From: a virus | Lineage: Duplodnaviria; Heunggongvirae; Uroviricota; Caudoviricetes | Virus record (IMG/VR): IMGVR_UViG_2740892488_000005 | Coordinates: 1-8,791 of that record | Reading direction: 5' to 3' (one strand) | Length of the DNA stretch: 8,791 nt | In this document: one piece after another, positions 1-8,791 of the stretch | Position numbering within the stretch: position 1 is the first letter of the stretch | Layout of the letters: every line of letters starts with the position of its first letter | Program-made: the position numbers and the translations under genes | Notes under the pieces: model-generated | The model's input: only the letters and a program-made list of their open reading frames with translations | Told to the model about the DNA's origin: nothing | Database searches by the model: none

Positions 1-46
1 ACTTGTGATAAATCCGAATGGTTTGGTCGCCGTTCGGGGTAACTGG

Positions 47-68
47 CCCGCCTTGTGCGGGTCTTTTT
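47..68 (+). terminator. Putative rho-independent terminator ending an upstream off-window transcript
   Basis: Hairpin CCCGC (47-51) / loop CTTGT / GCGGG (57-61) followed directly by TCTTTTT (62-68). A TAA at 40-42 could be the stop of a gene entering from the left. Confidence 0.45.
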
Positions 69-127
69 GCTATCTAAAGGGTGCCGGTTACGTTTCCGGC
101 GTCGTTATGTTTCCATTACGACCGTAC

Positions 128-200
128 AGGGCTGGTCAGGCCCGGGCTGGTCTTTCCTGTTTTGAGCTGGTCAGGCTCATGGTCAACGCTGGTCAGGCGT
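128..200 (-). repeat. Tandem array of three stem-loops with conserved 7-nt loop (TGGTCAG on plus, CUGACCA if transcribed leftward) and covarying 4-5 bp stems
   Basis: Loops at 133-139, 168-174 and 190-196. Stems GGGC/GCCC (129-132/140-143), TGAGC/GCTCA (163-167/175-179), ACGC/GCGT (186-189/197-200). Same element occurs inverted at 2191-2205 and 4615-4631. Confidence 0.6.
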
Positions 201-291
201 GGTACTTCCTCCGGTCTTTCCCTGGTGTCACGCTGCGGGTTTGGCCTCTCCTGTTGGGGACTCAGGCACAGCGATAAAACCTGGCTGTGTG

Positions 292-319
292 AAAAAATGG
301 CCCATCGTGCGGACTGGGC
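292..319 (-). terminator. Possible intrinsic terminator on the minus strand
   Basis: On the minus strand GCCCA / 10-nt loop / TGGGC (plus 300-304 pairs with 315-319), then C and a T6 run (plus A-run 292-297). Stem is short, so tentative. Confidence 0.3.
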
Positions 320-764
320 AAAGACTAAACACAGCAAATTGATGATGGGCGCCGGAATCGAACCGGGTAACGGGCAGGGAGTTCCCGTTAAACACCTGTT
401 CACCACAACCGGGAGCGCACTCCGCCATTTCAAAATTTAACGACAAAGCTCAAAGTTGAGTCGATGAAGTGCGCTCTCGTGTTGTAGCCAGGACTCTTCC
501 CTGGTGGTCACACCGTATCGCCTTGATGGTGAATCAATCGCTCATACCTGGCTGTGGCTTGCACATTCCGGCTACCTGCTATGGAGACAACGCGTTAAGG
601 CTCCGCTTCCATCCAGACCGCTTCGACACATGTGCCATATGCCGGTGAAGTCTTTCCCTCTGTCACCGTGTTGGCGCCGACGCGCAAAATTTGGTGCCGT
701 CTTTCCGGCTGTCAGAACGTGTTTCTGAACAACTGCCGCTGGGTAAGCGTTGTTGATGAAAGTG

Positions 765-820
765 ACTTTACAATTTGTATTTGTAATGGTCAATGTGTTT
801 TTAAAAAATAATTTGTAGTG
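765..820. promoter_or_regulatory. OL-like operator cluster downstream of the repressor gene
   Basis: AT-rich block with TTTGTA at 774-779, 780-785 and 812-817; palindrome TACAA-T-TTGTA at 769-779; 9-mer ATTTGTAAT (779-787) also present at 1372-1380 in the repressor/cro intergenic region. Confidence 0.4.
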
Positions 821-911
821 AGGGGCAAAAAAATATTCACTGTGTAAAGGTGTTTTTGTGTTAGGGGAAAGTTGCATGCCAGCAGCGGCTGGCCTGGAAA
901 TTTGAACTGAA

Positions 912-1304
912 CTATTTTGTCTGGTTTTTGGCTTCAAGTAGTTCTTTTAGCAGTAGATCGAAGTGCTCTCTTTTTTCTTTTAGCTCATTGATTAATTTAT
1001 TTTTTTCGCTCTCAGGCAGTCCTCTGAATAGTTGCAGTAGAGCCTGTTCTTGCGGGGTTAGTTCTTGATTGTAATTACCCGGGTGTAGTGTGGATTCATC
1101 CAAATATTCCCCTTCATTCATGAAGAAAAAATGAACAGGGTATCCGGTCACTTTTGCTAGCTTGTCTAATTTATCTTTTCTTGGAGTTACCCCATTACAC
1201 CATGCCTGAACTGATTGAGCCGTAACCCCAATATGGCGAGCTAACTCAGATTGAGACCAGCCTAAGTCTTTTAGAATCCGTTGTAGTCGGCTAGCAAAAG
1301 CCAT
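912..1304 (-). CDS. Prophage CI-like repressor, XRE-family HTH, 130 aa, with no LexA-like S24 peptidase domain
   Basis: ORF 912..1304 (-). N-terminal HTH signature (LGWSQSELARHIGVTAQSVQAW) and helical C-terminus; divergent from a cro-like gene across an operator-rich intergenic region. No Shine-Dalgarno within about 15 nt upstream of the ATG, so possibly a short-leader or leaderless mRNA. Confidence 0.8.
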   Translation of the reverse strand: MAFASRLQRILKDLGWSQSELARHIGVTAQSVQAWCNGVTPRKDKLDKLAKVTGYPVHFFFMNEGEYLDESTLHPGNYNQELTPQEQALLQLFRGLPESEKNKLINELKEKREHFDLLLKELLEAKNQTK

Positions 1305-1424
1305 GTTTTTCGTTTTTTGTGTTCATACCGTAAGGATACAAGGTTTAATTGTAGGGAGCATTGCAAATATAATTTGTAATTACAGTTATTGTTTGTAATG
1401 ATGACGCGGACACAAGGAGTCCAT
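1305..1424. promoter_or_regulatory. Divergent promoter/operator region between repressor and cro-like gene (OR-like)
   Basis: AT-rich 120 bp intergenic region with perfect 10-bp palindrome TGTAATTACA (1375-1384), further TTTGTA copies at 1373-1378 and 1392-1397, a TTGCAA -35-like hexamer at 1361-1366, and AAGGAG SD at 1414-1419. Confidence 0.55.
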
Positions 1425-1655
1425 ATGGATAAACAACTGCAAGACAAAATTCTTTCCGTAATGAGTCAATCCGAGTTAGGGCGGCGATTAGGGAAAAAAC
1501 CACAAACGGTAAGCCTCTGGTTCAAAGGACGGGTTCCCGGTGAAGAGGTTTTGCGCACATCTGAAGCTCTTGAATGGCGCGTGACCCCTCATGATCTTAG
1601 ACCGGATCTTTACCCAAACCCAGATGACAGCTTGCCTAAAACGGAAGCAGCTTAA
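1425..1655 (+). CDS. Cro/YdaS-like HTH regulator, 76 aa
   Basis: ATG at 1425 preceded by AAGGAG (1414-1419). The track ORF starts at 1389 but that ATG lies inside the operator repeats with no SD. HTH (SQSELGRRLGKKPQTVSLWF) and the C-terminal HDLRPDLY motif typical of Cro/YdaS-type prophage proteins. Confidence 0.75.
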   Translation: MDKQLQDKILSVMSQSELGRRLGKKPQTVSLWFKGRVPGEEVLRTSEALEWRVTPHDLRPDLYPNPDDSLPKTEAA

Positions 1656-1713
1656 CTGTTGGTGAGCCCCAAATCTGATTAAGCGTAATCAATTTTTAGC
1701 GACAGGAGACGCT

Positions 1714-2190
1714 ATGGAAAACCAAGAGGAATTACAAAAAGAGATTTTGACCTGGGCGGCAAGGGCAGGGCAGGAACTCGTCACGATTGAAATCTGCCGG
1801 GCCTGGTTCAGTCAGGGACGCAATGATGAGTTGAGACTACATGAATTTGAGGACGCGGACGGCAACGTGGACTGGAGAGCCATCAACAACAATCGGCAGA
1901 AAATCTTTCGCTGGTTACGTGGCGAGACAACGGCGGCGCGCCGAAAAACTCAGGTGCTGGCCAGTGTGATGAAAGCCGTGCTACCCGCAGAACGGCGGGC
2001 ACGTCTGGAGTCGCCGGGCGATCCCGTTTTGCTGGCAACGCTGGCGGCAAAAGAAGGGGTGGAAGCGATTAACGCTGTACATCTCCACTTCGCGCCAGAG
2101 TTAACTATTCAGGAAATTGACGAAGCAATAGCGGCGCTGGTAGCGACGCGAGGAGCAGTGATACGCACTGCGCAAGACCACCATGCATGA
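1714..2190 (+). CDS. YdaT-like (CII-analog) prophage regulator, 158 aa
   Basis: ORF 1714..2190 with AGGAG at 1703-1707. Contains the motif NNRQKIFRWLRGETTAARRK, which I recognise from Rac-prophage YdaT-family proteins; sits immediately after the Cro/YdaS-like gene as in Rac-type immunity regions. Confidence 0.65.
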   Translation: MENQEELQKEILTWAARAGQELVTIEICRAWFSQGRNDELRLHEFEDADGNVDWRAINNNRQKIFRWLRGETTAARRKTQVLASVMKAVLPAERRARLESPGDPVLLATLAAKEGVEAINAVHLHFAPELTIQEIDEAIAALVATRGAVIRTAQDHHA

Positions 2191-2229
2191 GCGCCTGACC
2201 AGCGTTTAACTTATACCGAGGAAAGACCG
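2190..2229 (+). promoter_or_regulatory. Stem-loop plus conserved SD leader cassette (copy A)
   Basis: Directly after the TGA at 2188-2190: stem GCGC/GCGT (2191-2194/2202-2205) with loop CTGACCA (2195-2201), 9-nt spacer, then ACCGAGGAAAGACC (2215-2228) and ATG at 2230. Same architecture at 4615-4651. Confidence 0.55.
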
Positions 2230-2388
2230 ATGTTAAGACATATTGACCGCATTACCTGGCGTAACGGCTGGCACCTGAATGGACGCCCGGCACATGTTGC
2301 AGAGATCCGCCCCATATTCGATGGCCGCGTCGCAGCTGCACGTTCTGTATGGGAAAAGTACGAAGAAGAAAAAAGCGAAACTGCGTGA
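2230..2388 (+). CDS. Hypothetical small protein, 52 aa (below the ORF-track size cutoff)
   Basis: ATG 2230 to TGA 2386-2388, translating MLRHIDRITWRNGWHLNGRPAHVAEIRPIFDGRVAARSVWEKYEEEKSETA. Supported by the strong SD (GAGGA) and by the identical 14-nt leader that precedes the 136-aa gene at 4652. Confidence 0.45.
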   Translation: MLRHIDRITWRNGWHLNGRPAHVAEIRPIFDGRVAAARSVWEKYEEEKSETA

Positions 2389-2451
2389 GCAAAATCTCTC
2401 TGGCGCTGCCTATGAGGCTGGCTGTCGCGTTCTCTCAGAGGCTTTGGGCAT

Positions 2452-3042
2452 ATGAACATCCTCCCGTTACTTGATAGACCCATAGCCTTCCAGAGAAGTT
2501 TTATCCGTCTTGAAATGGGCGTGACTGCCGCATTGTTTCTGTCGCAGTTGACGTACTGGACAAACAGAACAACTGACGACGGCTGGGTATATAAAACCCA
2601 GGATGAGTGGGAAGAGGAAACAGGGCTTTCACGATACGAGCAGGAGGGCGCGCGCAAAAAACTACGTGGTCTCGGCGTCTTGCTGGAACGTAAACAGGGC
2701 TTGCCTGCCAGGCTGTACTACAAAATCGATAATGATGTGTTGTGCCAGCTACTTACGTCCGCATACAAGGATGCGGAAAAACCACATACAGGTGAGGGGA
2801 AAACCACCAGGCCTGTACGTGGAAAACCAACAAACATTCTTACAGAGAATACTACAGAGATTATTACTGATGGTGAATCGGCTGACGCCGACACCCAACA
2901 ACCTGCCGACCAGAGAATAAATTATCAGGTGATACTCGATACCTATCACGAGATTTTGCCAGAGATGCCACCAGTGAAAATCCTCACTGACGGCAGAAAA
3001 AAAACACCTTCGCACTTTCTGGAAAAAATTCAATTTCAATGA
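2452..3042 (+). CDS. Phage replication initiation protein (replisome-organiser type, winged-helix N-terminal domain); reading frame probably disrupted near its 3' end
   Basis: ORF 2452..3042 (196 aa); N-terminal region resembles phage O-like/DnaD-like initiator winged-helix domains and lies directly upstream of a DnaB-family helicase. An adjacent frame stays open from 2978 to 3208 and ends overlapping the helicase start, suggesting a +1 frame change at A8 (2997-3004) or A6 (3023-3028). Confidence 0.6.
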   Translation: MNILPLLDRPIAFQRSFIRLEMGVTAALFLSQLTYWTNRTTDDGWVYKTQDEWEEETGLSRYEQEGARKKLRGLGVLLERKQGLPARLYYKIDNDVLCQLLTSAYKDAEKPHTGEGKTTRPVRGKPTNILTENTTEIITDGESADADTQQPADQRINYQVILDTYHEILPEMPPVKILTDGRKKTPSHFLEKIQFQ

Positions 3043-3197
3043 GTCCCGTTGGCGGGCCTATCTGGAATTTATCGGTGGCAATTGTCGCTGGATGCTGGAG
3101 GACAGGCCAAATGGCAGGGGAGGATTCTGGCGGCGTAAAAATCTTGATTATCTGATTACCGAACGCTGCTATGTTTCGGTCAAGGAAGAACGCGCAA

Positions 3198-4613
3198 ATG
3201 ATAAATAACGCGATTGCACTGTACAGCGTTGACGCAGAACAGGCTGTTCTGGGCTGTCTGATGCTGAATACCGACCACGACAGAACCAATGCGGTATTTG
3301 CGTTACTGAAACCGGAAACGTTTTATATCAATGCGCATCAGGTTATCTACCGGGAGATCAAAGGATTATTTCAAGCTGATAAACCAACTGACCTGATAAC
3401 ACTGACCGAACTGATGGAATCGAAGGGGCTGTATGAGCGCGTGGGGGGATTCGCATACCTGGCTGAAATGAGTAAGGCGGCGATTCCGGCCTCAATGGTC
3501 AACTACGCGAAAATTGTACGTGAAAAAGCCATTCTTCGTTATGCCGTGGAAAAGTTGAATTCTTGTCTGGAGATTATGATCCAGCCTGCAGATATGACTG
3601 CTACTGACAGGATCACCGCCGTTCAGCAAGTGATTGGGCAGGTGGCCGAACATTCCCGTACCGGGCATAAGGGCGGTTTGCGTCCGGCAAGTGAAGTCGT
3701 CGATGACTGGATAGATGACCTTGAGCGCCGTTTCAATGATCCAGCACATGCAGCCGGACTAACGCTCGGAATCGAAAGCCTTGATCGCTTAATGGCACCA
3801 AAGCAGGCGTTAAGAGGTTCATTGGTCGTTATTGGTGCCCGGCCAAAAATGGGCAAGACAGCCGCGTTTAATAAAATTGCGGTGCATTTTGCTCTGAATC
3901 ATCGTTTGCCGACGCTGGTATTTAGCCTGGAAATGACTGACAGAAGTCTCATTGAACGCATGGTTGCGCAGGAAGCAAAGGTCAATTCGGAGATTTTTTA
4001 TCTTGGCCCTAACGATGAATCTGAATTGAGTCTCGCAATAGCAAAGGCGGGGGAGATTGCCGAATCCAACATGATGATTGACAGCACGGCAGGTGTAACC
4101 CTTGCGCATATTGTCGCTGAATGTCGAAAAGTTAAACGGATGCGTGGCTCGGTTGGCCTGGTGGCAATTGACTATTTGACGCTGATGAAGACCGAATCGG
4201 CAGAGCGTAGGGATATTGCGTATGGCGATATCACAACCGGTTTGAAGAACCTGGCAAAAGAGCTGGATTGTGTTGTGGTCCTGCTGACGCAACTCAACCG
4301 AAAGCTTGAAGAACGTGCCGATAAGCGGCCTAACCCGAGCGACAGTAAAGATACCGGGCAGATCGAACAAGATTGCGATGTCTGGATTGGCCTCTATCGT
4401 GATGCTGTTTATAACGAAAATGCCGACCCAAATCTCATGGAAATGTTGCTACGTCTGAACCGCGAAGGACCATCGGGAACAGCCTATGCCCTGATGAAAA
4501 ATGGCTCAGTTATTGATATCAGCGATGAGGAGGTTTATCGCCTTACCAACGACCGCTCAGAAAAAAATAAACGTTATTCCCGTAGCGATAATTCTCGCAC
4601 AAATGAATTTTAA
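3198..4613 (+). CDS. DnaB-family replicative DNA helicase (phage-encoded, P22 gp12-like)
   Basis: Track ORF 3171..4613; preferred start is ATG 3198 with AAGGAAG SD at 3183-3189. DnaB N-terminal motif (SVDAEQAVLGCLML), Walker A (GARPKMGKTA), SLEM motif, and LTQLNRKLEERADKRPNPSDSKDTGQIEQDCDVWIGLYRD matching the DnaB H3/H4 region. Confidence 0.9.
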   Translation: MINNAIALYSVDAEQAVLGCLMLNTDHDRTNAVFALLKPETFYINAHQVIYREIKGLFQADKPTDLITLTELMESKGLYERVGGFAYLAEMSKAAIPASMVNYAKIVREKAILRYAVEKLNSCLEIMIQPADMTATDRITAVQQVIGQVAEHSRTGHKGGLRPASEVVDDWIDDLERRFNDPAHAAGLTLGIESLDRLMAPKQALRGSLVVIGARPKMGKTAAFNKIAVHFALNHRLPTLVFSLEMTDRSLIERMVAQEAKVNSEIFYLGPNDESELSLAIAKAGEIAESNMMIDSTAGVTLAHIVAECRKVKRMRGSVGLVAIDYLTLMKTESAERRDIAYGDITTGLKNLAKELDCVVVLLTQLNRKLEERADKRPNPSDSKDTGQIEQDCDVWIGLYRDAVYNENADPNLMEMLLRLNREGPSGTAYALMKNGSVIDISDEEVYRLTNDRSEKNKRYSRSDNSRTNEF

Positions 4614-4614
4614 C

Positions 4615-4651
4615 CACGCCTGACCAGCGTGAAATAACCGAGGAAAGACCA
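4615..4651 (+). promoter_or_regulatory. Stem-loop plus conserved SD leader cassette (copy B)
   Basis: Directly after the helicase TAA (4611-4613): stem CACGC/GCGTG (4615-4619/4627-4631) with loop CTGACCA (4620-4626), 5-nt spacer, then ACCGAGGAAAGACC (4637-4650) and ATG at 4652. Confidence 0.55.
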
Positions 4652-5062
4652 ATGACCACCACTCCAGGCAAATTAGAGTACCCGTCGGACAAAGGACACA
4701 TAGACGACGGTAAAAACTATCTCGACGTCATTTTGTGGAATATGAACGTCGGGCCACGTGCGCGCACTCGCGCGGTTTTTGTGCCAAGACCTAAAGCAGG
4801 CAATTTTTCAACCCCTGCTAAGCCTGCCCGTCAGGCATCCGTAGCCGCAGCGCCAGCAGTGAAACGTAAGGGCAAAACGCACACCGGGATCGCGATTCGC
4901 AGAAATGGTGAGCGGCAAGTGAAACTCCACGAAACAGCGACAACCTGGTGTGCCTCACCGCATGAAACTTACGACAAGATAACCGGGCAGCGCATTGGCG
5001 CGCCTGGTCGCTGCCGCCTGCTGCTGAGTTCCATCACTCCGATAGCAAAGAAAGGGGCGTGA
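4652..5062 (+). CDS. Hypothetical protein, 136 aa
   Basis: ORF 4652..5062 with the conserved SD leader; enterobacterial-style codon usage (CTG, GCG, CCG rich); no competing ORF on either strand. No family recognised. Confidence 0.6.
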   Translation: MTTTPGKLEYPSDKGHIDDGKNYLDVILWNMNVGPRARTRAVFVPRPKAGNFSTPAKPARQASVAAAPAVKRKGKTHTGIAIRRNGERQVKLHETATTWCASPHETYDKITGQRIGAPGRCRLLLSSITPIAKKGA

Positions 5063-5063
5063 T

Positions 5064-5300
5064 ATGGCCGGGCAATCAGATTACCTGCCGCCCGGCTTAC
5101 CACACAACCGCGCCAAATGGCCCCAGGAATACCAGCTTAAAGAGCACTACGACATGCGAGCGGCGGCGCTGATCCGCCAACTCTTTGAGAAACGTATTCC
5201 GAGGGGAAGCGTGATTGAGCAAATCGGAATGACGCCAGATACGTACCGGGAATTTTTCAGAGAGCGTCTGAACTACTGGAGAGGGGTGATGGAACAATGA
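5064..5300 (+). CDS. Hypothetical protein, 78 aa
   Basis: ORF 5064..5300, starting 1 nt after the previous stop; purine-rich AAAGGGG upstream. Its stop overlaps the next start in an ATGA arrangement. Confidence 0.55.
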   Translation: MAGQSDYLPPGLPHNRAKWPQEYQLKEHYDMRAAALIRQLFEKRIPRGSVIEQIGMTPDTYREFFRERLNYWRGVMEQ

Positions 5301-5608
5301 AATACAAACGGTGGGTGCGTGCGGAAGTCGTAATCATCAAACAATGTGCGGGCAGCATGACAGTTGAACGTATAGGGCAGCTTATTGGCAGAACCGGTGC
5401 AGCGGTACGCACAAAAGCGCGCGAGCTGAAAATCTGTATGTATCTGCGGGGTAATTATCACCAGTCAGTGAAATACCTCCAGGAAGATATCGAGCTGGCA
5501 AGGGAATTACATCAGTCGGGTATTAATCGCCAGGATATCGCAGAAAAACTCGAAATGCCGATCGGAGCGGTGAATCAGTTTGTTTATTTTGAGCGGAGAA
5601 TTTCATGA
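5297..5608 (+). CDS. Hypothetical DNA-binding protein with two HTH-like segments, 103 aa
   Basis: ORF 5297..5608; ATGA overlap with the upstream gene. Two helix-turn-helix-like stretches (MTVERIGQLIGRTGAAVRTKAREL and INRQDIAEKLEMPIGAVNQFV); the HTH assignment is inferred from sequence pattern only. Confidence 0.5.
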   Translation: MKYKRWVRAEVVIIKQCAGSMTVERIGQLIGRTGAAVRTKARELKICMYLRGNYHQSVKYLQEDIELARELHQSGINRQDIAEKLEMPIGAVNQFVYFERRIS

Positions 5609-5829
5609 AAGAACTTTTTCTTGCATTTGTGCCCCGGTTTATTAATGACCAGATCGCACTGACTGATAATGGTGAACAATATGAAATTGCCTGCAGCATG
5701 GTGGATGTGAATCCTGGCGAACGGTATGACGCGATGTGTGACCTGAAAATATTTACCTGGCTGGGTTGGGCTATTCCGTGTGGAGAACCAACCAATATTC
5801 GTCCGTTTGAGAGCAGGGAGGCTGTATGA
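5605..5829 (+). CDS. Hypothetical protein, 74 aa
   Basis: ORF 5605..5829; ATGA overlap with the upstream stop, part of the coupled small-gene chain. Confidence 0.5.
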   Translation: MKELFLAFVPRFINDQIALTDNGEQYEIACSMVDVNPGERYDAMCDLKIFTWLGWAIPCGEPTNIRPFESREAV

Positions 5830-5942
5830 GTGAATTGAAAATACGTCGCAAGGCAATAGCACGCGTTAAAAATCTATTACCAGTGCCTGTCAAATATCGT
5901 TTTTGTGGTGGGAATGTACGGATTGGTACGGATGTATGGTGA
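5826..5942 (+). CDS. Possible small ORF, 38 aa
   Basis: ATG 5826 overlapping the upstream stop (ATGA), stop TGA at 5940-5942, translating MSELKIRRKAIARVKNLLPVPVKYRFCGGNVRIGTDVW. Only positional evidence. Confidence 0.3.
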   Translation: MSELKIRRKAIARVKNLLPVPVKYRFCGGNVRIGTDVW

Positions 5943-6016
5943 TTGCGGAGTGACGTAAAACGAATCGTTGTGGGTGTAATATCGTCAATATCATTGGTTT
6001 CCCGGAGGGAAAGGAC

Positions 6017-6238
6017 ATGTTTGGCGATAAACTGGAGTTACCACGGAACGGGCGGATAGTGCTCTATATTTCAGATTACAAAGTAACCCGGGCTGAGGTG
6101 TTGGAACCGGAAAAACATCTGGTCACGTTACCGGACATTATTGAGTTGTATAAGCGGGTCGGATATGTGGACTTGCATCGCGATGATGTTCCCGTTGAGT
6201 GTATGGAATGTGAACACCGGAGGTTTGAAGTTGATTGA
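6017..6238 (+). CDS. Hypothetical protein, 73 aa
   Basis: ORF 6017..6238 preceded by GGAGGGAAAGG; followed about 90 nt downstream by a terminator-like hairpin plus T7. Confidence 0.5.
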   Translation: MFGDKLELPRNGRIVLYISDYKVTRAEVLEPEKHLVTLPDIIELYKRVGYVDLHRDDVPVECMECEHRRFEVD

Positions 6239-6329
6239 ATTGACTTAGAAAAAGTCCGGGGCTATAGTTTCCGCGCAGCCGCAAAATCGGTTGCCGGGAT
6301 TGGCGTCCCGGATATCTAAGTGACGCATA

Positions 6330-6349
6330 GCCGCGTTAGCGGTTTTTTT
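6330..6349 (+). terminator. Putative intrinsic terminator closing the small-gene operon
   Basis: GCCGC (6330-6334) / loop GTTA / GCGG (6339-6342) followed by T7 (6343-6349). Short stem, moderate confidence. Confidence 0.45.
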
Positions 6350-6448
6350 ATGTGTTAGGCACGGCCACATTCGCATTATGGTGGGCTGTGTGGGGGCTTC
6401 TGTGGAAGCGCCGGGTTCACTTAGCCGGTTACGCCAACCCTGCACAGC

Positions 6449-6481
6449 TCACCACCAGATGATTGGCGTCGCTGGTGGTGA
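6449..6481. promoter_or_regulatory. Perfect 10-bp inverted repeat immediately upstream of the antirepressor start
   Basis: TCACCACCAG (6449-6458), 13-nt spacer ATGATTGGCGTCG, CTGGTGGTGA (6472-6481); right arm contains the Chi octamer GCTGGTGG (6471-6478). Antirepressor SD AAGTGAGG at 6495-6502 and ATG at 6511. Confidence 0.4.
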
Positions 6482-6510
6482 TGAAAAAAACACTAAGTGA
6501 GGCCACTGCG

Positions 6511-7300
6511 ATGACAGTCCAAATATCTGCGGAATCCCTTTCTCCGCTACATCATAACCAACTTCCCGTCATCACTACTGAATTGCTTGCCAGTTTGTAT
6601 GGCACGGAAGTAAATGGTATCCAGCAAAACTTCAAGCGCAACATCGCCAGATTTGTCGTAGGAAAGCATTTTTTTTAAGCTGGAAGGTAATGAATTACGC
6701 GACTTCAAAAACAGACTGACAGATAGTCAGTCAGTTGCTAAACATACCCGATCCCTCATTCTCTGGACAGAACGCGGCGCAGCTCGCCATGCCAAAATGC
6801 TGGAAACAGAACAGGCCTGGGAAGTTTTCGAAAAGCTGGAAGATTGTTATTTTAGCCAGCGTCCAGAGAGGCGGAGTACAACTACCGATGACCGTACTCC
6901 CTTGCGTGATGCCGTTAATATACTGGTCGGCAAGAAAGGCATGATGTATCCCGATGCCTACACCATGATTCATCAACGCTTCGCCGTCTCTCACATAGAA
7001 CAACTGTCACAGACGCAAATGTTAGAGGCGATTGAATACATCCACTGCCTGCTACTCGATGAAAATCACCCAACCATTCCAGATTTTTCTTTTATCACCA
7101 CTATCAAAAATGGAAAAGTGACCGGGATGCGCCATGTTGCCAAAGGCGAACATCTGATGACCTTTGACGCTTTCAAAGAGATCGCTGAGCGGGCAGGGTA
7201 TCTGGTGATCCACAGCGACAATCTGCGAAGTATGACACTGGATAAATTGATGGTAATGGGGAAAAAGTCGGCTATATCCGTTGCTAATTCAGCATTTTGA
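6511..7300 (+). pseudogene. Phage antirepressor-type regulatory protein, interrupted by a frameshift in a T8 run
   Basis: N-terminal part in frame 1 (6511-6678, ends GKHFF-stop) and C-terminal part in frame 2 (track ORF 6797..7300, open from 6677). Removing one T from T8 (6669-6676) gives a continuous ~262-aa protein with the conserved stretch GKHFFKLEGNELRDFKN...SLILWTERGAARHAKMLETEQAWEVFEKLEDCYF, which I recognise as antirepressor-like. Confidence 0.65.
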
Positions 7301-7427
7301 CAGGTTGTTTGGGGCGGAAATACTCTATTTGCGCTTAAAAAGGTATTTGACCACGACCAGCACGAGACCGAATACCTCTGTCAAAGTACCGCCCATATAA
7401 AACAGTTACATATGCACTTGATGACTA

Positions 7428-7459
7428 AGCTGGCACCAGGTTAACACCTGGCGCCAGCT
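7428..7459. other. Strong near-perfect hairpin between convergent genes (14-bp stem, one mismatch, 4-nt loop)
   Basis: AGCTGGCACCAGGT (7428-7441) / TAAC / ACCTGGCGCCAGCT (7446-7459). No U-tract on either strand, so not a canonical intrinsic terminator. Confidence 0.4.
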
Positions 7460-7589
7460 TGAAGGAGACTTCAGTTATTGGTTTCTGAGGAAAGCGATTC
7501 TTGAAAGGGTCATTTGCGTCTGGCAGTCGACCATTTTCTTGACTTCAGCATCTGTTCCCTGCATTGAAACTTTACCGCACATAGCATCC

Positions 7590-8294
7590 TTAGTTTTGAT
7601 CCACTGACGCTGAGAAGGCAGCAAATCTTTTTTTCTTCGCCGGGGTTAACTTGCTCCAGACGGTACTCAAATCAGAGTCGGCATTCGCAAATGCCATTCG
7701 GGACTGATCAAGGTTGTCAGCTTTTTGCGGCTGAAGTTGTGCCTGTCTCTCTATTTGCTTCTCCGCCTCATACTTAGCCTGTTCTTGCGCCCTGAGTTGC
7801 ACCTGTTGTTCCGCTTCAATTTGACTCTGTTGGGCATCCTTAGCCTGCTGGATTTTCTGCTGCTCAACGATCGGGGTGATAATGGAAAGCGATGTCAGTA
7901 AAGCGGCGCCCACTGATATCGGATTATCAGTAGAGGTTTTTACAAAAACGTTTTTCTGATCGTCGGTCGCCTGCACGGTGTAGGTGATACGTTTTGAAAA
8001 GGCGTTTGCGTTGTTCTCCAAAAACAGGCTTTCCATTTGCTTATCGAGATTACGATTAAAATTCTTTCTGTAAGCATCTGAAAGCTGGACGTACTCGTTC
8101 GCAGATAGAGTCATCGTCACGGTCCCTTCACAAGTTTTCATTGTGCTGCCCGTGTCACTTGATGTTGTGGAGATCTCAGAGATGGCTAGTTTGATCTTGT
8201 CCAGTGTGCTTCGTTTGGTCTGATTAGTGACATCAGGGTATTTATCGACCTGTTCAGAGAGTCCTTCATAAGCAGATTTTTTTAATAAATCCAT
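7590..8294 (-). CDS. Hypothetical protein, 234 aa: N-terminal domain, central hydrophobic helix, Gln/Glu-rich coiled-coil C-terminal region
   Basis: ORF 7590..8294 (-). Hydrophobic stretch ISVGAALLTSLSIITPIV followed by a heptad-like Q/E/A-rich segment. Frame stays open upstream of the ATG until a stop at plus 8358-8360, inside the IS end, so the native 5' end or promoter may have been displaced by the IS insertion. Confidence 0.55.
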   Translation of the reverse strand: MDLLKKSAYEGLSEQVDKYPDVTNQTKRSTLDKIKLAISEISTTSSDTGSTMKTCEGTVTMTLSANEYVQLSDAYRKNFNRNLDKQMESLFLENNANAFSKRITYTVQATDDQKNVFVKTSTDNPISVGAALLTSLSIITPIVEQQKIQQAKDAQQSQIEAEQQVQLRAQEQAKYEAEKQIERQAQLQPQKADNLDQSRMAFANADSDLSTVWSKLTPAKKKRFAAFSASVDQN

Positions 8295-8420
8295 GAGAGC
8301 TGACTGGGTTATTTCCGAAGAACAACCGATCTCATCTTTTTTGTTATCTGAAGTGGTTTACTGAATTTGGCCACCTGAACAGAGGTGATATGCTCACCTC
8401 AGAACAACACAGGTGCCATA

Positions 8421-8721
8421 ATGAAAAAAAGAAATTTCAGCGCAGAGTTTAAACGCGAATCCGCTCAACTGGTCGTTGACCAGAATTACACCGTGGCAGA
8501 TGCAGCCAGCGCTATGGATGTCGGCCTTTCCACAATGACGCGATGGGTGAAACAATTACGTGATGAGCGGCAGGGAAAACACCAAAAGCCTCCCCTATTA
8601 CCCCGGAACAAATTGAAATCCGTGAGCTCAGGAAAAAGCTACAACGTATTGAAATGGAAAATGAAATATTAAAAAGGCTACCGCGCTCTTGATGTCAGAC
8701 TCCCTGAACAGTTCTCGATAA
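8421..8721 (+). pseudogene. IS3-family transposase OrfA (HTH plus leucine-zipper regulator), apparently frameshifted twice
   Basis: [53 protein letters not shown] in frame 3 (from 8421); expected continuation [27 protein letters not shown] in frame 2 from 8597; expected C-terminus [14 protein letters not shown] in frame 1 ending at TAA 8719-8721. Frame changes coincide with an A4 run (8576-8579) and the A5G slippery-site region (8671-8676). Confidence 0.65.
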
Positions 8722-8791
8722 TCGGGAAACTCAGGGCGCGTTATCCTGTGGCCACTCTCTGCCATGTGTTCGGGGTCCATCGCAGCAGCTA
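8676..8791 (+). CDS. IS3-family transposase OrfB, N-terminal part (3' end beyond the window)
   Basis: Frame 3 open from 8676 to the window end with a typical OrfB N-terminus ([16 protein letters not shown]). Confidence 0.6.

Follow-up and report, generated by a model that had tools for sequence, protein, structure and literature searches.

A probable non-coding early-left transcript with a structured RNA element and an RprA-like 3' end in a lambdoid prophage of Escherichia coli

Introduction

What does a lambdoid prophage encode at the position of the lambda rexAB genes when no protein gene can be recognized there? The question is raised by a stretch of 8,791 nucleotides (IMG/VR record IMGVR_UViG_2740892488_000005, positions 1 to 8,791; in the following "the window"), which belongs to a lambdoid E. 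coli prophage of the RacR/YdaS/YdaT type integrated at tRNA-Leu. RefSeq has no annotation between its repressor and left-operon genes. The prophage is widespread: among the complete E. coli genomes searched, over 470 match it, and several of the matches listed are labelled O25b:H4-ST131. Bases 70-760 have an identity of >99% across 415 E. coli genomes and show block-wise conservation with BUCT708, a complete phage genome record in which the stretch is syntenic.

A first, sequence-only reading described these bases as free of credible open reading frames and rich in short repeats, and offered three explanations: a decayed array of hairpin and Shine-Dalgarno (SD) modules, a structured leftward non-coding transcript, or the remnant of an attachment site. 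Our analysis supports the second explanation alone. The leftward transcript is much more than a repeat array: its main constituents are a 165-nt RNA family supported by covariation, the remnant of a tRNA, and an sRNA that resembles RprA and carries a terminator of its own. We consider it likely that the early-left transcription unit opens with bases ~83-793, a promoter-proximal part that does not code for protein, is read from the minus strand and includes an RprA-mimic sRNA.

Results

The region does not code for protein and is not an attachment site

Eight open reading frames of 59-121 amino acids are present in 1-940, and none has a match in Pfam or PHROG. Aligned with relatives of 72-80% DNA identity, they drop to 35-55% identity in amino acids, and frame switches and stop codons interrupt the alignments; control genes behave normally in the same test. 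We therefore reject a protein-coding or pseudogene reading, for which there is neither protein-level conservation nor a family match; the early impression that no credible frame exists in 70-760 was right. Two outcomes that would have overturned the sequence-only reading did not materialize: no hidden known gene appeared, and comparison with relatives did not reveal ordinary host intergenic DNA.

The dense short repeats are real, and one may ask whether they act at the DNA level, as arm-type sites of an integrase, as iterons or as other protein-binding repeats. Three short direct repeats GCTGGTCAGGC at 22-35 bp spacing would fit such sites. However, the integrase gene (10128-11144 of the prophage locus L001) and the attachment site at tRNA-Leu (9911-9997) lie about 5 kb further left than our region (15070-15760), so that neither an integrase gene nor an attachment core adjoins it, and the stretch is syntenic inside BUCT708. 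In addition, 11 of 11 motif copies are sense to local transcription in two divergent operons, and each repeat forms the loop and closing pair of a hairpin whose stem differs between the copies. DNA-level sites are thus extremely improbable. The region is neither decayed DNA nor an attachment remnant, and its sense strand is the minus strand.

A candidate PL promoter

The right-hand border of the region carries the following features:

765-819, minus strand: PL-like promoter found by consensus scan, with a -35 box TTGACC (788-793), a 17-nt spacer and a -10 box TAAAGT (765-770)
773-787 and 811-819, minus strand: operator-like half-sites ATTTGTAAT, part of the PL-like promoter region

Transcription is predicted to start at about 757. 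The promoter at 765-793 is a candidate that rests on its match to the consensus, as the scan returned one site where 1.8 are expected by chance. Matches to the half-site ATTTGTAAT (8 versus 2.7 expected) form clusters at two places only, here and in the interval that separates the repressor gene from cro (1360-1399). In BUCT708, which has a different immunity region, homology with the window begins exactly at the predicted start site, and a promoter-like sequence of its own, TTGACG-17-TAAATT, is found at equal distance from the start of homology.

A leader and a pseudoknotted RNA element

Downstream of the putative start the minus strand folds into a leader followed by a structured RNA of about 165 nt, which we call Element B:

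648-757, minus strand: 5' leader with hairpins at 728-754, 713-727 and 674-685 and two GAAAGA hairpins
696-709 and 647-660, minus strand: the leader GAAAGA hairpins, GCCG-GAAAGA-CGGC and GAGG-GAAAGA-CUUC
483-647, minus strand: Element B, five helices and a covariation-supported pseudoknot
624-644, minus strand: helix H1 of Element B, loop GGCAC
within Element B, minus strand: helix H2, enclosing a variable hairpin
558-576, minus strand: invariant 19-mer GGUAGCCGGAAUGUGCAAG of Element B
523-537, minus strand: helix H5 of Element B, loop UUCACCA
within Element B, minus strand: H6, the pseudoknot, CACC pairing with GGUG
488-504, minus strand: helix H7 of Element B, loop GAAGAGU

The stems of the leader change in a compensatory manner in relatives (GCCCG/CGGGC and GCGG/CUGC in loci L002 and L098), its thermodynamic z-score being only -1.2. 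For Element B the comparative evidence is much more extensive. A covariance model matches the window at 141 bits (E=1e-38) in a single copy. In a MAFFT alignment of 28 non-redundant sequences 96.9% of the cells pair, and 11 pairs show double changes; none of 500 shuffles reaches the observed covariation, and slid controls give 24-44%. With 78 distinct sequences the proportion is 96.7%, with double changes in 210 cells. Invariant G-U pairs fix the sense strand of the element. Single-sequence folding energies are in general not decisive (modest z-scores of -1.1 to -1.9). The variable hairpins H3 and H4 of Element B are individually no more stable than shuffles. The invariance of the 19-mer, and hence a proposed loop-loop pairing (PK1, GCAC with GUGC), is partly an artefact of the way in which the loci were fetched.

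Element B has neither an Rfam family nor a RefSeq annotation. Searches of Rfam 15 with 1-950 and with 478-652 returned no relevant match at E<=10, and the element had no match at the gathering threshold in 14 related loci. A relationship to the M1 RNA of RNase P, considered for the shared words CUGACCAG, GAGGAAAG and AGCCAG..UGAGCGAUUG, was rejected (best local score 23 versus 20.2 +/- 2.2 for shuffles).

Element B recurs beside tRNA genes in phages of Enterobacteriaceae

Element B is found in at least 120 viral contigs and in 695 of 5426 E. coli genomes (~13% of complete genomes), including P1-like phage-plasmids, and also in Salmonella, Klebsiella and Enterobacter phages. The covariance model yields 99 matches in 98 phage or prophage loci. 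A separate scan of genome contigs used a 15-mer, and most of its 120 loci are chance matches: of the 99 screened by the model only 5 were confirmed, all enterobacterial, and model matches in genome contigs come from Enterobacteriaceae only. As far as sampled, Element B is restricted to phages of this family.

In 45 of 129 loci same-strand tRNAs adjoin Element B at fixed distances, and the order of the modules recurs across phage types. The adjoining tRNA of relatives is an intact tRNA-Arg or tRNA-Met. In the window, this neighbourhood consists of:

403-484, minus strand: long hairpin, CAACACGAGAGCGCACUUC pairing with GGAGUGCGCUCCCGGUUGUGG (inverted repeat and fold)
435-444, minus strand: conserved GUCGUUAAAU in the internal loop of the long hairpin
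340-409, minus strand: tRNA remnant, with an acceptor-like 5' strand GUUGUGG and a canonical T-arm
352-366, minus strand: the T-arm, CCGG-UUCGAUU-CCGG, whose stem has 5 bp in strain SK1144

Hairpins of the long type follow Element B and abut the 5' end of tRNA-Arg in SPN1S and in loci L012 and L007; in PAT1 and Tyrion they lie upstream of the element. At the position of the remnant many phages carry an intact tRNA-Arg(UCU), and in EPEC E2348/69 a pseudogenic tRNA of 113 nt is annotated there. With default settings ARAGORN finds no tRNA at the remnant in the window, and it calls a degenerate one only at lowered stringency on the SK1144 copy. The tRNA-Sec model of Rfam gives 16 bits (E=3.8) on the window, and no cloverleaf is detected in the remnant. 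An intron-containing tRNA was discarded, as ARAGORN -i produces only a nonsensical model with a 275-nt intron. The layout is that of a phage tRNA-type operon.

The 3' piece resembles processed RprA

The last part of the proposed transcript resembles nucleotides 59-105 of the host sRNA RprA:

292-339, minus strand: RprA 59-105-like sRNA end with seed, terminator hairpin and U6
318-337, minus strand: seed UUGCUGUGUUUAGUCUUUGC
300-319, minus strand: terminator hairpin GCCCAGUCCGCACGAUGGGC (terminator scan)
292-297, minus strand: U6 tract
267-289, minus strand: post-terminator hairpin CACAGC...GCUGUG

Other phages have a comparable hairpin, ACAGC...GCUGU, behind the terminator. In the alignment with RprA 59-105, 43 of 50 columns are identical (86%), and the whole conserved 3' region of RprA (nt 60-105: seed UUGCUGUGUGUAGUCUUUGC, terminator hairpin and U-tail, as in the processed form RprA 60-105) has its counterpart in the phage RNA. 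In contrast, RprA nt ~1-58, with the 5' stem-loops and the rpoS-activating pairing region, is missing (local alignment score 13 versus 10.9 +/- 1.9 for shuffles). Consistent with this, the Rfam RprA model (RF00034) matches 290-399 of the minus strand only partially, at 36.2 bits (E=0.018) and below its threshold of 70 bits. The piece also differs from RprA in its location, at the end of a PL/tRNA-type transcript of a prophage and not at a chromosomal RprA locus. HnrS proved unrelated.

Counting the window and K-12 rprA, the pattern of RprA-like seed and terminator has 27 matches; the other 25 lie in the phage and prophage loci that were fetched and combine the seed with unrelated terminator stems. 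The stems differ from place to place, but the seed is invariant. RprA 60-105 alone is sufficient to down-regulate csgD (PMC3465796), and the phage seeds are predicted to pair with the csgD leader in the same duplex of 13-15 bp that RprA forms. The predicted energies are -22 to -27 kcal/mol for other phage alleles, -25.4 kcal/mol for RprA and -17.9 kcal/mol for the window allele, in which a G-to-U change weakens the duplex and whose value is reached by 4% of shuffled seeds. From its sequence we infer that the 3' piece is an RprA mimic, a base-pairing sRNA of the Hfq type which would act on the repression targets of RprA, such as csgD and dgcM, including curli and biofilm control.

Pairing of the seed with the phage's own GGAAAGAC sites or SD cassettes was also considered and rejected, since duplexes with the cassettes fall below the background average. 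The one strong pairing site of the seed (640-675) is not conserved in BUCT708. Our literature search returned no paper on a phage RprA-like sRNA.

A hairpin array and hairpin-SD cassettes

Beyond the RprA-like terminator the leader of the left operon contains an array of small hairpins, whose loop motifs recur on the plus strand ahead of phage genes:

83-225, minus strand: hairpin array in the left-operon leader
186-200, 163-179 and 129-143, minus strand: hairpins of the array with a CUGACCA heptaloop
211-225, minus strand: GAAAGA hairpin
146-160, minus strand: unpaired GGAAAGACC
101-122 and 83-100, minus strand: further hairpins of the array
45-70, plus strand: terminator-like hairpin CCCGC-CUUGU-GCGGG with T-run (terminator scan)
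2192-2232, plus strand: hairpin-SD cassette, GCGC-CUGACCA-GCGU, spacer, GAGGAAAGACCGAUG
4617-4654, plus strand: hairpin-SD cassette, ACGC-CUGACCA-GCGU, spacer, GAGGAAAGACCAAUG

The motif GGAAAGAC occurs six times in the window where 0.36 copies are expected, always sense to the local operon, and none of 200 shuffles reaches this number. Its plus-strand copies are at 2220-2227 and 4642-4649; the minus-strand copies named in the sequence-only reading are genuine and enriched, with positions to be shifted by 1-2 nt (150-157, 214-221, 650-657 and 699-706). The extended pattern GTCTTTCC-N3-TGTCA, thought to occur three times, fits two copies (650-665 and 699-714), the third (214-230) having a 4-nt spacer, and the cassette-like AAAACAGGAAAGACCAGC is found as described on the minus strand at 165-148. 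The motif CCTGACCAGC, which the sequence-only reading had recognized only in part, has five copies versus 0.47 expected and is likewise always sense.

The three CUGACCA copies of the array have different yet always complementary stems. In loci L001, L002 and L098 all 14 hairpin-context copies are flanked by a stem of >=4 bp, compared with 2.4% of random heptamers, and the cassettes orthologous to 4617-4654 in L002 and L098 keep their stem with compensatory changes (GCGC/GCGC). A further cassette lies immediately to the left of the window; its AUG is lost in this prophage and kept in relatives. The hairpin at 45-70 is nearly invariant in BUCT708 and is replaced in L098 by a different stem with the same A-run/T-run geometry. 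A plus-strand sRNA ending at this hairpin was rejected: no plus-strand promoter was found, and weak isrK/isrB matches at 1-67 are at chance level.

The loops CUGACCA and GAAAGA also precede the SD of several phage genes, and for that reason a single factor or processing step acting at the RNA level is probably common to all of them. The sequence-only reading had proposed that the transcript titrates whatever binds the cassette. As a decoy or sponge, the array (83-225) and the leader GAAAGA hairpins would take up a protein or RNA that acts in trans and recognizes the CUGACCA-hairpin and GAGGAAAGACC cassettes in front of phage genes, and would in this way set the translation or stability of those genes. 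Both loop motifs do occur in the array and in the translation-initiation cassettes, always sense; copy number varies in relatives (5-6 copies in L098), and the stems covary around fixed loops as expected of a recognition hairpin. On the other hand, no candidate binding factor emerged, the RprA-like seed has no preferential pairing to the cassettes, and repeated intergenic cassettes could also be recombination linkers or mRNA stabilisers. A CsrB-type sponge for CsrA is rejected, because GGA is not enriched (8 in 293 nt versus 5.5 +/- 2.0 expected). We regard a sponge function as distinctly unlikely.

P22 boxB, with the sequence GCGCUGACAAAGCGC, resembles the array hairpins. Like the boxB of the lambda and P22 nut sites the array has short GC stems and a conserved purine-rich or UGAC-containing loop, is sense-specific and lies in early operons. 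It differs in that there are 3-6 copies per leader, and additional copies before single genes, instead of one per operon, and in loops of 6-7 nt which are not GNRA-like pentaloops. No N-like Pfam family was found among ten neighbouring products, a set which does not include the early-right genes at 5605-6238. A boxA-like CCCUUUAG at 74-81 is a weak match judged by eye. With multi-copy hairpins, the arrangement is not that of a lambda-type N/nut system, which pairs an N-like protein with one boxA-boxB per operon.

Could the stretch instead be a decayed hairpin-SD array, or a pseudogenised protein gene, under no present selection? The lost AUG of the cassette left of the window and the degenerate tRNA would be in keeping with decay. 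A decayed array, however, fails to explain 294-757, which are conserved as RNA structure across unrelated phages, and Element B shows compensatory changes across its 78 distinct sequences from such phages. The invariant seed beside differing terminators and the sequence conservation among E. coli genomes and with BUCT708 argue in the same direction, and a pseudogene finds no more support in family matches or protein-level conservation than a gene does. Decay is largely refuted and in our view very improbable.

Discussion

We suggest that the region is expressed in the following steps. Transcription would begin near 757, from a repressor-controlled promoter of the PL type. Since the interval from 912 to 760 has no terminator, transcripts of the repressor gene probably run on into the region as well; with PL as the sole promoter, the RNAs would be silent in the lysogen. 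The 460-nt RNA would comprise leader, Element B, long hairpin, decayed tRNA and 3' trailer and end at the intrinsic terminator with its U-tract at 292-297. It would probably be cut by RNase P and RNase E into separate stable pieces. Processing by tRNA enzymes is probable since an intact tRNA-Arg or tRNA-Met adjoins Element B in relatives; in this copy, with its degenerate tRNA, cleavage by RNase P may be absent. Any polymerase that reads past the terminator would transcribe another 220 nt of CUGACCA and GAAAGA hairpins before the first gene of the left operon.

Element B could be a stable trans-acting RNA or a cis-acting antiterminator comparable to put of phage HK022, which suppresses termination in cis through the zinc-binding domain of the beta' subunit. 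In the latter case Element B would fold on the nascent transcript, bind RNA polymerase and cause read-through of the RprA-like and later terminators, so that the left operon, or downstream moron genes in other phages, are expressed without N. HK022 offers a precedent of RNA-only antitermination just downstream of PL (PMC9378689), and here too a structured RNA lies directly downstream of the candidate PL and upstream of intrinsic terminators in a lambdoid phage, of RacR/YdaS/YdaT type, in which no N-like protein was found. In most of its contexts the element lies close to the promoter. In most loci the sense strand also carries a terminator behind it: a finder with high background placed 71 calls from 89 non-redundant loci at 300-450 nt beyond the 19-mer. 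In EPEC and locus L198 a second strong terminator directly abuts the ribosome binding site of the next gene. Yet putL consists of two stem-loops of ~70 nt (PMC9378689), whereas Element B has 165 nt with pseudoknots and also occurs away from PL beside tRNAs; the PL-nun region of HK022 (NC_002166) resembles neither 648-757 nor Element B in sequence or architecture, and homology to put is rejected. P1-like phage-plasmids carry Element B after tRNA-Met and ahead of ban, from which no terminator separates it, and in loci L034 and L090 nothing obvious lies downstream. A stable RNA released by processing accounts better for the close association with tRNAs at fixed distances. A put-like function is therefore unlikely, and the most likely role of Element B is that of a stable RNA which has a partner of its own.

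The large structured RNAs GOLLD and ROOL are phage-associated and co-located with tRNA genes, and their function is not known. The same holds for the function of the stable 'species 1/2' RNAs of the T4 tRNA cluster. Element B is likewise phage-borne, covariation-supported as are GOLLD and ROOL, and located beside tRNA genes as are the T4 RNAs; it is much smaller than GOLLD and ROOL, and Rfam shows no homology. We found its conserved words in no paper. The text of a 2023 catalogue of ~10,000 viral candidate RNAs (PMC10690425) contains no description of it, and Element B may be among the entries of that catalogue.

For the 3' piece two comparisons are instructive. The prophage anti-sRNAs AgvB and AsxR of EHEC (PMC4104026) are likewise prophage RNAs modelled on the sequences of a core-genome sRNA network, but they mimic mRNA target sites to sponge an sRNA, whereas the 3' piece copies the seed of the sRNA itself. 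The second comparison concerns tRNA trailers, which the 3' piece resembles as a putative regulatory RNA that shares the operon terminator with a tRNA or tRNA-like sequence; in relatives the seed follows an intact tRNA-Arg. 3'ETS-leuZ, an sRNA derived from the 3' external transcribed spacer of a tRNA, is described as a sponge for other sRNAs. The phage trailer instead copies an sRNA seed, and its tRNA is degenerate here.

More tentatively, we consider it possible that Element B represents a previously undescribed class of phage RNA, either an RNA-only antiterminator acting on RNA polymerase or an RNA that cooperates with the tRNA machinery or acts on it, for instance as a decoy against defences directed at tRNAs. 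It would travel as a cassette with the phage RprA seed, and temperate phages of Enterobacteriaceae would systematically plug into the host RprA regulon (curli, c-di-GMP and conjugation control), using a tRNA-type operon that stands where lambda has rexAB.

If expressed, the cluster would give the RprA network, which governs the biofilm matrix and signalling by c-di-GMP, an additional input under phage control. Element B is a compact, well-conserved pseudoknotted RNA whose function is directly testable, and the seemingly empty rexAB position of lambdoid phages can hold RNA genes which annotation based on open reading frames misses.

Coding potential and origin of the region

The stretch at about bases 70-760 had been described in the sequence-only reading as densely repetitive and free of any credible open reading frame. 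Our motif counts and ORF tests show this description to be right in substance. Bases 1-940 contain eight ORFs of 59-121 amino acids, and not one matched Pfam or PHROGs. Compared with relatives that are 72-80% identical at the DNA level, the same ORFs align at 35-55% amino acid identity, and the alignments contain frame switches and stops; the controls (repressor, YdaT, DnaB) were gene-like in the same test. The region is non-coding.

In 415 complete E. coli genomes the first 900 bases recur at >99% identity, always without an annotated feature. In strain SK1144 the stretch belongs to a lambdoid prophage that is inserted next to tRNA-Leu, with the integrase about 5 kb to the left and the left-operon genes ending 100 bp left of the window. 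This context also places the HTH repressor. The prophage has a RacR/YdaS/YdaT-type immunity region, and no N-like Pfam family was found among the ten neighbouring products tested. Synteny extends to BUCT708, a complete phage genome record filed under Stenotrophomonas, with 72% identity across 19-758. Judged by sequence, the stretch is phage DNA: the synteny with BUCT708 rules out host intergenic DNA and, together with the prophage context, an att remnant.

Transcription signals

Scans for consensus promoters and terminators, and the prophage context, gave the following features.

912-1304: HTH repressor
793-765, minus strand: sigma-70 match TTGACC-17 nt-TAAAGT, predicted early-left promoter PL
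Hairpin 300-319 with U-tract 292-297, minus strand: intrinsic terminator
45-70, plus strand: terminator-like hairpin facing against the left operon (compare L001, the SK1144 prophage, 14960-15070)

Operator-like half-sites overlap the sigma-70 match and form clusters only there and between the repressor and cro genes. The immunity region of BUCT708 is different; its homology to the window starts exactly at the predicted start (~757), and its own promoter match lies at equal distance from this point. Since the scan found no terminator between the repressor stop codon and PL, read-through from the repressor gene is possible; in lambda, rexAB is read together with cI. Transcription would start at PL and perhaps also at the repressor promoter. 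The sense strand is minus, as follows from the invariant G-U pairs in Element B, the structured RNA treated below.

The plus-strand hairpin at 45-70 is almost invariant in BUCT708; in locus L098 another stem takes its place, and the A-run/T-run geometry is preserved. It could be the end of an antisense RNA over the leader and ribosome binding site of the first left gene; a plus-strand promoter for such an RNA was not found.

Element B is a conserved structured RNA

Searched against other phages, window 473-644 hits gaps that carry no annotation in unrelated genomes: those of Uetakeviruses such as SPN1S, Tyrion and PAT1, of the P1-like phages SJ46 and D6, and of Klebsiella phages. At least 120 viral contigs contain an exact copy of the core 19-mer. 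We tested a structure of four nested helices plus two pseudoknots on a MAFFT alignment of 28 sequences with pairwise identity <93%.

H1: loop GGCAC
H2: encloses a variable hairpin
H5: loop YUCACCA
H6: CACC pairs with GGUG across H5
H7: loop GAAGAGN
GCAC/GUGC: possible loop pairing

In this alignment 96.9% of the cells are paired and 11 pairs have changed on both sides (69 cells); none of 500 shuffles reached the observed values, and slid controls were 24-44% paired. The derived covariance model finds one copy in the window (483-647, minus strand, 141 bits) and 99 copies in 98 phage and prophage loci. With 78 distinct sequences, 96.7% of the cells are paired and 210 are double-change cells, counted on the four nested helices, as the stored structure omits H6 and the GCAC/GUGC pairing. 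Because the loci were fetched via the 19-mer, the invariance of its block and of the GCAC/GUGC pairing carries no information. The viral contig L028 has two copies about 800 nt apart (3995-4155 and 4802-4960, minus strand), the second without the exact 19-mer and with two broken H2 pairs.

At 45 of 129 loci a same-strand tRNA lies at a fixed distance: tRNA-Arg(UCU) starts directly past the long hairpin behind Element B (27 loci) or tRNA-Met(CAU) ends immediately 5' of H1 (18 loci). Element B is a phylogenetically supported structured RNA linked to tRNAs. Several phage types share this module order:

1: promoter
2: hairpin with conserved GUCGUUAAAU, in some phages only
3: Element B
4: long hairpin CAAC..GAGAGC/GCUCUC..GUUGUGG
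5: tRNA or tRNA-like sequence
6: seed and terminator
7: another small hairpin

What the window has at the tRNA position (340-409) is no more than a remnant, in which the T-arm is canonical; in EPEC E2348/69 a pseudogenic tRNA of 113 nt is annotated there. The transcript would be cut by tRNA-maturation enzymes. The long GUCGUUAAAU hairpin stands 3' of Element B in the window (403-484) and 5' of it in some Uetakeviruses (PAT1 locus L005, 1669-1728; also L004, L007 and L253), and RNA modules have therefore been shuffled between phages. In L017, about +150 to +270 past the 19-mer, and also in Tyrion and L004, a tRNA-like segment follows the long hairpin. Read by eye, this segment combines a loop of anticodon type, CUUUUAA (Lys-UUU-like), with an aberrant T-arm and the 3' end ...CCACCACAUCCA; instead of a decayed tRNA it may be a mimic of one.

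The RprA-like 3' end

By alignment, the region ends in a copy of the active 3' part of the host sRNA RprA with a terminator. The Rfam RprA model partially matches 290-399 (36 bits, E=0.018), and window 292-339 is identical to K-12 RprA 59-105 in 43 of 50 columns; upstream of it, this alignment gave no resemblance to RprA 1-58. With a score under the Rfam threshold and without the 5' half, the piece is not a member of the RprA family in Rfam's definition. The seed, GCUGUGUGUAGUCUU(U/G)GC, occurs another 25 times in the fetched loci, followed by terminator hairpins that differ widely in sequence, a pattern expected if selection acts on the seed. RprA 60-105 is the highly conserved part, exists as a natural fragment and suffices for down-regulation of csgD (Mika et al., PMC3465796). 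With the csgD leader, RprA is predicted to form a duplex of -25.4 kcal/mol and the phage seeds duplexes of -22 to -27 kcal/mol; for the G-to-U allele of the window the value is -17.9 kcal/mol, equalled by 4% of shuffled seeds. The 3' piece is predicted to act like RprA 60-105 and would repress RprA targets in an Hfq-dependent manner.

Hairpin motifs and initiation cassettes

The repeat motif of the sequence-only reading is indeed present, although our recount of GGAAAGAC shifts its coordinates by 1-2 nt.

150-157, 214-221, 650-657, 699-706, minus strand: GGAAAGAC
2220-2227, 4642-4649, plus strand: GGAAAGAC

These six copies compare with 0.36 expected in the 8.8-kb window, and none of 200 shuffles reached six. 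The extended form GTCTTTCC-N3-TGTCA, proposed for three copies, holds for two; in the third the spacer is 4 nt long. Another motif, CCTGACCAGC, has five copies (0.47 expected), and all 11 copies of both motifs are sense to the local transcription direction.

Past the RprA-like terminator come sense-specific hairpin motifs, in a run of small hairpins at 83-225. Its three CCUGACCAGC copies each present a CUGACCA heptaloop on a different stem (ACGC/GCGU, UGAGC/GCUCA, GGGC/GCCC). In three relatives, stems of at least 4 bp flank 14 of 14 CUGACCA copies, against 2.4% for random heptamers. GAAAGA is found both in the non-coding leader, where it forms the loop of 4-5-bp hairpins whose stems change compensatorily among relatives, and inside a stereotyped initiation region, GAGGAAAGACC(A/G)AUG, of many genes of these phages.

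2192-2232, 4617-4654, plus strand: cassettes of CUGACCA hairpin and GAGGAAAGACC(A/G)AUG-type SD
L001 14975-15010, minus strand, just left of the window: third hairpin-SD cassette, AUCACAAGU-GACCAA-ACUUGUGAU then GAGGAAAGACCAAC

In this prophage the third cassette no longer has its AUG. In BUCT708 and L098 GAGGAAAGACCAAUG is retained, and a short ORF that overlaps the first left-operon gene starts from it.

Sequence quality and the remaining window

Aligned with SK1144 over 8348 nt, the window shows no substitutions, and its only differences are seven single-base homopolymer indels (64, 351, 1313, 2369, 2997, 6669, 7628). Those at 64 and 351 fall within the studied region and leave Element B and the seed untouched; the latter shortens the T-arm stem. 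Intact in SK1144, the ORFs at 2230-2388 and 2452-3042, at 6463-7300 and at 7590-8294 are broken here by the indels, probably through sequencing or assembly errors rather than as pseudogenes. Collinearity stops at 8348; 8349-8791 encodes a frameshifted HTH protein resembling, by eye, IS3-family ORF A, and thus an IS insertion interrupts the prophage there. A P1-type antisense immunity module (6262-6459, plus strand; Rfam: isrK 80 bits, C4 antisense RNA 75 bits, its a1/b1 targets 53 bits) lies directly 5' of an ORF6N-domain antirepressor-like gene (ORFs 6463-7300). The 78 bp at 7326-7403 have a 90% identical second copy about 2.4 kb rightward in the SK1144 prophage (L001 25745-25822).

Novelty and possible role of Element B

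Element B is outside every described family. An Rfam search gave nothing at E<=10, and RefSeq leaves it unannotated in all 695 E. coli genomes that carry it (716 matching places, 218 on plasmids). Our literature search found neither its conserved words nor a paper describing it or a phage RprA-seed sRNA; Element B may be listed, undescribed, in a bulk catalogue of viral candidate RNAs. Its nearest analogues in kind we take to be GOLLD, ROOL and the T4 species 1/2 RNAs, tRNA-linked phage RNAs of unknown function.

By position the nearest analogue is HK022 put. A put-like cis antiterminator, our second-ranked reading, is attractive because terminators regularly come after Element B and no N protein was found among the products tested in this prophage, but the linkage to tRNAs and the contexts free of terminators weaken it, and we consider it unlikely. 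Most likely Element B is a stable trans-acting RNA, which would have an independent role. The region as a whole we file as a phage non-coding RNA operon, a known kind; there is a real chance that Element B will turn out to be a new functional class.

Follow-up and report, generated by a model that had tools for sequence, protein, structure and literature searches.

The hairpins near the left end of the early region of an E. coli prophage are copies of the 5′ half of a translation-initiation cassette. In a family of temperate, ZF40-like phages infecting Enterobacterales, this cassette stands before a number of delayed-early genes in each of the two divergent operons. Comparison with related phages indicates that they are sense-strand mRNA elements forming a real RNA helix, and that the cassette is conserved together with an antisense small RNA (sRNA), convergent with the left operon, which is strongly supported as a new, predicted + strand sRNA gene. 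The reading we favor, with a probability of about 0.4, is that the hairpins are the recognition loops of a cassette read by this sRNA; here we infer the pairing, the expression and the regulatory outcome.

The window, by which we mean the whole stretch of 8,791 nt analyzed (IMGVR_UViG_2740892488_000005:1-8791), covers the immunity and early region of an E. coli prophage located beside the leuZ tRNA gene and related to Pectobacterium phage ZF40; the window itself contained no tRNA (ARAGORN). The leftward genes (int, xis-like, gp157/Gam-like, 738-aa exonuclease-like and 106-aa) are followed by approximately 1 kb that is gene-free (window 1-911) and by an HTH repressor at 912-1304 on the − strand. 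The rightward genes are, in order, cro-like, YdaT/CII-like, 74-aa, O-like, dnaB, 136-aa and further genes, and this layout is common to phages ZF40 and BUCT708. The region was present in 473 of 5426 complete E. coli genomes, mostly of ST131 type. The window differs from its closest genome only by six single-base homopolymer indels, which break three reading frames and are probably assembly errors.

The sequence TGGTCAG was found five times in a scan of the window (+ strand at 133, 168 and 190; − strand at 2195 and 4620) against 0.96 expected, and none of 200 shuffles held five or more copies. These copies belong to the following hairpins, given on the transcribed strand:

129-143, − strand: array hairpin copy 1, stem GGGC/GCCC, sense RNA GGGC-CUGACCA-GCCC
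163-179, − strand: array hairpin copy 2, stem (T)GAGC/GCTC(A), sense RNA UGAGC-CUGACCA-GCUCA
186-200, − strand: array hairpin copy 3, stem ACGC/GCGT, sense RNA ACGC-CUGACCA-GCGU, matching the hairpin upstream of the gene that starts at 4652
2190-2206, + strand: right hairpin, stem (A)GCGC/GCGU(U) with one G.U pair
4615-4631, + strand: right hairpin, stem CACGC/GCGUG

The 11-mer GCCTGACCAGC is identical in all five copies and was not matched in any of 200 shuffles; the five-copy repeat, reported as a 10-mer in the initial annotation, is thus beyond chance and slightly longer than claimed. Its inverted recurrence on the right, previously placed at 2191-2205 and 4615-4631, was confirmed as hairpins at 2190-2206 and 4615-4631. 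Copy 3 with three flanking nucleotides (186-203) is a perfect inverted match to 4613-4630 over 18 nt, where 17 had been reported, and a 15-nt inverted identity joins 185-199 to 2192-2206. The stems are as that annotation described them and are complementary in all five copies, allowing for the one G.U pair at 2190-2206. Within the window, however, they differ only in the outer two to three pairs, and the case for compensatory change therefore has to come from relatives. A dispersed host repeat of the REP/BIME type, named at the outset as a possible source of the motif, was looked for among E. coli genomes and rejected, as the region occurs once per genome (median 1, maximum 2) and always in this prophage. 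In L001, the 11-mer was absent from 14 kb of host flank, and loop-core matches there were at chance level only.

Relatives supply the evidence for an RNA helix. In an alignment of 39 distinct hairpins in sense orientation, 89.7% of cells were paired compared with 74.4% when partners were shuffled, and the covariation score was 0.421 compared with 0.151; neither value was reached in any of 500 shuffles. Double changes occurred in five of five pairs, and the pairing signal collapsed when the partner was slid by a few columns. The covariation of stems, which the window copies could not establish beyond their outer pairs, is thus borne out across relatives. Ten G.U pairs were counted in the sense and two in the antisense orientation, and one stem position runs through the series G-C, G.U, A-U among orthologues. 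Covariation and this asymmetry together lead us to conclude that the helix forms in the mRNA. The array hairpins considered alone are uninformative with respect to G.U asymmetry, being all Watson-Crick or conflicting single cases. The G.U count and the strand positions of the copies agree with the earlier proposal that these are RNA-level hairpins oriented with transcription on either side of the repressor. The 7-nt loop, described as invariant, is so in the five window copies, whereas among the 39 hairpins its consensus is N-U-R-A-C-C-W, with U at position 2 in at least 90% and ACC alone invariant (variants include CUAACCA, AUGACCA, GUGACCU, CAGACCA and CUCACCA). Related prophages thus preserve stem complementarity and the ACC, but not the full loop.

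The TGGTC/GACCA core is densely repeated in one orientation, and the motifs could accordingly be imagined to act as DNA, either as phage protein sites in replication, recombination directionality or repression, or as single-stranded DNA hairpins; a hairpin followed by a U run in some relatives would also suit a weak intrinsic terminator. We consider both forms of this explanation highly improbable. The palindromic stem varies around a conserved asymmetric center, the opposite of what a dimeric DNA-binding site would show; the core spacings of 7, 13 and 22-23 bp (counted by hand) have no helical phasing, and the G.U asymmetry indicates RNA. Orientation switches with transcription at the immunity region and not at the replication genes. 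TGGTC is the recognition sequence of T7 primase, and T7-type primase sites were rejected on this same ground of orientation. As terminators the hairpins are weak, with energies of only −6.8 to −8.9 kcal/mol, and most have no U tract; they are followed by A/U-mixed spacers, with a U run only in the occasional relative. The predicted folds leave the Shine-Dalgarno (SD) and ribosome-binding site unpaired.

The two right-hand hairpins stand directly 3′ of a stop codon and are followed by a common ACCGAGGAAAGACC(N)ATG:

2190-2232, + strand: cassette of the 74-aa gene, with the ydaT-like stop codon at 2188-2190, hairpin at 2190-2206, GAGGAAAGACC at 2218-2228 and ATG at 2230
4611-4654, + strand: cassette of the 136-aa gene, with the dnaB stop codon at 4611-4613, hairpin at 4615-4631, GAGGAAAGACC at 4640-4650 and ATG at 4652

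The general form of the cassette is the stop codon of the preceding gene, a GC stem of 4-5 bp with a 7-nt loop, a spacer of 10-20 nt (usually A/U-rich and ending in AACC(G/A)A), GAGG(A/C)AAGACC, 0-2 nt and AUG. When all gene starts of the prophage were listed, the block was found at four of them, those of the 74-aa, 136-aa, 738-aa and xis-like genes. In a survey of 50 related viral contigs and the prophages of eleven genera, the cassette was found again before homologous and non-homologous early genes at about 60 related loci, and in every case on the transcribed strand. ZF40 has it in both early operons and in none of its 32 kb of late genes. The window has six copies of the core GGAAAGAC, where 0.36 would be expected. 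Copies to the left of the repressor are on the − strand and those to its right on the + strand, so that every copy lies on the transcribed strand of its own operon. Downstream of the SD core, unrelated genes have a uniform sequence, which differs between genera in a concerted way. In one group, apparent stemless right-hand copies were traced to a coding-sequence coincidence inside the exonuclease-like gene and were set aside. Readings of the cassette as a sigma-70, sigma-54 or sigma-E promoter were likewise discarded, the spacing being wrong by eye.

Left of the repressor, the hairpins form an array interleaved with SD-like blocks that have no usable start codon, and upstream of it a transcript from a pL-like promoter runs through a leader with three hairpins to a terminator. 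The features of this region, beyond the three array hairpins listed above, are:

83-99, − strand: degenerate 'Ha' hairpin GCCGG...CCGGC, its GAAAGA loop disrupted by an insertion in this clade, from comparison of the array across clades
146-157, − strand: SD-like block AGGAAAGACCAGC without a start codon, with GGAAAGAC at 150-157 and 11 nt complementary to the sRNA
201-225, − strand: SD-like GGAGGAAG (203-210), then hairpin CCAGG-GAAAGA-CCGG carrying GGAAAGAC (214-221)
296-322, − strand: intrinsic terminator of the leftward leader, from a terminator scan, preceded by an RprA-like block extending to about 345
492-516, 648-671 and 697-720, − strand: pL leader hairpins with loop GAAAGA or GAAGAG and a (C/G)UGAC(A) before each
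765-793, − strand: pL-like promoter TTGACC-17-TAAAGT (sigma-70-like), overlapping operator repeats at 768-787

The array is bracketed by two convergent terminators, at 45-68 (+ strand) and 322-296 (− strand). The block before the latter is nearly identical to the 3′ domain of RprA, and the Rfam RprA model scores it at 36-37 bits, below threshold; the stems of this block and its terminator covary in relatives. Compensatory changes were seen in the pL leader hairpins relative to L002 and SPN1S, and sense-strand G.U pairs in ZF40 and L088. Read on the + strand, an array unit consists of a UCUUUC-loop hairpin, TGTCA, a TGGTCAN-loop hairpin and GGTCTTTCCTC. Serratia and E. whittamii have one unit and other clades two, the present clade has the three-hairpin version, and ZF40 has none. 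One unit has been kept from Serratia to Escherichia with compensatory stem changes, and copy 2 (163-179) is retained by every clade, its loop being CUGACCA or AUGACCA. Units are gained and lost between short direct repeats; copy 1 (129-143), for example, is absent from some near-identical prophages (L029/L032/SE11-type) through a 15-nt indel between GGGCTGGTC repeats. Because register, loop and even stems match those of the gene-proximal cassettes, we interpret the left array as tandem, ORF-less cassette copies. These copies may be dispensable, given that ZF40 lacks the array and that copy number varies among near-identical prophages. Folding of the array was no better than that of shuffled sequence on either strand (z-scores of −0.6 and +0.4), a promoter scan of the array found none, and no mini-ORF or leader peptide in it was conserved among relatives in length or sequence.

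The terminator at 322-296 bears directly on antitermination, which the initial annotation had invoked by analogy with the boxB hairpins of nutL and nutR. The hairpins would then be processive antitermination sites for read-through of early terminators, either of the nut/boxB type with an analogue of N or as protein-free, put-like RNA. Their orientation does match transcription in both operons, polymerase has to pass 322-296 before it can transcribe the leftward genes, no internal promoter was found, and the purine-rich GAAAGA loops of the leader resemble boxB in style. As in lambda, short sense hairpins with conserved loops and variable stems occur in both early transcripts. Antitermination of the nut or put type nevertheless fails at each of the diagnostic features tested. 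The loop has 7 nt and is not a GNRA-like pentaloop (GAAAA, GAAGA, GACAA); there are several copies per operon, each 10-20 nt 5′ of a ribosome-binding site; and 322-296, the very terminator to be suppressed, comes before the left array. No CGCUCUUA-like boxA stands in or beside the elements, as had been reported from the outset: YGCTCTTWA with at most one mismatch gave seven matches against 6.5 expected, none of them near the hairpins or the early leaders. The reported lack of an N-like ORF was also upheld, as no Pfam N family was found among the early proteins and the only small ORF, which follows the array (MPTESTLIGSEY...), is not rich in arginine and differs in length between genomes; in several of them, this one included, it is truncated or missing. 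HK022 put lies just downstream of pL/pR. Published put RNAs are about 70 nt long with two-stem structures (PMC9378689), unlike the single 15-17 nt hairpins described here, and the phage search revealed no similarity to HK022-type phages. We therefore regard antitermination as very unlikely. What stands of the earlier proposal is an apparently undescribed cis-RNA element oriented with transcription; its nut-like identity does not.

The variability of the array invites a simpler explanation, in which the cassettes are passive, self-insulating, strong ribosome-binding modules with no dedicated trans factor, spread and homogenized by recombination at gene boundaries, and the array is debris of slippage or duplication. 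The hairpin would then keep the SD unpaired, stabilize processed 5′ ends or uncouple neighboring cistrons. Several observations are in line with this: a 94-aa MDIK gene upstream of the exonuclease-like gene has inserted exactly at the cassette and brought its own, non-homologous genes stand after the same cassette 3′ of dnaB in relatives, array units come and go between short direct repeats, the predicted folds leave the SD free, and the 18-nt identity of copy 3 with the hairpin at 4615 suggests gene conversion. A passive module, however, leaves unexplained the invariant loop bases amid variable stems, the retention of an ORF-less unit from Serratia to Escherichia with compensatory changes, and the conserved loops of the sRNA that are complementary to the cassette. 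On balance we hold it to be rather unlikely.

The sRNA was found because a + strand terminator must end something, and the sequence upstream of 45-68 was searched for this reason. Its predicted parts in and beside the window are:

1-68, + strand: 3′ part of the sRNA, put at two-thirds, with the 5′ part just left of the window (L001 13926-14000)
1-9, + strand: 3′ arm of hairpin H1
13-38, + strand: hairpin H2, with a UUGGUC hexaloop at 23-28
45-63, + strand: intrinsic terminator, with a U run to 68

The sRNA measures about 125-145 nt between its −10 box and the terminator and folds with z-scores of −4.9 to −7.7. The −10 box lies about 75 nt to the left of the window. Most genomes have TATACT at this place, Serratia has TGATATAAT and ZF40 has TATAAT, and the box persists where the adjacent upstream gene differs. 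A covariance model (R1) built from 12 sequences matched the window at 1-70 with 67.9 bits and gave exactly one match per prophage in all 22 loci whose fetched sequence spanned the region, each antisense to the left operon. Besides Escherichia, these matches include genera outside model building (Enterobacter, Serratia, Yersinia, Pseudescherichia and, in Pectobacterium, ZF40). In the alignment, 96.5% of cells are paired, compensatory double changes affect 13 of 18 pairs, and three H2 positions are U.G in most sequences and would mismatch on the other strand. Because of this covariation and the strand-specific U.G pairs, we assign an RNA gene to the + strand. H1 and H2 both end in a UUGGUC hexaloop, that of H2 being invariant; UUGGUCUU(U/G)CCUC lies upstream of the hairpins, and the terminators have UUCG or CUUG loops followed by U runs. 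In ZF40 the sRNA is covered by a 5′ extension of the annotated ORF gp08. Neither the hairpins nor the sRNA matched an Rfam family when the window and the extended left region were scanned, a check that had been suggested for the hairpins when they were first noted. With the C4, c4-a1b1 and isrK models, the window was matched only at 6262-6459; at 1-330, 2190-2232 and 4611-4654 nothing was found at E-values up to 1-5 except a chance-level isrK hit of 14 bits. The match at 6262-6459 is a genuine C4 module located elsewhere in the window. A literature search on these exact sequences and on the topic found nothing relevant.

The sRNA and the cassette are complementary at two places. The invariant GGU of the sRNA loops complements the invariant ACC of the cassette loops, and sRNA nucleotides 49-63 form a perfect 11-15 nt complement to the SD-to-AUG stretch of all four cassettes in the prophage. 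The order of these sites is antiparallel-compatible, with the anti-SD before the loop in the sRNA and the loop before the SD in the mRNA, and exact-complement matching found no such 11-15 nt sRNA complement on the antisense strands of the operons. This matching replaced a duplex-energy scan of the whole sRNA, which long-loop artefacts made uninformative. Cassettes that read GAGGCAAGACC, in Y. artesiana and ZF40, go with GGUCUUGCC in the sRNA, and the Y. artesiana array unit follows suit; gene conversion among the repeats could account for such concerted A/C variation just as well. Since the sRNA overlaps one cassette copy, its complementarity to all of them is not independent evidence for action in trans. 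A change from CUGACCA to AUGACCA before the 136-aa gene of one genome is not mirrored in the array or the sRNA, and CUAACCA cassette loops coexist with unchanged UUGGUC sRNA loops. Furthermore, in the predicted fold of the sRNA a 5′ hairpin takes up the UUGGUC portion of the anti-SD stretch, and the predicted loop-loop pairing, about 5 bp per loop and all that remains to start pairing, is short.

A protein could be the reader instead, in which case the cassette would be an operator at which an RNA-binding protein of phage or host recognizes the ACC loop and the AAGACC spacer and jointly controls translation of the early genes, the leader copies serving to titrate it; T4 RegA (a repressor) and Mu Com (an activator) offer models. 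The motifs are indeed bipartite and come in two forms, one combining a CUGACCA loop with single-stranded GGAAAGACC and the other a GAAAGA loop with single-stranded CUGACA. In ZF40 only early genes have the cassette, and the uniform sequence 3′ of the SD, concerted between genera, argues for some trans-acting reader. We nevertheless consider a protein operator unlikely: no candidate RNA-binding protein was found, the small early proteins being without a Pfam family, and the two invariant, complementary loops of the sRNA would go unexplained. Recognition of the CsrA type, and with it a CsrA sponge, is excluded by the loss of GGA in the GAGGCAAGACC variant. The initial annotation had also offered a binding site for a regulator as a fallback, and this fits best, with the difference that the only complementary partner found, the convergent sRNA, is an RNA and not a protein.

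If the sRNA is the reader, a mechanism of the following kind may be proposed. The sRNA would expose its two UUGGUC hexaloops, and it also carries UUGGUCUUUCCUC, a complement of the cassette from the ribosome-binding site as far as the AUG. Kissing between the hexaloops and the ACC(A) of the cassette loops would make the first contact, and pairing would then spread over the ribosome-binding site, so that translation is repressed or the early message is cleaved. For the left operon the sRNA would be cis-acting, whereas the other genes with a cassette would be reached in trans. The tandem copies and GAAAGA hairpins in the abundant pL leader would be extra landing pads, or else a decoy (sponge) that draws off the sRNA when repression of pL is lifted. 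In its fullest form this would amount to post-transcriptional immunity, with one sRNA reading the ACC-loop hairpin and the GAGGAAAGACC label and silencing the delayed-early genes of both operons until, upon induction, the pL leader sponges the sRNA and releases them all at once. We offer this last version as a doubtful one.

Several known systems resemble parts of this arrangement. P22 sar (immI) and lambda OOP are short, terminator-ended RNAs convergent to an early operon and beside an immunity region. The sRNA described here likewise has a convergent promoter and terminator and overlaps the GAGGAAAGACC block upstream of the 106-aa gene, and like sar on ant it overlaps a ribosome-binding region. 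It differs from sar and OOP in that its target is a cassette repeated before several genes in both operons, in its two identical hexaloops, and in being a predicted RNA. Because the target cassette is repeated and not unique, the sRNA could also act in trans. P1 c4 and P4 CI (C4 RF01695, c4-a1b1 RF03163, isrK RF01394) share with it two complementary patches, one of them over a ribosome-binding site, and extra target copies (a1/b1, seqA/seqC) in the same region. Here, however, the sRNA lies on the opposite strand and is not processed from the same transcript, and its loop and target sequences are unrelated to those of the C4 type, in line with the lack of a covariance-model match. Loop-loop recognition is established for OxyS-fhlA, CopA/CopT and RNAI/RNAII, which resemble the proposed kissing with a second site over the SD; the pairing considered here is a prediction and extends over fewer positions (about 5 bp per loop).

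The repeated element also has parallels at gene boundaries. In the mobile regulatory cassettes (PeSL) of T4-type phages and the 'linker' sequences at module boundaries of lambdoid phages, a repeated stem-loop is combined with an expression signal at gene boundaries and linked to gene insertion or replacement. PeSL, however, carry an early promoter and not a ribosome-binding site, and we know of no partner RNA for them. The prophage sponges or anti-sRNAs AgvB and AsxR of EHEC target host sRNAs (PMC4104026). They resemble the present case in that a small RNA is titrated by a phage transcript in which its target motif is repeated, but here both partners would be phage-encoded and the role as a sponge is hypothetical.

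At a minimum, these results define a well-supported new sRNA gene and a cis element where annotations are blank or show a spurious ORF (ZF40 gp08). The system is widespread: at least eleven genera of Enterobacterales have prophages with it, the pandemic ST131 lineage of E. coli being among the hosts, and its presence in ZF40 and in ST131 lysogens makes the arrangement directly testable. Lambdoid phages are thought to rely on control by repressor and on antitermination by N, Q or put. If the proposed reading is true, one phage sRNA would use a repeated address sequence to coordinate how the genes for recombination, excision and replication in both divergent operons are translated, with a built-in decoy, a form of coordination that to our knowledge has not been described for lambdoid phages.

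Unannotated DNA was the location, in every phage carrying it, of a structured RNA module of approximately 170 nt that is also present in the window, where it lies with other features as follows (coordinates; strand where assigned; description).

Features in the window
64, 351, 1313, 2369, 2997 and 6669; 1-nt indels relative to NZ_AP018784.2
~290-345; minus; RprA-like block UUGCUGUGUUUAGUCUUUGCCC plus terminator, 3' end of the leftward leader RNA
470-650, with 345-430; minus; ~170-nt structured RNA module
1674-1695; palindrome TGATTA-N4-TAATCA, between the cro-like and ydaT-like genes
6262-6459; plus; complete P1-type immI module (Rfam matches)
6262-6349; plus; isrK/c4-a1b1 target hairpins of the immI module (80 and 53 bits)
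6374-6459; plus; C4 antisense RNA of the immI module (75 bits)
8385-8791; plus; start of an IS3-family (IS911-like) orfA

The ~170-nt module was conserved at 72-77% identity in unrelated phages, namely SPN1S, PAT1, Tyrion, SopranoGao and two P1-like phages, D6 and SJ46. The module folded better on the minus strand than on the plus strand, with several G.U pairs, and no Rfam family was found for it. In SPN1S, the module follows a TTGACA promoter and is itself followed by a tRNA-like element and a tRNA-Arg gene; in the window it is followed by a tRNA-like T-arm fragment, at which an ARAGORN scan detected no tRNA and a weak tRNA-Sec match was the only one. The module looks like a phage tRNA-operon leader.

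At the end of the leftward leader RNA, the block made up of UUGCUGUGUUUAGUCUUUGCCC and a terminator was near-identical to the 3' domain that is conserved in RprA, a host sRNA, with an Rfam RprA score of 36-37 bits (below the threshold of 70). This block is kept in relatives, including Pectobacterium phage ZF40, and might serve the phage by mimicking RprA or competing with it.

The third TGGTCAG hairpin of the left array is spanned by a protospacer (window 182-213, equivalent to 1510-1541 of comparison locus L003) identical to a type I-E CRISPR spacer of E. coli strain GN03551, and the same spacer was found in at least one further genome. Its PAM, ATG at window 179-181, is of a functional type.

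With regard to the predicted antisense sRNA, the GTG start of annotated ZF40 gp08 (L067 4919-5407) stretches the ORF over the sRNA gene; the ZF40 homologue of the 106-aa protein begins at the ATG at 5212. The sRNA of the window's clade carries a 19-nt insertion with UUCCAUAGCGUC (sRNA nt 30-41), which over 12 nt is complementary to the region around the start codon of the ydaT-like gene (15707-15718 of L001, a locus extending left of the window). It also resembles the equivalent region of the 106-aa gene, and may have arisen as a by-product of local duplication. The CII-like YdaT protein may have its operator in the palindrome at 1674-1695.

The six indels, all in homopolymer runs, were the sole differences between the window and NZ_AP018784.2. 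Half of them disrupt reading frames (74-aa, O-like and ORF6N genes), for which the most likely explanation is assembly error and not pseudogene status. The IS911-like orfA truncates the prophage region at the window's right end. The immI module, immediately upstream of the ORF6N/KilAC antirepressor gene, is a second, already known RNA-based immunity layer within the same prophage.

Follow-up and report, generated by a model that had tools for sequence, protein, structure and literature searches.

Our analysis indicates that positions 292-367 (minus strand) of the window, by which we mean the whole 8,791-nt stretch of viral DNA that was analysed, are probably the 3′-terminal third of a non-coding RNA cassette that is a positional homologue of dicF and carries an RprAproc-like small RNA (sRNA) with its terminator. 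The cassette (about 486-292, minus strand) lies in the early-left operon of a temperate prophage, within the operon's untranslated leader of ~850 nt, and the region corresponds by position to dicF, which in Qin belongs to the dicBF operon. Most likely its product is a ~47-nt Hfq-type sRNA that is processed by RNase E and mimics processed RprA, the same site also acting as a leaky early-left terminator. An earlier note on this DNA had described a tRNA T-arm-like motif followed by a terminator-like hairpin, and had offered as explanations a 3′ tRNA fragment marking an old attachment-site core or the end of a small structured RNA. The latter was borne out: the motif belongs to a helix of a covarying three-way junction, and the hairpin that follows terminates a DicF/RprA-type sRNA module. 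In the literature we found neither a description of this locus nor a link of RprA to a prophage or to DicF.

The site is located ~5.6 kb inside an E. coli prophage, counted from the integrase end, and the prophage is integrated at leuZ. RefSeq annotation leaves the region non-coding, with a cI-like HTH repressor gene (912-1304) on one side and the early-left genes on the other, the latter encoding a functionally uncharacterised 106-aa protein, an exonuclease and a Gam-like protein. The first of these products was considered as an N-like antiterminator and rejected, as it is acidic and belongs to family phrog_2479, for which no function is known. A PL-like promoter just downstream of the repressor gene was the sole sigma-70-like site in positions 1-1400, and its -35 (CATTGAC) and -10 (TAAAKT) elements are kept in the BUCT708 homologue, which has otherwise diverged (alignment A1). 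The palindrome TACAATTTGTA overlapping it is likely an operator, and the predicted transcript would run leftward through the entire cassette. A further promoter in the apical loop of the long stem, with GUUAAAU as -10, found no acceptable -35 or spacing in the scan of 1-1400, and by eye no -35 was kept between the window and Qin. Carriage of the cassette is limited to 448 of 5426 complete E. coli genomes, including those of the ST131 strains JJ1886 and SK1144.

Table 1. Features of the cassette and of the leader upstream of it, in window coordinates.
Feature	Positions	Strand	Description
PL-like early-left promoter	765..793	minus	TTGACC, 17-nt spacer, TAAAGT; overlapping palindrome TACAATTTGTA
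Structured leader element, ~165 nt	475..650	minus	upstream of the cassette; conserved
Long stem	404..486	minus	5′ arm 486..467, 3′ arm 422..404; variable apical region with conserved GUUAAAU
tRNA-like three-way junction	349..403	minus	helix P1, joiner, hairpin P2, T-arm look-alike
T-arm look-alike	351..367	minus	CCCGG-UUCGAUU-CCGG(G); loop fits tRNA T-loop consensus
AU-rich single-stranded linker AUCAUCAAUU	337..346	minus	contains AUCAA|UUU
Seed UGCUGUGUUUAGUCUU	321-336	minus	16 nt, predicted single-stranded
Intrinsic terminator	292..319	minus	GCCCAGUCCGCACGAUGGGC, then CA and U6; short RprA-type hairpin with one internal mismatch
Predicted mature sRNA UUUGCUGUGUUUAGUCUUUGCCCAGUCCGCACGAUGGGCCAUUUUUU	292..338	minus	~47 nt; predicted from its parts and by analogy with DicF and RprAproc

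The similarity to RprA, which the earlier note had overlooked, covers positions 288-337 (minus strand): in 5424 of 5426 E. coli genomes, the final 50 nt of rprA match this stretch at 84% identity. RprAproc, the last 47 nt of RprA, is active by itself, and the similarity of the window begins at the RprAproc 5′ end (PMC9262595). The seed UGCUGUGUUUAGUCUU agrees with RprA and with the prophage consensus UGCUGUGUGUAGUCUU at 15 of 16 bases, and carries a G-to-U change at position 9. Shared with RprA are also the terminator arms GCCCA...UGGGC and a layout of three hairpins with a single-stranded seed (PMC9262595, PMC6202311). The Rfam RprA model (RF00034) aligns to 399..290 with 36.2 bits (E 0.019), below its gathering score of 70, and posterior probabilities are high only across the 3′ half, the 5′ two thirds being poorly aligned. 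A sister variant (L033) reaches 61.9 bits (E 7e-8) with the same model, and its departures from RprAproc are two loop bases and an additional C. What the cassette has in common with RprA is the conserved 3′ seed and terminator, i.e. the RprAproc part, whereas the central region pairing with rpoS, csgD and hdeD is absent. It is furthermore encoded in a prophage and not, like true rprA, in the ydiK-ydiL intergenic core locus, and it is presumably under control of a phage repressor, while RprA is controlled by Rcs or Cpx.

The terminator itself was correctly described in the earlier note: G319-A315 pairs with U304-C300, followed by CA and by T6 at 297-292. With its GC-rich hairpin and U tract it qualifies as an intrinsic (Rho-independent) terminator, and a pattern scan of 1-1400 identified it as the only terminator-like site on the minus strand (stem 314..300, extended to 319..300 by eye). 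Its strength is uncertain due to the internal stem mismatch and the CA between stem and U tract; its 3′ end likely binds Hfq. The stretch of about 25 nt noted between T-arm motif and hairpin is the most conserved part and holds the 16-nt seed.

Upstream of the seed the resemblance is to dicF. The long stem is homologous to the sequence upstream of dicF in the Qin-like prophage of the same strain, where the gene order is ydfC, dicF, dicB, ydfD and exonuclease, and the AUCAAUUU junction is, together with the long stem, common to the cassette and this dicF locus. Like dicF, the cassette is located in the early operon of a lambdoid-type prophage controlled by an immunity repressor, upstream of an exonuclease gene. 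DicF is a trans-acting sRNA of 53 nt, whose 5′ end is generated by RNase E and whose 3′ end is formed, as predicted here, by an intrinsic terminator (PMC5069750). The AUCAA|UUU linker is identical to the sequence directly upstream of DicF in Qin, and since the rprA similarity begins at the 5′ end of processed RprA, we infer a putative RNase E cleavage site that would set the 5′ end of the sRNA near 338. The window itself gave no match to the Rfam DicF model (RF00039) at E<=10 and hence does not reach the gathering score of 48; what it shares with DicF is the early-operon location with homologous flanks. With this model a relative that has the window's seed and upstream arm (L138), however, scored 61.6 bits, and over the same bases also 35.2 bits with the RprA model.

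Several differences from the Qin locus should be mentioned. The cassette terminator is of the short RprA type and lacks the long GGCGGUAUCAG...CCGCC hairpin of DicF, the loop of which has been implicated in ftsZ pairing. The cassette seed is UGCUGUGUUUAGUCUU and that of DicF UUUCUGGUGACGUUU, the tRNA-like junction stands in place of a ~130-nt spacer in Qin, and no ydfABC or dicB genes surround the cassette.

In order to follow the module in other prophages, homologous loci were retrieved via the upstream stem arm alone. The seed was present in 34 of the 37 loci obtained in this way, ahead of five unrelated terminators, the terminator hairpin being swapped for unrelated GC-rich hairpins while the seed was retained. 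IMG/VR contained 105 unique instances of the seed. In nearly all of them a GC hairpin with a U run comes directly after the seed, and dozens of hairpin sequences are represented. Matches on 22 species-representative contigs belong mostly to Enterobacterales (12 genera), while two of them are candidate matches in a Chryseobacterium and a Bacillota MAG. This conservation across exchanged terminators points to selection on the 16-nt seed. As a tentative extension, for which we see a real chance though not an even one, the processed 3′ domain of RprA and prophage DicF would constitute one exchangeable module family, in which cassettes at the dicF position of Enterobacterales prophages swap seeds and terminators and of which a class with the exact RprAproc seed is widespread; derepression of the prophage would deliver a mimic of RprAproc into the host Rcs/RprA network, and the junction would govern folding or processing of the precursor.

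If our main model holds, the prophage found in the 448 genomes carries a copy of a core envelope-stress sRNA's active 3′ domain, and the state of the phage and the RprA regulon would be coupled. DicF and RprA, which have no common Rfam clan, would be linked via intermediates that match both models, which would bear on the evolution of sRNA seeds and on their movement between phage and host. RprAproc represses narP via the first 50 nt of narP with no predicted pairing, and DicF was among only three repressors in the same narP screen (PMC9262595). The module-family reading, if true, would offer a handle on this unexplained action of RprAproc (and DicF) on narP. The natural seed variants at one locus would be ready-made mutants for testing this point. 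Should the model fail, the region would still be a well-defined leader terminator and a gap in annotation, below the threshold of both Rfam models.

The T-arm-like motif is real. The minus strand reads CCCGGTTCGATTCCGGC at 367..351 with the core GGTTCGATTCC at 354-364, and the pattern GGTTCGAWTCC occurs once in the window (354-364, minus strand) versus 0.01 times expected from 200 shuffles. In the window the motif consists of a 4-bp stem (CCGG/CCGG) and a 7-nt loop (TTCGATT), followed by GCCCATC. In 13 of 14 other copies of the same variant, and in all of its metagenome matches, an extra G is present (CCCGGTTCGATTCCGGG) which gives a perfect 5-bp T-type stem, and the window copy therefore represents a 1-nt deletion of this G in the 3′ strand. 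Together with the G-to-U change in the seed, this base loss indicates that the window copy may be slightly degraded.

The motif is part of a larger structure supported by covariation. The long stem comprises 18 pairs, with 97% of cells paired and compensatory change in six pairs. In the junction, helix P1 (403..401 with 351..349) is followed by the 10-nt joiner AACAGGUGUU and by hairpin P2 (390..384 with 374..368, loop ..UCCCUG). The middle pair of P1 varies between U-G, U-A and C-G, and compensatory changes were found in five of seven pairs of P2 and in two of five pairs of the T-arm helix. Overall, the junction has 33 pairs, with 97% of cells paired and 13 pairs with compensatory change, based on three sequence lineages only, compared to just 34-52% of cells paired in controls in which the 3′ partner was slid; a metagenome scan returned no further junction lineage. 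RNAalifold proposed an alternative helix P1 (GGUG of CAGGUG), which is disrupted in lineage B and was dropped for this reason in favour of the adjacent GGYG. The minimum-free-energy fold pairs GCCCAUC (350..344) with GAUGGGC (306..300), the 5′ partner of which is missing in lineage B. Most probably the junction is an optional module that serves as a folding, stability or processing element of the precursor, and it may represent a previously undescribed, D-armless tRNA-like fold occurring in some lineages.

The junction resembles tRNA in several details: the 5-bp stem is closed by G-C, the 7-nt loop UUCGAUU fits the T-loop consensus, a GG-containing single strand occupies the position of the D-loop, and the T-arm stacks beside a short helix made with the strand directly 3′ of it, as in tRNA, tmRNA and YrlA-like domains. 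However, the junction lacks a 7-bp acceptor stem, CCA and a D-arm, the loop of its second hairpin is 8-9 nt long, it is embedded in an mRNA leader, and models of tRNA, tmRNA and the bacterial Y RNA YrlA gave no match to it. That the motif is a tRNA or tmRNA 3′ fragment which once served as a phage attachment core, an idea that goes back to the tRNA reading of the earlier note, is in our view barely credible, although the loop and closing pairs fit the T-arm consensus exactly. ARAGORN at default settings found no tRNA or tmRNA gene, and Rfam returned no tRNA or tmRNA match at gathering score, the sole weak match being tRNA-Sec (16.2 bits, E 4). Only when the ARAGORN cut-offs were lowered to 80-90% of default was a poor 'tRNA-Val(aac)' drawn at 420..344, with mismatched D and anticodon stems and in conflict with the covarying P2 hairpin. 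The same T-loop hairpin turns up elsewhere in the same RNA family, and its stem shows compensatory substitutions across three lineages, which argues for a selected rather than a decaying structure. The attachment-site version of this reading is refuted, since the actual att core, a direct repeat of 125 bp, consists of the leuZ 3′ half, its 3′ trailer and terminator, and no second copy of the T-arm segment (344-367) exists at either prophage boundary. A functional tRNA mimic, acting as a decoy for host defences directed at tRNA or as a handle for tRNA enzymes such as TruB, TrmA or RNase P with the sRNA module being incidental, would account for the invariant T-loop sequence on covarying stems and for the recurrence of T-loop hairpins within the RNA family, and the related ban operon of P1 does combine real tRNAs with dicF-like and leader elements. 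We nevertheless regard it as very unlikely, because the junction is missing from most of the sRNA-retaining loci in this family (types C, D and E), because helix P1 is only 3-4 bp long with neither CCA nor a 7-bp acceptor stem, and because no tRNA model recognises the junction.

According to the mechanism that we propose, lifting or leakiness of the cI-like repressor would allow transcription from the PL-like promoter (793-765) to proceed leftward through the structured leader, the long stem and the tRNA-like junction, with the T-arm look-alike as its third helix. The RprA-type terminator (319-292) would stop most transcripts, and RNase E would cut the AUCAA|UUU linker to release a ~47-nt sRNA with a U-tailed terminator. 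The sRNA would bind Hfq and, through its 16-nt single-stranded seed, pair with RprAproc targets but not with rpoS, since the rpoS-pairing part of RprA is absent from the cassette. The predicted regulon is vague, as RprAproc has no established direct targets in E. coli (PMC9262595). Transcripts that read through would express the 106-aa protein, the exonuclease and the Gam-like protein.

Another explanation would be that the element acts only in cis as a leader terminator or attenuator, with the 16-mer and the upstream structures serving termination, antitermination or mRNA processing and no trans-acting sRNA being made. It would be in agreement with the lack of any other minus-strand terminator between the repressor gene and the early-left genes and with the long, highly conserved structured leader and its repeated GGAAAGAC hairpin loops; no gene for an N-like protein was found near the cassette, which makes RNA-based control of read-through conceivable. 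We consider this explanation unlikely, though it deserves more weight than the others, because hairpins are freely swapped while the unpaired 16-mer is invariant, and termination requires no specific unpaired sequence. Moreover, in the host sRNA RprA, which acts in trans, the same 16-mer forms the conserved 3′ region, and the homologous DicF is proven to act in trans and is made in the same way (PMC5069750). A put-type antiterminator RNA as in HK022 was rejected, as the leader does not resemble in sequence the HK022 early region containing the put sites. It is also conceivable that the locus acts against RprA, either as a decoy competing with RprAproc for Hfq or a common partner, or through the GGAAAGAC-rich leader sponging RprA-type seeds. 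E. coli prophages do encode anti-sRNAs (PMC4104026), four copies of GGAAAGAC lie on the minus strand and none on the plus strand, and GGGAAAGACU (658..649, minus strand) is complementary to AGUCUUUGCC of the seed, with an RNAduplex energy of -24 kcal/mol for GGGAAAGACU with the consensus seed. Such a role appears improbable, since the element shares the polarity and sequence of RprA and not its complement, the motifs remain in relatives without the sRNA module (type F), and seed-complementary sites are not enriched against dinucleotide shuffles (two 7-mers versus 1.5 expected and nine 6-mers versus 5.8, a level equalled or exceeded by 172 of 1000 shuffles). On the latter grounds, pairing of the seed with GGAAAGAC motifs of its own leader, whether as sponge or as self-target, was rejected.

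Hfq-dependent sRNAs are known from prophages of pathogenic E. coli (PMC4104026, bioRxiv 10.64898/2026.05.13.724894, PMC13502914). AgvB/AsxR, the Pas sRNAs, HnrS, Esr41 and IsrK resemble the cassette product as short, terminator-ended RNAs of lambdoid prophages that plug into core networks. They are, however, antisense or unrelated to core sRNAs, whereas the cassette copies the seed of a core sRNA, and the literature on them did not report the RprA seed in any of these RNAs. The Pas sRNAs and HnrS were rejected as candidates for this locus, as they are unrelated sRNAs found, where their location was described, in or beside late or lysis regions and not at the dicF position.

The structured leader element upstream of the cassette gave no Rfam match and is 70-77% identical to many phages in blastn. 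It is common to P1, P7 and SJ46, where it is located between trnI and ban, as well as to SPN1S, Tyrion, mEp390 and Klebsiella phages. A boxB-like reading of the GAAAGA and GAAGAGU hairpin loops was unsupported. Together with the tRNA-like junction, the element would be a candidate for a new phage RNA motif if the model holds. Compensatory changes were found in 8 of 33 pairs predicted by RNAalifold (alignment A4), and its terminal hairpin (CCAGG-GAAGAGU-CCUGG, 504..488) covaries between CCCGG/CCGGG and CCUCG/CGAGG.

Our analysis confirmed both sequence motifs that had been noted earlier, by the sequence itself, a pattern count and a consensus scan. Minus-strand positions 367..351 read CCCGGTTCGATTCCGGC, followed by GCCCATC, and a search of all 8791 bases of the window for the pattern GGTTCGAWTCC gave a single match (0.01 expected from shuffles). 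The terminator stem pairs GCCCA (319-315) with TGGGC (304-300) and is followed by CA and T6 at 297-292 (minus); 292-319 is the sole minus-strand terminator-like site within 1-1400. In 13 of 14 other viral-contig copies of this variant, and likewise in all its metagenome copies, the T-arm-like motif reads CCCGGTTCGATTCCGGG, a perfect 5-bp stem; the window copy lacks one G and is hence slightly atypical. Among 5426 complete E. coli genomes, 473 matched bases 1-1000 of the window, with identity of at least 99% in 416 of the matching records; at none of these places does the annotation show more than the last part of a helix-turn-helix gene. In strain SK1144 a prophage adjoining glyW-cysT-leuZ contains the locus. 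The two motifs lie about 5.6 kb into this prophage, within the leftward early operon's leader, and the hexamers of the PL-like promoter are kept in a 72%-identical homologue.

The earlier note had offered two origins for these motifs, namely a 3′ tRNA fragment marking an old attachment-site core, or the end of a small structured RNA. ARAGORN, Rfam and the prophage-end repeat led us to reject the former. Default ARAGORN detected no tRNA or tmRNA in the window, and Rfam at gathering scores found only isrK, C4 and c4-a1b1, all at 6262-6459; at E<=10 the sole tRNA-type match was tRNA-Sec (16 bits, E 4). Lowering the ARAGORN thresholds to 80-90% produced a call at 420..344, a "tRNA-Val(aac)" whose stems contain mismatches; we discarded it since it occupies bases that covariation gives to other helices. 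As att core, the prophage ends share a direct repeat of 125 bp that derives from leuZ and comprises its 3′ half, the whole 3′ trailer (external transcribed spacer) and the terminator; the T-arm segment, for which the earlier note had suggested searching both prophage flanks for a direct repeat, is not repeated at these ends. The leuZ spacer is known to act as an sRNA sponge, and because the att core contains it whole, the prophage duplicates it. The structured-RNA origin was upheld and can be specified: sequence comparison points to a dicF-locus cassette (minus 486 to 292) with a putative sRNA imitating processed RprA (RprAproc) and a tRNA-like junction 5′ of it. The analysis shows that the element is homologous to the 3′ domain of RprA and to the dicF locus; it also shows the conservation of the seed, the terminator and the junction structure.

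At permissive thresholds the Rfam RprA model aligned to 399..290 (36.2 bits, E 0.019; gathering score 70), with high posterior probabilities confined to the 3′ half. The last 50 nt of rprA are 84% identical to 288-337 (minus) in 5424 of 5426 genomes (blastn), and the similarity starts at AUUGCUG, the 5′ end of RprAproc. A relative that also carries the T-arm look-alike (L033) scored 61.9 bits with this model. The central rpoS-pairing region of RprA, in contrast, has no counterpart in the window element. RprAproc, the final 47 nt of RprA, is found alongside full-length RprA (PMC9262595), and RNase E has been described as the cleaving enzyme (PMC6202311). In a narP-lacZ library screen, more than 2-fold repression was exerted only by DicF, RprA and SdsN137; narP shows a second, unexplained repression for which RprAproc suffices, with the target region at narP +1..+50 and no pairing predicted (PMC9262595). 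The seeds of DicF and RprA are related according to our comparison, which may connect the screen result and the action of RprAproc on narP. Our literature search found no paper linking RprA to prophages or to DicF.

The 16-nt seed (321-336, minus) is retained as AAUUGCUGUGUGUAGUCUU in a homologous phage region with a different terminator, GCCCGGGcgcCCCGGGC followed by U7. Homologous loci were gathered by the upstream sequence GGCGGAGTGCGCTCCC alone, independent of the seed; 34 of the 37 contain the 16-mer, 5′ of five unrelated terminators, and the module is wholly absent from the other three. Direct search for the 16-mer yielded more than 120 viral contigs with 105 unique instances, and nearly all of these have a GC-rich hairpin and a U run directly 3′. 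Among the dozens of kinds of hairpin there are short ones resembling that of RprA and long ones resembling that of DicF. The seed is linked to a hairpin other than that of RprA in 22 species-representative contigs (mostly Enterobacterales, 12 genera; the two putative others are Chryseobacterium and a Bacillota MAG). Such an invariant, apparently unpaired sequence beside a freely exchanged terminator has the signature of a base-pairing seed.

The classical dicF of SK1144 is located between ydfC and dicB, upstream of an exonuclease gene. Its 5′ flank, AACGCGAAAGCGCACGG..UGUCGUUAAAUUUU..CCGUGCGCUUCCGGUUGUGG, is by sequence clearly homologous to window 486..404, and AUCAA stands directly before DicF, followed by UUUUCUGGUG in SK1144 versus UUUGCUGUGU in the window. 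L138, a relative with the same upstream arm and seed, continues with GGCGGCAUCAG...CCGCCCC, after which comes a U run; over the same bases the Rfam models for DicF and RprA give it 61.6 bits (DicF gathering score 48) and 35.2 bits, respectively. Based on these scores, the shared upstream stem and the AUCAA junction, we infer that the window element is the positional homologue of dicF, with seed and terminator of RprA type. The DicF model had no match to the window copy at E<=10. RNase E generates the 5′ end of DicF; the terminator (53 nt) or RNase III (72 nt) sets the 3′ end (PMC5069750). In phage P1, the annotated "dicF-like region" (L003 690-791) ends in an RprA-like terminator, GCCCAUCUUCGGGUGGGCG, and a U run; in the ban operon, immediately before ban itself, the conserved leader element is succeeded by UUUUCUGGUGAUGAC, a seed of DicF type (L003 3105-3125). 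The window cassette falls under both curated model thresholds and is without RefSeq annotation, and no description of it was found in the literature searched. It links two classic sRNAs, DicF and RprA, and is open to direct experiment.

An alignment of 10 distinct junction sequences from three lineages supports four helices, with 97% of cells paired overall, compared with 34-52% in a control with 3′ partners shifted by 1 to 3 columns. The T-type stem reads CCCGG/CCGGG, UCCGG/CCGGA or CUCGG/CCGAG depending on the lineage, and its loop UUCGAYU is without variation in all three. Unlike in a tRNA, the place of the D-arm is taken by a 10-nt joiner with GG, and there is neither an acceptor stem of tRNA length nor CCA. 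The junction is modular: some relatives (type F) carry it without the sRNA and many others (types C, D and E) carry the sRNA without it. We favour a role in folding, stability or processing of the predicted precursor. Four IMG/VR loci (L058, L076, L131 and L059) have two T-loop-type hairpins, CUGGUUCGAUUCCAG and CUCGUUCGAUUCGG, within the long stem's apical region, each followed by ACAC, and the same RprA-type seed further on.

Coordinates of the cassette helices and of features in its surroundings
Feature	Position	Strand	Remarks
Long stem	486-467 with 422-404	minus	18 pairs, 6 with compensatory change
Helix P1	403-401 with 351-349	minus	3 pairs, 0 compensatory; middle pair U-G, U-A or C-G
Helix P2	390-384 with 374-368	minus	7 pairs, 5 with compensatory change
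T-type hairpin	367-363 with 355-352	minus	5 pairs, 2 with compensatory change
PL-like promoter	793-765	minus	TTGACC, 17-nt spacer, TAAAGT; upstream of the motifs
Conserved noncoding element, ~165 nt	475-650	minus	70-77% identity to phages
Same element elsewhere	L003 2930-3109; L004 2996-3169		P1, between trnI and ban; SPN1S
SK1144 prophage, integrase end			integrase, small genes, Gam-like gene, 738-aa exonuclease, 106-aa protein without assigned function
SK1144 prophage, ~1 kb without annotation	1-911		after the 106-aa protein gene
cI-like repressor	912-1304	minus	next after the unannotated ~1 kb
SK1144 prophage beyond repressor			divergent cro-like gene, then YdaT, replication, Q, lysis, structural genes
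att repeat	L001 14941-15065; L165 about 16700-17230		prophage ends

Lifting of repression would allow transcription from PL, ending by termination at 292-297; RNase E would cut near 338, and the sRNA would bind Hfq and pair with RprAproc-type targets, with the early-left genes reached by partial read-through. Read-through out of the repressor gene is a possible alternative RNA source in lysogens, because the terminator at 292-319 was the only one that the scan of 1-1400 showed on the minus strand beyond that gene. Complementarity of the seed to the repeated GGAAAGAC motifs was no higher than chance, and pairing between them was rejected, as was an N-like antiterminator role of the first downstream protein, which is not N-like. 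No similarity was found to the HK022 early region with put sites. The prophage sRNAs Pas and HnrS differ in lying in late regions and are unrelated to this locus.

The window holds further elements. The ~165-nt element is common to P1, P7, SJ46, SPN1S, Tyrion, mEp390 and Klebsiella phages; conserved in it are the hairpin GGCAYAUGGCACAUGYGYCG, the blocks GGUAGCCGGAAUGUGCAAGCCAG and UUCACCAUCGUGGCGAUACGGUGUGAC, and at its end the hairpin CCCGG-GAAGAGU-CCGGG. Compensatory change was seen in 8 of 33 predicted pairs. The element is unannotated, has no Rfam match and is a candidate for a new RNA motif of phages. GGAAAGAC has four minus-strand copies (starts 706, 657, 221 and 157) and no plus-strand ones; each copy forms part of the loop of a short GC hairpin (e.g. 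GCCG-GAAAGA-CGGC) and is kept in homologues; a hairpin at 504..488 (minus) is related. These loops resemble lambda boxB, and no N-like protein was found encoded nearby. Downstream of the terminator, GCTGGTCAGGC occurs in three exact copies (plus coordinates 131-141, 166-176 and 188-198; GCCUGACCAGC on the minus-strand RNA), kept in the diverged BUCT708 homologue. Also fully kept there is a terminator-like hairpin at 45-68 (+), GGCCCGCCTTGTGCGGGTC followed by T5, which faces the early-left operon and might be the end of an antisense RNA that overlaps the first early-left gene at its start; 1-67 shows weak similarity to isrK and isrB. At 6262-6459 (+), isrK (80 bits), c4-a1b1 targets (53 bits) and C4 antisense RNA (75 bits) are arranged in tandem, with an ORF6N-domain protein encoded after them; together they form a P1/P7 immI-type RNA-controlled antirepressor module of the same prophage.

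Follow-up and report, generated by a model that had tools for sequence, protein, structure and literature searches.

Two AT-rich blocks flank a short CI-like repressor gene in the window, by which we mean the whole 8,791-nucleotide stretch of viral DNA analysed here, and the locus raises the question of whether they serve as the left and right operators of an immunity switch. The initial annotation had suggested this from clusters of the word TTTGTA on both sides of the gene, and had added a leftward pL-like promoter. Our analysis indicates that the two blocks are probably the OL and OR sets of a lambdoid immunity switch with a short non-cleavable repressor, a reading to which we give a probability of about 80%; the design is already well known, and the element is a fresh example of it rather than a novel mechanism. 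Our evidence comprises sites, statistics, conservation, promoter-like geometry and protein homologies, all of it sequence-based, and from it we infer that the repressor and Cro bind, that the promoters are active, and how autoregulation, looping and induction would work. A near-identical prophage-like element is present in 437-449 of 5426 complete E. coli genomes (about 8%), ST131 strains among them, and a near-identity search of a phage collection with positions 600-1750 gave no match. A scan of genome contigs with one protein gave a single locus; relatives were collected by protein searches and contig look-ups, and represent E. coli, Salmonella, Serratia and Klebsiella lineages.

We found that both blocks are AT-rich as originally described (GC 0.28 at 751-850 and 0.30 at 1301-1400), and that TTTGTA occurs on the plus strand at the five positions first listed (774-779, 780-785, 812-817, 1373-1378 and 1392-1397). 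The word is not limited to the two blocks as had been claimed, with 11 copies in the window on both strands and a sixth plus-strand copy at 6594. These 11 copies compare with 4.8 expected, a count reached by 4 of 200 shuffles, and against shuffles of the local AT-rich block the three copies in 760-860 gave P = 0.0003 and the two in 1305-1424 gave P = 0.008. The word ATTTGTAAT, reported as common to 779-787 and 1372-1380, matches exactly, and the small palindromes TACAATTTGTA (769-779) and TGTAATTACA (1375-1384) are present as claimed. TTTGTA, the shared word and the small palindromes exceed chance even given the local AT-rich composition. As an operator unit, TTTGTA was rejected because its copy at 774-779 falls in a non-conserved palindrome centre; this copy is missing in Salmonella, Serratia, Klebsiella and one E. 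coli variant. Both small palindromes were likewise rejected as units: that at 769-779 is not conserved and amounts to one arm plus the centre of a larger site at 768-786, and that at 1375-1384 is the junction of two abutting sites described below.

The true repeat unit is a 19-bp palindrome, YTACAA-N7-TTGTAR, with the core ACAA-N7-TTGT. Exactly three exact matches to TTRCA-N9-TGTAA occur in the 8.8 kb window (768, 1361 and 1380), and a fourth site with the exact core lies at 1336. Three of the 19-bp sites stand between the divergent repressor and Cro-like genes and are conserved in relatives: an OR3-like operator at 1336-1354 (ATACAAGGTTTAATTGTAG), an OR2-like operator at 1361-1379 (TTGCAAATATAATTTGTAA) and, directly abutting it, an OR1-like operator at 1380-1398 (TTACAGTTATTGTTTGTAA). 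The operator set first proposed for this region has three sites rather than two, the site at 1336-1354 having been missed. This OR3-like operator is kept in all relatives, and more distant members of the family have a counterpart, TACAAG-N5-TTGTA, beside the start of the repressor gene. Among E. coli variants the OR1-like operator differs in its centre alone (TG to GA).

On the left, an OL1-like operator at 768-786 (TTACAATTTGTATTTGTAA) carries the palindrome TTACAA-N7-TTGTAA, and a weak OL2-like site at 800-818 (TTTAAAAAATAATTTGTAG) offers a single good half-site, ATTTGTAG, 32 bp from OL1. Using a symmetrised weight matrix trained solely on each lineage's own right-hand sites, we found that the two left-block sites were the top two other matches in the window and in the Salmonella (L003), Serratia (L002) and Klebsiella (L006) relatives, so that right-hand sites locate the left sites in four lineages, which argues for operator sets on either side of the repressor gene. 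The OL1-like site scored 20.8 with the right-hand-only matrix, above all 200 whole-window shuffles (P = 2e-5 against shuffles of the local AT-rich block), and across the 25-kb E. coli locus only OL1 and the three right-hand sites scored above 17. The OL2-like site is marginal when taken alone (score 11-12, local-shuffle P = 0.023) and is outscored by two unrelated sites across the 25-kb E. coli locus; it lies 32-33 bp from OL1 and ranks among the two best non-OR matches in all four lineages. A further ACAA-N7-TTGT core at 8130-8144 was treated as chance, as it lies inside an open reading frame with mismatched flanks and a matrix score of about 10.

Could AT-rich intergenic DNA have produced the likeness of the two blocks by chance? 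Short T/A-rich words recur easily in DNA of about 28-30% GC, and OL2 by itself lies within the chance range, but the local shuffles (OL1, P = 2e-5; TTTGTA count, P = 3e-4), a right-to-left site prediction that came true independently in four lineages, and the distribution of substitutions within the sites make this explanation barely credible. Within E. coli, substitutions fall in site centres and flanks and the arms are free of them. Across lineages, the central 5 bp of OL1 read TTGTA, TTTCA, CAAAA and CATAA, while TACAAT, ATTTGTA and the -35 hexamer of the leftward promoter are invariant when the left blocks of the four lineages are aligned, as are ATTTGTA and TTTAAAA in the OL2 region. Invariant arms set against variable centres further support operators on both sides of the repressor gene.

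The left block also contains the sole promoter-like match in positions 1-1750, a predicted sigma-70 promoter at 765-793 on the minus strand with -35 TTGACC (793-788), a 17-nt spacer and -10 TAAAGT (770-765), reading leftward from a predicted start near 757-758. The OL1-like operator lies in its spacer and overlaps the first 3 nt of the -10. Searched by the same criteria, which returned 1-3 matches per strand in each relative, Salmonella (TTGACC/TAGAGT), Serratia (TTGACC/TAGATT) and Klebsiella (TTGACG/TAGATT) each have an orthologous site. The leftward pL-like promoter that had been proposed for this block is thus backed by a promoter-like site in the corresponding position of every lineage; in one E. 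coli variant the final T of the -10, otherwise invariant, is changed. Inspection by eye for a rightward promoter in the left block revealed only weak, non-conserved hexamers, and this possibility was rejected.

The genes around this block vary. In relatives, the repressor gene is separated from the left block by a 157-aa gene and an intrinsic terminator, yet the block is retained, which fits an independent promoter-operator unit; the OL-OR spacing is about 1.05 kb in these relatives and about 0.6 kb here. This E. coli lineage showed no intrinsic terminator in the interval from the repressor stop to pL. In Serratia, the putative pL is directly followed by an oppositely oriented 187-aa gene. Five more distant family loci each have further copies of their right-hand motif 50-90 nt beyond the stop codon of the repressor gene; in L013 an additional gene comes after the repressor, and the copies are found about 75-125 nt beyond the stop of that gene. 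Distant members of the repressor family have different operator sequences in the same two-sided layout, which likewise supports operators on both sides.

The repressor gene (912-1304, minus strand) encodes 130 aa as read in the window, with an HTH_3 domain. Its true start is probably the ATG at 1326-1324, giving 137 aa; this upstream ATG is out of frame in the window because of an extra T at 1313, which is not present in SK1144, HY220605 or APEC20/16, and it is the sole candidate repressor start in the Salmonella relative. A Pfam search of the protein returned HTH families only and found no S24-type peptidase or self-cleavage domain, which in lambda CI/LexA-type repressors has a Ser-Lys dyad and an Ala-Gly cleavage site. 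The predicted structure consists of an HTH domain, a disordered linker and a C-terminal helical hairpin. By tblastn the protein is 33% identical to the Gifsy-1/-2 repressors (98% query coverage, E = 4e-11), and over its C-terminal residues 60-127 it has 37% identity to PaaR2 (E = 1e-9; probability by hhalign, 94.6%), while the N-terminal DNA-binding domain gave no alignment with its PaaR2 counterpart. The repressor is a short non-cleavable Gifsy-type protein. Foldseek with the repressor model retrieved mostly isolated HTH domains, together with a weak match to SinR (E = 6e-4, TM 0.42-0.52).

Among solved structures, the phage 434 repressor is the best match to the DNA-binding domain (E = 4e-5; Foldseek rmsd 1.5 A), and the operators of the two systems share ACAA/TTGT half-site cores. 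Phage 434 operators read ACAA-N6-TTGT, whereas the core spacing here is N7 with unlike flanks; the recognition helices also differ (TAQSVQA here versus TQQSIEQ in 434) and the C-terminal domains are unrelated. The predicted recognition helix, TAQSVQAW, is identical or near-identical in the lineages that have the same operator. In Klebsiella phage ST16-OXA48phi5.1 the recognition helix differs, and OR and OL both read AACAAG-N5-CTTGT, retaining the ACAA-N7-TTGT spacing. These comparisons are consistent with a repressor dimer that would recognise the 19-bp palindrome YTACAA-N7-TTGTAR.

Downstream of the right-hand sites lies a Cro-like gene of the YdaS family (1425-1655, plus strand; PF15943 YdaS_toxin, 7.7e-9; phrog_35 transcriptional repressor), whose product is 76-80% identical in close relatives. 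It is followed by a CII-like gene of the YdaT family (1714-2190, plus strand; PF06254, 2e-15; phrog_163 CII-like activator, 7e-42; PDB 8bt1 YdaT, 1.2e-4), and both Pfam matches exceed the curated cut-offs. Between the two genes, at 1676-1691, an operator-like inverted repeat, TGATT-AAGCGT-AATCA, matches the footprinted YdaT site TTGATT-N6-AATCAA (PMC9986795). The extended form, CTGATT-AAGCGT-AATCAA at 1675-1692, is the lone match in the window, and all relatives, as well as Sp12/CP-933P, have the repeat at the orthologous position.

The HTH of the YdaS-like protein (SQSELGRRLGKKPQTVSLW) resembles that of the repressor (SQSELARHIGVTAQSVQAW), and the two proteins are equally conserved. The Cro-like protein, with its related recognition helix, would probably bind the same operator sites, and the resemblance also bears on two readings in which the repressor is not the main ligand: the palindromes may be bound mainly by YdaS or another factor, as both proteins protect overlapping regions in CP-933P, or the left block may be conserved purely as a promoter and UP element. 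The OL2-like site, half-site included, overlaps an A/T-rich UP-like tract upstream of the pL-like -35, and the conserved bases of OL2 could reflect this UP element instead of an operator. The polymerase needs no conservation in a promoter spacer, so the invariance of the 768-786 arms around a varying centre counts against a promoter-only reading, and the same palindrome recurs at three right-hand sites. The operator moreover changes together with the repressor recognition helix in phage phi5.1, and in lambdoid phages CI and Cro as a rule use common operators, which leaves these readings with little probability compared with operators for the repressor.

For the right-hand promoters we assigned elements by eye. 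The putative PR (plus strand) has -35 TTGTAA (1374-1379), contained in the right arm of the OR2-like operator, and -10 TAATGA/AATGAT (1396-1402), with the OR1-like operator between them in the geometry that OL1 has in pL; the putative repressor promoter (minus strand) has -10 TATCCT (1338-1333), overlapped by the OR3-like operator, and a weak -35, abutted by the left edge of the OR2-like operator. Transcription would be expected to start at about 1408 from PR and, leaderless, at 1326 from the repressor promoter. Both fell below the threshold of the promoter tool. Conservation discriminates weakly between operators and promoters in the right-hand intergenic region, where it reaches 85% overall.

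This arrangement suggests how the switch may work. OR1 and OR2 would cover PR, and their occupancy would silence the Cro-like, CII-like (YdaT family) and replication genes. The repressor's own promoter, probably leaderless, has OR2 next to its weak -35 and OR3 over its -10, a placement by which the repressor would first activate and then repress its own synthesis. In the left block, OL1 fills the pL spacer and the start of the -10, so that bound repressor would exclude RNA polymerase, and OL2, three helical turns away, could help binding cooperatively. The pL-like transcript would consist of a roughly 860-nt structured, repeat-rich leader followed by early-left genes ending in excisionase and integrase.

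The closest experimental precedent for this two-sided layout is the PaaR2-YdaS-YdaT system of CP-933P, which has PR, PRM, PRE and, downstream of the repressor operon, PL with OL1-3; PaaR2 and YdaS repress PR, PRM and PL in reporter assays, and PaaR2 forms octamers (PMC8630535). By analogy, CP-933P/Sp12 strengthens the case for operators on both sides. In both systems a short peptidase-less repressor faces away from a YdaS-type Cro, after which comes a YdaT-type CII analogue; several intergenic palindromes are joined by a second set in a leftward promoter past the repressor operon, ydaS and ydaT are separated by a TGATT-N6-AATCA YdaT site, the two repressors have homologous C-terminal domains and the repressor mRNA is probably leaderless. 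In contrast, the operator half-site is GTTTAGTAA there and TTACAAAT here, the N-terminal DNA-binding domains fail to align, no paaA2-parE2 toxin-antitoxin genes follow the repressor here, and binding and promoter activity that are demonstrated there are predicted here.

Lambda has three right and three left operators, with rexAB following the repressor. The likeness extends to three right-hand operators over divergent PR/PRM, a left set over pL past the repressor operon, an extra gene after the repressor in relatives that parallels rexAB, and scope for long-range looping. Unlike lambda, the repressor here lacks an S24 self-cleavage domain, the operators are 19 bp rather than 17 bp, the left block has one strong and one weak site rather than three, and the CII analogue is YdaT. 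There is also no N gene after pL: the first open reading frame was rejected as an N-like antiterminator because its 106-aa product has no arginine-rich motif.

The two operator sets are about 570-610 bp apart, and repressors bound at OL and OR could bridge them by a loop. Looping is a plausible extrapolation because the repressor's C-terminal hairpin is homologous to that of octamer-forming PaaR2. Alternatively, the left block may be a real leftward promoter with a local operator and no OL-OR loop, each site being controlled independently by a repressor dimer or tetramer, and we consider this arrangement a serious possibility at somewhat under even odds. It would suit the unconserved OL-OR distance (about 0.6 kb versus about 1.05 kb in relatives), the presence of just one strong site in the left block, and a repressor model that shows a helical hairpin alone, with SinR, which forms a tetramer, as best fold match. 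The homology to PaaR2, reported to be octameric (PMC8630535), argues in the other direction. So do lambda loops, which span variable distances (2-4 kb) and do not need strict phasing.

As to induction, a lambdoid switch with this repressor would probably be relieved by an anti-repressor and not by RecA-stimulated cleavage. The repressors GfoR, GtgR and GfhR of Salmonella Gifsy-1/-2/-3 are non-cleavable proteins of about 136 aa, inactivated by anti-repressors upon induction (PMC3121763). With GfoR/GtgR the present repressor shares full-length homology and similar size, and the window likewise contains an anti-repressor gene. The Gifsy anti-repressors are small, LexA-controlled and encoded outside the immunity region, whereas the candidate homologue at 6463-7300 belongs to the phrog_4792 type, has an N-terminal ORF6N domain and is preceded by a P1/P7-type c4 antisense RNA; as read in the window it carries a homopolymer error. 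No LexA box was found near it or elsewhere in the window; a one-mismatch match at 396-411 was set aside as expected by chance.

We also observed an unannotated module at 288-337, on the same strand as pL and about 460 nt downstream of its predicted start, that shares 84% identity with the 3' half, seed plus terminator, of RprA, a small RNA of the chromosome. The seed, TTGCTGTGTnTAGTCTTnGCCC, does not differ among rprA, the prophage module and the Klebsiella relatives, and the terminator hairpin varies; an Rfam search of positions 1-920 yielded nothing above threshold. A minus-strand RNA from the module would be expected to end near 296. In Klebsiella the module comes immediately after the hairpins of the pL leader, so that a transcript of about 200 nt would end at its own terminator. 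It is conceivable, if on balance unlikely, that the OL-controlled pL yields a regulatory small RNA first and not a protein. The element would then encode an RprA mimic under the control of the immunity repressor, and transcription into the early-left genes would require read-through or antitermination, to which the repeated leader hairpins with GAAAGA loops might contribute. In the E. coli lineage, where the terminator of the relatives is absent, read-through from the repressor gene might instead account for expression of the module.

These results define the operator sequence and promoter layout for the immunity switch of this E. coli prophage-like element, and add a sequence-defined, lambda-like left and right layout for short repressors of the Gifsy/PaaR2 class, which are unable to sense RecA directly. 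General concepts of immunity control are left unchanged, and the RprA-like module alone could open something new. For ST131, the sites give defined targets for immunity, induction and anti-repressor cross-talk.

The sequence is the early region of a prophage-like element, which in E. coli SK1144 adjoins a tRNA-Leu gene downstream of pgsA. An integrase, a DUF4224 protein and other leftward genes lie leftmost in the SK1144 order, followed by an unannotated stretch of about 1 kb (window 1-911), a gene for a 130-aa HTH repressor on the minus strand (912-1304), a Cro-like gene of the YdaS family (1425-1655), a CII-like gene of the YdaT family (1714-2190), and then an O-like initiator and a DnaB helicase. 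A near-identical segment is found in 437-449 of 5426 complete E. coli genomes, ST131 strains included, always as one chromosomal copy. Compared with SK1144 over 8348 nt, the window shows no substitutions and seven single-base indels in homopolymers (window 64, 351, 1313, 2369, 2997, 6669 and 7628), which are probably assembly errors in the window's source. The indel at 1313 shifts the frame between two candidate repressor start codons, that at 2369 shortens a small ORF, and those at 2997 and 6669 cause the truncation of the O-like ORF and the split of the anti-repressor ORF, respectively. The SK1144 alignment ends at 8348, indicating that an insertion sequence interrupts the element there relative to SK1144; the first part of an IS3-family transposase OrfA (HTH_Tnp_1) occupies 8385-8672.

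The initial annotation had proposed OL/OR-style operators on both sides of the repressor gene from clusters of the word TTTGTA. We found its coordinates for words and palindromes correct in both blocks, which are AT-rich (GC content 0.28 and 0.30), but TTTGTA is not confined to them as claimed, with 11 copies on both strands of the window versus 4.8 expected. Local counts nevertheless exceed those in shuffles of the AT-rich blocks themselves (P = 0.0003 and 0.008). Read as a palindrome, the repeat unit gives 19-bp sites of the form TTRCA-N9-TGTAA, with a half-site consensus of TTACAAAT. The window holds exactly three (768-786, 1361-1379 and 1380-1398) and no others with one mismatch allowed. 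A fourth site, ATACAAGGTTTAATTGTAG at 1336-1354, has the exact core ACAA-N7-TTGT in common with them, and in relatives it shows one mismatch only to the 19-bp pattern. The two palindromes originally noted were set aside as units: TGTAATTACA is the junction of the 1361 and 1380 sites, and TACAA-T-TTGTA is the left arm and centre of the 768 site.

We then scanned whole loci with a symmetrised weight matrix trained on the three right-hand sites alone. The 768 site scored 20.8 in the window, level with the training sites and above the maximum of 200 shuffles (17.2), and the next-best match was a weaker left-block site at 800-818 (score 12.1). When the matrix was built, lineage by lineage, from the right-hand sites of that lineage, the best two other matches in Salmonella, Serratia and Klebsiella were the orthologous pair in the left block, and the distance between them is always 32-33 bp. 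Against shuffles of the local AT-rich block, P was 2e-5 for the strong left site and 0.023 for the weak one. Across the 25-kb SK1144 locus, scores above 17 occur at the four strong sites only, and the score of the weak site is by itself unexceptional.

A leftward pL-like promoter in the left block had also been suggested, and promoter prediction returned a candidate sigma-70 promoter on the minus strand (-35 TTGACC at 793-788, a 17-nt spacer, and -10 TAAAGT at 770-765), the sole sigma-70-like match in window 1-1750. The strong left site fills its spacer and the first three bases of its -10, while the weak site overlaps a UP-element-like A/T tract upstream of the -35; transcription would start near 757. 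By the same criteria an orthologous promoter is predicted in all lineages (TTGACC/TAGAGT, TTGACC/TAGATT and TTGACG/TAGATT), among just one to three predictions per strand of 4.5-8.8 kb.

The left block is conserved among relatives whose repressors are 88% (Salmonella) or 66-68% (Serratia, Klebsiella and one metagenome) identical to that of the window. A four-lineage alignment shows no variation in the two arms (TACAAT and ATTTGTA), in the -35 or in a second ATTTGTA, and the palindrome's central 5 bp read TTGTA, TTTCA, CAAAA or CATAA by lineage. Variants within E. coli carry a few substitutions in the centres of the left and 1380 sites and in flanks, and none in the arms. In every relative the repressor gene is separated from the left block by a 157-aa gene, with no Pfam match on record and no PHROG match, and by a clear intrinsic terminator. 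Because the block is retained directly after this extra gene and terminator, it behaves as an independent promoter-operator unit, unlike the 3' end of the repressor gene. The E. coli lineage of the window (819-911) is without both the 157-aa gene and the strong intrinsic terminator of the relatives. From the repressor stop to pL no canonical terminator is predicted, so repressor-gene transcripts might continue into the pL leader. Serratia has an inserted 187-aa ORF of opposite orientation (4021-4584 of that locus) that separates the pL block from the conserved part of the leader, so the putative pL there would read antisense through it.

The right-hand promoters fall below the promoter tool's threshold and were assigned by reading the sequence. 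A putative PR has its -35 (TTGTAA) at 1374-1379 and its -10 (TAATGA/AATGAT) at 1396-1402, and the 1380 site sits between them with the same geometry as at pL. On the minus strand, a putative repressor promoter with -10 TATCCT (1338-1333) would start transcription at the A of the ATG at 1326, so that the mRNA would be leaderless like those of lambda cI and paaR2. Salmonella offers no start codon other than this ATG. In SK1144, HY220605 and APEC20/16 the ATG is in frame with the repressor gene, and the extra T at 1313 is all that puts it out of frame in the window. The 1336 site overlaps the proposed -10 and the 1361 site abuts a weak -35, placements that match the roles of lambda OR3 and OR2.

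The repressor carries an HTH_3 domain and lacks a peptidase domain. In its AlphaFold2 model (mean pLDDT 72), a disordered linker joins a five-helix HTH (1-61) to a helical hairpin (84-129). The model's fold best matches that of SinR, an HTH repressor that multimerises through a helical hook. Among solved structures, the 434 repressor is the best relative of the DNA-binding domain, and its operators also have ACAA/TTGT cores. Wherever the operator is conserved, so is the recognition helix TAQSVQAW. Klebsiella phage ST16-OXA48phi5.1 has a different helix (SPQAVQQW) and sites of its own, AACAAG-N5-CTTGT, that keep the ACAA-N7-TTGT spacing; two are on the right and one is 54 nt past the repressor stop. 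In five more distant family loci, too, the motif that each has on the right recurs shortly after the repressor operon. At full length the protein is 33% identical to the Gifsy-1 and Gifsy-2 repressors, which are non-cleavable and inactivated by anti-repressors (PMC3121763). A P1/P7-type immunity module at 6262-6459, comprising a c4 antisense RNA (75 bits), a1/b1 targets (53 bits) and an isrK-like RNA (80 bits), is followed by an anti-repressor gene (6463-7300; phrog_4792, ORF6N N-terminus) that is split in the window and intact in SK1144; together they likely form the induction route for the non-cleavable repressor.

Hairpins are conserved in the pL leader, and several of them have GAAAGA loops and show compensatory changes in their stems between lineages. 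An 8-mer (plus strand GTCTTTCC, minus strand GGAAAGAC) at 150-157, 214-221, 650-657 and 699-706 forms the GAAAGA loop of short hairpins on the leftward RNA and also lies within the ribosome-binding region of leftward genes (GAGGAAAGACCAATG); it occurs four times in the window, 6-9 times in Salmonella and Klebsiella relatives and once in Serratia. No N-like protein follows the leader in the window. About 460 nt downstream of the predicted pL start, and on the same (minus) strand, lies an unannotated RprA-like module (288-337, with a wider Rfam match at 290-399) that is 84% identical to the 3' 50 nt (seed and terminator) of rprA, a chromosomal gene present in nearly all E. coli genomes. Its Rfam RprA score is 36 bits, where the gathering score is 70. 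The same seed, TTGCTGTGTnTAGTCTTnGCCC, is found unchanged in rprA, this prophage and the Klebsiella relatives, while their terminator hairpins vary; in Klebsiella the module comes straight after the leader hairpins. A similar stretch occurs in one phage record, Escherichia phage LLS, and we found no paper using the term 'RprA-like'. A precedent is StxS, a small RNA that arises near a phage promoter and, on rpoS, works through the RprA seed region. Separately, the plus strand carries a good terminator-like hairpin (GGCCCGCCTTGTGCGGGTC followed by TTTTT) at 45-63, facing against the leftward genes around it; the hairpin is about 90% conserved in Salmonella and Klebsiella relatives and may mark the end of a small rightward RNA; Rfam matches to isrK and isrB over 1-67 are very weak.

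Taken together, matrix prediction, arm conservation and layout in relatives argue for OL/OR-style operators flanking the repressor gene, and a lambda-style switch is the best-supported reading of the region. Such a switch would have three operators on the right and one on the left within pL, used by both the repressor and the Cro-like protein, a CII analogue of the YdaT type with its own conserved operator, and induction via the anti-repressor. The proposed YdaT operator is an inverted repeat (TGATT-AAGCGT-AATCA, 1676-1691) between the Cro-like and YdaT-like genes that all relatives and Sakai Sp12 have at the corresponding position, and it matches the footprinted operator TTGATT-N6-AATCAA of CP-933P, the Sp12 prophage of E. 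coli O157:H7 (PMC9986795). Looping between the left and right operator sets is plausible by homology to the CP-933P repressor PaaR2 (Sakai genome sequence), the sole basis for it: residues 60-127 of the repressor here share 37% identity with the C-terminal part of PaaR2, for which octamers are reported (PMC8630535). CP-933P has exactly the same layout as this element, with OL1-3 downstream of the repressor operon and with PR, PRM and PL shown to be repressed by PaaR2 and YdaS (PMC8630535), whereas the element here has another DNA-binding domain, another operator sequence and no toxin-antitoxin genes. The layout is already known from CP-933P and would be unsurprising to a specialist.

Follow-up and report, generated by a model that had tools for sequence, protein, structure and literature searches.

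A short prophage repressor lacking a self-cleavage domain in Escherichia coli, and candidate Rem-family antirepressors with proposed SOS and RNA-gated inputs

How is a prophage induced if its repressor has no evident means of cutting itself? The question is raised by a 130-codon gene in the stretch of DNA analysed here, 8,791 nucleotides long and referred to throughout as the window. A preliminary description of the window proposed that the encoded repressor is inactivated by an antirepressor rather than by RecA-stimulated autocleavage, and that a frameshift in the antirepressor gene has locked a prophage remnant in the repressed state. The reading that we favour, and consider probable though well short of certain, is that a repressor of the DicA/GfoR type is removed by antirepressors with a Rem fold, which respond to SOS and to RNA-gated inputs, with a copy in the early operon reinforcing the response.

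The prophage and its repressor

The window matches E. coli chromosomes: a search of 5,426 complete genomes found 80% or more of its length in 415 of them, with an identity of about 99.9%. In the annotated relatives (L001, L003 and L004) the prophage lies beside tRNA-Leu, downstream of pgsA, and its genes run from integrase through recombination, immunity, replication, nin/Q, lysis and terminase functions to the portal. The element is therefore complete, a lambdoid prophage of full length, rather than a remnant; the latter word, as used in the preliminary description, was not an observation, and L001, L003 and L004 are complete prophages. The window itself covers the immunity, replication and early-right part of a lambdoid E. 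coli prophage, one whose integration site adjoins a tRNA-Leu gene. Its first half consists of the repressor gene, a divergent cro-like gene (YdaS), a cII-like gene (YdaT), an O-like initiator and a DnaB helicase. The second half consists of several small nin-type genes, an ORF encoding 73 aa, an RNA module (6262–6459), the antirepressor gene ant, and an LprI-like gene that is cut by ISEc52. The ISEc52 copy at 8349 masks the right-hand side of the source genome. No tRNA or tmRNA was found in the window by ARAGORN, and a permissive Rfam scan of positions 1–920 gave only an RprA-like match below threshold (36 bits; gathering score 70). The features of the immunity region and the right-hand boundary are as follows.

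912–1304, minus strand: prophage repressor of the DicA/GfoR/GtgR type, 130 aa, with HTH, disordered linker and two-helix C-terminal region
1425–1655, plus strand: Cro-like regulator of the YdaS family, 76 aa (Pfam YdaS_toxin and HTH_3; phrog_35; start as annotated in the relatives)
1714–2190, plus strand: CII-like regulator of the YdaT family (Pfam YdaT_toxin, E 2e-15; phrog_163 'CII-like transcriptional activator', E 7e-42)
768–786, no strand: left operator-like palindrome TTACAA-N7-TTGTAA, overlapped by a leftward PL-like promoter (793 to 765)
1361–1398, no strand: two adjacent operator-like palindromes (1361–1379 and 1380–1398) in the divergent repressor/cro intergenic region
8349–8791, plus strand: left end of ISEc52 (IS3 family), inserted in the LprI-like gene (7590–8348, minus strand)

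Residues 7–58 of the repressor match Pfam HTH_3 (E 1.5e-12), and the only HTH models matched are of the Cro/C1 type. The AlphaFold (AF2) model shows a five-helix HTH (residues 2–61), a disordered linker (68–82) and two further helices (84–94 and 98–129), with no β-strand anywhere in it. An HMM search of the repressor returned no Pfam match to Peptidase_S24 (PF00717) even at E ≤ 0.1. The sequence and profile matches in the PDB agree, being to HTH domains only (for example that of 434 repressor) and never to the C-terminal domain of LexA or CI. The preliminary description of an HTH followed by a helical C-terminus, with nothing like an S24 domain, is thus borne out on both points.

That a cryptic catalytic site nevertheless allows the protein to cut itself under RecA stimulation is a possibility to which we give almost no weight. 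Apart from the lack of an S24 domain by either Pfam or PDB profile search, the C-terminus is all-helical and about 47 residues long, there is no Ala-Gly or Cys-Gly dipeptide in the 130-aa sequence at which cleavage might occur, and homologues are uncleaved. The likeness to lambda CI, P22 C2 and LexA lies in the N-terminal Cro/C1-type HTH, the divergent cro-like gene and the flanking operators, whereas the S24 domain, cleavage site and catalytic dyad of those proteins are missing, and the length is about half.

A much closer likeness is seen with a different group of repressors. BLASTP aligns the protein end to end with DicA of the K-12 prophage Qin (residues 1–129, 31% identity, E 1e-15), the C-terminal helices included, and tblastn aligns it with the Gifsy-1 and Gifsy-2 repressors at 33% identity and 98% coverage, the Gifsy-1 protein (GfoR) being itself a short non-cleavable repressor. 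A shallow single-sequence search found seven close homologues, all of 81–139 aa and with an HTH only. The features of sequence and layout that mark the DicA/GfoR/GtgR class are present: a length of about 130–140 aa, a Cro/C1 HTH and a homologous helical C-terminus, together with an immunity region in which a cro-like gene is divergent from the repressor gene and operator-like sites lie on either side of it. By sequence, then, the repressor is a full-length homologue and a member of this short, non-cleavable class.

What is known of the class bears directly on induction. The Gifsy repressors remain uncleaved when induced with mitomycin C, and are inactivated by small LexA-controlled antirepressors that are encoded outside the immunity region (Lemire et al., PMC3121763). 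Homologues of the Gifsy repressors, DicA and RacR among them, are found in most E. coli genomes (PMC3121763), and a promoter controlled by DicA (dicBp) is derepressed 165-fold by Rem of Qin (Ragunathan and Vanderpool, PMC10448788). Because the repressor is homologous to the Gifsy repressors and DicA, the central proposal of the preliminary description rests on a known class. The antirepressor route holds up to this extent, that inactivation in this way without cleavage is on record for the class (for GfoR and GtgR of the Gifsy prophages in PMC3121763, and by genetic inference for DicA with Rem in PMC10448788) and that the distal gene, discussed below, is a homologue of anrP; what does not hold is that ant would be the only route.

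The operators were sought as palindromes. The pattern TTRCAR-N7-TTGTAA occurs at only three places in the window (768–786, 1361–1379 and 1380–1398), which lie on either side of the repressor gene; counted by strand, this makes 6 matches where chance would give 0.25. Operators of the OL and OR kind should be arranged in this way, which supports the assignment of the repressor. A consensus scan gave no convincing candidate for a PR-like promoter.

Cleavage of the repressor in trans has also to be considered. By analogy with ImmR/ImmA or CapH/CapP, an M78 metallopeptidase resembling ImmA or CapP could cut the disordered linker (68–82) seen in the repressor model, and the relatives do encode a CapP-like peptidase (PADLOC capP, E 2.4e-25; Pfam Peptidase_M78) about 10 kb rightward. 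However, in the ImmR/ImmA and CapH/CapP arrangement the metallopeptidase gene stands beside the HTH repressor gene, which is not the case here: the peptidase gene is not adjacent to the repressor gene, none is present in the window, and the region that holds it varies between prophages. Moreover, there are prophages with the same LexA-Rem-Q module that lack the peptidase, and the Gifsy repressors of the same class are uncleaved on induction. We regard this route as very unlikely.

The antirepressor gene and other Rem-family proteins

The preliminary description placed an antirepressor-type gene 5 kb downstream of the repressor, which proves correct. A second gene of interest lies a short distance to its left.

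6511–7300, plus strand: ant, AnrP-like antirepressor gene, with an ORF6N N-terminal domain and a Rem-family C-terminal domain (7100–7225)
6017–6238, plus strand: Rem-family protein of 73 aa (phrog_340), encoded as a free-standing gene of the early rightward operon and bearing a C-x2-C-x-H tail; candidate second antirepressor

In the window ant is split into two parts (6511–6678 and 6797–7300). The intact allele, found in the relatives, encodes a protein of 262 aa which contains a Pfam ORF6N domain and matches phrog_4792, 'anti-repressor', over the whole of its length (E 2.7e-163); no match to the protein was found among solved structures. Over its first 137 residues the protein shares 66% identity with Gifsy-1 AnrP (STM2616), and expression of AnrP induces its own prophage, Gifsy-1 (PMC4825925). 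The C-terminal part has a different affiliation, with residues 197–238 matching the family phrog_340 (E 4e-12 and 3e-13). The C-terminus of AnrP itself matches the same family weakly (E 0.0077); a clear Rem-type C-terminus distinguishes the 262-aa protein found here from its Gifsy-1 counterpart.

The family phrog_340 includes Rem of K-12 (E 4.4e-21), the 73-aa protein of the window (E 3.5e-21) and a 59-aa protein encoded elsewhere in the relatives' prophage (E 1.6e-20). One member of the family bears the Pfam annotation 'Rem', and comparison of the family alignment with Rem by hhalign gives a probability of 93.6% (E 2e-7). The 73-aa protein is predicted to consist of a β-hairpin and a helix, and Foldseek matched this model to nothing in the PDB at E < 1. 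Single-sequence searches were shallow: GfoA had 13 homologues, the 59-aa protein matched 3 phage records, and the 73-aa ORF had 8 homologues when the exhaustive library was searched. The relationship of the Rem family to GfoA is marginal by hhalign (P 0.0016, probability 16%), and BLASTP of AnrP against GfoA gives an alignment in the same register which is not significant (E 8.2). It is worth adding that Rem was originally reached from GfoA by iterated searches (PMC10448788).

The Rem-family domain thus occurs three times in the full-length relatives, as the C-terminus of Ant and as the free 73-aa and 59-aa proteins. Neither the presence of three Rem-domain paralogues in one prophage nor the Rem-type C-terminal domain of an AnrP-like protein is described in PMC3121763, PMC4825925 or PMC10448788.

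The ORF6N domain of Ant suggests another view of this protein. It may not be the cognate antirepressor at all, but may act on other prophages or elsewhere (in DNA binding or superinfection control), leaving the free Rem-like proteins alone to act on the repressor. The ORF6N module is common to the Ant proteins of Stx phages, where residues 1–116 of Ant alone align, and Stx phages have cleavable CI repressors. The ORF6N domain also gives weak PADLOC matches to candidate defence proteins (PDC-S05), and antirepressors that act across prophages are documented, in the case of Fels-1 FsoA acting on Gifsy-2 (PMC3121763). On the other hand, the C-terminal domain of Ant is of the Rem family, like the free copies that the prophage encodes, and it is its own prophage that AnrP, the closest characterised relative, induces. 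We consider a non-cognate Ant unlikely, though deserving of some attention.

LexA boxes were looked for with a weight matrix built from known boxes, which themselves score 13–26. No LexA box was found anywhere in the window, the best score being 10.7, inside the ant ORF, where the maximum for shuffled sequence averages 9.1 ± 2.7. The scan bears out the earlier report that there is no LexA box upstream of ant, and there is none at the 73-aa ORF (6017–6238). The picture changes outside the window. A scan of the full prophage of L001 found one outstanding box, TACTGTATAAATATACAGGT, with a score of 25.4, located 20 nt upstream of the gene for the 59-aa Rem-like protein. This gene, known from the relatives, lies beyond the IS, some 5.1 kb rightward of position 8348 of the window and just before DUF1367-YbcO-Q, which is the position of rem in Qin. 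Diverged Rem-like genes at the same position ahead of DUF1367-YbcO-Q keep LexA boxes of different sequence, with scores of 26–28 for E. coli copies (whose proteins are 76% identical) and 23 for the Rahnella type (41% identical). Qin rem of K-12 has no LexA box, nor does one metagenomic copy, and SOS control is therefore not universal in the Rem family.

There are parallels elsewhere. In SPN3UB, which has a related repressor, a LexA box is followed by dinI and gp59, and gp59 matches the Rem-family HMM weakly (E 3.4e-4). Gifsy-1 likewise has a small gene with a LexA box to the right of its replication genes, although the protein there belongs to the GfoA family (phrog_4847) and not to the Rem family (phrog_340), and no dinI precedes the gene here. 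With regard to the relatives' 59-aa gene, the arrangement of a non-cleavable repressor and a small LexA-controlled antirepressor recalls Tum of phage 186 and AntC of N15; the likeness lies in the logic, and ant in the window has no LexA box. With its LexA box, the 59-aa Rem-like gene is likely to be the SOS input, and prophages that carry it would then be SOS-inducible.

We now return to the split in ant. The interruption is a run of eight T residues (T8) at 6662–6669, where the relatives have seven (T7). The frameshift of the preliminary description is therefore truly in the window sequence, as the allele differs by the extra T, but its biological reality is doubtful. Comparison of the window with L001 shows no substitutions in 8,348 bases and seven single-base differences in length, all of them in homopolymer runs; two further single-base homopolymer differences are found in the IS part, making nine in total. 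Besides ant, the genes disrupted by such indels are the O-like gene, a small ORF, the LprI-like gene and that of the transposase. Comparison with eight related assemblies likewise shows no substitutions relative to the window, and several of the eight have homopolymer indels of their own. None of the 456 complete genomes that carry this stretch of ant has the T8 allele (best identity 200/201), and look-up of the exact product found it in a single other assembly, L021. For the O-like gene, the A8 allele was seen again in 11 contigs. Nine homopolymer indels without any substitution are the signature of homopolymer sequencing error, and we consider it very probable, from these comparisons, that the frameshift in ant is an artefact of sequencing. 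Even if real, it is private to the strain.

Two biological accounts of the frameshift were considered and set aside. Decay of the lineage was rejected, given the absence of T8 from all 456 complete genomes and the existence of assemblies that are identical in substitutions yet differ in their indels. Phase variation was rejected as well, T8 being present in one other assembly only.

The suggestion that the ORF6N antirepressor is the sole route to induction, and that its decay by frameshift has locked a remnant in the repressed state, is accordingly hard to sustain. The window sequence does split ant, the T8 allele is also present in assembly L021, and a nearby gene is interrupted by an IS. Against this are the nine homopolymer indels with no substitutions relative to the relatives, the complete genomes, in which T8 is not found, and the relatives, which are complete prophages. 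A real frameshift in ant would in any case not lock the prophage, because two further Rem-family genes exist, one in the window (6017–6238) and one in the relatives' prophage with a LexA box. We think it very improbable that the prophage is locked. The case calls for some caution, since what looks like decay of a gene can, in some assemblies, be produced by homopolymer indels.

RNA elements upstream of ant

Directly upstream of ant is an RNA module, which was missed in the preliminary description. Its elements are listed here.

6240–6268, plus strand: isrK-C4-ant promoter TTGACT-17-TATAGT, conserved with the Gifsy-1 isrK promoter, without a repressor operator and without a LexA box
6275–6349, plus strand: IsrK-like small RNA (Rfam isrK, 80.4 bits; gathering score 50), with an intrinsic terminator at 6329–6349
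6300–6306 (b1) and 6316–6323 (a1), plus strand: C4 target copies inside IsrK, identified by complementarity
6374–6459, plus strand: C4-type antisense RNA (Rfam C4, 75.2 bits; gathering score 45), with a' loop at 6417–6424 and b' segment at 6431–6437
6378–6500, plus strand: upstream ORF of 40 codons, positional equivalent of Gifsy-1 orf45 and P1 icd
6463–6469 (b2) and 6493–6500 (a2), plus strand: downstream C4 targets, a2 overlapping the ant Shine-Dalgarno sequence (GAGG, 6499–6502)

Rfam also identifies c4-a1b1 at 6262–6314 (52.9 bits, against a gathering score of 46.7). The C4 loop at 6417–6424 is a perfect 8-nt complement of both a1 and a2, and the segment at 6431–6437 is a perfect 7-nt complement of both b1 and b2. 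The upstream ORF begins in the basal stem of C4 and stops inside a2, 10 nt before the ATG of ant.

The module matches 257 phage records. In order to assess the pairings, 12 loci were compared: ten were sampled from phages, and the window and Gifsy-1 made up the rest. Rfam confirms isrK and C4 at each of them. The a' loop has 11 different sequences over the 12 loci, and yet a perfect a2 is present at the ant ribosome-binding site in every one of them, and a perfect a1 in 10. The b' segment occurs in four variants, with a matching b1 at all 12 loci and a matching b2 at 11. This covariation of loop and target shows that the pairings are under selection and that the copy in the window is intact. 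Its breadth is not described in PMC3121763, PMC4825925 or PMC10448788.

The closest described system is that of Gifsy-1, with which the RNA region is collinear (isrK-orf45-anrP), including the promoter, the isrK and C4 (STnc1160) RNAs and the small upstream ORF. The long Gifsy-1 transcript is translationally silent, and IsrK supplied in trans activates translation of orf45 and anrP more than 100-fold (PMC4825925). The two loci differ in several respects. The specificity loop a' of C4 is not the same; an additional free Rem-like gene lies directly upstream of isrK here; and ant is located upstream of Q, whereas anrP is located downstream of antQ. In Gifsy-1 the stop codon of orf45 overlaps the start of anrP, in contrast to the 10-nt gap found here, which makes translational coupling less certain. 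Qin has no isrK-C4-ant module, and the three Rem-domain copies found here, one of them fused to ORF6N, further set this prophage apart from Qin, in spite of the shared Rem family and repressor type.

The second point of comparison is the immI region of P1 and P7. There too one transcript contains both the targets and the C4 RNA, which is processed from it; C4 is flanked by the a1/b1 and a2/b2 pairs, a small ORF precedes ant, and the loop sequence is the determinant of specificity. In P1, C4 blocks the expression of icd and ant. The locus differs from P1 and P7 in three respects: its primary repressor is unrelated to P1 C1, its Ant is an ORF6N-type protein, and a terminator closes the a1/b1 segment, which forms the separate small RNA IsrK. 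By analogy with the P1 and Gifsy-1 experiments, we infer that C4 would repress ant and that IsrK would relieve the repression. Since a repressor operator and a LexA box are both absent from the promoter at 6240–6268, it is probably constitutive. The lack of a LexA box does not leave ant uncontrolled, because the IsrK/C4 switch is directly upstream of it.

A possible scheme for induction

On the basis of these observations, the favoured reading of Rem-fold proteins acting on a DicA/GfoR-type repressor can be set out as a series of steps. The repressor, which probably dimerises through its helical C-terminus, would occupy the three TTRCAR-N7-TTGTAA operators. It is incapable of self-cleavage, and lysogeny would most likely end when small Rem-fold domains bind the repressor and strip it from the DNA; the physical binding of a Rem-domain protein to the 130-aa repressor is, by analogy with the characterised systems, the most likely way in which it would be inactivated. 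The free 59-aa copy, which in the relatives stands behind a near-consensus LexA box, would provide the SOS input, and the 73-aa copy in the early operon (6017–6238) would reinforce derepression once it has begun.

The third Rem-type domain would be controlled by RNA. The promoter at 6240–6268 would yield mainly the short IsrK RNA, and those transcripts that read through its terminator would carry the C4 antisense RNA, the loops of which may pair with a2 and b2 at the ribosome-binding site of ant and silence it. IsrK, with its a1 and b1 sequences, would serve as a decoy, so that an excess of IsrK would lift the block imposed by C4 on ant. A more ambitious version, which we put forward only tentatively as it is rather less likely than not to hold in full, is that a single repressor is served by three Rem-fold modules with three separate inputs: LexA and the SOS response, self-reinforcement through the early operon, and an IsrK-gated input that is independent of SOS and responds, for example, to stationary phase or stress.

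All the components belong to families that have been described (DicA/GfoR repressors, Rem, AnrP/ORF6N, IsrK and C4), and it is their combination in this prophage that is uncharacterised. If the scheme is correct, then antirepressors of the AnrP type, including AnrP of Gifsy-1, would act through a C-terminal Rem-like domain that has previously gone unremarked, and IsrK would be functionally the a1/b1 decoy of a C4 circuit of the P1 type. The locus would then be a compact natural case of one repressor that integrates SOS and RNA-gated signals by way of a single small protein fold. Prophages of this type are present in hundreds of clinical E. coli genomes, and whether they wake on DNA damage, or through the RNA switch on other stresses, bears on lysis, gene transfer and the response to antibiotics.

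Homopolymer changes and the insertion element

No substitutions separate the window from its closest genomes, every difference being a single-base change in the length of a homopolymer (at 64, 351, 1313, 2369, 2997, 6669, 7628, 8575 and 8670). At least five open reading frames are broken by these indels, among them those of the O-like initiator, the antirepressor gene ant, the LprI-like gene and the transposase. The sequence looks like an error-prone assembly, and further "pseudogenes" in the window are therefore to be distrusted. One of the affected genes is the following.

2452-3042, O-like gene for the replication initiator, with an A8 allele at 2997

The A8 allele shortens the initiator to 196 residues, and was found again in 11 independent contigs, part of them from otherwise clean assemblies. 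In contrast to the run of eight T in ant, it may be a real and recurrent slippage variant.

The insertion site of ISEc52, a member of the IS3 family, varies between strains within the same prophage. In the window the junction is at 8348/8349, inside the LprI-like gene. The element appears to be actively mobile in this prophage lineage.

Positions of ISEc52 in the window and in two E. coli relatives with the full prophage (L001 and L004)
Window, 8349-8791
L001, 15001-16250
L004, about 16828-18075

The left end of the window

Downstream from the repressor gene, a stretch of roughly 900 bases (1-900) contains no annotated gene among the rows sampled from the 448 complete genomes that carry it. 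The region has the following features.

793 to 765, leftward, predicted PL-like promoter
314 to 300, minus strand, predicted intrinsic terminator
131-198, three exact copies of the repeat GCTGGTCAGGC

There are six terminator-like hairpins on the plus strand of this region, against 1.1 expected. Folding of the putative leftward transcript of 469 nt gives a slight gain over shuffled sequences (z = -2.3), and Rfam returns a sub-threshold, RprA-like match at 290-399 on the minus strand. The region may encode an untranslated leader or a small RNA, or may act in antitermination.

Small proteins, a peptidase gene and putative SOS coupling

Two further genes, one of them beyond the window, are listed here.

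5064-5300, 78-residue protein homologous to the theta subunit of DNA polymerase III (phrog_1105 at E 1.9e-29, with a weak match to Pfam DNA_pol3_theta)
L001 28398-29501, minus strand, outside the window, CapP/ImmA-like M78 metallopeptidase (PADLOC capP, E 2.4e-25)

The theta homologue, which can be likened to Hot of P1, is encoded amid nin-type genes. The partner of the peptidase is a 201-residue protein of unknown function, and the pair, located between ant and the LexA-controlled Rem-like gene in a stretch that is variable among prophages, may be a DNA-damage-responsive regulator of defence cargo.

The free 73-residue Rem-like protein (6017-6238) and its closest homologues conserve a C-x2-C-x-H motif after the Rem domain, which may form a small metal-binding tail; the motif is absent from the 59-residue LexA-controlled copies. 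In two other E. coli prophage loci, L007 and L010, the LexA box that precedes the Rem-like gene (about 5965-5984) has a central (TA)n that is short by one TA unit, and this loss lowers its score from 28 to 14, which suggests that SOS coupling varies naturally between some E. coli prophages. The stretch 41052-41625 of SPN3UB, a functional Salmonella phage with a related repressor, carries dinI and gp59 behind a LexA box with a score of 26.4. The match of gp59 to the Rem-family HMM is weak (E 3.4e-4), and hints that Rem and the small GfoA-position antirepressors are one superfamily.

Follow-up and report, generated by a model that had tools for sequence, protein, structure and literature searches.

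Why do a hairpin with the same loop and an identical ribosome-binding leader precede two different genes of one prophage? The question is raised by the window, the whole stretch of 8,791 nucleotides of DNA analysed here, which is part of a lambdoid prophage of Escherichia coli. The repetition was noticed in the original prediction and was confirmed: a two-part element, a GC hairpin with the loop CUGACCA and then GAGGAAAGACC followed by ATG, occurs at 2188-2232 and 4615-4654. The hairpin of copy 1 (2188-2208, plus strand; loop at 2195-2201; -6.5 kcal/mol, z -2.6) has a core stem GCGC/GCGT at 2191-2194/2202-2205, extendable to seven pairs over 2188-2208, and the stop codon TGA of the ydaT-like gene (2188-2190) lies immediately 5' of the core stem. 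The linear element GAGGAAAGACC of this copy (2218-2228), which includes the Shine–Dalgarno sequence (SD), and the ATG of gene D0 at 2230 span 2218-2232 on the plus strand; the longer form ACCGAGGAAAGACC covers 2215-2228. In copy 2, the hairpin CACGC-CUGACCA-GCGUG (4615-4631, plus strand; loop at 4620-4626; -6.6 kcal/mol, z -5.6) is found just 3' of the helicase stop codon TAA (4611-4613), and GAGGAAAGACC at 4640-4650, again within ACCGAGGAAAGACC (4637-4650), is followed by the ATG at 4652 of gene D1, which encodes 136 aa (phrog_5148), so that the linear part spans 4640-4654 on the plus strand. For exact 14-mer repeats, 0.07 and 0.10 matches per window were expected by chance, and the observed counts were reached in 0 of 200 shuffles.

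The reading frame behind copy 1 had been described as a 52-aa ORF, but it is a 74-aa gene frameshifted by an extra A at 2369. Comparison of the window with NZ_CM190130 revealed five homopolymer indels and zero mismatches over 6 kb; in relatives D0 encodes 74 aa (phrog_2465), and it is uninterrupted in each of the nine fetched loci that have this stretch. Independently translated gene blocks in both early operons are headed by the cassette; in locus L002, the first genes of these blocks are the replication gene D0, D1, the exonuclease gene and an xis-like gene. Since copies 1 and 2 both head blocks that require fresh initiation, translational coupling, one of the roles suggested originally, is not indicated.

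The leftward transcript appears to be set by a pL-like promoter, TTGACC-17-TAAAGT (765-793, minus strand), flanked by an operator-like repeat that is also found between the cI-like and cro-like genes. About 1 kb without a conserved ORF separates pL from the first leftward gene, which encodes 106 aa (phrog_2479) and has no Pfam or PHROGs function and no significant solved relative. This leader would carry an array of cassette-like elements that head no gene (129-226, minus strand). It comprises the hairpins ACGC-CUGACCA-GCGU (186-200), UGAGC-CUGACCA-GCUCA (163-179) and GGGC-CUGACCA-GCCC (129-143) and the linear elements ACCAGGGAAAGACC (213-226) and AGGAAAGACC (149-158), within which GGAAAGACC lies at 213-221 and 149-157, all on the minus strand. 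The minus-strand copies had been overlooked in the first reading of the sequence. The leftward leader ends in an RprA-like module, which could act on host targets.

The presence of the cassette in related phages had been set beforehand as a test. Among 35 enterobacterial prophages of 13 genera, selected by exonuclease homology and thus independently of the motif, the 11-mer GAGG[A/C]AAGACC was found in all 35 loci, three to nine times per locus of about 18 kb. The cassette family is that of lambdoid temperate phages of Enterobacterales. Its layout is a hairpin, the 11-mer (that is, the SD) 5-25 nt downstream and a start codon 0-7 nt further. Ten of the 11 nucleotides are invariant across the 13 genera, including copies inside an upstream ORF, and within a single genome the variable base is identical in all copies. 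The copies are all oriented along early transcription; in a 49-kb prophage locus, seven exact GGAAAGACC sequences were found, all of them confined to the early region and reading along transcription in each of the two divergent operons; four directly precede start codons. Leader copies that are not at start sites are present in most of the 35 loci.

The hairpin at D0 changes its stem in these 35 loci (GCGC/GCGU, GCGG/CCGC, CACGC/GCGUG, CGCGU/ACGUG, UGCGC/GCGCA, GCUUU/AAAGC) and keeps the GACCA loop core. In phage BUCT708 the last six codons of a different cII-like gene contain this hairpin sequence, which in the window follows the ydaT stop codon. The cassette is kept in coding and non-coding settings alike and is under strong selection in the 13 genera. 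The hairpin is absent at the xis-like start, at the exonuclease start in Providencia and its relatives, and at D0 in Pectobacterium. In phages with different cII-type genes, homology sets in at position 2190/2191, the 5' border of the hairpin, which coincides with a mosaic junction. The cassette was described at first as inserted, but it belongs ancestrally to the replication module, which it heads.

The strand opposite the leftward leader carries a conserved structured element with a terminator, a predicted RNA gene of about 115-140 nt that has not been annotated. It combines a TAnnnT -10 hexamer and a seed UUGGUCUU(U/G)CCUC with two covarying hairpins, each with a UUGGUC loop, and an intrinsic terminator. 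The 3' two-thirds of the gene, cut by the window edge, were located at 1-68 on the plus strand by covariance model, terminator scan, alignments and covariation. Bases 1-9 form the 3' arm of hairpin B; hairpin C (13-36, loop UUUGGUCG) is followed by GGGGUAA and by the terminator GGCCCGC-CUUGU-GCGGGUC (45-63) with its U-run (together 45-68, plus strand). Outside the window, about 20-85 nt to its left (L001, 2921-2985), are the seed UUGGUCUUUCCUC and the -10 hexamer. This hexamer, TATACT, falls within the 5' UTR of the gene for the 106-aa protein; the predicted RNA would begin about 7 nt after it (L001 ~2933) and stop at the U-run near position 68 of the window. The window was matched by the covariance model at 1-68 of the plus strand with 48 bits (E 9e-9, model positions 35-102). 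Elsewhere the model found one match per locus, always antisense and scoring 74-102 bits, in all 35 genome loci and in ZF40, BUCT708 and L001, and all 38 full-length matches reach through the terminator. Matches were also obtained in 69 of 100 viral loci, the remaining 31 of which end before the region or have none of five marker genes.

In an alignment of 31 diverse sequences the TAnnnT hexamer, the seed, the hairpin loops and the terminator are invariant or nearly so, and the terminator is kept with compensatory changes in all of these 31 and in all of 25 aligned sequences. Paired cells amount to 93.1%, while shuffles give 72.5%; for covariation the score is 0.627, a value reached in 0 of 500 shuffles (0.236), with slid controls at or below 0.15; the fold z-score is -6.5. 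The ratio of G.U to A.C at the UUGGUC-loop hairpins is 48:6 and 22:4 on the antisense strand, and at the CUGACCA-loop hairpins it is 16:4 on the mRNA strand; this asymmetry assigns the RNA structure to the plus, antisense strand. The putative promoter has the invariant TAnnnT hexamer, no recognisable -35 element and, in some variants only, an extended -10. The seed is carried by 65 of 66 distinct RNAs, with U or G at one position and the last C changed to A or U in six, and nearly all of the 66 keep the UUGGUC loops despite turnover of the stems. A purely cis-acting antisense pair requires no fixed sequence; therefore, the invariance of seed and loops points to additional, non-overlapping partners. 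The predicted probability of being unpaired averages 0.94 for the loops and 0.53 for the seed, half of which is predicted to pair with a conserved upstream GAUCAG.

The RNA gene is present in 449 of 5426 complete E. coli genomes (about 8%), including an O25:H4 strain, and is without annotation in all 449; it also occurs in prophages of Yersinia, Serratia, Proteus, Providencia, Morganella, Xenorhabdus, Photorhabdus and Pectobacterium. BLAST detected it in the isolated phages BUCT708/709 and the covariance model in ZF40; no other isolated phage was found to carry it, and hence no studied model phage. Neither the cassettes nor the new RNA belong to a known family, since Rfam models gave no match at 2188-2232, 4613-4654, 1-226 or L001 2900-3100; within the window C4 (C4/c4-a1b1) was matched only at 6262-6459, and isrK away from the cassettes. 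Searches of the literature by sequence string and keyword found nothing relevant to the cassette or the RNA. Pairing of the cassette with the window's C4, isrK or the RprA-like leader tail was also considered and discarded, as inspection revealed no convincing complementarity (the RprA-like tail reached no more than 8 bp, interrupted by a bulge).

The seed is complementary to the cassette over the SD and AUG, and the UUGGUC loops are complementary to the cassette loop. At D0, D1, the exonuclease gene and the xis-like gene, 11-17 contiguous pairs cover the SD and AUG; for D1, the 17 pairs (GAGGAAAGACCAAUGAC) were read directly off the sequences. Predicted seed duplexes are strongest at the exonuclease (-32.8 kcal/mol), D1 (-31.3), D0 (-28.8) and xis-like (-26.4) starts, while 34 other starts gave -22.4 kcal/mol or weaker. 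The net cofold energies of the four cassette starts range from -16.3 to -14.1 kcal/mol (D0 -16.3, D1 -16.1), as compared with -8.8 or weaker elsewhere. In both energy rankings, of 38 and of 24 start sites, the four cassette-bearing ones take the first four places. These values come from seed duplexes and cofolding, because full-length duplexfold gave meaningless long interactions.

The variable base of the 11-mer follows that of the seed. Seed U faces 11-mer A in 30 of 30 copies in five loci of Escherichia, Raoultella, Enterobacter and Citrobacter, and seed G faces 11-mer C in the other nine genera, although this A/C switch is essentially one phylogenetic event and as such statistically weak. 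The exceptions at copies ending in GACC are changes of C to U only, which leave a G-U wobble pair. Two viral-contig scans revealed no seed carrying A or C at the variable base: the 239 loci among the matches listed were all chance occurrences without the RNA architecture. Nor was loop-to-loop covariation in trans seen between the RNA and its targets. Moreover, the complementarity could stem from paralogy alone, as the RNA is itself complementary to the cassette copy of the leader.

We lean, with somewhat better than even confidence, towards the cassette being a shared target site of one small antisense RNA for coordinated translational repression. We infer that this RNA is probably made, binds in trans and by binding represses translation. 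An RNA of about 115-140 nt would be made from the opposite strand of the leftward leader; through its single-stranded seed UUGGUCUU(U/G)CCUC it would pair with the 11-mer and usually also with AUG, and its two UUGGUC loops could 'kiss' the CUGACCA loop, although this step cannot be obligatory, since the hairpin is absent at some cassette start sites. Ribosome binding at every cassette-bearing start would then be blocked together. The gene-less copies of the pL leader would be the cis target of the RNA and possibly decoys titrating it once pL fires. Changing the seed from GGUCUUUCC to GGUCUUGCC would be expected to abolish repression, and changing the target from GAGGAAAGACC to GAGGCAAGACC to restore it. 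Of the two functions suggested originally, coordinated post-transcriptional control is the one that selection in 13 genera, orientation and antisense complementarity appear to favour. A more far-reaching version, which we consider possible but doubtful, is an RNA-only second lock: one RNA would shut the starts of recombination, excision and replication genes by kissing and seed pairing, and the pL leader with its three to five copies would sponge or destroy the RNA, freeing all blocks at once.

Alternatively, the cassette could be a protein-binding site, either for an N/nut-type antiterminator, with the hairpin as boxB, or for a RegA-like repressor reading the GACCA loop and the linear GACC. 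This is unlikely in our estimation, although the 7-nt loop is fixed while the stem covaries, and such fixed-GACCA-loop hairpins, a nut-type trait, occur in both the leftward leader and the rightward operon. Besides, several leftward-leader hairpins lie just downstream of an intrinsic terminator, a rightward copy follows the cro- and cII-like genes at roughly the position of lambda nutR, and the loop resembles the phi21 boxB loop CUAACC and P22 boxB GCGCUGACAAAGCGC. However, no boxA-like sequence (CGCUCUUA- or UGCUCUUUAAC-like) is conserved beside the hairpins in alignments of the upstream regions; the UUUAAC after copy 1 is a relic of the stop-codon context and is absent at other copies. Downstream of pL, conserved small arginine-rich ORFs are missing (the one Arg-rich ORF seen is limited to four loci), and no N-like ORF was found. 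None of the early proteins could be assigned to an RNA-binding family or to a solved relative; when D0, D1 and the 106-aa protein were searched against PDB sequences, the best E-value was 0.6, which is not significant. Copy 1 is not followed by a terminator, the linear element also serves as SD, and a protein site does not predict a conserved, terminator-ended complement on the opposite strand. The cassette hairpins themselves were also considered as intrinsic terminators or attenuators and rejected, as a terminator scan called neither of them and neither is followed by a U-run (UUUAAC after copy 1, GAAAUAAC after copy 2).

A reading that we hold to be equally improbable needs no trans factor: the cassette would be a strong shared ribosome-binding module, spread by duplication, in which the hairpin, as a structural insulator, leaves the SD accessible and shields the upstream mRNA end. 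The distance of about 8 nt from GAGG to AUG is optimal, in the predicted fold a stable hairpin stands next to an unpaired SD and AUG, and both copies head blocks whose internal genes have overlapping stop and start codons. Yet an SD needs 4-6 nt, while 10 of 11 are invariant here, even inside an upstream ORF; the loop is fixed while stems change, gene-less leader copies are conserved, and the variable base is common to all copies of a genome.

Least probable, and in our view quite unlikely, is a recombination linker mainly serving module exchange by homologous recombination at boundaries, the other function proposed originally: copies 1 and 2 do bracket the replication module (2188-4654), and the suggested cross-genome alignment does place a mosaic edge at the D0 junction, where YdaT-like or other cII-like genes lie upstream and homology resumes at the hairpin, but identity runs are of 11-18 nt only, invariant loops are left unexplained, stem covariation is explained by base pairing rather than homology, orientation tracks transcription, copies occur where synteny is constant (e.g., the helicase upstream of D1 in 78 of 129 clustered upstream ORFs), the gene-less leader copies flank no module, and the antisense gene structure is selected on one strand. 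DNA-level readings (iterons, replication-oriented signals, a palindromic operator) were abandoned, since the cassettes reverse their orientation together with transcription at the cI/cro divergence and their stems covary; only the outer GCGC of the hairpin is palindromic. A tRNA or attachment-site remnant, considered for the T-arm-like leader sequence, was rejected as ARAGORN was negative.

If the antisense reading is true, one phage small RNA controls several early blocks in two divergent operons via a purpose-built repeated cassette. This could bear on prophage stability, the timing of induction and a common regulatory handle of mosaic modules, and the natural A/C-type pairing of seed and start suggests orthogonal regulator–target pairs for engineering.

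Several known systems resemble parts of such a scheme. T4 RegA is a functional analogue, in that one factor shuts off many early mRNAs at their initiation regions; however, RegA is a protein reading AU-rich starts, while the proposed reader here is an RNA and its site an 11-mer with a hairpin. Like the cassette, the promoter-early stem-loop (PeSL) of T4-type phages combines a repeated stem-loop with an expression signal between early genes at mosaic boundaries. PeSL, however, carries a promoter and is thought to act through recombination, whereas the cassette has a ribosome site, loop-specific conservation and a complementary RNA; with no sigma-70-like site at or beside either cassette, a PeSL-type element was rejected. 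In lambda nut (boxA and boxB, with N), a small fixed-loop hairpin likewise lies in both early transcripts, after pL and after the cro region, but the cassette is without boxA, an N-like gene or dependence on downstream terminators, has a third copy after the helicase gene, and its linear partner 3' of the hairpin is an SD.

Among RNA regulators, P22 sar and lambda OOP are short terminator-ended RNAs from the opposite strand within an early operon that damp a lysis-lysogeny gene. Each has one fully overlapping target, whereas the matches of the RNA described here lie kilobases away. In the C4 system of P1/P7 immI (Rfam RF01695, RF03163), loops of a phage small RNA pair, as proposed here, with short repeated sites overlapping the ribosome-binding site, and the resulting block of translation of early/antirepressor genes is analogous to the predicted repression. 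However, C4 is excised from its target's own transcript and controls one operon, while the present RNA lies on the opposite strand of the pL leader, is predicted to act on at least four start sites in two divergent operons, and has no sequence or model similarity to C4. To our knowledge, the action of each known phage antisense RNA (sar, OOP, C4, P4 CI) is confined to one locus. Enterobacterial small RNAs with an anti-SD seed, such as prophage DicF, are built like the RNA described here, with an unpaired seed at the 5' end or internally, stem-loops and a U-tailed Rho-independent terminator, and they repress several mRNAs at their starts, as this RNA would also do; its predicted targets, unlike theirs, are the phage's own early genes, equipped with a dedicated duplicated cassette.

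The cassette, a hairpin with a CUGACCA loop followed by the 11-mer GAGG(A/C)AAGACC, which contains the SD, and a start codon, was re-read from the sequence, and the hairpin, leader and ATG are exactly as first described at both sites. In the first copy, directly 3' of the ydaT-like stop TGA (2188–2190), the plus-strand hairpin lies at 2188–2208 (loop CTGACCA at 2195–2201, core stem GCGC/GCGT, up to seven pairs) and is followed after a short spacer by the leader ACCGAGGAAAGACC at 2215–2228 and an ATG at 2230. The second copy follows the helicase stop, with the hairpin CACGC-CTGACCA-GCGTG at 4615–4631 on the plus strand, ACCGAGGAAAGACC at 4637–4650 and an ATG at 4652. The exact repetition of the 14-mers bears out the claim that an identical leader and hairpin precede two different genes; chance expectations for both 14-mers are 0.07 and 0.10 matches, and the observed counts were reached in 0 of 200 shuffles. 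The predicted folds (-6.5 kcal/mol for the first hairpin and -6.6 kcal/mol for the second) confirm the drawn shapes and leave the SD and AUG unpaired in both copies. The motif exceeds two copies, since the minus strand at 129–226 adds three CTGACCA-loop hairpins, with stems that all differ (ACGC/GCGT, UGAGC/GCUCA and GGGC/GCCC), and two GGAAAGACC elements.

The window belongs to a lambdoid E. coli prophage, and at least 80% of the window is found in 415 complete genomes. In the nearly identical genome NZ_CM190130, the prophage adjoins tRNA-Leu, and the rightward order is cro-like, YdaT/cII-like, D0 (the 74-aa gene behind the first cassette copy), O-like initiator, DnaB helicase, D1 (the gene behind the second copy) and small genes, beyond which lie an isrK/C4/ant module, Q, lysis genes and lambda-like head genes. 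Leftward of the cI-like repressor gene (912–1304, minus strand), about 1 kb devoid of genes is followed by a gene of 106 aa, a large exonuclease gene, gp157, xis-like and int. A pL-like promoter (793–765, minus strand) shares the operator-like repeat TTACAATTTGTATTTGTAAT (768–787 and 804–817) with the cI/cro intergenic region, where two overlapping copies occupy 1361–1400. Over 6 kb, five single-base homopolymer indels (64, 351, 1313, 2369 and 2997) are the sole differences between the window and NZ_CM190130, and they look more like assembly errors than biology. Indels break two genes, the O-like initiator (251 to 196 aa) and D0 (74 to 52 aa); the 52-aa ORF of the original prediction is D0 shortened by the indel at 2369. 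Within the D1 coding sequence (4757–4774, plus strand), about 100 nt past the second cassette copy, a GC hairpin resembling a terminator stands before GTTTTTGT; it overlaps the conserved peptide motif RARTRAVFV and may be a coincidence. A complete immI RNA module of the P1/P7 type is present at 6262–6459 (plus strand), upstream of an ORF6N/antirepressor-like gene, with Rfam scores of 52.9 bits for c4-a1b1, 80.4 bits for isrK and 75.2 bits for C4 antisense RNA, all above the gathering scores.

The pL leader RNA has further features on the minus strand. Its 3' end (290–399), comprising UUGCUGUGUuUAGUCUUUGCCC and a terminator, resembles RprA, a host sRNA, in the latter's 3' half, scoring 36–37 bits against Rfam RF00034 (E 0.014–0.17), where the gathering score is 70; its core GCUGUGU(G)UAGUC also occurs in the leaders of the related phages BUCT708 and ZF40, and this tail could be a prophage-borne RprA mimic. 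Just upstream, at about 340–365, lies a tRNA-like T-arm, GGTTCGATTCCGG, at which ARAGORN found no tRNA; L001, a fetched prophage locus covering the sequence left of the window, gave only a weak tRNA-Sec model match. Shortly after pL come two small GAAAGA-loop hairpins (690–712 and 645–664), both with (C/G)UGACAG in front. They might be put-like; the motif is repeated in BUCT708, ZF40 and Providencia leaders, and the G.U/A.C ratio of 11:8 indicates no strand preference.

In a 49-kb locus, GGAAAGACC has seven exact copies, every one falling within the early region and running with transcription, with four copies directly before the xis-like, exonuclease, D0 and D1 starts and three in the leftward leader. 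A pattern scan of viral contigs yielded at least 216 matches in at least 120 loci, the motif being fixed by the scan itself; among the matches listed, the genes that follow belong to three families (D0, 89; D1, 77; exonuclease, 27). Because the scan had fixed the motif, loci were fetched anew by exonuclease homology alone, giving 35 species from 13 genera of Enterobacterales. GAGG[N]AAGACC is present in 3–9 copies in each of the 35 loci, the majority at start sites, and 218 of 222 copies are sense to early transcription. The D0 hairpin retains its GACCA core across loci, while its stem is wholly replaced (GCGC/GCGU, GCGG/CCGC, CACGC/GCGUG, CGCGU/ACGUG, UGCGC/GCGCA and GCUUU/AAAGC), and the G.U versus A.C ratio of CUGACCA-loop hairpins (16:4) places the structure on the mRNA strand. 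In the window the hairpin follows the ydaT stop, but in BUCT708 the last six codons of another cII-like gene contain it; being non-coding in one and coding in the other, it is thus maintained at the nucleic-acid level.

A terminator scan revealed a strong plus-strand terminator at 45–63 followed by a T-run, which its minus-strand reading lacks. Read in this orientation, the sequence to the left of the window, taken from L001 and relatives, has the same fixed architecture in all lineages, including ZF40, Yersinia, Serratia, Providencia, Proteus, Morganella, Xenorhabdus and Photorhabdus: a TAnnnT hexamer (TATACT, TATAAT, TAAAAT or TATATT) just upstream of the SD of the 106-aa gene on the opposite strand, a covarying 5' hairpin with an invariant GAUC, the seed stretch (A/G)UUGGUCUU(U/G)CCUC, hairpin B (stem of 8–9 bp, loop UUGGUC), hairpin C (loop UUUGGUC), GGGUAA, and an intrinsic terminator. 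In a 25-sequence alignment, 93.1% of cells are paired (shuffles, 72.5%), covariation scores 0.627 versus 0.236 (reached in 0 of 500 shuffles; slid controls at most 0.15), and hairpin B has double changes in 9 of 9 pairs. The E. coli sequence has a fold z-score of -6.5, and G.U:A.C counts of 48:6 and 22:4 favour the strand with the T-run terminator. A covariance model derived from the alignment gave one match per locus (74–102 bits) in all 35 genome loci, ZF40, BUCT708 and L001, always antisense and 380–750 nt upstream of the exonuclease start; its match in the window (1–68, plus strand) is 5'-truncated (48 bits, E 9e-9). Among 100 viral loci, 69 also match the model; the 31 that do not either end short of the region or carry none of five marker genes. 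No Rfam family matches this RNA, and RefSeq leaves its site without annotation in the 449 complete E. coli genomes, out of 5426, that carry it. Judged on its sequence, the element is very probably a real antisense RNA gene. Its 5' hairpin doubles as the 5' UTR of the 106-aa gene, and the invariant GATC, a Dam site, lies in the hairpin loop (L001 about 2932–2940, plus strand, left of the window). A CRISPR array of E. coli strain 2020CK-00188 matches the region of the seed and hairpin B, also the leader cassette, exactly over 33 nt (L001 2970–3002, about 30 nt left of the window and extending into window positions 1–2).

The seed is the exact complement of the cassette 11-mer, and the RNA loops complement the cassette loop (UGGUC versus GACCA, up to seven pairs including flanking bases). 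Part of this follows trivially from the RNA being complementary to the leader's cassette copy, but three observations go further. Firstly, the seed is present in 65 of 66 distinct RNAs, with U or G at one position and the last C replaced by A or U in six, and UUGGUC loops are kept in nearly all of them while the stems between are turned over; a purely cis-antisense pair would be under no pressure for such constancy. Secondly, the variable base is tracked: in five Escherichia, Raoultella, Enterobacter and Citrobacter loci, 30 of 30 11-mer copies carry A and the seed U, whereas the remaining genera combine a start-site C with a seed G. Exceptions at GACC-ending copies are solely C to U, still pairable with G, and no seed variant beyond U/G was seen at this position among the viral-contig matches listed. 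Thirdly, target prediction singles out the four cassette start sites, with seed duplex energies of -32.8, -31.3, -28.8 and -26.4 kcal/mol (others -22.4 or weaker) and net cofold values of -16.3 to -14.1 (all others -8.8 or weaker); the predicted pairing spans the SD and AUG and reaches 17 contiguous pairs at D1.

We consider it most likely that the cassette serves the antisense RNA as a shared target. The loops would make contact first and the seed would then pair across the SD and AUG, so that the recombination, excision and replication gene blocks would be repressed together, and the geneless leader copies at 129–226 would serve as cis targets or decoys. The sequences show that the cassette is conserved, oriented and covarying, that a structured element ending in an intrinsic terminator lies on the opposite strand, and that the two are complementary; we infer transcription of this element, binding in trans and repression itself. 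The weak points are a candidate promoter consisting of a -10 hexamer only, a seed whose 5' half is predicted to pair with GAUCAG of the 5' hairpin, an A/C switch that is one event, no loop covariation in trans between RNA and targets, some cassette start sites without a hairpin, and no literature or transcript evidence found for cassette or RNA.

A protein reader of the N/nut or RegA type would fit the fixed loop, but no boxA, N-like gene or candidate RNA-binding protein was found, and such a reader does not predict the complementary gene. The spacing and open SD also agree with a plain strong ribosome site behind an insulating hairpin, which leaves eleven conserved bases, the geneless copies and within-genome uniformity unexplained. 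The recombination linker of the original prediction agrees with a mosaic junction that coincides with the 5' edge of the hairpin and with cassette copies on either side of the replication module, but not with covarying stems or strand-specific structure; it may be a by-product.

Among known elements, membership of the C4 family was rejected, with no model match at the cassette or the antisense RNA, as were a nut site and a PeSL cassette, for each of which defining features were tested and found missing. Regulation by the antisense RNA through its target cassettes would work like the phage antisense RNAs P1/P7 C4, P22 sar and lambda OOP and like multi-target anti-SD sRNAs, and would functionally resemble T4 RegA. 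What is new in the proposed system is a single phage RNA that would have a dedicated target cassette, copied to several start sites across both early operons.

Follow-up and report, generated by a model that had tools for sequence, protein, structure and literature searches.

A replication-initiator gene split by one extra A in an ST131-type Escherichia coli prophage, probably through a homopolymer miscall

In the prophage sequence analysed here, a lambda-O-like replication-initiator gene is split between two reading frames by one extra A in a base run. This A is in all likelihood a homopolymer miscall made in sequencing or assembly and not a change in the DNA of the organism, since six other private base-run indels and not a single substitution were found in the same 8 kb. 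Such a technical origin is what we infer from the sequence comparisons, and the real initiator gene is probably intact. The window, by which we mean the whole stretch of 8,791 nt under analysis, represents a prophage of ST131-type E. coli, of a lambdoid kind that is common in such strains. Biologically the locus is unremarkable and has been annotated before: it pairs an O-like initiator, intact in its normal form, with a DnaB-type helicase.

One initiator gene in two frames

The split gene and the gene that follows it comprise these features:

2452-3208, plus strand: whole replication-initiator gene, 757 nt in the window; 756 nt and 251 aa in its intact form (WP_001023813.1)
2452-3042, plus strand: frame-1 truncated ORF, from ATG 2452 to TGA 3040-3042, 196 aa, ending in ILTDGRKKTPSHFLEKIQFQ and the stop codon
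2997-3004, plus strand: run of eight A's (A8) at which the frame shifts; all complete E. coli genomes with the gene have A7 here
3005-3208, plus strand: frame-2 continuation, encoding most of the conserved C-terminal helical domain (residues 185-251 of the intact protein)
3023-3028, plus strand: A6 run, the same in intact genes, encoding the KK of a conserved FWKKF motif
3198-4613, plus strand: DnaB-type replicative helicase, 471 aa (Pfam DnaB and DnaB_C), its start overlapping the initiator stop by 11 nt

According to an earlier note on this DNA, frame 1 closed at TGA 3040-3042, frame 2 remained open from 2978 to TAA 3206-3208, and the frame-2 stop overlapped the helicase ATG at 3198 in ATGATAAATAA. 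All these coordinates were confirmed; frame 2 opens after TGA 2975-2977 and comprises 76 sense codons plus the stop, and RefSeq annotates the same helicase start. The 196-aa ORF spans a putative winged-helix domain at the N-terminus and the linker, reaches ~30 residues into the C-terminal domain, and finishes with a tail of 12 residues that are out of frame (TPSHFLEKIQFQ). One extra A in the seven-A run (2997-3004) shifts the frame after residue 184; frame 1 then terminates at 3042, leaving the C-terminal domain stranded in frame 2. Two runs had been proposed as the site of the extra base, and the first of them, A8, was borne out, whereas the A6 run at 3023-3028 is identical in intact genes and was ruled out.

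In E. coli SK1144, S14 and ATCC BAA-2469 the initiator does extend to the position of 3208, as proposed: its CDS runs unbroken for 756 nt, and the 251-aa product ends in ERANDK and a stop codon lying on the helicase ATG. Within this gene, the sole difference between the window and these three genomes is A8 versus A7 at 2997-3004. WP_001023813.1, which carries the annotated names 'replication protein' or 'hypothetical protein', is found in ST131/O25b:H4-type strains such as SK1144, JJ2434 and ATCC BAA-2469; over the whole gene its DNA is identical to that of the window bar one A, the A8 in place of A7 leaving the window with an ORF of 196 aa plus an orphan tail in frame 2. The neighbours are also the same in WP_001023813.1 genomes (repressor, YdaS/YdaT-like genes, 74-aa ORF and DnaB helicase). 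All of the 416 complete E. coli genomes with the gene matched a 78-nt probe across the run with one gap and none matched it exactly, and the best full-gene match likewise contained one gap. Comparison with orthologues had been named beforehand as the refuting test: none of them ended at the position of 3042, and all carried the frame-2 domain.

The earlier argument that an open stretch of this length was unlikely by chance is weak by itself. Comparable open stretches are common in the window, among them opposite-strand non-genic ORFs of 96-183 aa at 2749-3039, 2984-3289 and 3819-4370, and by our own arithmetic the chance of the frame-2 open stretch, taken as (61/64)^76, is ~0.03. What places the stretch beyond chance is homology, that is, its PHROG matches and its alignment to gp14, the replication protein of Pectobacterium phage ZF40. 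The frame-2 peptide matched profile positions 228-292 of 297 in PHROG 345 (E 3e-22) and also matched PHROG 24933 (E 2e-27), and it corresponds residue for residue to the C-terminal part of ZF40 gp14, whose last ~95 residues are homologous with 72% DNA identity over 281 nt. Judged by these matches, the frame-2 tail is real coding sequence, and the domain that it encodes is the best conserved one in this lambda-O-like phage initiator.

Private base-run indels across the window

Over 8,348 aligned bases, the window differed from each of three independent genomes by seven single-base indels and zero substitutions, and the three reference genomes agreed with one another at all seven sites. Six of these indels lengthen an A/T run of 4-7 bases by one base (+1 insertions), and the seventh is the loss of a C from a CC doublet. 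Besides the A8 of the initiator, they are located as follows:

64-68, unstranded: T5 versus T4 in the references, a private insertion outside any annotated gene
351-352, unstranded: CC doublet of the references reduced to a single C, the only deletion among the seven
1313-1318, unstranded: T6 versus T5 in the references, in the repressor/cro-like intergenic region
2369-2374, plus strand: A6 versus A5 in the references, splitting the 74-aa gene just upstream of the initiator (2230-2455) into ORFs of 52 aa and 58 aa
6669-6676, plus strand: T8 versus T7 in the references, frameshifting the ORF6N (antirepressor-like) gene, 6511-7300
7628-7634, minus strand: T7 versus T6 in the references, frameshifting an LprI-family gene

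Otherwise intact genes are disrupted by four of the seven (the 74-aa ORF, the initiator, ORF6N and LprI), and there was no sign of selection having filtered these indels. According to a rough estimate of our own, two of the eight 7-base A/T runs of the reference were over-called in the window, which corresponds to ~25% per run; A8 is seen on only ~1% of public contigs (11 versus at least 1000). The indel in the initiator is confined to a mononucleotide run that is A7 in the three aligned genomes and in the 416 probe matches, and the other indels of like kind nearby all lie in base runs and are unaccompanied by substitutions, as befits a miscall. The earlier conclusion that an extra base broke the initiator thus stands as a description of the sequence, with the qualification that the assembly, rather than the organism, is the likeliest place of the break.

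The main value of these observations is quality control. The source assembly appears to contain ~1 homopolymer indel per kilobase, and apparent frameshifts and pseudogenes in it, of which there are at least four in the window, are to be distrusted pending a read check. The A7 tract is moreover recurrent as an indel site in public assemblies, and could mislead counts of 'defective' ST131 prophages taken from draft genomes.

Other origins for the extra A

Alternatively, replication slippage in A7 could have added a real A, in which case the initiator would be truncated after residue 184 with loss of its helicase-associated domain, and the prophage would be non-replicating as a result of ordinary decay or domestication. 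We hold this explanation to be unlikely for the window, while public contigs offer it some support. The exact 196-aa product, and with it the same A8 allele, occurred on 11 other public contigs derived from independent samples, compared with at least 1000 for the 251-aa form, and A8 was the only difference from the reference in L007 (GCA_030310215.1, 11.9 kb aligned) and in the short contigs L011-L013. It is therefore probable that some members of the population carry a genuine A8 that arose from A7 by slippage. None of the other indels of the window was present in any of these 11 contigs, and the upstream 74-aa ORF was intact in those that span it. Furthermore, A6 and A8 alleles appeared in two allelic backgrounds, with an A6 allele (P0016, 233 aa) on five contigs and an A8 version of a 255-aa allele (P0017); the tract is hence a recurrent indel site, whatever the reason, and slippage at it may happen in real DNA too. 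In a lysogen, selection on repressed prophage genes is weak, and the IS3 insertion near the end of the window implies some real decay of this prophage.

Against a genuine mutation, the A8 of the window does not stand alone: the same 8.3 kb contain six other private homopolymer indels and not one substitution. Extrapolated, such a density of indels would amount to thousands of frameshifts per genome, a load inviable even for a mismatch-repair mutator, which would gather transitions too. A8 was present in none of the 416 complete genomes, a count in which real frameshifted alleles may be under-represented, RefSeq 'complete genome' assemblies being quality-filtered, and some of the other A8 contigs (L006 and L008-L010) contain additional homopolymer indels themselves. 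A miscall is hence the origin that we prefer for the extra A of the window.

Less probable still, and in our judgement decidedly improbable, is that the A7 tract constitutes a hypermutable site with genuine A6 and A8 alleles segregating in E. coli ST131, forming a reversible switch that turns prophage replication off and is partly rescued by polymerase or ribosome slippage, with the A_AAA_AAA motif also allowing -1 frameshifting. If this were true, inducibility of the prophage would depend on the tract as a contingency switch, and the A_AAA_AAA phasing (AGA AAA AAA in frame) could give rise to low-level -1 frameshifting whose product would be exactly the 196-aa origin-binding fragment.

Mismatch-repair defects lead to higher indel rates in homopolymers, and all seven differences are located in base runs, as would be the case if the source strain lacked mismatch repair and all seven indels were real. 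Such a mutator lineage was rejected as very improbable owing to the lack of substitutions, since mutators also pile up many transitions; in addition, the occurrence of six of the seven indels as insertions in A/T runs points to a technical bias, and ~0.8 indels per kb with four genes broken in 8 kb would be implausible genome-wide.

The least credible origin of the split is programmed recoding, in which the A-run would serve as a slippery site: +1 ribosomal frameshifting there, or RNA-polymerase slippage dropping one A, would restore the full-length initiator, and the gene would be built to give a short and a long product, like dnaX or IS elements. PMC1088944 and PMC1851650 describe A-runs as places where RNA polymerase and ribosomes slip in bacteria, some leaky frame restoration on an A8 tract is plausible, and an A-run at the junction of two frames is also what dnaX-type recoding and A-run transcriptional slippage present, a likeness that is one of resemblance only. 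Programmed frameshifting and transcriptional slippage were nevertheless rejected, because neither the two-frame arrangement nor the slippery run is conserved among orthologues: the normal gene is single-frame in all 416 complete E. coli genomes, in ZF40 and, through the site, in each of the 41 related loci that other genera supplied. At the aligned site only Escherichia has an A-run as long as 7, the longest elsewhere being 2-5 (A5, as AAA AAG, in ZF40), and the second Lys is variable. Selection against slippage is evident in a large proportion of bacterial genomes from runs of approximately nine A/T (PMC1088944), an onset above the length of A8. A promoter and terminator scan detected no terminator-like stem-loop near the frameshift site.

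Initiator domains, helicase partner and a candidate origin

Residues 21-251 of the intact initiator matched profile positions 41-292 of 297 in PHROG 345, 'replication initiation O-like' (E 2.4e-58), and the N-terminal part matched PHROG 9773 (E 7e-44). Neither half of the protein had a match in Pfam-A at E <= 1, nor had the initiator any in NCBIfam at E <= 0.1, the lambda O family included; it is thus O-like by PHROG and by position, but falls outside the curated lambda O family. The AlphaFold model is two-domain. Residues 1-108 show a helix and strand pattern typical of a winged helix (pLDDT 85-93), for which the best Foldseek matches in the PDB were weak (E ~1e-2) and consisted of the N-domains of plasmid initiators (4pt7, 4pql and 5kbj) together with MarR-like winged-helix proteins; a PDB sequence search with the family profile likewise gave weak winged-helix matches only (E 0.13-0.24). 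Residues 154-251 were modelled with a pLDDT of about 90, and Foldseek yielded no informative match in the PDB for the C-terminal domain. The shift falls inside the helix formed by residues 180-192, and most of the invariant columns of the family alignment lie in residues 165-250, so that the lost C-terminal part is essential-looking. The putative N-terminal winged-helix domain probably binds the origin, while the highly conserved C-terminal helical domain, separated from it by a disordered linker whose DNA holds iteron-like repeats, probably recruits the phage DnaB-type helicase.

Coupling of both genes is shared with ZF40, where gp14 and gp15 (a DnaB-like helicase) present the same 11-nt overlap between initiator stop and helicase ATG within a common gene order (cI, cro-like, cII-like, small ORF, initiator, helicase), and the helicase directly follows the initiator in 37 of the 41 related loci. 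Conservation with ZF40 gp14 is mostly C-terminal, the whole protein being 41% identical and the N-terminal DNA-binding domain aligning poorly. The RepO proteins of Klebsiella and E. coli (about 330 aa) are ~80% identical over the N-terminal ~140 residues, whereas their C-terminal part is longer and different, coverage reaching only 55%. The conserved C-terminal ~95 residues are a module travelling with the phage DnaB helicase, whereas phages exchange the N-terminal DNA-binding domain. The phage collection returned ZF40 in a distant search mode; in the near-identity search, the initiator gene had no match and the only match to the whole window was the IS element at 8349-8791. This IS3-family insertion lies at 8349, in the LprI gene of the window's prophage.

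The initiator occupies the following setting:

Gene order, plus strand, early-right operon position: repressor, YdaS/cro-like, YdaT, small ORF, initiator, DnaB helicase
2775-2831, plus strand: three iteron-like repeats GG(G/A)AAA(A)CCA(C/A)C, at 2775, 2797 and 2821, candidate phage origin

Two of the three repeats were returned by a repeat search and the third was read by eye. They are short (11 nt), spaced 22-24 nt, and followed by an AT-rich stretch at ~2836-2870; the DNA in which they sit encodes the disordered linker of the initiator. The gene shares the lambda O position with lambda O-type initiators (PHROG 345 and 9773), and the putative iterons and AT-rich stretch inside it would be a further likeness; the partner of the initiator in the window is a phage DnaB-type helicase and not, as in lambda, a P-type loader. 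The repeats at 2775-2831 and the adjoining AT-rich stretch may be regarded as a candidate phage origin.

Intact form of the initiator and site of the extra base

The coordinates that the earlier note assigned to the frames, stops, helicase ATG, A8 and A6 all proved correct on re-check:

2452-3042, + strand: frame-1 ORF of the initiator, ATG 2452 to TGA 3040-3042, 196 aa
2978-3208, + strand: frame-2 open stretch, from directly past TGA 2975-2977 to TAA 3206-3208
2997-3004: A8 run
3023-3028: A6 run
3198-3200, + strand: start ATG of the DnaB-type helicase, 471 aa (Pfam DnaB N-terminal domain, E 3e-26; C-terminal domain, E 2e-62)

The frame-2 stop and the helicase ATG overlap within ATGATAAATAA. 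The initiator, a PHROG 345 member, already bears the annotation 'replication protein'; since it matched no Pfam or NCBIfam initiator model, we regard it as O-like by position, architecture and PHROG rather than as a proven lambda O family member.

Among complete E. coli genomes, 415-416 contain a prophage 99.9% identical to the window; many of these are labelled O25b:H4 or ST131. In the genome of SK1144, where a tRNA-Gly/Cys/Leu cluster adjoins the prophage, the initiator is an uninterrupted CDS of 756 nt (251 aa, WP_001023813.1), and A8 in the window versus A7 in SK1144 at 2997-3004 is the sole difference within the gene. A 78-nt probe spanning the A-run matched 416 genomes, with one gap in 416/416 and exactly in none. 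These data support an initiator reaching to 3208 that was broken by one additional base. The extension proposed in the earlier note is thus borne out, the SK1144 gene ending on the helicase ATG as predicted; as to the two runs named there as possible sites of the insertion, A8 is the site, whereas A6 is the same in the intact gene.

The frame-2 stretch is taken as coding because of its homology and not of its open length. The argument that 77 open codons would be improbable by chance is weak, as non-genic ORFs of 96-183 aa occur several times on the antisense strand here. A distant DNA search of a phage collection gave 72% identity between 2921-3201 and the 3' end of gp14 running into gp15 of Pectobacterium phage ZF40, which encode a replication protein and a DnaB-like helicase, respectively. 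ZF40 gp14 ends ...ILTDARKKTIRAFWKKFKFTPDRWQAYLKYISTHCRWMMEDRPNGRGGFWKRKNIDYLVTERCYVAVKEERANDQ*. Its counterpart in the window is split between frame 1 (...ILTDGRKK) and, after it, frame 2 (HLRTFWKKFNFNESRWRAYLEFIGGNCRWMLEDRPNGRGGFWRRKNLDYLITERCYVSVKEERANDK*), and the two DNA sequences align with a single gap of one base, directly 3' of the A-run. The frame-2 peptide alone matched PHROG 345 ('replication initiation O-like') at positions 228-292 of 297, that is, at the profile end (E 3e-22), as well as PHROG 24933.

Origin of the frameshift

Window 1-8348 was aligned to three independent genomes (SK1144, S14 and ATCC BAA-2469). Each alignment showed the same 0 substitutions and seven single-base indels, and the three references mutually agree at all seven sites.

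Single-base indels of the window relative to the three reference genomes
64: window T5, references T4; outside annotated genes
352: window without one C of the references' CC doublet; outside annotated genes
1313: window T6, references T5; repressor/cro-like intergenic region
2369 (run 2369-2374): window A6, references A5; 74-aa gene 2230-2455, just 5' of the initiator, broken into ORFs of 52 aa and 58 aa
2997: window A8, references A7; initiator broken
6669 (run 6669-6676): window T8, references T7; ORF6N-domain (antirepressor-like) gene 6511-7300, 262 aa in references, frameshifted
7628 (run 7628-7634): window T7, references T6; LprI-family gene 7475-8348, minus strand, 307 aa in references, frameshifted

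Because these private indels fall only in base runs, are mostly insertions in A/T runs, come without substitutions and reach a density of ~0.8 per kb, they bear the signature of homopolymer miscalls. We therefore consider it likely that the extra A arose as an error of sequencing or assembly, the real gene being intact; the frameshift is most probably of technical cause and no biological feature. Indels 64 and 352 both lie within 1-911 (L002 11902-12911, in coordinates of that locus), a ~1-kb region 5' of the repressor gene that carries no annotated gene in RefSeq genomes and holds ORFs of 105-121 aa.

The A8 allele also occurs in public data. The exact 196-aa product was found on 11 other contigs of a public protein collection, versus at least 1000 for the 251-aa form, and A8 was present in all nine of these contigs that were aligned. 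In four of them (L006, L008, L009 and L010) A8 is not the only homopolymer indel of the prophage; the others include an A7 to A8 change close to the 3' terminus of the helicase gene (L002 16558), common to two runs of one project. These assemblies thus appear prone to error, a pattern suggestive of systematic, platform-specific errors in public data. In L007 (GCA_030310215.1, 11.9 kb aligned) and the short contigs L011-L013, A8 is the sole difference. An A6 allele (P0016, 233 aa) occurs on five contigs, and P0017 is the A8 version of a related 255-aa allele; the A7 tract is thus a recurrent indel site in assemblies, where some indels may be genuine slippage mutations in silent prophages. The window derives from none of the A8 contigs: the 74-aa ORF is intact in those that cover it, and the window's other six indels were found in none of those examined. 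With real A8 estimated in ~1% of contigs and over-calls at 2/8 seven-base runs of the window, the odds strongly favour error in the window.

Programmed recoding was rejected on the basis of 41 related loci, scanned with one genome per species (Escherichia, Rouxiella, Providencia, Xenorhabdus, Photorhabdus, Aeromonas, Morganella, Yersinia, Enterobacter, Pantoea and other genera): all 41 read through the site in a single frame for the C-terminal domain, the A-run is not kept (A7 in Escherichia whittamii only, 2-5 A's in the others), and the second Lys codon varies. According to Baranov et al. (PMC1088944), a large share of bacterial genomes show selection against slippage-prone runs once these reach about nine A/T. 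Some leaky slippage may occur on A7 or A8, with nothing pointing to its use. A living lineage in which all seven indels are real is not compatible with the data, since ~0.8 per kb is too high even for a mismatch-repair mutator, which would moreover show transitions.

Domain architecture and candidate origin

An AlphaFold model of the initiator (16-sequence alignment, mean pLDDT 77) comprises:

residues 1-108: winged-helix-like N-terminal domain
residues 109-153: disordered linker
residues 154-251: helical C-terminal domain, confidently modelled

The N-terminal domain matched PDB entries at best weakly, the top ones being DNA-binding domains of plasmid initiators (4pt7, 4pql, 5kbj). The linker-encoding DNA contains iteron-like 11-mers 22-24 nt apart (GGAAAAACCAC at 2775, GGGAAAACCAC at 2797 and GGAAAACCAAC at 2821), followed by an AT-rich stretch. 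From its sequence, the whole segment (2775-2870) is a candidate phage origin of replication, in a layout resembling that of lambda, where O itself contains the origin.

The N-terminal ~140 residues share about 80% identity with 'RepO' proteins, whose C-terminal part is unlike that of the window's initiator. Conversely, the C-terminal module is common to proteins with non-matching N-terminal domains, the match starting at query residues 90-160 in most of the 41 loci, and ZF40 gp14 likewise gives a poor alignment in the N-terminal part. Directly 3' of this module, 37 of the 41 loci carry a DnaB-type helicase homologous to that of the window. Relatives at L017, L018 and L019 (Pantoea, Buttiauxella) run beyond the end position of the window's protein, the two from Pantoea ending ...YAIPxGFRGx; these loci, with no DnaB-type helicase homologue within 1.5 kb downstream, are exceptions to the initiator-helicase pairing. 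In the simplest reading, the N-terminal domain would bind the origin and the C-terminal domain would recruit the phage helicase. As the frameshift, after residue 184, sits within modelled helix 180-192, an origin-binding fragment unable to load the helicase would be the expected product of a real A8 allele, and the prophage would be replication-dead.

Immunity module and insertion element

Further features were recognized downstream, the RNA matches (Rfam) all above the gathering score:

6262-6314, + strand: a1/b1 target of C4 antisense RNA
6275-6349, + strand: isrK sRNA, 80 bits
6374-6459, + strand: C4 antisense RNA, 75 bits
8349-8791: end of an IS3-family element, ISEc52-like, starting TGAAGTGG...

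The three RNA matches (6262-6459) lie directly 5' of the ORF6N gene, and together this region is a P1/P7-style C4-antirepressor immunity module within a lambdoid prophage. The ISEc52-like element interrupts the 5' part of the LprI-family gene, whose 5' end is thereby cut off at 8349; in the reference genomes checked this site is uninterrupted, and ISEc52 copies lie elsewhere in or near the prophage.

Follow-up and report, generated by a model that had tools for sequence, protein, structure and literature searches.

One-base homopolymer differences in an Escherichia coli ST131 prophage and an adjoining ISEc52 copy, probably of technical origin

The DNA analysed here (the window, 8,791 nt in full length) contains a replication initiator gene, an antirepressor gene and an IS orfA that all appear out of frame at short homopolymer runs, which raises the question whether these genes have decayed or were merely miscounted during sequencing or assembly. 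At face value the window describes a replication-dead and antirepressor-dead prophage with a dead IS copy. The differences from intact copies are exclusively homopolymeric, the variants are absent from other complete genomes, and the reading frames are restored on correction; the genes under the apparent frameshifts are most likely intact, with the exception of an LprI-family gene that is interrupted by the IS insertion.

Genes and run-length sites of the window

Judged from sequence comparison, the window is best explained as the early region of a prophage that is common in E. coli ST131, followed by the left end of an ISEc52 element. The genes concerned and the IS part are as follows.

2452..3207, + strand: replication-initiation O-like gene, intact length 251 aa, interrupted at an A8 run
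6511..7300, + strand: ORF6N antirepressor gene, intact length 262 aa, interrupted at a T8 run
7471..8348, - strand: LprI-family gene, intact length 307 aa, out of frame at a T7 run and cut by ISEc52 after codon 17
8349..8791, + strand: ISEc52 (IS3 family, IS911-like), leftmost 443 nt, opening with the inverted repeat TGAAGTGG; start of orfA at 8421

The labels of replication initiator, antirepressor and IS orfA, first given without database searches, are upheld by matches to the PHROG families 'replication initiation O-like' (2.4e-58) and 'anti-repressor' (2.7e-163) and to Pfam HTH_Tnp_1, respectively. Comparison with intact copies revealed nine run-length sites.

64..68, no strand assigned: T5 (reference T4), +1, non-coding
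352..353, no strand assigned: C2 (reference C3), -1, non-coding
1313..1318, no strand assigned: T6 (reference T5), +1, intergenic, between cI-like and cro/YdaS-like genes
2369..2374, + strand: A6 (reference A5), +1, 74-aa ORF (PHROG 2465) shortened to 52 aa
2997..3004, + strand: A8 (reference A7), +1, frameshift in the replication initiator
6669..6676, + strand: T8 (reference T7), +1, frameshift in the ORF6N antirepressor
7628..7634, - strand: T7 (reference T6), +1, LprI-family gene frameshifted close to its 3' end
8576..8579, + strand: A4 (reference A5), -1, within ISEc52 orfA
8671..8676, + strand: A5G (slippery heptamer A6G in ISEc52 copies), -1, ISEc52 orfA

Four of these disruptions had been reported by the sequence-only reading, and their positions, run lengths and shift directions agree with the intact copies. 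That list was incomplete, as five further one-base run differences are present in the window and two further broken genes (the 74-aa ORF and the LprI-family gene) had been missed. Regarding the replication initiator, for which the break had been placed at either an A8 or an A6 run, the A8 run is the altered one, whereas the A6 run (3023-3028) has the same length as in intact copies.

Six of the nine runs are one base longer and three one base shorter than in the reference, and 3/9 sites are non-coding. The indel density in the window is approximately 1 per kb, non-coding DNA included. When A/T runs are grouped by their true length, the altered fraction climbs from 1.5% at length 4 (1/66) through 3/36 at length 5 and 2/11 at length 6 to 22% at length 7 (2/9). 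Since sites also occur in non-coding DNA, the underlying process tracks run length and not gene content.

Comparison with other copies of the prophage

Positions 1-8348 of the window aligned to strain SK1144 with no mismatches and seven one-base gaps, all in homopolymers, and the ISEc52 part (443 nt) aligned to three ISEc52 copies with no mismatches and two one-base gaps; nine one-base differences confined to homopolymers are far beyond chance. More than 400 complete E. coli genomes with the prophage likewise gave zero substitutions and seven one-base run differences for 1-8348. The 15 best single-piece matches to the window had an identical alignment score, as would be expected if all had these seven gaps, and two complete genomes with the prophage (L001 and L002), compared base by base, showed no substitutions and no differences inside the span of the window. 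Correction of the run lengths at the nine sites makes positions 1-8348 identical to SK1144. The 74-aa ORF and the RepO-like (251 aa), ORF6N (262 aa) and OrfA (100 aa) proteins are then complete again, the A6G heptamer returns, and the LprI-family gene is in frame as far as the IS cut.

None of the seven prophage alleles of the window was found among 5,426 complete RefSeq genomes, whereas the reference alleles are present in 449-477 of them, with A7 and T7 as the only states at the A8 and T8 sites of the carrying genomes. The allele-specific megablast (19-nt flanks) was informative for runs of up to 6 only; the low-complexity filter of BLAST appears to mask runs of 7 or more, since the control with reference alleles yielded a per-genome median of 4 places where 5 were expected. 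With N-spaced 68-mers, the best matches were 67/68 at all three sites (2997, 6669 and 7628). This search also placed 33 records in its band of at least 99%; these are probably shorter partial matches, because the ranking is the product of coverage and identity and no 68/68 match stood on top.

At the protein level, each truncated product was found in 2-19 contigs, whereas every intact protein occurs in 1000 or more: the 196-aa replication product in 9-11 contigs, the 55-aa antirepressor product in 19 (several of them noisy), the 52-aa product of the 74-aa ORF in only 2 other contigs, and the 83-aa product of the A4 state of orfA in 2 other contigs, each of at least several hundred kb and one of them with many split neighbours. 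The 234-aa LprI fragment of the window had no recorded match. A 49-aa LprI tail ORF was considered as a marker for the T7 allele and dropped, as frameshifts of both directions give rise to it; T5 instead of T7 was read in six of its seven carriers, the alignment of the remaining one (L035, 649 nt) being too poor to score.

Single window alleles thus recur only sporadically elsewhere, often in noisy assemblies of the prophage in which almost all differences are one-base homopolymer changes. Insertions but no substitutions were seen in L006 (11 in 14.3 kb) and L021 (19 in 11.8 kb). In a set of six assemblies, each a single contig of 5.2 Mb and all with adjacent accession numbers, 13.9 kb of sequence shows 55-62 one-base differences per assembly, nearly all of them homopolymer deletions, and 0-2 substitutions; pairs among them have 38-47 sites in common and 7-18 per genome that differ, so that most sites are recurrent and a minority is assembly-specific. 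The window, with approximately 1 difference per kb, lies below the worst public assemblies of the prophage (approximately 4 per kb). The mixture of insertions and deletions had been taken to favour real mutations slightly; this argument does not hold, as evidently noisy assemblies of the prophage mix directions as well (3 insertions and 2 deletions in L009, 2 and 1 in L024).

The ISEc52 insertion

The junction between the IS and the LprI-family gene was absent from complete E. coli genomes, GTDB representative genomes and JGI metagenome contigs; being private to the window, it suggests that the insertion is recent. A recent insertion that nevertheless carries two inactivating changes within 100 nt argues for an artefact. 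Elements of the IS3 family (IS911-type) undergo a programmed -1 frameshift at A AAA AAG (A6G). Intact ISEc52 copies show this arrangement: their OrfA measures 100 aa, orfA is open up to the A6G heptamer at the orfA/orfB overlap, and the OrfB frame (-1) is open after A6G. When the window copy was examined as such a frameshifting element, both the A AAA AAG motif and an open orfA were missing; it differs from the family in having A5G and an additional upstream -1 change in orfA, so that, as written, neither OrfA nor OrfAB could be made.

An IS911-like relic adjacent to the fec genes of E. coli (annotated 'IS3 family transposase, frameshifted; internal stop') shares A5G with the window, although it differs from the window IS by approximately ten substitutions over 443 nt and has A5 rather than A4 at the first site. 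A5G is a natural allele in this old, diverged relic. Contamination of the IS consensus by reads from the relic was rejected as a source of A5G, as all of its approximately ten substitutions are absent from the window.

Artefact, decay and other explanations

The nine differences are very probably a homopolymer artefact of sequencing or assembly, a technical cause to which the sequence comparisons point. Nine runs (true lengths C3 and A/T 4 to 7) would have been miscounted by one base each, owing to a chemistry or a consensus step that is poor at run length, e.g. flow-based short reads or long reads left unpolished. The five apparent frameshifts (74-aa ORF, replication initiator, antirepressor, LprI-family gene and IS orfA) and the missing A6G would then be by-products. 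The differences concern run length only, the alleles are not shared with independent high-quality assemblies of the lineage, and they spread over coding and non-coding DNA according to run length. Homopolymer indels are the dominant residual error in long-read assemblies, in which they fragment genes (PMC12007338), and the errors of long-read and flow-based (454, Ion Torrent) platforms likewise consist of one-base run changes only, in both directions, rise with run length in coding and non-coding DNA alike, and leave frames that close references restore (PMC12007338, PMC8442456). Of the two readings originally offered, artefact or decay, the former is thus borne out by nine run changes without a single substitution and by the restored frames, whereas a defective prophage and a decayed IS are not.

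The main value of the observation is that of a quality flag on the source assembly, over the remainder of which approximately 1 error per kb is to be expected. As the genes are most likely intact, it is unsafe to call a 'defective prophage' or a 'pseudogene' on the basis of this assembly. The broken genes themselves are an ordinary finding in a well-known prophage of E. coli ST131, and the case illustrates that many near-identical genomes can settle the choice between error and decay without reads.

A mixture, in which most sites are errors and one or two are genuine (most plausibly A8 at 2997, T8 at 6669 or A5G), is rather unlikely. Some alleles do occur in assemblies that are otherwise clean over 6-14 kb, namely A8 (L007, L008), T8 (L020, L026) and A6 at 2369 (L015), A8 or T8 being the sole indel relative to SK1144 in the first four; the A8 and T8 runs are also the longest A/T runs in coding sequence. 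Slippage at such tracts may therefore be a real event in nature. The longest runs are, however, also those most often miscalled, several other carriers belong to accession series with visibly noisy assemblies (ERR13868xxx, ERR13669xxx), and the rarity of the truncated products relative to the intact proteins speaks against genuine alleles.

Real slipped-strand mutation, i.e. genuine pseudogenisation of a decaying prophage and IS in a strain that might be a mismatch-repair-deficient mutator, is very improbable. One-base run indels that rise with run length are likewise seen in mismatch-repair-deficient E. coli (PMC8510543), individual alleles recur elsewhere, some of them in otherwise clean assemblies, and A5G is found in a naturally decayed IS relic. 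Yet even without mismatch repair, the biological state with the strongest measured tendency to slippage, the spectrum consists mostly of substitutions (30,061 against 5,324 indels in mutation accumulation, approximately 5.6 per indel; PMC8510543), and at this spectrum the probability of nine indels in nine events is 0.15^9, approximately 4e-8. Substitutions of the kind that accompany pseudogenisation were not found in the window (0 in 8348 nt of prophage, 0 in 443 nt of IS), in contrast to the truly decayed fec-adjacent relic. The ST131 clone is so young that zero substitutions would be expected anyway, and it is therefore the surplus of indels, not just the missing substitutions, that carries the argument. 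A genome-wide density of 1 indel per kb would, moreover, break most genes, and the prophage alleles occur in 0/5,426 complete genomes.

It is also highly doubtful that A7 in the replication initiator and T7 in the antirepressor are genuine slippage hot spots that are recurrently switched off in natural isolates, the window representing such a state with assembly noise added; if this were so, replication and induction of the prophage would be silenced recurrently. Functional recoding or phase variation, in which the runs would serve as programmed slippage sites, ribosomal or transcriptional, or would turn prophage replication and the antirepressor on and off, is extremely unlikely. The A8 and T8 tracts do vary recurrently between assemblies, with several carriers in partly noisy accession series, and the IS3 family does use A6G for -1 frameshifting, with an open OrfB frame in intact ISEc52. 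Such a device is unneeded, however, where A7 and T7, the states of over 400 complete genomes, are in frame; the IS copy of the window has lost its A6G heptamer and gained no signal, and non-coding runs are equally altered.

Prophage identity and gene order

In a set of 5,426 complete E. coli genomes searched by megablast with the full-length window, 415 matched 80% or more of its length with 99.8-99.9% identity. O25b:H4/ST131-type strains were frequent among the hosts listed. When aligned to SK1144, an E. coli strain with the same prophage, most of the compared genomes showed no substitutions, and the prophage is otherwise invariant among them. The gene order is based on the SK1144 annotation and on Pfam and PHROG scans.

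Gene order of the prophage
cI-like HTH repressor, minus strand
YdaS/cro-like regulator, then YdaT-family protein
74-aa ORF
'replication initiation O-like' protein, 251 aa
DnaB-type helicase, then several small ORFs
ORF6N antirepressor, 262 aa
LprI-family protein, 307 aa, minus strand

Run-length differences in the window

Run lengths were compared with SK1144 for the prophage part and with three copies of ISEc52 for the IS part. At nine homopolymers the window differed by one base (six +1, three -1), and it had no substitution in 8,791 nt.

Run-length differences (window versus reference)
64, T5 versus T4, +1, non-coding
352-353, C2 versus C3, -1, non-coding
1313, T6 versus T5, +1, non-coding
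2369, A6 versus A5, +1, 74-aa ORF shortened to 52 aa
2997, A8 versus A7, +1, replication initiator
6669, T8 versus T7, +1, antirepressor
7628, T7 versus T6, +1, LprI-family gene frameshifted
8576, A4 versus A5, -1, IS orfA
8671, A5G versus A6G, -1, ISEc52 slippery site

The sequence-only reading had placed four frame disruptions exactly at 2997, 6669, 8576 and 8671, and the alignments agree with its +1 at T8 and -1 at both A4 and A5G. Its choice of A8 or A6 in the initiator is settled for A8, the A6 at 3023 having the same length in SK1144. All four are present but make up under half of the pattern, the five further differences having been missed. The altered fraction of A/T runs of true length 4, 5, 6 and 7 was 1/66, 3/36, 2/11 and 2/9, rising with length. 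With the nine changes undone, window 1-8348 is base-for-base identical to SK1144, the 74-aa ORF, 251-aa initiator and 262-aa antirepressor are intact again, the LprI frame is open as far as the IS cut, IS OrfA has 100 aa and the A AAA AAG heptamer is back.

An allele-only query, with flanks too short to seed without a run-length match, gave no match to the window alleles in the 5,426 genomes, whereas reference alleles in the same design (control) matched 449. Runs of at least 7 were apparently masked by the BLAST low-complexity filter, since the median number of places per genome in the control was 4 and not the expected 5. For this reason the three long runs were searched again as 68-mers with N spacers, and the best-ranked matches were 67/68 (one gap) at every site in 477 genomes. 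Truncated products were counted in a far larger set, which comprises draft assemblies and assemblies derived from reads. They were rare (196-aa initiator fragment, 9-11 contigs; 52-aa fragment of the 74-aa ORF, 2; 55-aa antirepressor fragment, 19; 83-aa OrfA variant, 2), whereas each intact protein occurred in at least 1000 contigs.

Probable miscalling and possible real slippage

Judged from these comparisons, the nine differences very probably represent systematic homopolymer miscalling, a known class of artefact (PMC12007338), and not a biological feature. Many carriers of truncated products, aligned to SK1144, resemble the window in kind.

Carrier loci
L006 (GCA_024546765.1), 5.1-Mb contig, 11 insertions and 0 substitutions in 14.3 kb
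L021, 19 insertions and 0 substitutions in 11.8 kb
L022, 7 insertions and 1 substitution in 9.4 kb
L009, 3 insertions, 2 deletions and 0 substitutions
L029-L034 (GCA_053291525.1 and five neighbouring accessions), six single-contig 5.2-Mb assemblies, 55-62 one-base differences and 0-2 substitutions in 13.9 kb

Nearly all differences in L029-L034 are deletions in homopolymer runs; the majority of sites recur across the six and a minority vary (38-47 common to each pair, 7-18 per genome not). A8 at 2997 is found with or without T8 at 6669, and vice versa, in no consistent pattern and, because the combinations across carriers are not nested, recurrent miscalls at the longest runs explain them better than inheritance. 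Indels are all +1 in some data sets, all -1 in others and mixed in yet others; mixed direction is therefore no evidence for real mutation, which it had been taken to favour slightly. Between the homopolymer errors and the slipped-strand decay proposed from the sequence alone, the comparisons favour the former; the slight lean towards real mutations is not supported. DnaB is in two pieces in L006 and in three in L029-L034, all public single-contig ST131 assemblies, and the numbers of pseudogenes in these records cannot be relied on.

Since A8, T8 or A6 at 2369 is the sole indel versus SK1144 in a few assemblies that look clean elsewhere (L007, L008, L020, L026, L015), low-frequency real slippage may exist at these tracts, and any single window site might be genuine. 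Slippage as the source of all nine indels, gained by one lineage in an otherwise invariant prophage, is not supported, as it would require indel-only, locus-wide hypermutation, for which we know of no mechanism; three of the nine are non-coding. Run-length dependence is predicted by both slippage and sequencing error; the mutation spectrum tells them apart. In mismatch-repair-deficient E. coli, slippage is left uncorrected. Even so, mutation-accumulation lines of this kind yielded 30,061 substitutions versus 5,324 indels (PMC8510543), a spectrum under which nine indels in nine events have P ~ 4e-8. The fec-adjacent IS911-like relic, the one truly decayed relative available, has the A5G state of the window IS in >1000 genomes but differs by about ten substitutions across those 443 nt, whereas the window IS has none.

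The most length-variable tract at the prophage locus is a G9 run downstream of the window, near 12011 of the complete genome L001. Several assemblies have one G more, one fewer or as many as four fewer, among them the RefSeq complete genome S14 (L002) with G8; the tract may truly be hypervariable, or it may be where errors are worst.

ISEc52, RNAs and repeats

From 8349 the window consists of the left 443 nt of ISEc52 (IS911-like, IS3 family), which interrupts the LprI-family gene at 8348|8349, after codon 17 and directly past the cysteine of an N-terminal ...LTGC motif. No sequence matching the IS/LprI junction was found in complete E. coli genomes (5,426), in GTDB representatives or in JGI metagenome contigs; the insertion, whose right end, where a target duplication would show, is outside the window, may be private and perhaps real, or an assembly join. 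ISEc52 transposase genes in RefSeq genomes (L003 1684-2853, L004, L002) are labelled 'frameshifted' pseudogenes though intact. The -1 OrfB frame of intact ISEc52 is fully open past the A6G heptamer; the label therefore seems to stem from nothing but the canonical A6G -1 programmed frameshift, apparently the sole frame change in those copies.

Immediately upstream of the antirepressor gene, three RNA matches from Rfam exceed the gathering score.

RNA matches
6262-6314, c4 a1/b1 target
6275-6349, isrK Hfq-binding sRNA, 80 bits
6374-6459, C4 antisense RNA, 75 bits

None of the nine miscalled runs is inside these RNAs. Together with the antirepressor they presumably resemble the module in phage P1 (immI) and Salmonella Gifsy-type prophages in which antisense RNA controls an antirepressor.

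The 11-mer GCTGGTCAGGC has five exact copies in the window versus 0.12 expected (at least five in 0/200 shuffles).

Copies of GCTGGTCAGGC
131-198, three copies, direct, within the ~900-nt non-coding left region
2193-2203, inverted, directly past the stop codon of the ydaT-like gene
4618-4628, inverted, directly past the stop codon of dnaB

Each inverted copy is followed by a common ACCGAGGAAAGACCRATG start region of the next ORF, and GCTGGTCAGGC may be a candidate operator or RNA-level signal.

Follow-up and report, generated by a model that had tools for sequence, protein, structure and literature searches.

A portable hairpin-leader cassette at early-gene translation starts of Enterobacterales prophages, and a predicted antisense RNA as its candidate partner

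Why should two phage genes with unrelated products begin with the same hairpin and the same leader? The stretch of DNA analysed here (the window) comprises 8,791 nucleotides from a virus of the Caudoviricetes (IMG/VR record IMGVR_UViG_2740892488_000005, positions 1 to 8,791), and about 8% of complete Escherichia coli genomes have it nearly intact. On its plus strand a gene for a DnaB-like replicative helicase (3198-4613) closes with a TAA stop (4611-4613) that lies 1 nt 5' of hairpin B (4615-4631; arms CACGC at 4615-4619 and GCGTG at 4627-4631, loop CTGACCA at 4620-4626). The hairpin is followed by the spacer AAATA (4632-4636), directly before the 14-mer leader ACCGAGGAAAGACC (4637-4650), then by a single A and by the ATG (4652-4654) of a 136-aa gene (phrog_5148, 4652-5062) whose product has no assigned function and whose start lies inside the cassette. 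Copy A (2187-2232, also on the plus strand) has its hairpin at 2187-2209 (TGAGCGC-CTGACCA-GCGTTTA, 7 pairs in the fold), the leader ACCGAGGAAAGACC at 2215-2228 and an ATG at 2230, which opens a conserved 74-aa gene (phrog_2465) that is frameshifted in this window.

The first-pass annotation had described these two sites, and on direct reading the coordinates it gave for the hairpin, leader and ATG of copy B agree base for base; the 14-mer is identical in both copies and stands one base before the ATG in each, and the two downstream proteins are dissimilar, as had been claimed (BLASTP E = 5.3). With up to 3 mismatches the 14-mer occurs 4 times in the window against 0.52 expected, and CCTGACCAGC occurs 5 times against 0.47, a count equalled in 0 of 200 shuffles, so that a chance origin of the repeats is excluded. 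Folded in isolation hairpin B is weak (-7.5 kcal/mol for a 66-nt context, z = -1.5), and we accept it as real because of covariation across relatives and not because of the stability of its fold. The terminator scan did not call it as an intrinsic terminator; AAAUAACCGAGG follows it, with no U tract.

Both copies exist as described, but what had been taken for a two-copy cassette is a multi-copy family, in which a loop with a GACCA core and the leader recur 5-10 times per phage. The family was found in more than 120 IMG/VR contigs, in about 13 Enterobacterales species, in phage BUCT708 and in Pectobacterium phage ZF40, and across these viral contigs the hairpin and leader precede many non-homologous genes, which bears out the suggestion that the conserved unit is the cis element and not the gene. 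An unbiased sample collected through DnaB homology leads to the same conclusion: relatives with 55-70% helicase identity keep the cassette but have a changed gene after it. Members of the family (loop core GACCA, leader GAGGAAAGACC) lie only in early operons and are always oriented with transcription. By our own arithmetic about 9 occurrences of GGAAAGACC would be expected where 639 are found, in 120 loci, and in 297 of the 639 an ATG follows after 0-1 nt. All 10 copies in the complete genome of BUCT708 fall at 28.9-37.0 kb and are co-oriented with the genes, and in ZF40 the copies (8/8 co-oriented) lie inside the first 11 kb, the remaining 37 kb having none. A combination of 14-mer and hairpin that proved common and unlinked in other contexts would have spoken against a dedicated element; the matches are concentrated in the early regions of Enterobacterales prophages, beyond which there are about 10 single matches versus ~7 expected, again by our own arithmetic. 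In relatives that have no cassette after the helicase gene the next gene is joined to it through a TGATG overlap, and such coupling where the cassette is absent fits a role of the cassette at independent translation starts. The Rac prophage of K-12 lacks the cassette system. Among the open-access papers that were searched, nothing relevant turned up for the leader, the hairpin or their complements as literal strings; the motif goes unmentioned in the ZF40 genome paper, and no match to the cassette or to the predicted sRNA described below was found in Rfam. The repeat family, its orientation and its restriction to early regions are established by computation, and the best explanation of cassette B is that it belongs to a family of portable cassettes for translation initiation at early genes.

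The hairpin stems of this family covary around a fixed loop. In alignment A1, a sample not chosen for pairing, 74% of cells are paired and the covariation score is 0.297 versus 0.147 for shuffled alignments (0/500), with slid controls at no more than 0.145. The loop core GACCA is retained down to 55% DnaB identity, and the spacer, measured in relatives from the stem end to AGG, is variable, A-rich and mostly 9-15 nt long (4632-4639 in copy B, counted to the leader core). Wobble pairs in the target hairpins have no strand bias in the unbiased set (7 versus 6), in which an early count of 8 versus 1 was not upheld. Covariation of the hairpin points to an RNA-level element, unlike the stoperators of mycobacteriophage L5, which resemble the cassettes as short asymmetric intergenic sites oriented with transcription but are bound by the immunity repressor as double-stranded DNA; the operator repeats that flank the cI-like gene are of the TTACAATTTGTATTTGTAAT type, unlike the cassette. 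The leader, for its part, is more than a Shine-Dalgarno sequence, since it is conserved from -13 as far as +5, into the second codon, which is ACC in 110 of 330 cassettes. Its variants GGAAAGACC, GGCAAGACC and GGCAAAACC change in concert inside one genome, each locus being uniformly AGGAAAGACC, AGGCAAGACC or AGGCAAAACC, with no mixing among the common locus profiles listed.

The 5'-UTR ahead of the first pL gene holds one copy per phage that does not serve as a ribosome-binding site. Its variant agrees with that of the remaining copies in 3/3 lineages, and the copy sits within a predicted sRNA gene of ~135 nt on the opposite strand. The window holds the 3' 70 nt of this gene (1-70, plus strand), the 5' half lying to the left of it, and the covariance model matches there, 5'-truncated, with 61 bits and E = 1e-11. 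The matched segment includes the 3' arm of hairpin 2 (1-9, plus strand), hairpin 3 (CCGAAUGGU-UUGGUC-GCCGUUCGG, 14-37, plus strand) and an intrinsic terminator called by the terminator scan (GGCCCGC-CUUGU-GCGGGUC followed by U5, 45-68, plus strand). The model returns one copy in each phage locus that contains the region, including lineages outside the seed alignment, and no predicted sRNA in Rac. When 739 unique reverse-complement leader contexts were scored for a -10 element (TATA[AC]T, 30-39 nt upstream) and an intrinsic terminator (60-90 nt downstream), 62 had both and 639 had neither. The -10 is often of the extended form TGATATAAT (TGnTATAAT); it is the only conserved part of the predicted promoter, the -35 being poor, and a simple promoter scan made no call. 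The full predicted sRNA (L001 17590-17727) folds at -57 kcal/mol (z = -6.4). Across the 31 sequences of alignment A3 the proportion of paired cells is 91.7%, compensatory change is found at 16/17 pairs and the covariation score is 0.559 versus 0.242 (0/500), the terminator stem covarying too. The antisense strand is favoured by 60 wobble pairs against 8 A.C, and its fold beats the sense fold by 17 kcal/mol, in 34/34 sequences. The predicted sRNA has a single-stranded UUGGUCUUUCCUC that complements the cassette leader exactly and two UUGGUC loops that do the same for the cassette loop. In the fold predicted for ZF40 the anti-leader is partly hidden, and hairpin 2 is without UGGUC. Leader and sRNA copy have matching variants in three lineages (E. 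coli type, ZF40 and L250-252; the sRNA locus of the GGCAAAACC lineage was reached by walking from L214), and sRNA and target thus covary by lineage over three leader variants. Hairpin covariation and the concerted leader variants are established by computation, which also supplies the promoter, terminator, structure and strand signals of the putative sRNA gene and its complementarity to the cassettes.

At copy B the translation-initiation region (TIR) GAGGAAAGACCAAUGAC (4640-4656, plus strand) comprises the Shine-Dalgarno sequence GAGG, the AUG and the first two bases of codon 2. Here 17 nt are complementary to the sRNA seed GUCGUUGGUCUUUCCUC, with one G.U pair, and the complementarity extends over both the Shine-Dalgarno sequence and the start codon. 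The predicted duplex, at -32.0 kcal/mol, ties the minimum of the entire plus strand from 1400 to 8300; the background averages -13.2 (sd 4.0). For copy A and two other TIRs the predicted seed duplexes reach -27.1, -34.5 and -32.9 kcal/mol, and other start sites give -9 to -19 kcal/mol; the loop core GACCA(G) is predicted to form 6-7 bp with the UUGGUC loops of the sRNA (-8 to -9 kcal/mol). Only the seed-restricted scan picks out the cassettes; a duplex scan with the whole sRNA is dominated by pairings of the GC-rich terminator, and the cassettes do not stand out in it. A sense-strand RNA partner within the window was also sought, but the duplex scans gave chance-level results only and the candidate was rejected. 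Pairing of AUGAC with the GUCGU of the seed would account for the enrichment of ACC as second codon. Because hairpin and leader are both complementary to the predicted sRNA, we read the cassette as most likely a site of translation block, and we give somewhat better than an even chance to the view that copy B is a trans target on which the predicted sRNA would cover the Shine-Dalgarno sequence and the AUG. Pairing with the copy in the pL 5'-UTR is automatic, and the case for action in trans therefore rests on concerted evolution and architecture. The poor -35, the even wobble-pair counts in the target hairpins, the ZF40 fold and the unselective scan with the whole sRNA tell against this reading.

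From these features we infer production of the sRNA, its pairing in vivo, the direction of its effect (repression) and its timing, along the following lines. A cassette consists of a short hairpin with a GACCA loop, 9-15 variable bases and the leader GAGGAAAGACC(A)AUGAC. The UUGGUC loops of two sRNA hairpins would kiss the target loop CUGACCAG, and this loop-loop contact would nucleate pairing between the single-stranded seed GUCGUUGGUCUUUCCUC and the leader, over a stretch that begins at the Shine-Dalgarno sequence and takes in the AUG. The resulting seed duplex would stop 30S binding and thereby repress the downstream gene, perhaps with destabilisation of its mRNA. The genes predicted to be under this control are the 136-aa gene, the 74-aa gene of copy A and the leftward-operon genes for excisionase-like and exonuclease-like products. 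An array on the pL transcript may serve as a decoy that titrates the sRNA when pL fires.

This array (129-226, minus strand) is non-coding and was overlooked in the first-pass annotation. On the minus strand it has three hairpins, GGGC-CUGACCA-GCCC (129-143), GAGC-CUGACCA-GCUC (164-178) and ACGC-CUGACCA-GCGU (187-202), and two leader-like copies, AAACAGGAAAGACC (149-162) and ACCAGGGAAAGACC (213-226), all of them possible sRNA decoys, and relatives carry homologous non-coding arrays. Other elements of the pL region lie on the same strand. A non-coding RNA near pL, its 3' end RprA-like, has its intrinsic terminator (290-314) just upstream of the array. Two pL-proximal elements of the form GACAG-N2-GGAAAGAC (644-667 and 693-715) are related to the leader yet distinct from it, with a GAAAGA motif in the hairpin loop and covarying stems, and a pL-like promoter (TTGACC-17-TAAAGT, 765-793) overlaps the operator repeat TTACAATTTGTATTTGTAAT. 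ARAGORN, run on a tRNA-like stretch, found no tRNA.

Could the cassette work without an RNA partner? It might be a self-contained expression element with no dedicated trans factor, its A/C-rich leader acting as an efficient unstructured ribosome-binding site, its hairpin insulating that site or stabilising the upstream cistron after an RNase E cut in an A/U-rich spacer, and its identical copies arising through descent and recombination. The precise fit of cassettes into intergenic gaps, with the ATG 0-1 nt away, their replacement by TGATG translational coupling in relatives and the A-rich spacer all agree with such an element, which we nevertheless consider unlikely because it leaves unexplained the fixed loop with its covarying stems, the concerted lineage-specific leader variants, the conserved copy away from a start codon, the non-coding arrays and the bias in the second codon. 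The recurrence of GACCA, three times per cassette (in the hairpin loop, at -6 to -2 and at +2 to +6) and up to 9 times in about 250 nt of the pL leader, would also suit a phage or host RNA-binding protein that bridges these motifs as CsrA does and controls translation, with the pL array as a sponge. The candidate would be the 74-aa protein (phrog_2465), whose gene and the leader co-occur among DnaB relatives, and the varying distance between hairpin and leader would be tolerated as with CsrA. That co-occurrence is confounded by common ancestry, however, and the protein has no Pfam domain; its AlphaFold model (a beta-hairpin and two helices, pLDDT 87) is good, yet it has no PDB match at E < 0.6 and no informative neighbour, and we set the protein aside as an RNA binder. 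The sites themselves are not of CsrA type, the ZF40 leader GAGGCAAGACC being without GGA and the loops reading GACCA rather than GGA, and a protein gives no account of a copy that lies inside a promoter-terminator unit structured on the opposite strand. We regard control by a protein as decidedly unlikely, although lineage co-inheritance, for example of the 74-aa protein, could explain the concerted variants equally well if a co-evolving protein were the partner.

The orientation of the copies with transcription in both divergent operons, together with the terminators in the pL leader, invites comparison with nut-like or put-like antitermination sites, the hairpin being a boxB analogue through which RNA polymerase would acquire a factor in each of the early operons. 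The cassette loop resembles the boxB of P22 (GCGCUGACAAAGCGC), and the GAAAGA-loop hairpins near pL resemble the lambda boxB. Against this, neither hairpin A nor hairpin B has a boxA-like CGCTCTT(T)A on its 5' side, the conserved early genes include none for a small arginine-rich N-like protein, leaders keep to within 0-1 nt of a start codon, and the array comes after, not before, the first pL terminator. The first pL product is acidic, and the Pfam and PHROG searches gave only a distant Q as antiterminator; we hold antitermination to be very improbable. Most improbable, in our estimate, is that the cassettes are DNA-level linkers at module boundaries, promoting homologous exchange of early genes with no RNA function. 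One cassette of ~45 nt does connect the conserved helicase gene with many different genes after it, but compensatory stem changes, strict orientation, within-genome identity at non-homologous positions and complementarity to a structured antisense RNA are left unexplained, and exchange between phages at cassettes is more likely a by-product. Several further readings of the motif were considered and set aside: extended pairing to the 16S 3' end or helix 32-33, a Chi-like GCTGGT, an integron attC-like core site, a sigma-54 or sigma-70 promoter, and mimicry of the CCA of tRNA or RNase P. Also dropped was the identity of GGAAAGACC to positions 2056-2064 of 23S rRNA, an identity that the ZF40 variant breaks.

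Read as targets of an antisense RNA, the cassettes can be compared with several known systems. The C4 RNA of P1/P7 immI (RF01695, RF03163) is likewise a phage sRNA with two short elements in loops or single strands, the complementary elements occluding a ribosome-binding site in an early/immunity operon as proposed here, and its extra upstream target elements a1/b1 parallel the pL array. A true C4 module lies in this window at 6262-6459, and this is the only match of the C4/a1b1 covariance models (RF01695/RF03163), which gave none at cassettes A and B or in the sRNA region. C4 itself has one downstream target, in its own transcript, whereas the predicted sRNA, cis-antisense to a single site, would reach in trans 5-8 cassettes dispersed over the two divergent operons. 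Lambda OOP and P22 sar are short, terminator-ended antisense RNAs opposite an early transcript, which lower expression of the gene they overlap (PMC12197685). The predicted sRNA is also short, terminator-ended and opposite an early transcript of a temperate phage, but OOP and sar act solely on the overlapped transcript, while here the motif of the overlapped 5'-UTR recurs before unrelated genes, which would imply a trans regulon. Antisense control through kissing loops operates in CopA/CopT, RNA I/RNA II and hok/sok, with YUNR U-turn loops. The likeness lies in loops of 6-7 nt, covarying stems, a YUNR motif in both partners (CUGA in the targets, UUGG in the sRNA) and the proposed two steps of a loop kiss followed by a linear duplex over the TIR; each of them has a single target, whereas several are predicted here. 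PMC12699233 describes SAS as a 13-nt conserved motif just upstream of many start codons, mostly outside structural genes and in a subset of cases preceded by an inverted repeat; the motif before the start codon, the location away from structural genes and the inverted-repeat subset are shared with the cassette. The SAS sequence is GGGATAGGAGCCC as against the leader GAGGAAAGACC, ESAS are 17-nt imperfect inverted repeats as against stems of 4-6 bp with a fixed 7-nt loop, and the hosts are Actinobacteria as against Enterobacterales. Compared with the Cluster K SAS/ESAS, the leader ACCGAGGAAAGACC did not match GGGATAGGAGCCC within the 2 mismatches allowed and the arms of the hairpin measure 4-7 nt; the two are alike only in function and architecture.

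Tentatively, and at appreciably less than even probability, we propose that these elements form a post-transcriptional immunity circuit, in which a constitutive antisense sRNA would silence unrelated early genes through a portable tag and the pL array would be an inducible sponge. The regulon would take in the excisionase, the recombination exonuclease, the conserved 74-aa protein and the post-helicase genes; the two-part tag, a kissing hairpin and a seed-matched TIR, would move with shuffled genes, and the sponge on the pL transcript would relieve silencing upon loss of repressor. Its bearers would be a widespread temperate group of Enterobacterales phages, with the sRNA encoded opposite the pL 5'-UTR. 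We know of no earlier temperate-phage sRNA with a dispersed modular trans regulon over both early operons and, to our knowledge, no complementary sRNA has been proposed for SAS. If true, the proposal would suggest how the SAS/ESAS motifs of mycobacteriophages, so far unexplained, might work, in a form open to test. It would also supply a compact, naturally orthogonal part for synthetic control, a tag of ~45 nt plus one sRNA, with at least 3 seed variants. For the phages themselves it would define a new sRNA family, account for the identical 17-nt translation start on unrelated early genes in hundreds of prophages of E. coli, Serratia, Citrobacter, Raoultella and Pectobacterium, and give a handle on the leak-proof silencing of toxic early genes in lysogens.

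The window belongs to a lambdoid prophage that sits beside a tRNA-Leu gene downstream of pgsA in Escherichia coli, and represents its early region, for immunity and replication. Among 5,426 complete E. coli genomes, 415 carry at least 80% of the window at ~99.9% identity; among isolated phages there is no nucleotide-level match except via an IS element. The leftward operon has a pL-like promoter (793–765, minus), and the cI-like repressor gene (912–1304, minus) is accompanied by genes for a Cro/YdaS-like protein (1425–1655), a CII/YdaT-like protein (1714–2190), a 74-aa protein (from 2230), an O-like protein (start 2452), a DnaB-like helicase (to 4613), a 136-aa protein (4652–5062), a Pol III theta-like protein and other small genes. 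The sole differences from E. coli S14 are seven single-base indels, all in homopolymer runs (window 64, 351, 1313, 2369, 2997, 6669 and 7628), which give apparent frameshifts in the 74-aa gene, the O-like gene, the ORF6N gene (6463–7300) and the LprI-like gene and are likely long-read homopolymer errors of the source assembly rather than real pseudogenes. The LprI-like gene is also split by an IS3-family fragment (ISEc52/IS911-like orfA, 8349–8791), and the same IS lies at another prophage position in S14. At 5985–6016 (plus), CATTGGTTTCCC is complementary to the Shine-Dalgarno region (GGGAAAGGAC) of an ORF with its start at 6017, and the resulting local hairpin would sequester that ribosome-binding site.

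The first-pass annotation described a second hairpin–Shine-Dalgarno cassette behind the helicase gene, and this layout (copy B) holds base for base: the stop codon at 4611–4613, the stem CACGC/GCGTG around the loop CTGACCA at 4615–4631, the spacer AAATA, the leader ACCGAGGAAAGACC at 4637–4650 and the ATG at 4652. Copy A, in front of the 74-aa gene, carries the same 14-mer at 2215–2228 with the same 1-nt gap before its ATG, and the CGCCTGACCAGCGT common to both copies lies there at 2192–2205. The two downstream proteins are indeed unrelated, and the suggestion that the conserved unit is the cis element rather than the gene is supported, the cassette being kept in front of different genes. Chance does not explain the two copies, since the window holds five occurrences of CCTGACCAGC where 0.47 would be expected, a count reached in none of 200 shuffles, and the 14-mer has two further near-copies. 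Three additional hairpins and two leader-like copies lie at 129–226 on the minus strand, the transcribed strand of the leftward operon. Immediately to the left of the window in the same prophage, further copies precede the second pL gene and an excisionase-like gene, the first pL gene has one in its 5'-UTR, and all are oriented with transcription.

The combination of hairpin and leader also recurred in a wider search, a pattern scan for hairpin loop plus leader matching more than 120 IMG/VR contigs, usually with two to four cassettes per locus on both strands of divergent operons. These loci hold 639 occurrences of GGAAAGACC against ~9 expected by our own arithmetic; an ATG follows after 0–1 nt in 297 of them, and the 175 with no ATG within 30 nt are largely located in pL-side non-coding arrays. 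With one genome sampled per species, multi-copy matches were confined to Enterobacterales (Serratia, Citrobacter, Enterobacter, Raoultella, Hafnia, Shimwellia, Rosenbergiella and Escherichia whittamii), and the ~10 single matches outside the order are near the ~7 that we estimate by chance. Two complete phage genomes carry the system: BUCT708, with 10 copies in the early region (28.9–37.0 kb), and Pectobacterium phage ZF40, with eight copies of the variant leader GAGGCAAGACC within the first 11 kb, all co-oriented with genes. The late regions of both phages contain no convincing copy, and the system is absent from Rac. The 9-mer GGAAAGACC (window 4642–4650, for example) is identical to 23S rRNA positions ~2056–2064, the A2058 region, which is probably a coincidence because the ZF40 variant breaks the identity.

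In an unbiased sample of loci picked by helicase homology rather than by motif, the cassette after the helicase stop codon is kept at 55–70% protein identity before differing genes. The hairpin loops keep the core GACCA (CTGACCA, CAGACCA, TCGACCAA) and the leader varies by lineage (GGAAAGACC, GGCAAGACC, GGCAGACC, GGCAAAACC); in relatives lacking the cassette the next gene is coupled through a TGATG overlap. Among 330 distinct cassettes, 76% have an upstream hairpin at a variable spacing from the leader (mostly 9–15 nt), 79% have a leader-to-ATG gap of 0–1 nt and 33% have ACC as second codon. Hairpin sequences upstream of leaders, gathered irrespective of pairing, have 74% of their cells paired; the covariation score is 0.297, against 0.147 in shuffles (0 of 500) and at most 0.145 in slid controls, and there are stems such as GCGC/GCGC, ACGC/GCGT, GAGC/GCTC, GGGC/GCCC, GCAC/GTGT and ACGG/CCGT. 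A fixed loop on compensating stems argues that the hairpin is read through its loop and is not a double-stranded protein site; wobble pairs (7 versus 6) give no indication of which strand is structured. Start-associated leaders are of one variant per locus, and no mixing of AGGAAAGACC with AGGCAAGACC or AGGCAAAACC is seen among the common locus profiles listed. Such uniformity at non-homologous positions within a genome points to co-evolution of the cassettes with one shared trans-acting partner.

A candidate for this partner is a predicted antisense sRNA of ~135 nt encoded opposite the 5'-UTR of the first pL gene. An alignment of this region from 34 diverse loci shows four conserved elements: a hairpin that lies between A7 and a weaker U tract; a pair of hairpins with GACCAA in the loop; a copy of the leader with no start codon after it; and, immediately before the Shine-Dalgarno sequence of the first gene, an ATTATA/AGTATA box. 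The opposite strand reads as an extended -10 promoter (TGATATAAT, TGATATACT or TGTATACT) with a weak -35, a single-stranded UUGGUCUUUCCUC, two hairpins with UUGGUC in both loops and an intrinsic terminator of up to seven U residues. Both the -10 (30–39 nt upstream) and the terminator (60–90 nt downstream) stand at fixed distances in 62 of 739 distinct reverse-complement leader contexts, and neither in 639. The predicted sRNA of the E. coli prophage (17590–17727 of its locus, L001) folds at -57 kcal/mol (z = -6.4). In a 31-sequence alignment its two hairpins are 91.7% paired, with compensatory changes in 16 of 17 pairs and a covariation of 0.559 versus 0.242 (0/500). The sRNA strand has 60 G.U pairs versus eight A.C cells and, in all 34 sequences, folds more stably than the sense strand, by 17 kcal/mol on average, which identifies the antisense strand as the structured RNA. 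A covariance model detects a single copy in each phage locus that has the region, including lineages outside the model-building set (77–86 bits) and genomes of Serratia, Raoultella, Enterobacter, E. whittamii and Shimwellia, as well as a 5'-truncated match at window 1–70 (61 bits); it finds none in Rac or the chance-hit loci. No Rfam family matches the predicted sRNA, and a 2025 review of phage sRNAs describes nothing resembling it.

Other features of the pL leader were noted. In many relatives the sRNA terminator (window 45–68) has A7 on its upstream side and a short U tract on its downstream side, so that it may also stop pL transcription there ahead of the first pL gene. A homologue of that gene in ZF40 (MKAPEITITLYIH..., 4910–5211, minus, of its locus L124) is not annotated; the annotated gp08 (4919–5407, GTG start), which lies in another frame and spans the predicted sRNA region, is a probable miscall. 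The pL non-coding RNA (290–399, minus) ends in a segment, UUGCUGUGUUUAGUCUUUGCCC and a terminator, that is like the 3' end of RprA (36–37 bits against a gathering score of 70), with an equivalent in ZF40. Within this non-coding region of the window, a tRNA-like T-arm at ~341–366 (minus; CCCGGTTCGATTCCGGG then CGCCCATCA) is conserved in ZF40; ARAGORN finds no tRNA in the window stretch and Rfam only a weak tRNA-Sec-like match (19 bits). Two pL-proximal hairpins (644–667 and 693–715, minus), boxB-like in shape, have GAAAGA loops, covarying stems (GCCG-GAAAGA-CGGC; GCCCG...CGGGC and TGCGG...CCGCA in relatives) and CTGACAG before each. ZF40 keeps GGGAAAGAC at these hairpins though its leaders are GGCAAGACC, so the GAAAGA element is distinct from the leader.

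Complementarity of the sRNA to the pL 5'-UTR copy that it overlaps is automatic, and its antisense origin from a cassette-like 5'-UTR places seed and loops in the right antiparallel order for the leader and hairpin of any other cassette. At copy B the seed GUCGUUGGUCUUUCCUC is complementary to GAGGAAAGACCAAUGAC (4640–4656) with one G.U pair, so that the Shine-Dalgarno sequence, the AUG and the start of codon 2 (its first two bases) would all fall within the duplex; such pairing would explain the preference for ACC as second codon. The predicted duplex (-32.0 kcal/mol) ties the minimum of the rightward strand over 1400–8300 (background -13.2 ± 4.0); predicted values are -27.1 for copy A, -34.5 and -32.9 for two leftward-operon copies and -9 to -19 for other start sites. 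The target loop CUGACCAG can form six to seven pairs with either UUGGUC loop. Seeds and leaders also correspond elsewhere: the ZF40 sRNA carries GGUCUUGCC and its leaders are GGCAAGACC, and a third lineage has GGUUUUGCC in the sRNA and GGCAAAACC in all seven leaders. On balance, we lean towards copy B being a trans target of a new antisense sRNA.

A strong ribosome-binding site acting without any factor, its hairpin insulating or stabilising, would fit the position of the cassettes and their replacement by translational coupling in relatives, but is unlikely given the fixed loop, the concerted variants, the copy that is not a ribosome-binding site and the arrays. Were the partner instead a GACCA-binding protein, the conserved 74-aa protein would be the candidate; it co-occurs with the leader among helicase relatives, yet ancestry confounds that association, and the confident model of the protein (pLDDT 87) yields no informative structural neighbour; we consider this role distinctly unlikely. 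The absence of a boxA and of an N-like protein and the tie of leaders to start codons make a nut-like site very unlikely. Recombination at cassettes probably occurs, given the varied downstream genes, but as a consequence; that it is their function seems highly improbable.

The cassette and sRNA match none of the definitions compared (the C4 model, the SAS consensus, nut, terminator and stoperator). In mode of action the proposed system most resembles the C4 antisense RNA of P1 and P7 with its a/b elements, and works similarly to kissing-loop antisense controls, in which YUNR-type loops are a feature; both target hairpin and sRNA carry loops of this type. In genome architecture it is like the SAS/ESAS motifs of cluster K mycobacteriophages. 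A true C4 module lies upstream of the ORF6N-domain gene (6262–6459, plus), above the Rfam gathering score (c4-a1b1, 6262–6314; isrK, 6275–6349; C4 antisense RNA, 6374–6459), and represents a known antisense immunity module of P1 type, distinct from the cassette system, in the same prophage. Judged from sequence, the sRNA would bind cassette-tagged early mRNAs and block ribosome loading. In the lysogen, with pL repressed, nothing would obstruct its convergent promoter, and leaky early transcripts would be silenced by the sRNA. Once the prophage is induced, transcription from pL would interfere with that promoter, and the pL transcript would yield the motif array at 129–226, a possible means of titrating the sRNA. 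Antisense-RNA control of phage early genes is of a kind already known, and we rate the dispersed, portable target tag as its unusual part.

Follow-up and report, generated by a model that had tools for sequence, protein, structure and literature searches.

A probable P1/P7 immI-type RNA immunity module in front of an antirepressor-like gene of a lambdoid-type prophage

The antirepressor-like gene and the elements of its leader

The window (the whole stretch of DNA that was analysed, 8,791 nucleotides in length) is a segment of a lambdoid-type E. coli prophage, with genes for an HTH repressor encoded at 912-1304 on the minus strand, a YdaS-like protein, a YdaT-like protein and a DnaB-type helicase, together with a fragment of an IS3-type transposase. 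It also carries an antirepressor-like gene, and the present report deals with the stretch in front of it, for which RefSeq holds no annotation from the upstream ORF to the ORF6N gene. The 301-bp region has 257 matches in phage records (mostly Stx-converting or other lambdoid phages, at 68-82% identity), and the wider region occurs with an identity of at least 99% in about 450 of 5426 complete E. coli genomes; the unannotated stretch itself is found in about 490 of them. No tRNA gene was found in the region and no tandem repeats in positions 1-900 of the window. The elements are as follows.

6240-6268, plus strand: sigma-70-like promoter (TTGACT and TATAGT with a spacer of 17; 10 of 12 matches)
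6275-6294, plus strand: first hairpin of the c4-a1b1 motif (GCAGCCG/CAAAAU/CGGUUGC), from the Rfam c4-a1b1 and isrK alignments
6294-6311, plus strand: hairpin 1 (CCGGGA/TTGGCG/TCCCGG), the second hairpin of the c4-a1b1 motif
6329-6349, plus strand: intrinsic terminator from a terminator scan (AGCCGC GUUA GCGGUU followed by U7)
6374-6459, plus strand: C4 antisense RNA gene (RF01695; 75.2 bits, gathering score 45, full-length match to model positions 1-87)
6379-6395/6438-6454, plus strand: C4 stem P1, a closing stem of 17 bp
6396-6409, plus strand: C4 stem P2
6410-6429, plus strand: C4 stem P3, with the loop sequence b' (TCACTTAG) at 6417-6424
6431-6437, plus strand: C4 sequence a' (ACGCCAA), single-stranded, in the junction
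6454-6457, plus strand: C4 3' tail A-CCA, of a tRNA-like fold with an acceptor-like stem
6449-6481, plus strand: hairpin 2, with its 5' arm at 6449-6458, its 3' arm at 6472-6481 and the target a2 in the loop
6378-6500, plus strand: ORF of 40 codons overlapping C4, the positional counterpart of orf45 of Gifsy-1
6512-7300, plus strand: antirepressor-like gene coding for an ORF6N-domain protein (Pfam ORF6N, 77.6 bits)

The ORF6N protein is predicted to be an antirepressor from the annotation of its relatives. In the window the gene is frameshifted by one additional T (T8 at 6669-6676), while relatives have T7 and an intact protein of 262 amino acids (WP_001531776.1), so that the module described here may be regulating a dead gene. 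The 40-codon ORF has no obvious Shine-Dalgarno sequence (SD), and its TGA (6498-6500) lies where the target b2 overlaps the SD of the antirepressor-like gene, which leaves 11 nt between this stop and the ATG; we consider the ORF doubtful as a gene. Among 20 relatives the corresponding frame may stop as early as within C4 or be in frame with the antirepressor gene (ant), and this wide variation of the stop position led us to reject a conserved leader peptide, or an orf45-like gene, as a general feature of these loci.

The promoter is the only promoter-like site that a promoter scan reports in 5800-6800. It lies upstream of hairpin 1 and aligns with the annotated P1 promoter TTGACC...TATAGT (P1c4, former P51b); the predicted transcription start, at about 6275, falls just where the isrK model has its position 1. 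An Rfam scan places a match to isrK (RF01394) at 6275-6349 (80.4 bits, gathering score 50) and one to c4-a1b1 (RF03163) at 6262-6314 (52.9 bits, gathering score 46.7). The second match has the expected parts of its family, that is two adjacent hairpins with the target a1 in the second one, and the target b1 5 nt past hairpin 1. The first of the two hairpins is paired in 93.7% of the alignment cells, with five of its seven pairs changed on both sides (alignment A3). As for the isrK match, its score is above gathering, and the terminator, with its hairpin at 6329-6344 and a T-run behind it, would close a short, IsrK-like RNA of about 75 nt (6275-6349); this hairpin with its T-run is present in 15 of 15 aligned loci.

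The C4 match is supported in the same manner by its structure. The 27 pairs of stems P1, P2 and P3 are 100% paired in 13 sequences, with 13 of them changed on both sides, and the minimum-free-energy fold of 6374-6459 (-45.5 kcal/mol) is the same three-stem structure. Aligned to the annotated C4 of P1, the mature C4 of the window is predicted to be 6380-6456, 77 nt in length. P1 C4 is excised from a precursor by RNase P, and by analogy the same enzyme would cut the C4 of the window out of a longer transcript, leaving a stable RNA about 77 nt in length.

These matches mean that the region read as a promoter in the preliminary description of this DNA, which was made from the letters only, is an RNA gene. 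A promoter had been placed there between the two hairpins, but the scan of 5800-6800 shows no promoter-like site from the terminator to hairpin 2. Hairpin 2 had further been put about 30 nt upstream of the SD, whereas the real gap is 15 nt to the SD and 30 nt to the ATG (6512). All the other sequence details hold on direct reading: the sequence of hairpin 1 and its position at 6294-6311, the perfect 10-bp stem of hairpin 2 (TCACCACCAG at 6449-6458 and CTGGTGGTGA at 6472-6481), its loop (13 nt, ATGATTGGCGTCG), a 10-mer shared by the two hairpins (GATTGGCGTC at 6298-6307 and 6461-6470) and a Chi octamer (GCTGGTGG) at 6471-6478. The terminator that the hairpins were said to bracket was recovered by the terminator scan at 6329-6349. 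One correction can be made to hairpin 1 itself, since its outer C-G pair (6294/6311) competes with the neighbouring hairpin 6275-6294; the stem conserved in the alignment of relatives is CGGG/CCCG, which is nearly invariant. The C4 gene, the b1/b2 pair and the fact that the SD is covered by b2 (and not by hairpin 2) had been overlooked in the preliminary description.

The shared 10-mer as part of two target sites for C4

The 10-mer contains the word TTGGCGT (at 6300 and 6463), which has its reverse complement between the two copies, at 6431, and this complement is a' of C4. A second word, CTAAGTGA (at 6316 and 6493), has in the same way its reverse complement at 6417-6424, where it forms b' (TCACTTAG). 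The leader thus contains two sets of sites, each with one copy upstream and one copy downstream of C4.

6298-6307, plus strand: target a1 (core TTGGCGT at 6300-6306), in the loop and 3' arm of hairpin 1
6316-6323, plus strand: target b1 (CTAAGTGA), complementary to the loop of C4 P3 and in the place of the annotated b1 of P1
6461-6470, plus strand: target a2 (core at 6463-6469), in the loop of hairpin 2
6493-6500, plus strand: target b2 (CTAAGTGA), overlapping the SD GTGAGG (6497-6502)

It had been stated from the outset that the lone 10-mer carries no significance by itself, and we agree: the window has 12 repeated 10-mers at a distance of up to 300 nt, against 3.5 expected from dinucleotide shuffles. 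The full arrangement with the complementary stretches of C4 is, on the contrary, far from chance, as two separate triples of word, complement and word were obtained in none of 5000 shuffles of 6262-6520.

Related loci were compared as well. We first assembled 20 C4 loci, among them 13 phage loci, P1 and five metagenomic viral loci, to which six bacterial loci reached via the antirepressor protein were later added, giving 26 in all. C4 is present in all 13 phage loci and in P1, and IsrK-type matches are present in all of these except P1. In 17 of the first 20 loci, an exact 7-nt complement of a' is found both about 71-82 nt upstream and 0-7 nt downstream of C4. Nine distinct a' sequences occur among these 20 loci, with almost no cross-matches between specificities, and the six further loci bring more of them (at least ten specificities across the 26 loci). 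Throughout the 26 loci, a1, a' and a2 change together: the a1:a' pairing is 100% paired in 14 sequences and the a':a2 pairing 98.9%, with five of seven pairs changed on both sides in each case. For the b sites, which shift by a few columns from one sequence to another, alignment pair counting was abandoned for that reason, and b1:b' and b':b2 were scored by searching each locus for its longest complement. Two other approaches were less useful. RNAduplex runs of the whole C4 against whole targets gave unrealistic, fully unfolded duplexes and were not used, and a scan of viral contigs with a degenerate C4-like pattern returned mostly chance matches, with 6 of 120 loci matching an nhmmer profile of the region.

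This base-for-base covariation bears the signature of RNA-RNA pairing rather than of protein binding. The two 10-mers are sites in the leader of the antirepressor operon that are targeted at the RNA level, namely a1 and a2. The suggestion had been made that they form an operator pair or a leader-RNA structure; the second half of it stands and the first does not, on the basis of the covariation with the complementary RNA stretch. Both hairpins, whose conservation had been singled out as a point to verify, are kept in the proteobacterial relatives with C4, and the loss of both where the antirepressor is kept was not seen among these C4-bearing proteobacterial relatives. The specificity is therefore determined by the shared 10-mer, and its need to match C4 accounts both for its duplication and for the differences between heteroimmune phages. 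The a site does not act alone in this respect. Loci with a common a' differ in b (CTAAGTGA, CTACTCAA, GAAAAAGG, CTAAAAGG, GTTATCGG and GATCAAGG), so that it is the pair of a and b that sets the specificity.

The proposed module and its known relatives

We think that 6240-6511 is very probably an RNA immunity module of the P1/P7 immI type, with the antirepressor-like gene behind it as the gene under its control. The locus itself shows that the families are matched, that the sites are complementary and covary in three ways, and that b2 lies on the SD, whereas the processing of C4, the translational repression and the decoy role of a1/b1 are proposed by analogy with P1/P7 and Gifsy-1. In this proposal, the single promoter at 6240-6268 would produce a transcript carrying a1 (in hairpin 1) and b1, followed by the terminator at 6329-6349. 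Terminated transcripts would give the short IsrK-like RNA, and those that read through would contain C4 (about 6380-6456), which would be processed from them. C4 would expose b' in the loop of P3 and a' in the junction, and these could pair with b2, on the SD of the antirepressor-like gene, and with a2, which hairpin 2 carries in its loop just past the 3' end of C4. Such a pairing would block translation of the antirepressor, and the prophage repressor would therefore stay active. Finally, a1 and b1, which have the same sequences as a2 and b2, could act as competitors for C4, either in cis or, on the short RNA, in trans, and thereby lift the repression. This competition idea is quoted from Citron & Schuster in the supplement of Weinberg 2010 (PMC2864571), which describes a', b', a1/b1 and a2/b2, and the same work places a1 inside a covarying two-hairpin motif.

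One of the closest known systems is the immI operon of P1/P7 (c4-icd-ant), with which the window aligns part for part and shares the order of parts. It was from P1 and P7 that C4 was originally described, and the operon is reportedly the subject of the work of Citron and Schuster in 1990. For P1, our comparison rests on the GenBank annotation (NC_005856), where the order is promoter P1c4, a1 (TTGACAG), b1 (GTTAGTGC), a terminator-like hairpin, C4 (77 nt, with b' TCACTAAC and a' CTGTCAA), a2 (TTGACAG, three bases past the 3' end of C4) and b2 (GTTAGTGA, on the SD of icd). The annotated b2 upstream of icd (GTTAGTGAGG) corresponds in its arrangement to the b2 of the window on its own SD. P1/P7 also fall into the same Rfam families, and a and b set the immunity specificity alike. 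The two systems nevertheless differ in the a/b sequences (TTGGCGT/CTAAGTGA in the window, TTGACAG/GTTAGTGA in P1), in the cargo (an ORF6N-domain protein instead of Ant1/Ant2) and in the host element (a lambdoid-type chromosomal prophage with an HTH repressor instead of a plasmid prophage with C1). They also differ in that P1 has icd between b2 and ant, whereas the window lacks icd and the ATG of its ant follows b2 by 11 nt; no ORF is present between b2 and ant in the window, and likewise none in lambdoid relatives. In P1, translation of icd is needed for the expression of ant, through Rho-dependent polarity. With no icd and with b2 placed on the SD of ant, the step downstream of C4 binding may therefore not be the same as in P1.

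The second known system is isrK-orf45-anrP of Gifsy-1, to which the upstream 75 nt of the window are related by their match to the IsrK family (80 bits) and by the terminator, and in which a read-through transcript leads into the antirepressor gene as it does in the window. According to Hershko-Shalev 2016 (PMC4825925), IsrK binds Hfq and activates antirepressor translation in trans, the short IsrK RNA raising the translation of AnrP more than 100-fold; G28 and G31 of IsrK pair with C162 and C159, and a processed RNA, STnc1160, arises downstream of IsrK. When mapped on the window, G28 and G31 fall in a1, C162 and C159 fall in a', and STnc1160 corresponds to C4; these experiments fit the competition model of P1/P7. 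The authors themselves favour a control via the translation of orf45 coupled to that of anrP, rather than the titration of a C4-like repressor (PMC4825925). The orf45 stop overlaps the anrP start, whereas its counterpart in the window stops 11 nt before the ATG. In the sections of that paper on the locus, orf45, the alternative structure and the discussion, C4, a2/b2 and hairpin 2 are not mentioned, and the structure model spans nucleotides 1-180, which means that it ends at the 3' end of C4 (PMC4825925).

Two other RNAs are worth comparing. The CI RNA of phage P4 (seqA/seqC), which the IsrK authors name as a structural analogue (PMC4825925), is processed from a leader and pairs with sites up- and downstream on the same transcript; it acts however by premature transcription termination of replication genes, and not by blocking the ribosome binding site of an antirepressor (PMC4825925). 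Copies of sRNA-Xcc1 (RF02221) take the same position before ORF6N-type ant genes; their closing stem is long, their 3' tail reads CACCAC, and unpaired stretches inside them complement sites upstream and by the SD. This RNA is absent from the window, belongs to an Rfam family of its own, for which the scan lists no clan, and is described in the literature as an integron-borne, trans-acting virulence sRNA.

Such a module is already known from immI of P1/P7, from three Rfam families and from isrK of Gifsy-1, and what we report is thus a confirmation and not a discovery. It does explain a stretch of unannotated DNA as an RNA-based immunity switch on which production of the prophage antirepressor would depend. 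Which prophages cross-repress each other's antirepressors should moreover be defined by their a and b sequences, and cataloguing these would therefore predict heteroimmunity groups among lambdoid and Stx prophages.

Hairpin 2 and its possible roles

The one loose end of this otherwise known module, and a minor one, is hairpin 2, which is conserved and captures the 3' end of C4. The 5' arm of hairpin 2 consists of the last 6 nt of the 3' strand of C4 P1, followed by CCA and a G. As this arm is shared with the closing stem of C4, hairpin 2 and the C4 fold are mutually exclusive. An alternative structure with a function of its own at this place is possible but unproven. The read-through leader might toggle between two states and so control the yield of repressor RNA from each transcript, a reading that we put forward tentatively. 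In the first state, the C4 fold, hairpin 1 and the terminator would be formed and C4 could mature. In the second one, a1 and b1 would pair in cis with a' and b' and the closing stem of C4 would be open; the freed 3' strand of C4 would then pair with 6472-6481, and a2 would be shown in the loop.

Several observations are in favour of such a toggle. When the 26 C4 loci are folded locally, 25 of them give an equivalent hairpin in which the 3' end of C4 takes part (in L157, the exception, no more than the final bases of the tail are paired), and two of these 25, L067 and L016, keep the hairpin without having a2 in its loop. The outer 8 bp of hairpin 2 are 100% paired in 13 aligned relatives, with three compensatory pairs; pairs of the outer stem are changed on both sides in Kp020009, L103, L144 and others, and in PhiR12_3 a three-way covariation has turned U6382/A6451/U6479 into C/G/C. 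If the full transcript is folded with the a1:a' pairing imposed on it, the structure has all ten pairs of hairpin 2 and none of the C4 P1 stem, at a cost of just 4.9 kcal/mol (-105.4 against the minimum of -110.3). In Gifsy-1, two conformers have been separated on native gels, and the translationally silent one, "structure A", resembles this forced fold of the window (PMC4825925). An occasional overlap between a downstream hairpin and the 3' half of the C4 P1 stem is also mentioned in Weinberg 2010 (PMC2864571).

On the other hand, the thermodynamic folds of the window RNA (both C4 with its leader and the whole transcript) give hairpin 2 an equilibrium probability of about zero, because the 17-bp closing stem of C4 occupies its 5' arm, and as this stem is transcribed first, it should win kinetically as well. 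The compensatory events are few (one or two sequences per pair), and the two innermost pairs occur in the window alone. The 3' arm of hairpin 2 and the 5' strand of C4 P1 complement the same strand and for that reason alone must resemble each other, so that an old duplication is a possible origin.

A stronger version would make hairpin 2 the conserved second state of a bistable leader, in which a given transcript either makes repressor RNA or serves as target and decoy. Once a1 and b1 were paired in cis, there would be no closing stem and RNase P could not release C4. We regard this version as rather unlikely. Among the sRNA-Xcc1 copies that stand in place of C4 before other ant genes, visual inspection shows a similar tail-capturing hairpin in three; if the idea of a bistable leader were true, phage immunity RNAs of this class would share such a hairpin as a general principle of design.

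It is very improbable that hairpin 2 is instead a terminator or attenuator that stops transcription before ant. Its perfect, G+C-rich stem of 10 bp would suit such a role, the equivalent hairpin of one locus (L090) is followed by T7, and predicted terminators overlap the C4 P1 stem in several cases according to Weinberg 2010 (PMC2864571). In the window, however, the stem is followed by UGAAAAAAAC and not by a U-run, for which reason we do not consider it to be a terminator; the terminator scan did not report hairpin 2, and the T-run is absent from most relatives too.

That the 10-mers are DNA operators for a prophage protein (the repressor or a Cro/YdaS-like or YdaT-like protein), with a promoter between them, is hardly credible: they do flank the region upstream of ant at a distance of about 160 bp, genes for an HTH repressor and for YdaS-like and YdaT-like proteins are present in the window, and P1 has a C1 operator (Op51) annotated at the immI promoter (NC_005856), but the sites are direct repeats and are not in themselves dyad-symmetric, the scan shows no promoter-like site at them or in the interval, the same sites adjoin unrelated types of repressor (in P1 and in lambdoid phages, for example), and a DNA-protein model does not predict an exact covariation with a C4 stretch over at least ten specificities.

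The Chi octamer in hairpin 2 is incidental. It is present because the stem of hairpin 2 must complement CCACCAG, and a functional Chi was rejected, as the octamer occurs at that place in 0 of 12 aligned relatives, which have GTTGGTGG, GCAGGTGG, GTCGGTGG or other sequences there.

Target sites and RNA elements upstream of antirepressor genes

Among the related loci compared with the window, the a2 site (the target downstream of the C4 antisense RNA that is complementary to the C4 stretch a') is imperfect in phage SfV (L011), where it reads ATTGCCGT against ATTGGCGT for the upstream site a1, and in L157 (TTTGACCG against TTTGACAG). In two further loci (L067 and L016) the hairpin that uses the 3' end of C4 is kept, although its loop carries no recognisable a2.

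Other ORF6N-type antirepressor (ant) genes have sRNA-Xcc1 (RF02221) instead of C4 upstream of them; we found six copies of it in five loci.

Copies of sRNA-Xcc1 in the place of C4
L140, 1077-1161: one copy
L141, 1065-1149: one copy
L142, 1072-1155 and 1643-1727: two copies
L145, 1073-1160: one copy
L003, 2234-2317: one copy

Their layout is like that of C4: the closing stem is long, the 3' tail reads CACCAC, and a single-stranded stretch has its complement upstream, at about -70 to -100. The complement of the internal loop adjoins the ant Shine-Dalgarno sequence in four of the six copies, and in three (L003, L140 and L142b), as read by eye, the 3' tail forms a short hairpin with the sequence directly downstream. 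In the literature that we found, sRNA-Xcc1 is described as an integron-borne virulence sRNA rather than a C4-type immunity RNA.

Tandem sets of two or three antirepressor genes occur in several Stx and lambdoid phages (for example 1759-2094 and 2356-3228 in L003, or 1758-2297 and 2792 onward in L005), and each gene is preceded by an RNA element of its own, be it C4, sRNA-Xcc1 or an Arc-like repressor gene.

Reading frames of the antirepressor-like genes

A +1 frameshift in the T-run at 6669-6676 breaks the antirepressor-like ORF6N gene of the window.

Pieces of the ORF6N gene in the window
6512-6678: first ORF
6797-7300: second ORF, after the frameshift

The run is T8 in the window versus T7 in the best-matching E. 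coli genomes, which encode an intact ORF6N protein of 262 aa (WP_001531776.1); either the window gene is a pseudogene, or T8 is a homopolymer sequencing error.

Two CDS annotated as antirepressor or "transcriptional regulator" start far upstream and have the IsrK-like and C4 RNA genes inside them.

Annotated CDS running through the RNA genes
L009, 1138-2280: Salmonella phage 118970_sal3
L011, 1132-1968: phage SfV orf37

They span the RNA genes because, by chance, no stop codon interrupts the ant frame across C4, and both are probably over-extended.

The two ends of the window

The roughly 900 bases (1-900) adjoining the HTH repressor gene contain no convincing ORF, and have no RefSeq annotation in identical genomes. 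GCTGGTCAGG occurs there three times (at 131, 166 and 188), and an RprA-like match on the minus strand (290-399) stays below the gathering score of 70, at 36 bits. At the right end, an IS3-family transposase orfA-like ORF (8385-8672; Pfam HTH_Tnp_1) suggests an insertion sequence within or adjoining the prophage.

Follow-up and report, generated by a model that had tools for sequence, protein, structure and literature searches.

An ORF6N-domain antirepressor gene split by one extra T in an ST131-type prophage sequence: a probable homopolymer-length miscall

The antirepressor locus and its two reading frames

The window analysed here is a stretch of 8,791 nucleotides of tailed-phage DNA (IMG/VR record IMGVR_UViG_2740892488_000005, positions 1 to 8,791). 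Its right-hand part carries an antirepressor-like gene whose reading frame is interrupted at a run of T's. The coding features of the locus are listed below, the reference being the prophage of Escherichia coli JJ1886.

6511-7300, plus strand: whole antirepressor-like ORF6N gene, 789 nt and 262 aa when the run is read as T7
6669-6676, plus strand: T8 homopolymer; the reference has T7, and the extra T shifts the frame
6511-6678, plus strand: N-terminal fragment of 55 aa, MTVQ...GKHFF followed by TAA, comprising the first half of the ORF6N domain
6677-7300, plus strand: frame-2 continuation of the antirepressor-like gene, with the remaining ORF6N domain and the C-terminal part

The eight T's at 6669-6676 stand in the context ...GGA AAG CAT TTT TTT TAA G..., and the last T of the run is also the first base of a TAA stop codon (6676-6678). 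Frame 1, whether followed from 6463 or from the reference start ATG 6511, which is the position of the JJ1886 CDS start, reads ...ARFVVGKHFF and ends at this stop. Frame 2 reads KLEGNELRDFKN... from 6677 and meets its first stop only at 7298-7300; it is open already from 6662, the preceding stop being a TAG at 6659-6661. The first in-frame start of frame 2 is ATG 6797, which gives a 167-aa ORF, and no Shine-Dalgarno sequence is visible before it. The preliminary description of the run, of the GKHFF-stop and of the open frame from 6677 was correct in all these details. It had also proposed that deletion of one T would restore an antirepressor-like protein of about 262 aa, and the continuous product is indeed exactly 262 aa long, coincides with a public protein and is matched from end to end by the family phrog_4792.

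Another in-frame ATG lies at 6481 (MKKTLSEATA-MTVQ...), 30 nt upstream of the reference start, and is taken as the start by some annotations (65-aa and 272-aa calls). The stretch 6481-6513 has an A7 run at 6484-6490 and lies inside the C4 target region described below.

An isrK / C4 RNA module upstream of the gene

The region preceding the antirepressor gene contains the following elements.

6275-6349, plus strand: isrK sRNA, ending in a terminator hairpin plus T7 (Rfam, 80.4 bits against a gathering score of 50)
6262-6314, plus strand: c4-a1b1 target element, overlapping isrK (Rfam, 52.9 bits against a gathering score of 46.7)
6374-6459, plus strand: C4-type antisense RNA, directly upstream of the antirepressor gene (Rfam, 75.2 bits against a gathering score of 45)
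6378-6500, plus strand: 40-aa ORF overlapping the C4 match, in the position of Gifsy-1 orf45 (ORF list)
6493-6500, plus strand: CUAAGUGA, C4-complementary site (complementarity search)

All three upstream matches found in the Rfam search exceed their gathering scores. The complementarity search revealed that CUAAGUGA (6493-6500) pairs over 8 nt with the C4 loop sequence UCACUUAG (6417-6424), and this site overlaps the Shine-Dalgarno sequence (AAGUGAGG) of ATG 6511. A further C4 loop is complementary, over 7 nt, to UUGGCGU at 6463-6469 and at 6300-6306. In the immI region of phage P1, the c4 antisense RNA controls ant. The window resembles this region in the presence of a C4 RNA and of a1/b1 targets (Rfam), and in the complementarity of the C4 loops to sites ahead of the gene that include the ribosome-binding site. 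The likeness extends to the protein, as the Ant of the P1-like phage RCS47 is 48.8% identical over residues 1-120 of the restored protein, whereas the C-terminal part of the window protein is unrelated to P1 Ant. The window also differs from immI in that no icd-like gene was identified, and the regulation proposed for the window is read from its sequence alone.

The second system to which the module can be compared is the Gifsy-1 locus of Salmonella, isrK-orf45-anrP (Hershko-Shalev et al. 2016, PMC4825925). In both, isrK and its terminator are followed by a short ORF, of 40 aa in the window and 45 aa in Gifsy-1, and then by an antirepressor-like gene; this likeness is one of gene order. Two differences separate both loci. 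Upstream of isrK, Gifsy-1 carries antQ, whereas in the JJ1886 reference prophage the antiterminator Q gene is located a long way downstream. In addition, no isrJ-like RNA was found downstream in the window, a search of 7250-7650 under permissive Rfam thresholds returning only a chance snoRNA match (E = 0.058) below its gathering score. A tRNA scan of the window gave no hit. Overall, the module displays the defining elements of an RNA-controlled antirepressor arrangement of the P1 immI / Gifsy-1 isrK type, and can be assigned to this type as a predicted control module.

Just past the antirepressor gene, a 78-base intergenic stretch (7326-7403) has an 89.7% identical copy at positions 12368-12445 of the reference prophage; it matches no Rfam family.

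Identity of the restored protein

The restored protein matches the Pfam ORF6N domain (PF10543) with 77.6 bits against a gathering cut-off of 27.8, its residues 14-96 covering positions 5-86 of the 86 in the profile, and the 55-aa fragment alone covers profile positions 4-45 only. Since the domain spans residues 14-96 and the break falls at 55/56, the interruption lies within one domain and not between two genes. The profile phrog_4792, described as 'anti-repressor', aligns to residues 1-262 (profile 6-268 of 268, E = 2.7e-163), with profile positions 102-268 falling on the frame-2 part. The 262-aa sequence is an exact public protein, 'ORF6N domain-containing protein [Escherichia]', present on at least 1000 contigs. 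In JJ1886, an intact 789-nt CDS is annotated at this place (WP_001531776.1, P423_RS10700) with 0 nucleotide substitutions relative to the window, so that the repaired window gene is identical to it at all 789 bases. Related phage proteins, which bear the annotation antirepressor, Ant or antB and include those of Stx phages and of the P1-like phage RCS47, align uninterrupted over the junction, and all the phage homologues compared are single ORFs.

The proposal that a single gene has been split by one extra T is thus upheld by the position of the break inside the ORF6N domain and by the intact CDS of JJ1886. Comparison of orthologues across the junction, which had been suggested as a check, returned one contiguous protein in orthologues and distant homologues; a two-gene arrangement was not seen. 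The gene probably encodes an ORF6N-domain phage antirepressor, a well-supported assignment whose label derives from the annotation of its relatives and from the immI-like context. The gene belongs to a known kind, as does its RNA control module, and both are already described, in a prophage common in ST131.

Run-length differences along the window

The alignment of window positions 1-8348 with the prophage of E. coli JJ1886 (ST131) contains 0 substitutions and 7 single-base gaps, all of which are homopolymer length changes. The remaining part, 8349-8791, is the left end of the IS3-family element ISEc52 (starting TGAAGTGG), inserted in the LprI-family gene. Compared with the nearest copy of the element, this part has two homopolymer deletions and 0 substitutions. 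The differences are listed as the run in the reference, or in the nearest ISEc52 copy, followed by the run in the window.

64-68, no strand: T4 to T5, intergenic
349-350: C3 to C2 (JJ1886 alignment)
1313-1318: T5 to T6 (JJ1886 alignment)
2369-2374, plus strand: A5 to A6, 74-aa hypothetical protein shortened to 52 aa
2997-3004, plus strand: A7 to A8, replication protein of 251 aa shortened to 196 aa
6669-6676, plus strand: T7 to T8, frameshift in the antirepressor gene
7628-7634, minus strand: T6 to T7, frameshift in the LprI-family gene
8576-8579, plus strand: A5 to A4 (nearest ISEc52 copy), breaks orfA
8671-8675, plus strand: A6 to A5 (nearest ISEc52 copy), in the A-rich motif AAAAAAG

Altogether, nine run-length differences and 0 substitutions are found in ~8.8 kb. 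Six of the nine changes hit reading frames: four fall in prophage genes, one in orfA of the IS element and one in its A-rich motif, at which IS3-family elements undergo a programmed frameshift of their own. The ISEc52 part of the window has no perfect match among copies in 5,426 genomes, the ISEc52/LprI junction region (8200-8791) is covered to at least 80% in none of the complete E. coli genomes, and the 234-aa product of 7590-8294 is absent from the public protein record. The gene neighbourhood is that of the JJ1886 prophage, with the same HTH repressor, YdaS/YdaT-like genes, replication protein, DnaB helicase and LprI-family gene; the window departs from it in having T8 and not T7, in the other homopolymer changes and in the ISEc52 copy in the LprI-family gene.

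A set of nine indels without any substitution does not correspond to a normal mutation spectrum and bears the signature of homopolymer miscalling. If the share of indels among mutations is assumed not to exceed 30%, mismatch-repair mutants included, nine in a row would have, by our own estimate, a chance of 0.3^9, or ~2e-5. A mismatch-repair-deficient hypermutator history was also considered and was rejected as the main explanation, since the nine indels come with no substitution. We infer that the nine discrepancies are technical rather than biological.

Run length in other genomes and in public assemblies

The length of the run was assessed with an 80-base probe centred on it, which was covered in full by 423 complete RefSeq E. 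coli genomes. The T8 version identical to the window was found in 0 of these 423 genomes; among the matches listed, which represent 85 of the 423, all 85 have 79 bases, with T7, under an intact ORF6N CDS. A pattern search in which 5-11 bases were allowed between the flanks recovered 7 metagenome (JGI) and 10 IMG/VR contigs, with T7 in 17/17 and T8 in none. In five diverged homologues GKH[FY][FY] is likewise contiguous, but its codons are mixed and there is no T run (CAC TAC TTC AAA, CAT TTC TTT AAG, CAC TTT TTC AAA and others). This conservation of the peptide without the run indicates that the run is not under selection.

Broken copies do exist in public assemblies. The 55-aa T8 fragment is present on 16-19 Logan contigs, as compared with the at least 1000 contigs bearing the restored protein, and its 65-aa version occurs in one NCBI assembly. 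Relative to JJ1886, most of the T8 Logan contigs have only +1 insertions, located in runs of 5-8 bases and numbering up to 24 per 15 kb, at sites that are shared across Logan samples (reference positions 4618, 6181, 10634, 11745 and 14845). Three of them break off precisely within the T run, suggesting conflict between reads at this point. A second set, made up of chromosome-scale assemblies, displays 31-74 deletions per 16.5 kb and T5 or T6 at the site. The occurrence of T8 in one dataset and of T5 or T6 in another implies that miscounts of the run go both ways, according to the dataset. As for the other frameshifts of the window, its A8 at 2997 is also found in other error-prone assemblies, and its A6 at 2369 (52-aa product of 2230-2388) only in two unrelated Logan contigs in which the ORF6N gene is intact; each of these variants occurs singly in unrelated assemblies. 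T5, T6 and T8 are almost confined to assemblies filled with homopolymer errors, with GCA_052188915.1 (DBJVAM010000013.1) as the one clean exception, where T8 is the sole difference from JJ1886 in 16.9 kb. T8 is likewise the sole difference in the 6.1 kb of the Logan contig SRR34973783. Both may be genuine T8 isolates.

Origin of the extra T

The extra T very probably represents a homopolymer-length miscall introduced in sequencing or assembly, the true run being T7. The organism would then have T7 and an intact 262-aa ORF6N antirepressor gene with no split, lying behind the isrK / C4 antisense-RNA module of a lambdoid prophage common in E. coli ST131. Against a miscall stand GCA_052188915.1 and SRR34973783, in which T8 is the lone difference, and in some isolates the T7 to T8 change may be a real mutation. 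For the window, a true replication-slippage mutation from T7 to T8 is unlikely. It would turn the antirepressor into a pseudogene with a 55-aa half-ORF6N stub and the rest untranslated, as ATG 6797 lacks a visible Shine-Dalgarno sequence and the C-terminal part would not be made alone from it. Such an event is favoured by the two lone-difference assemblies and by the nature of a 7-base run, at which indels readily arise, and the IS insertion in the neighbouring gene of the window's prophage fits a decaying prophage. The mutation would have to coincide, however, with eight other homopolymer-only differences and 0 substitutions in 8.8 kb, and its absence from the 423 complete genomes and from the 17 metagenome and viral contigs also argues against it. 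If it were real, the pseudogene would remove one route of prophage derepression.

Much less probable still is a switch in which T7/T8 phase variation toggles the antirepressor, or in which T8 is decoded by transcriptional slippage or by a +1 ribosomal shift. A +1 shift at UUU UAA G can be envisaged, with tRNA-Phe re-pairing with the UUU one base on and AAG being read next to yield exactly GKHFFKLEG. The +1 frameshift site of prfB, CUU UGA C, consists of a slippery codon plus a stop, and the window site shares this design in that a slippery Phe codon precedes a stop. Runs of 8-9 A or T provoke RNA-polymerase slippage, and transcriptional slippage at A/T runs occurs in Thermus dnaX, Shigella mxiE and IS elements; with eight T's, the run in the window could provoke it too. 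A stable hairpin is predicted downstream (~6714-6732, fold z = -3.3), and T8 recurs among public assemblies. This recurrence, however, tracks assemblies rich in other homopolymer errors. The two-frame arrangement is not conserved in complete genomes (0/423), other contigs (0/17) or phage homologues, which are single ORFs, and the slippery run is missing from the five diverged homologues. The prfB shift is stimulated by a motif at 3-nt spacing, whereas the AGGA of the window lies 9 nt before the last UUU codon. The hairpin seems an unlikely frameshift stimulator, because it starts ~37 nt downstream, farther away than stimulators usually lie, and T7 genomes have it as well. Contrary to prfB and the known slippage sites, the site is conserved in no orthologue and apparently has no correctly spaced stimulator, and the unshifted T7 is the norm. 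The variation in length expected of a phase-variable locus was not found in the complete genomes either, with T7 in 85/85 among the matches listed and T8 in 0/423. It is very unlikely that T8 is a real circulating allele in some ST131-type prophages, of which GCA_052188915.1 may be an example, with the antirepressor made at a low, tunable level via slippage or a +1 shift at UUU UAA G; such an allele would add a leaky translational gate to the isrK/C4 RNA control of prophage derepression.

The preliminary description had offered three causes for the split. The homopolymer sequencing error is the one favoured here, the real inactivating mutation is retained as a minor possibility, and the slippage-prone switch found no support and is in large part refuted by the comparisons. 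Should T8 be confirmed, the question would be a modest one, namely whether loss of the antirepressor or its leaky decoding alters prophage inducibility. If the preferred reading, a miscalled run, is correct, the window would carry approximately one homopolymer error per kilobase, and its source assembly is probably the same throughout. Apparent frameshifts, pseudogenes and split genes in that assembly should hence be distrusted before polishing with accurate reads.

A CRISPR spacer matching the antirepressor gene

The 80-base probe also returned 33 matches at 99% identity or more. They were considered as possible T8 genomes and rejected, as they are 33-base matches to a CRISPR spacer and not to the gene. 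The type I-E spacer CGCAACATCGCCAGATTTGTCGTAGGAAAGCA, carried by 33 complete E. coli genomes, is identical to window 6637-6668, inside the antirepressor gene. The protospacer is preceded by a canonical AAG motif at 6634-6636, and the array context of the spacer, checked in one genome, has the repeat GAGTTCCCCGCGCCAGCGGGGATAAACCG. The protospacer stops a single base short of the T run, so that CRISPR targeting would be unchanged by the extra T.
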